A stretch of 22,173 nucleotides of DNA, taken from positions 1 to 22,173 of the forward strand of contig JAJRWI010000005.1 of the NCBI GenBank assembly GCA_024276825.1, in the 5' to 3' direction. Shown here piece after piece: positions 1-22,173 of the stretch. This stretch comes from an archaeon (GTDB lineage: Archaea > Asgardarchaeota > Thorarchaeia > Thorarchaeales > Thorarchaeaceae). The first letter of the stretch is position 1. Every line of letters begins with the position of its first letter. Position numbers and translations under genes: made by a program. The notes beneath the pieces are model-generated. The model was not told the DNA's origin, did no database searches, and saw nothing but the letters and a program-made list of their open reading frames with translations.

Positions 1-2022
1 GTGATGTTCACCACGCCCACCTTTGCTGAACAGAAGGAGCTCTCAGAAATAAAGAAGGAAGTAAAGAAAATCATTGAAGAATTACTTGAGGATGAACGCA
101 TTCTCGACTATGTTATTAGTCATCCATGGATTAGGGATCCATTAAATCACCTCGACAAAATCCTTGATAATCCTGGCTTTTTCTCAAGCATGCTTGTTTT
201 TTTACAGCATCACAAGGTGAAACTGAATAAGGAACTCATTACGATTGTTGTTGACAGAGTACAAGACATTCCACGAATGAACAAAGAATGGCTGGCCATT
301 TTGATAGAAGGCCTACTGTTCCCCTTAGAGCCTTCACTCAAAGAAACCCCCGAATATTTCGAAGACATCAAGAGTGCGCTGAGACGTATTGGTGCACTGG
401 AGCGGAGAAGTATCAACTTTGAAGAAATGAAACCATTGGAAAAGATCTTTCGAAGAAGCAAGTCAAAACTGAAGGCAATTCTTGCTATTGCAATGTTGGA
501 GTTTCAGGCGCTGAGAGAAAACATGCGGATGGTCATTCTCACAGACTACATCAGAAAAGAGTTTCTCACAAAGCATCTTGATGAGGAACCAGATAGAATG
601 GGAGTCGTGCCGATATTTGAATCAATTCGGAGACTCAGGCTCAAGAACTGCAGCATTGGAGTTCTGACAGGCTCTTTGATCATTCTCCCCAAGAGTGCTG
701 TAGAACTCTTCAAAGAGGAGGGTTTGGAAACCGGTCTCAGCGAGGAAAAGCTTGGATTCAGGCCTTTGGAATATGATCCAAGATATGTCAAGATCTTAGT
801 GAACGACAGCAACAGATCACTCTTGGTCAGCATTGTCACTAAGGTCTTTGAGCGGGGAGCCATCAACATACTCATTGGCACAACATCGCTATTGGGGGAG
901 GGATGGGACGCTCCATCCATTAACACCCTATTGCTTGCATCATTCGTTGGCTCTTACATGTTATCGAATCAGATGCGGGGCAGAGCCATCAGAAGAGACC
1001 CAGACACTCCTAACAAGACATCGAACATTTGGCATGTGGTCTGCGTGGACATCGACTCTAACGATCCAGGCAATGACTACAGGATGATCGTCCGCCGGTT
1101 CAAGGCGTTCCTTGGAGTGGCTTTTGGTAGAGATGTTATCGAGAACGGGTTCGACAGACTTGGAATTAAGAAGCCCCCATTCACTTTGAAGGACATTCAA
1201 CAGATCAATGCCAGAATGAGTGAACATGCACGGGACCGCGACTCATTGCGTGCAGCATGGGAGAGGGCTCTTCTCAAAGGAGTTGATAATGTAAGACTTG
1301 TCGAACAGGTCAGAGCAAGGAGGGAGAATGTCCCGCGAAGATTCGTATTCGCGAACACTCTCGAAGCATTTACTTGGCAGATGGTGTCGATAGTTGCATT
1401 GTTCATTCTTGGAAGACTGCCAGGCCTGCTGTTTCCAATTGATTTGTGGGGACTGACAGCATTCACATACCTTTCAATGATTGGAGTGTTCCTCTTCGCT
1501 CTCAGACTGTTTCCAAAGTTGATCAAGGCCATCGTCCTCTTCATCAGACATGGCCCTGTAGCTTCTAGTATGAAACAGATTGCCAAGGCGGTTCTCTACT
1601 CTCTCAACGAAGTCGGTCTGATTCATACCAGCATCTCAGAACTCACCATTAATGTAGAAGAGATCAAGAAGGGAGTGATCGAGTGCACCATTGATGGCGG
1701 TAGCAAGCGTGAGCACAGCCTCTTCTTGAATGCTATGCAGGAAGTCTTGGGTCCAATAGAGAACCCACGATATCTCCTCGTAAGAAGAAGCACACTAATG
1801 GGGCGCCTTGTCAGGAGAGACTATCACAGCGTGCCCACTATTCTGGGCTACAAGAAGAAGTATGCCTTGATCTTCGCAGAGATGTGGAAAAGATTTGTTG
1901 GTGATATGGATCTCATCTACACACGATCTCCAGAAGGCAGGAGGATTCTTCTAAAAGCCAGGCATCATTCATTGTCCGGAGGACTTCGACCAAGGACCCA
2001 GAGAATCAGTCGATGGATGTAA
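1..2022 (+). CDS. SF2 (DEAD/DEAH-like, ResIII-related) helicase with C-terminal membrane segments; 5'-partial
   Basis: Helicase C-terminal domain motifs V (ILIGTTSLLGEGWDAP) and VI (SNQMRGRAIR). No Walker A/B motifs in the window, so the N-terminus lies upstream. Hydrophobic stretches WQMVSIVALFILGRLPGLLF and WGLTAFTYLSMIGVFLFAL. Confidence 0.8.
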   Translation: MMFTTPTFAEQKELSEIKKEVKKIIEELLEDERILDYVISHPWIRDPLNHLDKILDNPGFFSSMLVFLQHHKVKLNKELITIVVDRVQDIPRMNKEWLAILIEGLLFPLEPSLKETPEYFEDIKSALRRIGALERRSINFEEMKPLEKIFRRSKSKLKAILAIAMLEFQALRENMRMVILTDYIRKEFLTKHLDEEPDRMGVVPIFESIRRLRLKNCSIGVLTGSLIILPKSAVELFKEEGLETGLSEEKLGFRPLEYDPRYVKILVNDSNRSLLVSIVTKVFERGAINILIGTTSLLGEGWDAPSINTLLLASFVGSYMLSNQMRGRAIRRDPDTPNKTSNIWHVVCVDIDSNDPGNDYRMIVRRFKAFLGVAFGRDVIENGFDRLGIKKPPFTLKDIQQINARMSEHARDRDSLRAAWERALLKGVDNVRLVEQVRARRENVPRRFVFANTLEAFTWQMVSIVALFILGRLPGLLFPIDLWGLTAFTYLSMIGVFLFALRLFPKLIKAIVLFIRHGPVASSMKQIAKAVLYSLNEVGLIHTSISELTINVEEIKKGVIECTIDGGSKREHSLFLNAMQEVLGPIENPRYLLVRRSTLMGRLVRRDYHSVPTILGYKKKYALIFAEMWKRFVGDMDLIYTRSPEGRRILLKARHHSLSGGLRPRTQRISRWM

Positions 2023-2365
2023 TTGGATCTGCTAGACTTTCTGGAAGTGGGTAAAAAAAGGGATGTCAAACTGGTAGGTAAAAAGTTGCAATATTTATGA
2101 GGTCTAATTCATTTGAACATTGCCAATGCATTACTAATCGCGATTAGTACTAATCCAGTTTAATATAATCATAAAATCACGAATGAAAGCAGTCATTTCA
2201 AATATGCCCTCATCCTCACTAAGATGTTAAAGGTATCTACCGACAAGCATTCAATATTGTTGGGGGAAAAATACTCTCGAAAGCAAGACATCGCTCACAA
2301 TCAGGAGGTTCTGTATCAAGGGCATAGAGAATTAGTAGATGAAAATAGTCTGCAGATCTCACAGT

Positions 2366-2713
2366 TTATTCGTCTTCTTTAAATCCTGCAACTGTTGGCA
2401 TCGGCGGTCCATATTCTTCAACATATTGTGCGACCTTTAATGCTTTTTTCAACCACTTGATCATTTCCTCTATTTGTTCAGACTCCAGAAGACAGGAATA
2501 TAGAGTATGGTGAGTGAGTTCAAAGACATCATCCTCATCTTCATAGTCTTCCTCATCCAGTTCATCTTCGTCCATGACATAAACAACCAATGATAACTCA
2601 GGGAGGTCGTACTTAATGTCAAGCATGAAGAAGATATTTGTCCCATCGGTTTCCTCGATTGTGAGTTGCTCGGGGATCCTTGGCATTGGTGGTCTCTTTT
2701 TCTTCTTTGGCAT
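2366..2713 (-). CDS. Small hypothetical protein with basic N-terminus (MPKKKKRPP) and acidic tract (DEDELDEEDYEDEDD)
   Basis: Open frame 2366..2734. The ATG at 2713 is preceded by a well-spaced GGTGA Shine-Dalgarno site (gtggtgaaaatcATG) and is preferred over the TTG at 2734. Confidence 0.7.
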   Translation of the reverse strand: MPKKKKRPPMPRIPEQLTIEETDGTNIFFMLDIKYDLPELSLVVYVMDEDELDEEDYEDEDDVFELTHHTLYSCLLESEQIEEMIKWLKKALKVAQYVEEYGPPMPTVAGFKEDE

Positions 2714-2792
2714 GATTTTCACCACATCATTCAATTCACCAACTTGCCTGCATAGAATAAAACTCTATTTCATGTTTATTCAAACATGCAAA

Positions 2793-2906
2793 TGTCCGAT
2801 TCCGGTGATGTTGGGTCTACTTCTGTAAGACAACCACAGTAGCAAAGGCATCATTCGCCTATGATGGTTCTTTCAATTCCCGCGATGTGGGATCTACTTC
2901 TGTAGG
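2793..2906 (-). CRISPR. Orphan mini-CRISPR-like unit: 37-nt repeat, 40-nt spacer, degenerate 37-nt repeat
   Basis: Minus strand: repeat 2906-2870 CCTACAGAAGTAGATCCCACATCGCGGGAATTGAAAG; spacer 2869-2830 AACCATCATAGGCGAATGATGCCTTTGCTACTGTGGTTGT; repeat 2829-2793 CTTACAGAAGTAGACCCAACATCACCGGAATCGGACA (28/37 identical, 77-bp period). The first repeat has the archaeal ATTGAAAG 3' handle and a TCCC/GGGA stem. Confidence 0.65.
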
Positions 2907-2989
2907 GAGCTAGCTGGAATACATAATACAAGAAAACTGTCGATTAGCAATGCATATGATCTATAGCAGGTTGATATTCGCCAAGACTG

Positions 2990-3023
2990 AAAAAAACAAA
3001 TATGAAGAGCCCAGAAGAGGCTC
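2990..3023 (-). terminator. Putative terminator of the 100-aa gene
   Basis: Minus strand GAGCC-TCTTCTG-GGCTC hairpin followed by TTCATATTTGTTTTTTT, just after the stop at 3029. Confidence 0.55.
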
Positions 3024-3028
3024 GGAGT

Positions 3029-3331
3029 TTAGTAGACCTCGCGTGGACTGTGCTGAAGTCTTTCAGGGAGTTGTCCACCGCTTCCTTGAACTTCGAGTTC
3101 GAAGTCGCGACCGTATCTCCCACCGTCCTTACATAGAAAGCCAATCTTGATGATTGAGCGGGCCTGTCGTTCAGCGGCTCTCCGTGTGATCAGTCCAATG
3201 CGGCCAGGCACTGTCATAATCAGCTTTTTCTGGGCCTCATTGATTTCAAGGATAATAGTATCGTCGCTTGCTGTCTTGGTAGTTTCGACAAACTGCGAAG
3301 TGCTCTCATTAAACTCGAGGTATCTTGACAT
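3029..3331 (-). CDS. 100-aa hypothetical protein, possibly a single gelsolin-like domain
   Basis: Clean ORF with GGAGG RBS upstream and a terminator downstream. Pattern SDDTIILEINE..KKLIMTV...GLITRRAAERQARSI...EVQG resembles the gelsolin beta-beta-long helix layout. The fold assignment is inference. Confidence 0.7.
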   Translation of the reverse strand: MSRYLEFNESTSQFVETTKTASDDTIILEINEAQKKLIMTVPGRIGLITRRAAERQARSIIKIGFLCKDGGRYGRDFELEVQGSGGQLPERLQHSPREVY

Positions 3332-3434
3332 CTATATTCTGTCCTCCAGGACCTATTATTGCTATTTTGCGAGAATTCAATATATTAATGATTTTCCATC
3401 ATATAGGACAAGCGAAGGTTCTTGAAATTCGGTC

Positions 3435-5906
3435 TTAATTAAGTATTAGAATAAGTGGCGCAATTCTCGAAACCTCTATTGAATCCAATGAAAAGATAGA
3501 ACCATCTTCCAGCACAGAGCCATCGATGCCAATTTGACTGATTTTGCTGCCGAGTAAGTTGGATAGAGTTTCCGAAACATCAATTCCATCTTGAATCTTG
3601 TTCCACTCAATAGCATCATTCGAGCCAGTAGAAATGCCAAGAGAATATAGATCTCGTGAGAATCTGCCTTCAGAGCATTTCGCCTTAGATAAGCACTGAT
3701 CATATTGCTCGAGCTCGTAATACTTGAAAAAGCCACCACCCTGATACTCAGGAACTTGCTTACTAATGCCCTTCTTGTCATAAGCTAGTACATGCTTCAT
3801 TCGTGAGATTACAACGCTGTGAAAATGATCTCCCATCTCAATGCCAATCCACCTTCTACCCAGTTTGTGCGCAACGGCAATAGTGGTTCCTGAGCCCAAG
3901 AAAAAATCCATCACAAGGTCACCCTTAGATGAGGTTGACTCAATGATTCGTTTCAAAAGGACTTCAGAGTTCTCTGTCTTAAAACCCCAGAGAGATGAAT
4001 ATCCTGAGATGTCTGTCCAACAGTTTTCTAAAAGAACAGTTTCTCGTGGGGCCACCCAGTATTGAATCGCATTGCCCCTTCTTCTAACAAATGCTAGTTT
4101 CTTGCCCGTCTTCTCCCAATGCTTTCGAAGTGAGATTCCTGTTGCTTCATGTTCGCGCAGAAAATCTTGATAATTCTCAACAGCCTTCATGGCTTTTTCT
4201 TTTTTCCACATCCATTGCCCTTCAGTGATATTGACTCCAAGGATCTCGTAGCGCATTGTCGGGCGGTCGTATATTTTCTTAAAACTGGACCAATATCCCT
4301 CCCGCTGACGTTTGGTTGGGGACCCCATAAACCCTGAAAAGCTAGAGTTAGGGCTCTTTGAGAACCAATAAATGTTGTCGTAAACCACACCGAGTGACTT
4401 TTGCTCTTTGAACTGATTGAATAGGCCAGCCTTTGAAGATCCCCTTCTAATCACTATTTCATTTCGAAAGTTTTCAGGTCCAAAGGTTTCATTCAGAAGT
4501 AGTCGAACATACATGTTGCCATTATGATCGCATCTGACAAAGATACTCCCATCATGTTCTAGAAACTCCCTTGCCATAACCAGCCGATTTTCAAGTAGAG
4601 TTAGCCAGACAGCATCAGCATAGTTTACATTATACTTGAAGTTAGAATCGGTCCCGAGATTAAACGGAGGGTCGATATAGATCAACTTGACCTGTTCACG
4701 AAACTTTGCAAGAATTGTGTTCAATGCCTGATAGTTCTCTGAATGGATTAGCCAGCCATCAATACTTGAGTCCAGATGGTCAAACAATGCAAGAACGGAT
4801 TGTTTGAAGGCGGCATCAAAGAAGCACGTATCAATCGGTAAATAGCAATATTTAGAATCATCTATATTTCCTTGCATCATAAGCTCGGACACCTGTTCCA
4901 TTTCAGACTCATCGATCAGTCCTAGGCATATCCATTCCTTCACTTGTTCATCAAAGGCAGGTTGTATCGCTAGCGACTTCAATACTTGCTTGCCATTCTC
5001 TTGATTTGCAATTCTGTCAAGTGTGATCACATAGTTGGAGTTCAGTACAAACTTCGGTTTGTTCCAGATTGCAACGAGAAAGTCCTCAAACTGCCCAATG
5101 AACTTGATAATGCTGGTTGCAAGAGATCGAAAGAGCTGAATTCGATGTTCATCATCTAGGTTTGGAGAAATGCCTTCAGAATAGAATCGCGAATATATCC
5201 ATAAACTGAGTTGGTCATTCAGGAACTCTTGAGCATTCTTATGGATGAAGTATTCAGCAGTCCGTTGTCTCTTAAATGCTTTAAAGACAGATTCGAGATC
5301 ACTCTTATCTAGGAAAATTCCGTGTTCATTCAGAGTGCTACAGATTCCTTCAAGGTCAGTCTTCCTACGTGATGAGTACGAAACCTCGAAGACAATCTCA
5401 TCGGAAGTCACGCTCTTTAAGCTGAAGTTTAAGTGCTTCTTTTCATTCCTGCTTTTATGCCTCATATCACTTACATCGAATAATATTGTAAATGAGATAT
5501 CTTCCTTAGAGTAGCGTATGGTGGAGCTACGCCAGAGCTTGTCGGTTTTCACATAATAGAGTGATTTTGTAGTCCATATTAACGAAACCTCTTTGGTTGA
5601 ATCATTCAAAAATATAGGAGGTTTGCTATCCTTCGAGCCATCATAATGGATGCTGCCTGTTATTGAAAAGTGGGCCTGAAAAAAATCAAAAACATCGCTA
5701 TAGATAATCTGCTTATTGGAGTCATCAATACAGTTCGAAGAGAGAAACTTGGAAAGAGTCATCTTCAGGGCATTTCTGAAGAAGGACTCCTTCACTTTCA
5801 CAAGATTCACGAAGCCTGATTTACCTTCTATTTGAACACCTGTGAACACCCTGACCAATTGATTAACTAGCTGTTCCTCGGCTTCGGTAAGAGAGGCGGC
5901 GTTCAT
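3435..5906 (-). CDS. Site-specific amino-DNA methyltransferase, beta class (type III R-M Mod-like)
   Basis: Catalytic motif IV IYIDPPFN precedes SAM-binding motif I MDFFLGSGTT. Also AVAHKLGRRWIGIEMG, GGGFFKYYELEQY and HSENYQAL, typical of long Mod-like methyltransferases. Confidence 0.9.
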   Translation of the reverse strand: MNAASLTEAEEQLVNQLVRVFTGVQIEGKSGFVNLVKVKESFFRNALKMTLSKFLSSNCIDDSNKQIIYSDVFDFFQAHFSITGSIHYDGSKDSKPPIFLNDSTKEVSLIWTTKSLYYVKTDKLWRSSTIRYSKEDISFTILFDVSDMRHKSRNEKKHLNFSLKSVTSDEIVFEVSYSSRRKTDLEGICSTLNEHGIFLDKSDLESVFKAFKRQRTAEYFIHKNAQEFLNDQLSLWIYSRFYSEGISPNLDDEHRIQLFRSLATSIIKFIGQFEDFLVAIWNKPKFVLNSNYVITLDRIANQENGKQVLKSLAIQPAFDEQVKEWICLGLIDESEMEQVSELMMQGNIDDSKYCYLPIDTCFFDAAFKQSVLALFDHLDSSIDGWLIHSENYQALNTILAKFREQVKLIYIDPPFNLGTDSNFKYNVNYADAVWLTLLENRLVMAREFLEHDGSIFVRCDHNGNMYVRLLLNETFGPENFRNEIVIRRGSSKAGLFNQFKEQKSLGVVYDNIYWFSKSPNSSFSGFMGSPTKRQREGYWSSFKKIYDRPTMRYEILGVNITEGQWMWKKEKAMKAVENYQDFLREHEATGISLRKHWEKTGKKLAFVRRRGNAIQYWVAPRETVLLENCWTDISGYSSLWGFKTENSEVLLKRIIESTSSKGDLVMDFFLGSGTTIAVAHKLGRRWIGIEMGDHFHSVVISRMKHVLAYDKKGISKQVPEYQGGGFFKYYELEQYDQCLSKAKCSEGRFSRDLYSLGISTGSNDAIEWNKIQDGIDVSETLSNLLGSKISQIGIDGSVLEDGSIFSLDSIEVSRIAPLILILN

Positions 5907-5930
5907 GAAGCTCGAACATCCTGAGATTGT

Positions 5931-6617
5931 TTAATCAGGAATAAGATGAGCAGTTCCACAGTGTTCACAGACAACAGCGGTCTCGCCGGGCTCAGGAAGG
6001 GGTAATGGAGCCCCACAATTCTGACATTTCAGTTCTTTTATTTCAGACCGTTGTTGTGGAGTTATGTTCAAGCGGAATACCTTCTCAGCAACTTGCTGAA
6101 TCGTACGACCTATCTTACTAGCGGCTCTTGCGATTGCACTGCGTTCTGTATCAGTTAATGCGGATAGACCTATTGCAACAAAGAAGTTTGAAATGGTCAT
6201 CCTGATTTTGCCAATGGCCGCTCCAGCCTTCCATGCTAGGACATCCTGAATCCAGAGTTCTTGCAATGAGTCATCCGGATGACCAGGAATCTGATAGCCT
6301 CGTTTCCAGTCTACGAGTTCATGCTCCCCTGAGAGTGGCGTATTGCAATGTGGGCAGAAGAGCTGGTATTTCTTTTTTCTGAACCAGCCACCACGTACTT
6401 TGACTTCAGCATGATTGTACCAACATCGCTTATGTGCGGTCTTTCCGCAGTTCGGGCAGGAAAATAGAAAATATCGTTCAGGTACAACTTTTATAACACG
6501 TCCCGAATATACCTGTTGATAAGCAAGATCCCCATTCTTATAGTTCAATAAATAACGTCCACATATGAAGCATGTTGCACCGTCGTATTTGTTGATCTCA
6601 TCAAGTGATAGTCGCAT
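5931..6617 (-). CDS. Zinc-finger protein: N-terminal C4HC3 (RINGv/PHD-like) finger and C-terminal zinc ribbon
   Basis: C16-x2-C19-x34-C54-x2-C57-x4-H62-x2-C65-x22-C88-x2-C91, plus C-terminal CQNCGAPL...CEHCGT. GAGGT RBS upstream. Confidence 0.75.
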   Translation of the reverse strand: MRLSLDEINKYDGATCFICGRYLLNYKNGDLAYQQVYSGRVIKVVPERYFLFSCPNCGKTAHKRCWYNHAEVKVRGGWFRKKKYQLFCPHCNTPLSGEHELVDWKRGYQIPGHPDDSLQELWIQDVLAWKAGAAIGKIRMTISNFFVAIGLSALTDTERSAIARAASKIGRTIQQVAEKVFRLNITPQQRSEIKELKCQNCGAPLPLPEPGETAVVCEHCGTAHLIPD

Positions 6618-6730
6618 ATCTCAACCTCAATTGTTCACATGACCCTAGACATAAAGAGTTTTGGAATTCATCCAAATCAAATGGATATTTTAGCAGGTTC
6701 TGCAAGAGAAAGAGTGCGATGTTTAAGCTA

Positions 6731-7384
6731 ATGGAAGAGAATGAATTAGCAACGGGAAGGAATCCACCAACCACGGTATACCTGGTGACATATGCAGAGC
6801 CGGATTCAGGAGATCCCAACAGGCTGTCAGAGCGCGGAAGAAGCCATATGAGCGAGTTACTCAAGTCCAGAGTGATGTCCGATGTCAAGCATGTGTATTC
6901 AGGAACGGCAAAAGTTATGCTTCATTCTGCAGGGATAATCAGCAGACATTTTAATTCACAAGTTTCAGTAATCGACTGCTTGAATGACATAAACCTTGGA
7001 AAGACTCAAGAAGAGGAACTCTGGGTAAGAGTCTGGTCTGATTTCACTTTTTCGCCCCATGGCGGCGAATCGATGAACAACTTTATCGATAGAATAGTGG
7101 GTTGTACAATCAAGATTATCAGAAAGCACTCATATGATAACATAGTTCTTATGACTAGCCCACTTGCAAGTGCGGCAATCTATCATTTTGTAACTGGCAT
7201 TGAGTTCAATCCCGAGATCTGGTTGGAGATTGGAATACCATCATGTGCATGCTATGATTTTACTATAACTCAGTGGGAACTTGTCATGCCGCCTGATAAC
7301 ACATTCTTGACCGAGCATATTTTCATGCAAGATCTTCTATCTGAACAATTAGTTGACAAATTAAGAAAAATTGAACATTTCTGA
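6731..7384 (+). CDS. Histidine phosphatase (phosphoglycerate mutase-like) fold protein, probably inactive
   Basis: Family landmarks VYLV...LSERG, VYSG, CLNDINLG, GGES...RI, NIVLMT. The RHG motif reads TYA. Start is ATG 6731 or 6719; the track start at 6605 overlaps the divergent gene. Confidence 0.7.
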   Translation: MEENELATGRNPPTTVYLVTYAEPDSGDPNRLSERGRSHMSELLKSRVMSDVKHVYSGTAKVMLHSAGIISRHFNSQVSVIDCLNDINLGKTQEEELWVRVWSDFTFSPHGGESMNNFIDRIVGCTIKIIRKHSYDNIVLMTSPLASAAIYHFVTGIEFNPEIWLEIGIPSCACYDFTITQWELVMPPDNTFLTEHIFMQDLLSEQLVDKLRKIEHF

Positions 7385-7391
7385 TTCTCAG

Positions 7392-7425
7392 AGGAAAAAA
7401 AGGAAAGAGGGATGCATTGCATCCC
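7392..7425 (-). terminator. Terminator of the large surface-protein gene, between convergent genes
   Basis: Perfect inverted repeat GGGATGCA-T-TGCATCCC (7409-7425) followed on the minus strand by TCTTTCCTTTTTTTCCT. Confidence 0.65.
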
Positions 7426-7439
7426 AAATCTGTTAAGCT

Positions 7440-10400
7440 CTATTTGCGCCTTCTTGCAAAGACCAGTACGATCACAAGAAGAGCCACAGCACCTCCAACG
7501 ATGAGGTACATGCTACGAATGTTGGTTGTAGTAAATGGTTCCTCTGTGGGTGTGTACTGAGCACTTGTGTAGGACACAAACACTGGGTCGCAGATAATGT
7601 CTTCACCGCCCCAATTAGTATAGCCTGCAGTCATGAAGAGCATTGAGGCATCGACAGTCCAATCAGTTACAGTGTTGCCTGAATTAGACTCGTAGAACAG
7701 GCTGAAAGCGCCAATTGGTGCCGTTGAGGATCCAGAGGTGTAGACCGTTGAGTGCCCATCTCCACCCCAGGTGTATGGAAGACCACCCATTGATACATTG
7801 GCAAATGGGCTGTTCTCAGCACCGAACTCGTAATAGTTTGCTGATTCACTATCACCATTTGTATCGGTGACCGGCTTCTCTCCAGCCCTATACTCTGTTC
7901 TTGTGACTGTACCCAGTATTCCAAAGAAGTTTACGGCAAGACCGCGTCCCTCAAGTGCAGTCTGGTTGAAGTCCAGTAGGGTCCAATCGCCAATCCTCTG
8001 GTCGATCTTGAATGACACAGCATGGTTCCACTTGGTTGGGTCTAATGGGTCATATTCAACCATGTCCACATTGAATGTGATATCAAATGACATCTCGTCA
8101 ATTGTGGCATGGGTGATCCAATAGTCAAAGTTGGTGCTGTTCAAGCCAAGCGCGCCCTCATAGGACTCACGGAATGCCCATGGACCTCTAAGTCCATCAG
8201 AGTGTTCAACTTTGATTGGGTAAATTGTCACATTGACATCACGAATTGTGATTCCAAATGAAACTTCTGTTGAAGGATCAACTATGACATCGCCAGTGTC
8301 ATTGGTCGCTCCGAATGGGCGCCTTAGCTCTAGCGAATCAATGCTATCAATGAGTACAATGTGAGTCACCTCATCTGTGACAATCTTGCCATCAACAATT
8401 TCGAAGTCAGGAGCACCCTCTGCAGGATTTGTTGGGTCATCATTGAATAGAAGCATTCCTGCATATCTGGCTCTGAACGTAGCAGCCATAGTGGTATTTT
8501 CATCAATACTAACAAGAAATGCTTGTTGAGTGCCCCAAGCAAACCAAGTGGTGTGCCATTCATTTGAGTCTAGGCCTGTGATCCCTGTTAGGTCGAGAGT
8601 TCGGTTCTCGGTCAGCCAAGCAACCCATTCATAACCAGGTACGGGCATGCCTTGTGTCACATTGGCCCACATAGTGGCCCTGATCTCGTCCATTTCAGTT
8701 GAGTTGACCAAGCTCATGTCACTGGCATGGTACCAGTAGAACTCCTCATGGGCTTCGAACTCGAGAAATAGATCTCTTACACCCATCCAGCTCCATGAAA
8801 CAAACTCATCACCGGGTACTGCGGGAGATGGATCAAAGCCAACACCAACGATCATTCCTTCGGTATTTATGGTCACATTATCAGACCAGAATCCCGTACG
8901 TTTCACAAAGTACTGGTCATCGGTCGTATAGGTATTACCATCGAGATCGATAGCGCCATCAGCAGTCACCGTCCACAGTGGTGGTCTCCAGAAGTCAACT
9001 TCACCGAGCCTCATGTTATAGGGACTCCAGAGAGCATCTCCTGAAATGTCACGGACTATATAGTGGTCAATCCAATCTTCATATTCTTCAGGCTGCAACC
9101 ACGATGGCAATACCCAATCAGAACCATTCCATATTCGAATGTTCTGAATATAGCCAACAGAAATATGCGCCTCATTAAGCACCATTGAAGGGGCATTAAG
9201 ACTGAAATTGAACAATATTTTGAGAACTATTAGGTTTTCTTCGGTGTCTATGCTGAAGTCAATGACATTCCAAAGGTTCGTGGTGACTACTGTTTCATCA
9301 ACAAGTTCTCCACCTCTAAGAAATGTCTTCGTTATCAGTGTTGTATATGTTTGCGAGGTCATGTTCTCAAAGAATAAGGTCATATTGTATATCACTTCAC
9401 TCTGCCAGAAGTGGGTTTCATTGCTTCCACCTCCACGACCCTTGACCTCAATTGAGAATGTAGATAGTTCATTCGTGATATTGAATGCAAGACCACTATG
9501 GTAAATAACGGTTGAACCATTGACTTCCTGAATTGGCTTGTGCACTTGAAGTGTCATGTTCAGGGTTTCACCCTGCTTGGCAATTTCTGCTATTTCGCCG
9601 TTTTCATTGAACACGAAGGCTTCAATAAAATCAGCCAAATATGCAAGGCGAACAGTCTGCTTCTCTGCAACTTCCGGACGAACCTGAAGCCGCTCGCCAT
9701 CCTCGGCAACTACTTTGACCAATGCCATCTCTGGACTTATCACATTGCCAATTTTGAATGGATCAGCATTCATGTCCGTATTATTGGTAAAGTAGCCTGC
9801 CCATTCAATAGTGGTGTTTCCATTGCTTGCTCCTGTAAAGGTCCCATTCGCTATGAAATACTTTGACAAATCAAGTGAAGAGTTGTAGGTTATTCCAAAG
9901 TTCGGGAACCAGATTCCAATGTCATCTTGTATCTCAGTCCATTCATACTTGATGTCAGGATATCCCAATACTACATGGACACCTGTTTCATTGAACTGGA
10001 AGAACAATGTTGGCGGATGTCTAATACTGACGGTTTCCATTTGCACATCCTTCTCAAACATGGTTTCAGGCCATCCAACGGGCTGAGTGTAATTAACCCA
10101 TTGTAGCAGATTTGTTGCCCAGTCAACGATTGTGAATGGTATAAGCACTTCACTCAAAGGTTTGCTTGCCAGTATTCGCATGACGAATGTATCATTGACT
10201 CCAGCAAAATGAAGTATTTCACCATTGACATCAGTGATCTCGGCATAGTAGTAGTTTGGCAACTGAAAGTCCCTCGGGTTAACAACCGTTCCTAGTGCAA
10301 TTGGCGGTGATACAAAAGACCCTGATTGAAGACGTGCCAACCAAGATGGTGATGATGGTCTACCCTCCTGATCAATGGCTTGCATGCCCGTCCAAAATAC

Positions 10401-10970
10401 ATCTTCAACAACTGCTTCTATGAAGGTAATGGAGAATATGACTTTGTACTCGCTGTCAGTTTCGATGTAGGTGGACTCTGAAACATTCAATTCAAGGAAA
10501 TGTCCCGTCGATGGCTCTTGACTGCCAGGTTGATAATAGACACTTATGTAATTCCAATCATCAGCCGTTGCATTGTACTCCAATACAAAAATCGGAGTTC
10601 TTGGCCGATGAGTAGTGCCCCAGAATCTTAGGGTGTCAAGAGTATTACCCTCTCCCATGAAGGACTTTGGAACCGTTATGTTGACATACAATCCTGTTCC
10701 CACATTGACTGTGAAGTGGTTATCAGCGATTGAAGTCAAGTTATTTTTATAGCCAACCCAAATTTCTGGCTGCGGTCCAAAGATCCACTGGGAGTTTTGC
10801 GCCTCGTGTGATTCAGTGGTTGTTTCATTGATAACATTCCATGTCACATGTGTATATGCGTCTTCTGCTGCTTGAGCAGTCACAAGACTCATGTTTGACA
10901 TGGTTGCAAACACACTGAACACTAGCAGAGAGATGATTAATATCGTACTTGACTTTCTCATGTTCATCAT
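7440..10970 (-). CDS. Large secreted, C-terminally anchored surface glycoprotein (S-layer-like)
   Basis: Signal peptide MMNMRKSSTILIISLLVFSVFATMSNMSLVTAQA after an AGGAG RBS (start 10970, 10967 or 10961, not 11072). Acidic beta-rich body with roughly 30 N-x-S/T sequons, Thr/Pro linker (YTPTEEPFTTT), C-terminal TM helix and RRRK tail. Confidence 0.8.
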   Translation of the reverse strand: MMNMRKSSTILIISLLVFSVFATMSNMSLVTAQAAEDAYTHVTWNVINETTTESHEAQNSQWIFGPQPEIWVGYKNNLTSIADNHFTVNVGTGLYVNITVPKSFMGEGNTLDTLRFWGTTHRPRTPIFVLEYNATADDWNYISVYYQPGSQEPSTGHFLELNVSESTYIETDSEYKVIFSITFIEAVVEDVFWTGMQAIDQEGRPSSPSWLARLQSGSFVSPPIALGTVVNPRDFQLPNYYYAEITDVNGEILHFAGVNDTFVMRILASKPLSEVLIPFTIVDWATNLLQWVNYTQPVGWPETMFEKDVQMETVSIRHPPTLFFQFNETGVHVVLGYPDIKYEWTEIQDDIGIWFPNFGITYNSSLDLSKYFIANGTFTGASNGNTTIEWAGYFTNNTDMNADPFKIGNVISPEMALVKVVAEDGERLQVRPEVAEKQTVRLAYLADFIEAFVFNENGEIAEIAKQGETLNMTLQVHKPIQEVNGSTVIYHSGLAFNITNELSTFSIEVKGRGGGSNETHFWQSEVIYNMTLFFENMTSQTYTTLITKTFLRGGELVDETVVTTNLWNVIDFSIDTEENLIVLKILFNFSLNAPSMVLNEAHISVGYIQNIRIWNGSDWVLPSWLQPEEYEDWIDHYIVRDISGDALWSPYNMRLGEVDFWRPPLWTVTADGAIDLDGNTYTTDDQYFVKRTGFWSDNVTINTEGMIVGVGFDPSPAVPGDEFVSWSWMGVRDLFLEFEAHEEFYWYHASDMSLVNSTEMDEIRATMWANVTQGMPVPGYEWVAWLTENRTLDLTGITGLDSNEWHTTWFAWGTQQAFLVSIDENTTMAATFRARYAGMLLFNDDPTNPAEGAPDFEIVDGKIVTDEVTHIVLIDSIDSLELRRPFGATNDTGDVIVDPSTEVSFGITIRDVNVTIYPIKVEHSDGLRGPWAFRESYEGALGLNSTNFDYWITHATIDEMSFDITFNVDMVEYDPLDPTKWNHAVSFKIDQRIGDWTLLDFNQTALEGRGLAVNFFGILGTVTRTEYRAGEKPVTDTNGDSESANYYEFGAENSPFANVSMGGLPYTWGGDGHSTVYTSGSSTAPIGAFSLFYESNSGNTVTDWTVDASMLFMTAGYTNWGGEDIICDPVFVSYTSAQYTPTEEPFTTTNIRSMYLIVGGAVALLVIVLVFARRRK

Positions 10971-11111
10971 ACTCCTTCTAGTGTTGCACTTCTTGTTTTG
11001 CATTGGTTCTGCATTTTCAGATGTACAACTTCCTAGTGGATACTTGATACGAATGTCATTTATGACACTCACTGATGGAAAAAACCGACATTCTGCAAGG
11101 ATATTTGCACC

Positions 11112-11130
11112 ATTTTTCTATATAACCATT
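11112..11130 (-). promoter_or_regulatory. Putative TATA box for the surface-protein gene
   Basis: Minus strand AATGGTTATATAGAAAAAT in the intergenic gap, about 150 bp upstream of the start codon. Confidence 0.4.
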
Positions 11131-11183
11131 ATGTGTATCTAGAAACAACCTGGATTACCCATCAACATCTCAATAGAATGAGT

Positions 11184-13199
11184 TCAGAACTCTTCGAAAT
11201 AGACACGGAGGAGTTCAGCCACATTTCTGGCACGAGAAACGCAGCCGCGATCACGGTGAGGCTTGGCTCCGTCAAACATATCAGAAACAGTGCCCAAACA
11301 ACCTCTTCTGATAGTGTTCAGTACGGGTCGGAAATAGTGCTCGTTTGCAAAGGTTATATTGTCAGGAGTCCGTCCATTTATGTTTAGATAGGCTGAGATA
11401 AATGGACCAATTAACCAAGGATGTACAGTGCCTTGGTGAGTTGAACCTGCACGGGCCCTCTTGCCCCCAGTGTGAGCCCTGGCAAATCTGCGATCTCTTG
11501 GTGAGAGAGTCCTCAGTCCAAAAGGAGTGAGGAGTTCAGCTTCAACCACCTTGAATACTTTCCTTGCAATCTCCAGCTCAAGCAATTGAAATGGAAGACT
11601 AATTGCAAAAATCTGATTAGGTCTCAAGGAGTCATCAACATCATCATCTCTGATCACATCATAAAGATAGCCCAACTCTTCATTCCAAAAAGACTGAACA
11701 AACGCCTCTTTGACCCATTGAGCAATGGCAAGGAATTCAAAGGAGTCTCTGCCAACCATTTCTGCAAGCTCGCCCATCATCATCAGTGCATTATACCAGA
11801 GTGCATTGACTTCAACGCACTTTCCAATTCTAGGAGTGGCGCACCAGCTCCCAATCCGTTCATTCATCCAACTGACTTCAACGCCTTCAATACCTGAATA
11901 TATCAGACCATCATGATCCTCATGGATGTTGTATTTTGTTCCAATACGAAATGATGTAATGATTGACTCGCATGTATCCCAAATAAGACCTCGCAGGAAT
12001 TCCAAGTCATTAGTGACCTTCATGTAATTCCACACATCATAAATGAACCACAAAGATGCATCGACTGAATCGTACTCAGGTTGAATTCCCCGATCTGGAA
12101 AATCATTAGCAACAAGACCATATCTTGAATATCTGGCATATGTCTGCAGTATGTCTCTTGCATCCTGAAACCTGCCTATGGCCACAGTGAGACCTGAGTG
12201 TGAGATCAATGCATCAAGACCAATGTCTGCAAGATTGTGATAACCCGCTATGACTGACTTGAGTCCGGTTGTCGCACGATCAACAATAAAAGAGTCTGCA
12301 TTGTAGATGAGCCACTCGATATCTTCATCACGTTCCTTGTCTGTTAGGGAGAATGCGCGGTCATTGAGGATTTTTCGTCGTTTCAGTTCTTCAAAACGAA
12401 GCTTTGCAAAATCCTTCCTCTTTGCACTTGCATATGAACCAAGGTCCGCCATCAATTCTTTTCTTGAGGGTCCAACAGCAAAGAGAAATGAGAGATAATG
12501 CGACCCAGGCTCGAGAACCGTGTGAAACACTCCAGGAATATACAGTTCTTCCATATGTGCATCGCCATGAGCCTTATCTTTTCTATAGACCTGCTGGTGG
12601 GTCACCCTGATCTTTGATGGCGCGAACTCTGCATCGGGTGTATAGCAGTACATCCAAGGACTATCATTTCGATCATCAAAGGCATAGTAAGATCGCTCAT
12701 TAACAGGCTCGTATTCTGGAGTAAAATCAAGATGTGGAGGTCTGTCATAGAGGTCTCTGCAGGTCTGGAGTGGAGTGACCGTGAACACGATCTCGTCCTT
12801 GTTCTCAAGTTCGTAATTGACCACTGTCCAATTCTTGCGATAGACCATGAACACAGTCTTCCTCATGGTGACAGTGTCTGTTGCAAATGTCATCTCAGGC
12901 AATGGACCTAATTCGAAGCGCGTAAGAAAACGATACCCACGTCGCTCAACCCCCTTGATTGTCTGTTCAGTACTGAGATTCGTTTCGCCCTCTGATGTCG
13001 CAATCACCTCATCAAGACGAGCAAGAGTAAGCCATCGATTGACTGGTGGACTTAGAGATGAGATCAACAAACCATGAAAACCGCGTGTGTTCAGACCAAC
13101 GATTGTGGAAGATGCATAGCCGCCTAGACCATTTGTATAAAGCCATTCGAAAGTGACTGCTCTATTTAGTCTTAGATCGGCACCTTCCAAAGCAATCAA
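11184..13199 (-). CDS. Archaeal-type glycogen debranching enzyme (amylo-alpha-1,6-glucosidase, GDE_N + GDE_C) homolog with degenerate active site
   Basis: EWLYTNGLGGYASST..G.NTR.FHGLL, SVIAGY, SVDASLWF, TPRIGKCVEVNALWYNAL, LRPNQIFAISLP, LLTPFGLRTLSP. TTG start with AGGAG RBS. Confidence 0.88.
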   Translation of the reverse strand: MIALEGADLRLNRAVTFEWLYTNGLGGYASSTIVGLNTRGFHGLLISSLSPPVNRWLTLARLDEVIATSEGETNLSTEQTIKGVERRGYRFLTRFELGPLPEMTFATDTVTMRKTVFMVYRKNWTVVNYELENKDEIVFTVTPLQTCRDLYDRPPHLDFTPEYEPVNERSYYAFDDRNDSPWMYCYTPDAEFAPSKIRVTHQQVYRKDKAHGDAHMEELYIPGVFHTVLEPGSHYLSFLFAVGPSRKELMADLGSYASAKRKDFAKLRFEELKRRKILNDRAFSLTDKERDEDIEWLIYNADSFIVDRATTGLKSVIAGYHNLADIGLDALISHSGLTVAIGRFQDARDILQTYARYSRYGLVANDFPDRGIQPEYDSVDASLWFIYDVWNYMKVTNDLEFLRGLIWDTCESIITSFRIGTKYNIHEDHDGLIYSGIEGVEVSWMNERIGSWCATPRIGKCVEVNALWYNALMMMGELAEMVGRDSFEFLAIAQWVKEAFVQSFWNEELGYLYDVIRDDDVDDSLRPNQIFAISLPFQLLELEIARKVFKVVEAELLTPFGLRTLSPRDRRFARAHTGGKRARAGSTHQGTVHPWLIGPFISAYLNINGRTPDNITFANEHYFRPVLNTIRRGCLGTVSDMFDGAKPHRDRGCVSRARNVAELLRVYFEEF

Positions 13200-13439
13200 G
13201 TCGATATCTCCTTACTTACTTGACACGAGTTATGGCACTTTAACCTTGCGAGTCAATAGACAAGCTGCAATTGAATATTTTGTATTATTGAGAATCAAAG
13301 CGTAAACACTAACAATTGAATCGGATAATAGTCTATTATTTCAGCTAATTTTCAAACTAGAATAATTGGAAATAATTGTATCAATTGTCAGCATTTATCA
13401 ACACAGCAGTTGGCTTAATGGAGTGGAGCAAAAAGAAGG

Positions 13440-14348
13440 ATGCAGACAACGAGTCCGACCACACCACCGCTATTAAGTAGTGATCCAATTGGATACATAA
13501 TGTACTATATGGGTCAATTCGGAAATCTCATACCTTTGATCATATGGCTTGTGTTCTTGTTAATTCTCTATTTCATTGTGATACGTTTCATCAAACGCAC
13601 ACTGAAAGCAGTGGGCATGGGCCCAGGAGCATCAACAGGAATCTCTCTTGGTATTCGACTTGTGTTTTTTGTTATAATAATCACTGTTTCAGTTGAACTC
13701 CTACAGCCTGATGTTGCTGCATTTCTATCATTGACTGCCATATTTGGAACTGCAATGGGTCTTGCATTCTCACAGGCATTGGGAAACATAGTCAGTGGAC
13801 TGTATGTCTTAATGGCACGACCATTTCAAATAGGTGACTATGTAAGGATTGGCAACATTGAAGGAATTGTTCGCGAGATCACTTTGAACTATACACTGAT
13901 TCTTTTGCCTGATGAAACCGTTCAGCTTGTACCAAATAGTAGAATTGTCACCAGCGAGGTGACCAATTTCAAAATCAATATAGATGACTACATCGAAACA
14001 ATGCAGCAGGACACTGAGGAAGCAAAGAAGGACAGGGATTATAGTGACATTCTTCGAAATGCAGTTCATCAGCTCAGAAAACTTGCGCATGATGATGATG
14101 CTTATCGCTATACCTTCGATTTAACATATCACATGAGTTTTGATCACGGCGAACTACGAAAGCACTTTGACAGAATTTGCGAGAAGTGGAAATCAGTCTT
14201 TTTAATAAAGCCAAGCTATCAAGTCTGGGCGGCACCCAACGCAGGTCTCACCTACAGATTTGCAATTATTGTAAGTAATCCAATGACAATAATCAAGCGT
14301 GTATCAGATTTTATGAGTGATCTTACGATTATCTATGACAAAGCGTGA
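13440..14348 (+). CDS. mscS: Small-conductance mechanosensitive channel family protein
   Basis: Three N-terminal TM helices, then GLAFSQALGNIVSGLYVLMARPFQIGDYVRIGNIEGIVREITL...VPNSRI, the MscS signature region. Confidence 0.9.
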   Translation: MQTTSPTTPPLLSSDPIGYIMYYMGQFGNLIPLIIWLVFLLILYFIVIRFIKRTLKAVGMGPGASTGISLGIRLVFFVIIITVSVELLQPDVAAFLSLTAIFGTAMGLAFSQALGNIVSGLYVLMARPFQIGDYVRIGNIEGIVREITLNYTLILLPDETVQLVPNSRIVTSEVTNFKINIDDYIETMQQDTEEAKKDRDYSDILRNAVHQLRKLAHDDDAYRYTFDLTYHMSFDHGELRKHFDRICEKWKSVFLIKPSYQVWAAPNAGLTYRFAIIVSNPMTIIKRVSDFMSDLTIIYDKA

Positions 14349-14385
14349 ATCTATTATGATCTACACTGCTAATCATGGGCTGAGT

Positions 14386-15027
14386 CTAGACATTTGAAAG
14401 CAGATCATTCTTGACGACATGAACTGCATCGACTGCATCACGCGCATAGCCATCTGCACCGATTGATTTGGCAAAGTCGTCAGTCACAGGACCACCACCC
14501 ACAATGACTTTCACATCAAGATCACTCTTTCGGATAGCATCAACCACTTGTTTCATTGAGCTCAGAGATGTTGTCATTAGAGCAGAAATGCCAACAATGT
14601 CAGCATTACTCTCTTTCGCAGCTTCAATGAATTTCTCAACAGGTGCATCTTCACCAATATCGACTACATTAAGACCAGAAGCCCTCAACATTGAAGCAAC
14701 TAGATTCTTCCCAAGTGAGTGAATATCGCCTTTGCAAGTTCCTATTACAATTGTGCCCAATTCAGAGCCCTCTTTTTTCAACAGGGGCTCTACAATGGAC
14801 ATCACGGTTTCAAAGGCCTTGGTTGACATCAGCATCTCAGGGATGAAATATTCTCCATCCTGATACAACTCGCCAACCTTCTCCATCGCTGGATAGCATG
14901 CTTTCATGATAGTATCAAGTGGCGGAATGTTTTCTTTAATAGCCTCCCTTGTCAGTCCTTCTGCAGTCTTACGGTCACCTTCTATGACTGCCTTTCTGAT
15001 CTTCGCTAAAATATCTGATTCACTCAA
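14386..15027 (-). CDS. Corrinoid (B12-binding) methyl-carrier protein, MtaC/MtbC/MttC-like
   Basis: Cap domain (MEKVGELYQDGEYFIPEML) plus B12 motif GDIHSLGKNLV (DxHxxG), SALMTT and VIVGGGPV. Likely TTG start at 15027 after a GGGAG RBS (track start 15048). Confidence 0.93.
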   Translation of the reverse strand: MSESDILAKIRKAVIEGDRKTAEGLTREAIKENIPPLDTIMKACYPAMEKVGELYQDGEYFIPEMLMSTKAFETVMSIVEPLLKKEGSELGTIVIGTCKGDIHSLGKNLVASMLRASGLNVVDIGEDAPVEKFIEAAKESNADIVGISALMTTSLSSMKQVVDAIRKSDLDVKVIVGGGPVTDDFAKSIGADGYARDAVDAVHVVKNDLLSNV

Positions 15028-15128
15028 CTTTCTATACTCCCAGTGCATTCATTTCAAGCAAAGCAATTATTAGCCATGGTTTATATTTCCTTTGATTGAC
15101 TTTAATAATTCAAGGAGTGAAGATTAAG

Positions 15129-16139
15129 TTGACTTTAACAAGTCCAATTGACTTAATTTTGGAAACAATGCGGTTTAATGAACCAGAAAGAGTCCCTATC
15201 CTGCCATTGGTGGGATTGTTTGCCTCGCCAGTAGCAAATGTTCCAATCAATGAGATGCTGACCGATGCAAATAATCAAACACGGGCACTATTGCATGTCT
15301 TAAGGAAGCACTCTTATGATGGTGTATTTAATGTCATGGATCTCACGGCTGAAGCTGAGGCCCTGGGTGCAAAGATAGAATTTCCAAAAAACAAATTTCC
15401 ATATGTTTCGAAACATCCAATCTCAGATGCTTCAGCAGTCTTCGATACAAGGCCCTTGAAAATCTCCGGAACACGATTAGAGGTATTTGTGGACACAACG
15501 CGTATGCTCAGTTCAGAAGTTGGCAATACACATCTAGTAAGTAGTTATGTAATTGGGCCATTCACGCTTGCAGGTCATTTACTTGGTGTACATCATTTAC
15601 TAGAATTGCTCATGCAAGATGCTGACCTAACTCGAGATATAGTGAATCATTGTGTTGAAATCCTATCATACTATGTTGATTCACTGATTGATGCGGGTGC
15701 TCATAATATTGTCATTCTTGAACCAACCGCCAGTAACAGCATAATCTCACCACGACACTTTCGGGATATCGTTTTCCCGTCAATCAAGAAACAAATAGAT
15801 CAAATCCATTCATCAAATTCTAAGGCAACATTACATATCTGTGGAAAGACTCAGAGAATAATCGGGGATATGTGCAATACGGGAGCAGATGCATTGAGCA
15901 TCGACTCTCATGTAAACCTGCAAGAGGCAAAAGAAGTGGCATATGGAAAAAGTGTGTTGATCGGAAATGTTGATACCTCTTTGCTATTGGAGGGCAATCG
16001 TGATGAAGTTGCAAAGGCTGCAAAGTCATGTATTGAAGCAGCTGCCGCAGGAGGAGGTTTTATTCTCAGCAGCGGCTGCGACTTCCCAATTGAAACCCCT
16101 GAGGACAATTTAATAGCACTCATTTCAGCTGCAAAGTGA
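15129..16139 (+). CDS. MtaA/MtbA/CmuA-like methylcobamide methyltransferase (UroD superfamily, MT2)
   Basis: DLTAEAEALGA, GPFTLA, zinc ligands LHICG (HxC) and GFILSSGC (third ligand Cys), LIGNVD. Likely TTG start at 15129 after a GGAGTGA RBS. Confidence 0.88.
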   Translation: MTLTSPIDLILETMRFNEPERVPILPLVGLFASPVANVPINEMLTDANNQTRALLHVLRKHSYDGVFNVMDLTAEAEALGAKIEFPKNKFPYVSKHPISDASAVFDTRPLKISGTRLEVFVDTTRMLSSEVGNTHLVSSYVIGPFTLAGHLLGVHHLLELLMQDADLTRDIVNHCVEILSYYVDSLIDAGAHNIVILEPTASNSIISPRHFRDIVFPSIKKQIDQIHSSNSKATLHICGKTQRIIGDMCNTGADALSIDSHVNLQEAKEVAYGKSVLIGNVDTSLLLEGNRDEVAKAAKSCIEAAAAGGGFILSSGCDFPIETPEDNLIALISAAK

Positions 16140-16160
16140 ATTATGCGATGTGGCTATCAA

Positions 16161-17780
16161 ATGGATGATTACCAGTCTAGGCATCATGTCGTCACCTTCG
16201 ACCCCCATGGAACGAGAATCGCTGCAACAGAAAGGATGACAATACTTGATGCTGCAAGACAAGCGGGCCTGCACATTTCATCAGACTGCGGGGGAAATGG
16301 CACTTGTGGTCATTGTGTGGTTCAAATCACTCCGGTTGTAAAGGCAACTTCAGTAGATAGAAAGCATATTGATTCACAAAGGCTAATGGCTGGATTCAGG
16401 CTGGCTTGCATTCATCGAGTCATTCAAGACATGCATGTTCGAATTTCAGGATATGGTCGCTCTACTGCAATTCTTGAAGAATCACTGATGAATACAAGAT
16501 TTCCCGAGCCGGATGATGGACTTGAAGGGCAATTTGGCATTGCAATTGATATTGGAACCACCACTATCGTCTGCTATCTTATAGATTTGGGCAGGTGTCT
16601 TCAACTTGGCGTGGCCTCCGCTCTTAATCCTCAGGCATCATTTGGAGAAGACTTGATGTCTAGGCTGACCTTTGCATGCAGGAATGATGAAGGGGTAGAG
16701 ATTCTAAGGTCCAAGGTATTGTCAGCTATCAATTCGCTCATTCATAAAGTCCGCAAGAATTTTAGAATTAGCACCAATGAAATCACAAGAGTTTCTGTTG
16801 TAGGAAATACAGCAATGCACCATTTTTTTCTAGGGCTAGATGTAGACACACTAGCAATATCGCCATTCGTGCCAATAATGGTCAATAGCTATGAGGGTCA
16901 GGCAATAGAAATTGGTCTCCATAGCACTCCAAGCGCAAGCGTGTATTGTGCGCCCAACGTTGCAGGATTTGTGGGGGGAGACGCTGTGTCCTTTGCACTA
17001 GCACTGGGCTTAGATTCGAACGCGAAGACTATTCTTGGTATTGATCTAGGAACGAATAGTGAAGTTATTCTATCGCATCGTGGAAGAATATATTGCTGTT
17101 CAACCGCTGCAGGTCCTGCCTTTGAAGGGGCGACATTGGTACATGGCAGCAGAGCAGTAGGCGGTGCAATTGAACATGTTTCATTTGAGAGTGTTAGTTC
17201 ACCTCCGATGATAGCAACAATTGGAGGCGGGCCTTCTTCAAGTCTATGTGGGTCTGCTGTGGTTGATATTCTACAGGAACTCCTTAGAATGAAGGTTTTG
17301 GACTCCAGCGGAAGACTTCTACTTTCGCCAAGAACTATAAGAGACCCCACTTACGGGCTAGCCTTTGAAGTGGTGAGGACCAATGAGCATGATGTAGTAC
17401 GGACCATATTGTTAACACAACAAGATATCAGGAAGATACAGCTTGCAAAGAGTGCAATAAGAACAGGCATTGAAGTTCTTATGGAACATGCAAATATTAA
17501 ACAACATCAGCTTGAAACAATATATCTTGCAGGAGCATTTGGCACATTTCTGCAACCCCAGAACGCAATGGGCATAGGTTTGCTACCCCAGATTCCCATT
17601 GAGAAGGTGATTCCTGTCGGTAATGCTGCTGGTGAAGGAGCAAAGAGGATTCTGGTTTCGACTTTCGAGAGACGCAGAATAGAGCGAATTGCCAGAGAAA
17701 TGGTCCATGTGAATCTCGCACAAGTTGAAGACATAAATGATCGGCTTGTTGAAAACCTCAAGTTCCCGAAGCCATCGTAG
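16161..17780 (+). CDS. ATP-dependent reductive activator of corrinoid proteins (RACo/ASKHA type) with N-terminal [2Fe-2S] domain
   Basis: CGGNGTCGHC...RLAC ferredoxin motif, IAIDIGTTT, GNTAMHH, AGFVGGD, IDLGTNSE, STAAGPAFEG, LCGS, IQLAKSAI, YLAGAFG, VGNAAGEG. Start ATG 16161 or 16143. Confidence 0.92.
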   Translation: MDDYQSRHHVVTFDPHGTRIAATERMTILDAARQAGLHISSDCGGNGTCGHCVVQITPVVKATSVDRKHIDSQRLMAGFRLACIHRVIQDMHVRISGYGRSTAILEESLMNTRFPEPDDGLEGQFGIAIDIGTTTIVCYLIDLGRCLQLGVASALNPQASFGEDLMSRLTFACRNDEGVEILRSKVLSAINSLIHKVRKNFRISTNEITRVSVVGNTAMHHFFLGLDVDTLAISPFVPIMVNSYEGQAIEIGLHSTPSASVYCAPNVAGFVGGDAVSFALALGLDSNAKTILGIDLGTNSEVILSHRGRIYCCSTAAGPAFEGATLVHGSRAVGGAIEHVSFESVSSPPMIATIGGGPSSSLCGSAVVDILQELLRMKVLDSSGRLLLSPRTIRDPTYGLAFEVVRTNEHDVVRTILLTQQDIRKIQLAKSAIRTGIEVLMEHANIKQHQLETIYLAGAFGTFLQPQNAMGIGLLPQIPIEKVIPVGNAAGEGAKRILVSTFERRRIERIAREMVHVNLAQVEDINDRLVENLKFPKPS

Positions 17781-17781
17781 T

Positions 17782-18921
17782 CTAATCTATGGAAATTGGA
17801 TAGACGCCCTTTTTCAAGGCATGGTCATAGAGTGCTAGTATCTGCTCAGGTGTAGAATCAGGTTGAATATTATGAGCAGGAGAAAGAATGTATCCGCCGC
17901 CAGGTGCAAAGGCACGAAGTCTTGTTTCCACCTCATGTTTAACAGATTCGACATCGCCCATTTCAGACATGGCCTGTTGCAGATCAATACCGCCATGGAA
18001 GGTCAGTTTATCGCCATACTTTCTCTTCAATTCAGAGGAGTCCATTCCCTTTGCAATTGGTTGCACGGGATTTAGAATATCGACCCCAATATCAATCAAG
18101 TCCCCTATCAAGGGTTCTATTGCCCCGCATGAATGATATAGAAGTTTGATATGTGATGTACGCTTCTTAATATCAGTGTAAATCTTCCTTAGACGTGGCT
18201 TGACCATACTTCTGAACATTCGAGGACTCATAATTAGTCCATTCTGATGACCAAGATCATCACCCACCTGAACAATGTCAAGATAATCAGCGACCTCATC
18301 AAGGAAAACCCTATTCATCTCAATGGCAAGATTGAGAGACTTGTCCATCATGGCTTCTGCCAATTTTGGATTCTCAACCATATCGATAAGAAAGGCTTCA
18401 AACCCTCGCATGTAATGTGCGCATATCTCGAAGACACCCCAAGGTCCACCAACCATTCCCACTACTGCTTTGTCAGTTTCTTCATGAAGATGTCTGGCCC
18501 ACTTTGCCACACCCTCCATTCTTGAGGGATCATAGGGGTCAGGCCACGCGTATTCCAGAACTTCAGTGACCTCAGTAAATTCGGCCCATGGATGATATGT
18601 TATCTCCCAATATGGTCCATACCACTTGCCACGAAATCCAAATTCAGTATCGACTGAACCATCGGGATAAGTCTTAGGAATGAAGGATGATGACGGGTTC
18701 ATATACACACGTCGGAAGTCTATATGCAGTCGTTCCAGAAACTGCTCCGAAACTTTCAATGGAGCCATTATTCCCCACTCATGAGTTTCAGGAGCCATAA
18801 TTCCTAGATGGTCCCGTACCTTTTCATAAGCCGCCGGTGTGATCCATACATCTAGGGGAACCCTGTCTGGTTCTTCGTGTTCGACTGCTCTATGAAACCT
18901 CTCCCGTGATTTTAAGGTCAT
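17782..18921 (-). CDS. UroD/methyltransferase-superfamily protein associated with corrinoid methyl transfer
   Basis: REx...EPDRVPLD N-terminus, MRGFE, GDDLGHQ, YHSCG, LNPVQP, FHGGID, GGYILSPAHNIQ. Confidence 0.87.
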   Translation of the reverse strand: MTLKSRERFHRAVEHEEPDRVPLDVWITPAAYEKVRDHLGIMAPETHEWGIMAPLKVSEQFLERLHIDFRRVYMNPSSSFIPKTYPDGSVDTEFGFRGKWYGPYWEITYHPWAEFTEVTEVLEYAWPDPYDPSRMEGVAKWARHLHEETDKAVVGMVGGPWGVFEICAHYMRGFEAFLIDMVENPKLAEAMMDKSLNLAIEMNRVFLDEVADYLDIVQVGDDLGHQNGLIMSPRMFRSMVKPRLRKIYTDIKKRTSHIKLLYHSCGAIEPLIGDLIDIGVDILNPVQPIAKGMDSSELKRKYGDKLTFHGGIDLQQAMSEMGDVESVKHEVETRLRAFAPGGGYILSPAHNIQPDSTPEQILALYDHALKKGVYPISID

Positions 18922-19139
18922 TCTACATCACTTAATAATGTTTAATATCTAGCATCGTTGTAAACGACTTCTTAAATACTATGTATAACATCGTTTTCTA
19001 AATTTTTGCCAAAAGACAGATGTAGTATTTAACACAATGATTAACTGTAGGCAATAGTTTTTGTAAGACAAGTGCTTTAGCTGTATAGTGCGAGAATCAA
19101 ATTGCTATCAATGCAGGATTAAGCATCTGAGGGATTTCA

Positions 19140-19619
19140 ATGGAGAAAGCGGTTAGTGAGTCAAGGACTGTTATGACGCAGGTAGTTTTTCCAAATGATG
19201 TTAATAATAATGGGACACTTTATGGTGGACGCCTTCTTGATTGGATTGATACAATTGCAGGAATCGTCGCAAAACGACATTGTAGGTCAATTGTGGTCAC
19301 TGCTTCCATTGACTCGTTGAATTTCTTGAGCCCAATATATCAGAGAGACATAGTGGCTCTTGAAGCGTGGATAAATTATGTTGGTCATACATCTATGGAG
19401 ATTGAGGTCAGGGTGACTTCAGAAGATCCTTTTACTGGAGAGGTCAGAAAAACATGCAGGGCATTTCTCACCTATGTCGCAGTTGATAAAAATAATAGAC
19501 CTGTCGAAGTGCCTAGACTTAAGCTTGAGTCAGACGAAGAACGAAATAGGTATGAAATGGCCAAGGAAAGGCGCTCAGAAAGGCTTAGGTACTTAGAATT
19601 AGAGCCAACTGAATGGTAG
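19140..19619 (+). CDS. Acyl-CoA thioesterase (hotdog fold, YciA-like)
   Basis: VFPNDVNNNGTLYGGRLLDWID, VVTASID, VGHTSMEIEVRV, TYVAVD..RPVEVP. Confidence 0.92.
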   Translation: MEKAVSESRTVMTQVVFPNDVNNNGTLYGGRLLDWIDTIAGIVAKRHCRSIVVTASIDSLNFLSPIYQRDIVALEAWINYVGHTSMEIEVRVTSEDPFTGEVRKTCRAFLTYVAVDKNNRPVEVPRLKLESDEERNRYEMAKERRSERLRYLELEPTEW

Positions 19620-19794
19620 AATTCTGCGTTTAGCAACCTGAGATTATCCAAGCCGCTCCTTGAATGAATATCCAAATGGATAATGTTTTAGCAAACCCCG
19701 GATGACATTTCTTGATTACCATAGAATAGTCTTGCGAATTTGTAAAGAACCAAGATAAAAGACAAGCCAATTTATTCATAGGTGATATCCCTTA

Positions 19795-21048
19795 ATGAAT
19801 GAAGTGATAGAGAGCAGCAGTGAAGAATTTGACAATGCTGATCAGAAAATAAGAACAAGGTTAGGACTCACACCGATATTATGGAGATTGGCAATAGTCA
19901 TTGGAATTGCTCAATTCTCATGGAGTATTTGGGGTTGGCAATTTGGCATATTTCTTGAAACGATAGTGAATCAACAACAGATGGGTCTAACATTTTCTGC
20001 AGGCACATTCTCATCGTTATTGGGATTTCCTCTCTCGGGCATAATTGCAGATCGGATTGGAAGAAAGAAGACAATGGTTGTTTCATTCATCCCAATGTCT
20101 TTGGGTCTCATTCTTCTTGCTGTTTTTCCATTATGGCCATTTGTCCCCCTTTTCTATGGACTTGCAACATTCGGCTGGAGCTTTGTGATAATCATTGCAA
20201 GATCAGTCCCTGCGGATCAAATCGCCCTGCTAGATGGAAGAGATCCTGCACGTCAATTCACTATGGTCCTATTGCCAGCATTTCTGGTAGATGGAATCTC
20301 ACCCATTATTGCTTCTATTCTACTCTTGCAAGGTCTTCAAGAACGGTATTTAGTACTGCTTGGAGCATTTGGCGCATTGTTTGCTGCAGGAGCAACGTGC
20401 AAGTTCGTTCAAGAAACTCTCAGTTCAACCGCTCAGAAGAAAGCAAAAGAAGGACCAATAATCCCAATCAGAGCACTTGGAAAGAACTATTGGGCGTTCA
20501 CAATCTCAATGATGTGTTTCTATTTTGCATCCGGTCTTGCCATGCCATATTATGGAAACCTCATTACTCTTGAGTGGAACATATCTACAGTTATCTACGG
20601 GTTCACATGGAGTGCATTCTCACTCACCACAGTCTTACTAATGTATACTTTAAGTGGTGTCGCAGACAGAAACATCAAGCTCGGTCTTGTCGCCGGGCTT
20701 GTTCTGCATGTTGTACTTCTTGGAATAAGCAGTATTGGCAATGGTGTTGAGCTATTGATTATTCTCAACATTATCTGGGCATTCCCACTGGTATTCTGGT
20801 TAGGATGCGAGCGAGCATTGACGGTACTTGATGTTAAGGAGGAAATTAAGGGAAGGGCAATGGGATTCTTCTCTGTGCTTATGAGTTCTACTGGTATTCT
20901 TGCAGCTCCCTTGGGCTCATATATATGGTATTCGTCAGGCAGTCTTAGACATCTTTTTGGATTCACTTTCATTTTTGCTTTGATGATGACGATCCCGGTT
21001 GGCTTTAATCTAATGTTGACTGATGTTCCAAAGAATGATGATGGTTGA
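19795..21048 (+). CDS. Major facilitator superfamily transporter
   Basis: About 12 hydrophobic segments, motif A SGIIADRIGRKK, C-terminal EEIKGRAMG. GGTGAT RBS upstream. Confidence 0.88.
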   Translation: MNEVIESSSEEFDNADQKIRTRLGLTPILWRLAIVIGIAQFSWSIWGWQFGIFLETIVNQQQMGLTFSAGTFSSLLGFPLSGIIADRIGRKKTMVVSFIPMSLGLILLAVFPLWPFVPLFYGLATFGWSFVIIIARSVPADQIALLDGRDPARQFTMVLLPAFLVDGISPIIASILLLQGLQERYLVLLGAFGALFAAGATCKFVQETLSSTAQKKAKEGPIIPIRALGKNYWAFTISMMCFYFASGLAMPYYGNLITLEWNISTVIYGFTWSAFSLTTVLLMYTLSGVADRNIKLGLVAGLVLHVVLLGISSIGNGVELLIILNIIWAFPLVFWLGCERALTVLDVKEEIKGRAMGFFSVLMSSTGILAAPLGSYIWYSSGSLRHLFGFTFIFALMMTIPVGFNLMLTDVPKNDDG

Positions 21049-21241
21049 TTGTATTCATTTATTTCTATTTTTCTATTATTAGATAATTCGATGCGTTTTC
21101 AACTATATGCTCATATTAACCTTCAAGCTGATGCTGATTAGTAGATAGTCAATACGCCAGAATCACTCGATAGTTCCGAGGAATGAGCTTAACTATTTAT
21201 ATGCATAATAGAAAGCATTCATCAATGACAGGTGATTGGTA

Positions 21242-22173
21242 TTGGATGATGAGGGCTCTATCATAAGTAGACGTTTCAAGAAGACTGGGAACATTCTCAT
21301 CAGCGGAGCCAGTAAACAAATCATGGACTATAAGACTAAATTTCATAATATCACTGACATCTACAATAACTTTCTTAATAGACTGATTGTGGGCTACTCA
21401 CCAAAAACTCTAGATTTGAAGTTTGTTGAGAATTTCTTTGGAAAGAGAAAGCTCAAGTTTGCAGGCATTGATGGTACAGTCTACAAAAAGGATGTCTTTG
21501 ATCTTGTGATATTCTTTGCAGGAGCTTACTCTGCGCAGGGGGAGATTGAGATTGAGAAACCTGACAAGATAACAATCGAGTTTGAAGAGCCCTATCTGGA
21601 ACGTGGAATTGGAATATCAAGCGTGTTACCGCTTTATATTAATGAGGTGGTGGATGTCGATCAGACCATTCTGCAGCTAGACGAATTTGGTAAGGAGGAT
21701 GCATCCGCAAGTTACAATGACAACTGGGTGATTGATAACTCGTCCATTGCAGATTATTTAATGGGACTATCCGAGTTCTATCTCGCGTTCAAGCTGTTGT
21801 CTAATGAAAAGCCAGTCGATATACTGTTTTTGGATAGAATTTGCTCCTCAGAGATACCATCGTTTTATGCTGAAACATCGCCTTTCCGGGTTGATCTCGA
21901 CAGGCAGTCGGGGCTTATTGGCTACAAGATCGACAATGTGCCATTCAAAAAGTCCGAATGGATACTAATAAGAAGACTAATAGGAAACAGATTGCTTGGC
22001 ACACCGCCGCCACGTGGTGAATATTTCCTCCCTGCCATCGTTGCACTTCTAATGAGTCTTAAGGGTGGAGGTTTGACTCGAGAAGAGCTTGAGGAGAAGT
22101 TAAACATCAATAATGAAGCACGAAGAAAGGCATTCGAAAATGAACTCGCCAAGGGGATTAAGAAATCTGCTGA
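21242..22173 (+). CDS. NurA-like nuclease (RNase H fold), 3'-partial; absent from the ORF track
   Basis: TTG start after an AGGTGAT RBS. Frame is open to the window end: MDDEGSIISRRF...KLKFAGIDGTVYKKDVFDLVIFFAGAY...DYLMGLSEFYLAFK...VDILFLDRI... AGIDGT, M..sE..LA and ILFLD match the NurA acidic catalytic motifs. Confidence 0.7.
   Translation, partial: MDDEGSIISRRFKKTGNILISGASKQIMDYKTKFHNITDIYNNFLNRLIVGYSPKTLDLKFVENFFGKRKLKFAGIDGTVYKKDVFDLVIFFAGAYSAQGEIEIEKPDKITIEFEEPYLERGIGISSVLPLYINEVVDVDQTILQLDEFGKEDASASYNDNWVIDNSSIADYLMGLSEFYLAFKLLSNEKPVDILFLDRICSSEIPSFYAETSPFRVDLDRQSGLIGYKIDNVPFKKSEWILIRRLIGNRLLGTPPPRGEYFLPAIVALLMSLKGGGLTREELEEKLNINNEARRKAFENELAKGIKKSA

Follow-up and report, generated by a model that had tools for sequence, protein, structure and literature searches.

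A leaderless CRISPR repeat-spacer-repeat unit in a Thorarchaeales genome, probably the stranded end of an array

The window studied here, the 22,173-nt contig JAJRWI010000005.1 of assembly GCA_024276825.1, has a lone CRISPR-like unit of repeat, spacer and repeat on its minus strand. We consider it probable that the unit is a leaderless array-end remnant from a repeat family associated with type I-D (and III-D) systems. It would comprise the last intact repeat, the oldest spacer and the decayed terminal repeat of an array, stranded in a lineage-specific insert of ~0.9 kb beside a gene of mobile-element type. The points that favor this are the identity of the repeat, the lack of a leader, of a target and of conservation, and the insert itself. 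The initial annotation preferred a crRNA-like regulator, and it was its own alternative, a dead array remnant, that turned out to fit best. The fragment could be left over from a host array or could have been brought by a mobile element. The features that enter the argument are these, in window coordinates.

2023–2365, no strand: remainder of the insert, AT-rich (36% GC), no gene remnant recognized
2366–2725, minus strand: small acidic gene, 119 aa as called or 115 aa from the ATG at 2713, pI 4.35
2771–2788, no strand: 7-bp inverted repeat 4 nt past repeat 2, a candidate transcript end or operator
2793–2829, minus strand: repeat 2, a decayed repeat of terminal type, stem broken and handle lost
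2830–2869, minus strand: spacer, 40 nt, self-folding
2870–2906, minus strand: repeat 1, 37 nt, 4-bp stem and 8-nt handle intact
2907–2990, minus strand: upstream gap, without similarity to the family leader and without a TATA element at −96 to −100
2991–3023, minus strand: hairpin and T-tract at the end of the upstream core gene, kept in two relatives and marking where the variable site begins on the left
3029–3331, minus strand: flanking core gene, 100 aa, no Pfam family, outside the insert

The unit and its cognate repeat

The arrangement first read from the letters is confirmed. Repeat 1 runs on the minus strand from 2906 to 2870 and is followed by a 40-nt spacer and then by repeat 2, which is identical to repeat 1 at 28/37 positions. 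Comparison with the genome's full arrays, which the initial annotation had proposed, finds a cognate in array B, a long array that occupies one end of contig C3 with at least 8 repeats, all identical, and matches repeat 1 at 31/37 positions. The per-site chance probability is about 1e-9 for the match between the window repeats and 9e-13 for the match to the array-B repeat. Array B itself (L001:1-570) has a full leader and lies directly after iscU/iscS, with no cas genes near on the leader side.

The mismatches of repeat 1 to the array-B repeat are at positions 1–4, 20 and 23, all six outside the stem and handle, with a probability of 0.023 that this happened by chance. Repeat 1 folds with a 4-bp stem, positions 15–18 pairing with 26–29, and then has the 8-nt handle, the stem-then-8-nt-tail geometry that is cut by Cas6d in type I-D repeats (PMC10212523). 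Repeat 2 retains its 5′ half, keeps only 2/4 of the stem pairs and is changed in 4/8 of the handle bases. Of the 9 differences between the two window repeats, 8 fall on repeat 2, a split of about 1 to 8. Compared with array B, the two window repeats have in common five variants (positions 1, 3, 4, 20 and 23), all of them at positions where the family arrays vary. Because these five are in both repeats, the source was a sister array and not array B itself, and scans of the assembly and of 86 relatives, and exact repeat scans of metagenome, viral and genome contigs, find no array with the exact sister repeat.

The 40-nt spacer is typical for the repeat family, in which spacers are mostly 36–41 nt, and it contains a 6-bp hairpin spanning spacer positions 4–21. 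A third repeat was sought on both sides of the unit and none was found, the best candidates having 19 and 24 mismatches. Among the large repeat families in the window, the unit is the sole direct repeat at array spacing, and an Rfam search gave nothing near threshold.

CRISPR-Cas genes in the genome and its relatives

The initial statement that there are no cas genes holds for the window, which is a 22-kb contig, but not for the genome (G000, 2.94 Mb and 98% complete), where a type I-D operon is found on another contig, C11. This supplies the Cas6d/Cascade genes that had been postulated to be encoded elsewhere. The operon contains cas10d, cas7d, cas5d, cas3d and cas6, with cas1, cas2 and cas4 opposite, cas1 being truncated by the contig end. 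The cas6 and cas7d genes were identified by NCBIfam/PADLOC; the Pfam families RAMP, DevR and Cas6_C had no matches in the genome although both genes are there. A tblastn search with the proteins of the relative G078 found no type III genes in the genome. The array adjoining the C11 operon has a 37-nt repeat that differs from the window repeat; the second array type of the genome, array A, is on contigs C22 and C11. The window repeat may be processed by the C11 Cas6d. As a side observation, the genome has two repeat types and one detected cas6. Between cas10d and the array-A leader on C11 (L003) are two genes of unknown function, 507 and 485 aa, the first having helix-turn-helix matches, a paralog on contig C4, and a homolog beside an array in the relative G008.

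Long arrays of the array-B repeat family are found in 10/86 relatives. In G008 they border type I-D genes and in G078 type III-D genes; frequently they are far from cas genes. Hence the earlier suggestion of a crRNA loaded in trans is possible to this extent: the unit is CRISPR-derived, the genome has a cognate array and encodes Cas6d/Cascade, and cleavage of repeat 1 looks feasible.

The leader and the decay of array ends

Where the upstream DNA is visible, 14/16 of the family arrays have two upstream blocks: one, a TATA element, at −96 to −100, the other near −45. The ~80 bp of AT-rich DNA upstream of the unit had been called a leader, but it is not a CRISPR leader. Its values on two leader profiles are −6.2 and −7.3, where true leaders, scored leave-one-out, range from 8 to 28 and from 7 to 19. 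Those scores are background, being reached by 22% and 72%, respectively, of AT-rich windows of the genome. Position −97 of the unit would land inside the terminator of the upstream gene. The AT-richness itself stands in a modest degree, with 39% GC at 2907–3028 versus 43.6% for the genome. A cryptic promoter might nevertheless be present upstream of the unit.

Decay of the last repeat, mainly in its 3′ part, is seen in 12/15 of the family arrays with a visible end, while the penultimate repeat is intact or nearly so, and one terminal repeat from G021 has two of the same 5′ changes as the unit. A closer parallel is found in G014 (C124, L113:1374-1485), where a leaderless two-repeat unit has behind it ~200 bp copied, at about 85% identity, from the trailer of the main array, which is 1.2 kb away. 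It indicates that array ends get duplicated and stranded in this repeat family. The same genome has, in a housekeeping region, a one-spacer array of the family with its leader intact (C123, L089:5668-5777).

Compared with known orphan array ends, namely the G014 unit (L113) and the Francisella V-A-negative and type III remnant repeats (10.1101/2023.03.03.530964), the window unit is alike in having a repeat of a cognate family, a decayed last repeat, a spacer of normal length, no leader, and no conserved position or target. It differs in that its source array is not found and in that it adjoins a gene of mobile-element type and not a recognizable lost cas locus.

Some points speak against the remnant. 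The sparing of the stem and handle by the six repeat-1 differences, and the falling of 8/9 inter-repeat differences on repeat 2, would equally be expected if selection had acted to preserve a processed guide. Regulatory mini-arrays are equally leaderless. The array with the exact sister repeat was not found in the assembly or the collections scanned. Regulatory mini-arrays also have the decayed second repeat (10.1101/2023.03.03.530964), so shape alone is not decisive, and it falls to target, position and conservation to decide.

As an array end without a leader, the unit would be unable to take up spacers. If it were transcribed by read-through or from a cryptic promoter, the host Cas6d may cut repeat 1 and so yield one guide, whose 3′ end would be ragged because repeat 2 has lost its stem. 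Such a guide, having no partner in the host genome, would be idle now or would guard only against an element absent from databases. Judging by sequence, the unit appears to have no current function, since it has neither a target nor conservation. As a remnant it carries little weight, being another case of how, in these archaea, arrays of this family are dispersed, copied and lost at a distance from cas genes.

The insert behind the core gene

The unit lies in a lineage-specific insert of ~0.9 kb, from about 2030 to 2990, at a variable site behind a core-gene terminator. In G002, of the same genus, the stop of the core gene is ~110 bp from the stop of the helicase gene, and there is no unit, no small gene and no Mod. 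The repeats are absent from 29 orthologous loci. A sister contig (L120) with a 93% identical core gene and an upstream Mod homolog aligns up to the terminator (about 2990) and then diverges. Repeat 1 is absent from the 153 nt of that contig past the core-gene stop, where the contig ends, so it is excluded from this position only. Looking for conservation in relatives, as had been advised, therefore finds the unit missing in G002, in the 29 loci and on the sister contig.

The initial annotation placed the unit between an SF2 helicase and an orphan Mod methyltransferase, but the gene directly upstream is the 100-aa core gene at 3029–3331, which is found in 78/87 genomes of the order. Nearly all genomes of the order have this protein as well as a paralog of it, and the site behind the gene varies in gene content. 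The Mod gene (3435–5906) encodes a type III-like methyltransferase (PADLOC E = 8e-202) and is situated between two otherwise adjacent core genes; it is found on the sister contig L120 and is absent from G002 and the other relatives examined. At the AT-rich end of the insert, there is a perfect 18-bp palindrome at 2132–2149, and a second palindrome of 14 bp overlaps it (2132–2155), which may be an operator or an element end.

The small acidic gene and its homologs

Next to the unit in the insert is the small acidic gene, which has no homologs in the 86 relatives. It is nonetheless real, with 12 metagenome homologs at 30–44% identity. All 12 homologs with context share one gene string on short unbinned contigs (loci L090-L095, L101-L111): a large unknown gene, a 172-aa protein, a 141-aa protein matching phrog_1485 (E = 2e-8), the homolog, a 110-aa protein, one of about 50 aa, and a Dam-like D12 methyltransferase. 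The string has archaeal-type promoter and ribosome-binding signals. It probably belongs to an undescribed family of archaeal viruses or plasmids. Its neighbor genes have no counterparts in the genome with the unit, its contigs have no match in IMG/VR, and searches of genome contigs for the homologs, and of 301 Asgard genomes for one neighbor gene, were empty. This gene is the more useful by-product of the analysis: through it the host is connected to what is probably a family of archaeal mobile elements, not described before and so far seen only on short contigs from metagenomes.

The predicted structure (pLDDT 77.5) has four strands and a helix. Its matches are weak and PC4/PUR-like, with Z = 5.3–5.5 overall, including a phage T5 protein (PDB ID: 4bg7; E = 0.01, TM 0.47/0.60) and, tied with PUR and PC4 proteins, AcrIIA22 (PDB ID: 7jta; Z = 5.5 over 53 residues, rmsd 4.6). 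AcrIIA22 has been described as PC4-like (PMC8545432). The PC4-like topology, a weak match from a predicted model, would be a common phage fold that by itself indicates no function. Atlas feature matches were all under 0.9.

These results bear on an alternative that we regard as unlikely, in which the unit is a virus- or plasmid-borne mini-array, working or recently so, that borrows the host type I-D Cascade. The RNA would be a guide against a rival element or a decoy for Cas6d/Cas7d, and the neighbor protein a candidate anti-CRISPR or single-strand nucleic-acid-binding protein. The unit and the small gene are in one lineage-specific insert, and the homologs with context are all in the one virus-like string; the protein is small and acidic, and its fold resembles PC4-like proteins including those of phage T5 and AcrIIA22. 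Also, viruses are known to cluster repeat decoys with acr genes (PMC10651486), and leaderless phage mini-arrays are known (PMC6858448). Set against this, 0/17 homolog loci carry a CRISPR repeat, the best candidates having 14–19 mismatches; the homologs share the acidic character and have the look of normal components of a replication/modification string, on contigs without a match in IMG/VR; and the fold scores (Z under 8) are within the range of common arrangements. Nor is there a protospacer in the collections searched.

The mini-arrays of Saccharolobus viruses SPV1/SPV2 (PMC6858448) and of Bathyarchaeia viruses (PMC10541130) resemble the unit in having one spacer, no nearby cas genes, a host-related repeat, and a neighbor gene with virus-like relatives. 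The unit, however, has no host-like promoter leader, its repeats are not identical to those of the host, there is no recognizable virus genome around it, and no rival element is matched in the collections searched, where Asgard viruses are thinly sampled. Similarly, the Racr/SRU RNA anti-CRISPRs (PMC10651486) and AcrIIA22 (PMC8545432) are comparable in that a repeat mimic and a small acidic gene are neighbors in a variable island, with the PC4-like topology as predicted, but the unit has two repeats at array spacing and not a solitary one, the protein has no sequence similarity to any Acr and a weak fold match, and the linkage is seen once only. A more specific version, which we hold to be distinctly doubtful, would make the insert a domesticated anti-CRISPR cassette, derived from a mobile element of Asgard archaea, with a repeat-spacer RNA occupying Cas6d/Cas7d and a small acidic PC4-fold protein that acts against type I-D immunity. 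If true, this RNA-plus-protein pair would be the first such candidate for an Asgard host.

Targets of the spacer

A further alternative is that the unit is a trans-acting regulator of the CreA/CreR type, with its guide steering the type I-D Cascade to a host promoter (that of the cas operon, the downstream gene or another) and repressing it. The shape agrees with this, since handle and stem are kept in the first repeat and the 5′ half in the second (10.1101/2023.03.10.532045), and the genome encodes a type I-D Cascade and cas6. The question then is whether the spacer has a target. Seed matching was done genome-wide with every sixth base allowed to be unpaired, with and without a GTN PAM; this PAM was taken from other type I-D systems (PMC10212523). 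An attempt to deduce one from 267 real spacers failed, giving matches that were fragments of 17–19 nt only.

The longest seed run in the genome is 10, versus 10–13 in shuffles, so nothing exceeds the null. There are no GTN-flanked sites with a seed run of at least 9, which is fewer than in most shuffles. The regions upstream of cas10d, the two accessory genes, the small gene, the core gene and Mod, and both array leaders have matches at null level (P from 0.09 to 1.0); the region upstream of cas1 is unassembled and so is not part of this set. The host promoters thus give no match above shuffled controls with or without the PAM, where the initial annotation had advised looking for one.

The top seed match in the genome, at spacer positions 1–5, 7–11, 14–17 and 19, is on contig C35, where a 30-nt direct repeat immediately precedes a cupin gene. 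In both copies of the repeat, 15 of the 16 first pairing positions agree with the spacer. This would speak for a regulator, but a site of equal quality in this genome is found for 25/267 unrelated real spacers (9%) and for 25/300 shuffles. The flank is CAT/CAC and not GTN, and the repeat is not conserved, its lone match in G002 falling within a coding gene. We record it as an unexplained coincidence. The C35 site is, in its own right, a second orphan repeat-spacer-repeat (C35:41277-41372, L096:2278-2373), with 30-nt repeats differing by 1 mismatch and a 36-nt spacer, upstream of the cupin gene; this genome and 86 relatives have no further copies of the repeat.

Other candidate targets were rejected. 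The proline-rich mini-gene region beside the I-D locus has a best seed run of 5 (null P = 0.8), and the start of the small gene has an 8-nt match at spacer positions 14–21 only, with no seed. In the distant Asgard genome G197, the spacer has a 20/23 match, no better than controls, that drops to 25/40 over the full 40 nt. A protospacer search of metagenome contigs, viral contigs, 400 Asgard genomes, phages and plasmids, in which Asgard viruses are thinly sampled, gave no match.

Position and conservation point the same way as the target, as the unit is flanked by syntenic non-cas genes. CreA/CreR and regulatory mini-arrays (10.1101/2023.03.10.532045; 10.1101/2023.03.03.530964) do resemble it in having a good first repeat, a degraded second one, no acquisition leader and a cognate class 1 effector. 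Although the unit could act in the manner of a crRNA gene, it does not belong to CreA/CreR, because it lies outside a cas locus, has no PAM-flanked partial seed match to a cas or toxin promoter, and is not conserved. The role in regulation or toxin control first assigned to it also lacks any linkage of the repeat to homologs of the downstream gene, and we rate a regulator as improbable. Were either a decoy or a regulator to prove true, crRNA-like control or RNA anti-CRISPRs would extend to Asgard type I-D, and would do so from outside the cas locus.

Other origins for the two repeats

The five variants common to both repeats are also what would result if Cas1-Cas2 had put one spacer off-target at an existing repeat-like site, duplicating the site, with the copies drifting afterward. 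The presence of cas1, cas2 and cas4, and the lack of a leader, agree with such a neo-array. However, a 31/37 match is not a chance chromosomal site, so the repeat must have arrived first, and drift after duplication should strike both copies alike where the observed split is about 1 to 8. We consider this origin very improbable. A chance duplication unrelated to CRISPR, for which only the lack of cas genes in the window speaks, has a negligible probability and is refuted: an array repeat of the same genome matches at 31/37 positions and is correctly oriented, and the spacer has a length usual for the family.

A short plus-strand hairpin in each repeat recalls the Cas12a repeat and was judged to be chance, as the flanking motif is missing and a Cas12a search was empty, though its control also gave nothing. 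The 5′ changes that the two repeats have in common (2871–2906 and 2793–2829) make a new 4-bp hairpin, positions 2–5 with 10–13; it has no counterpart in the array-B repeat and may reflect palindrome correction or chance.
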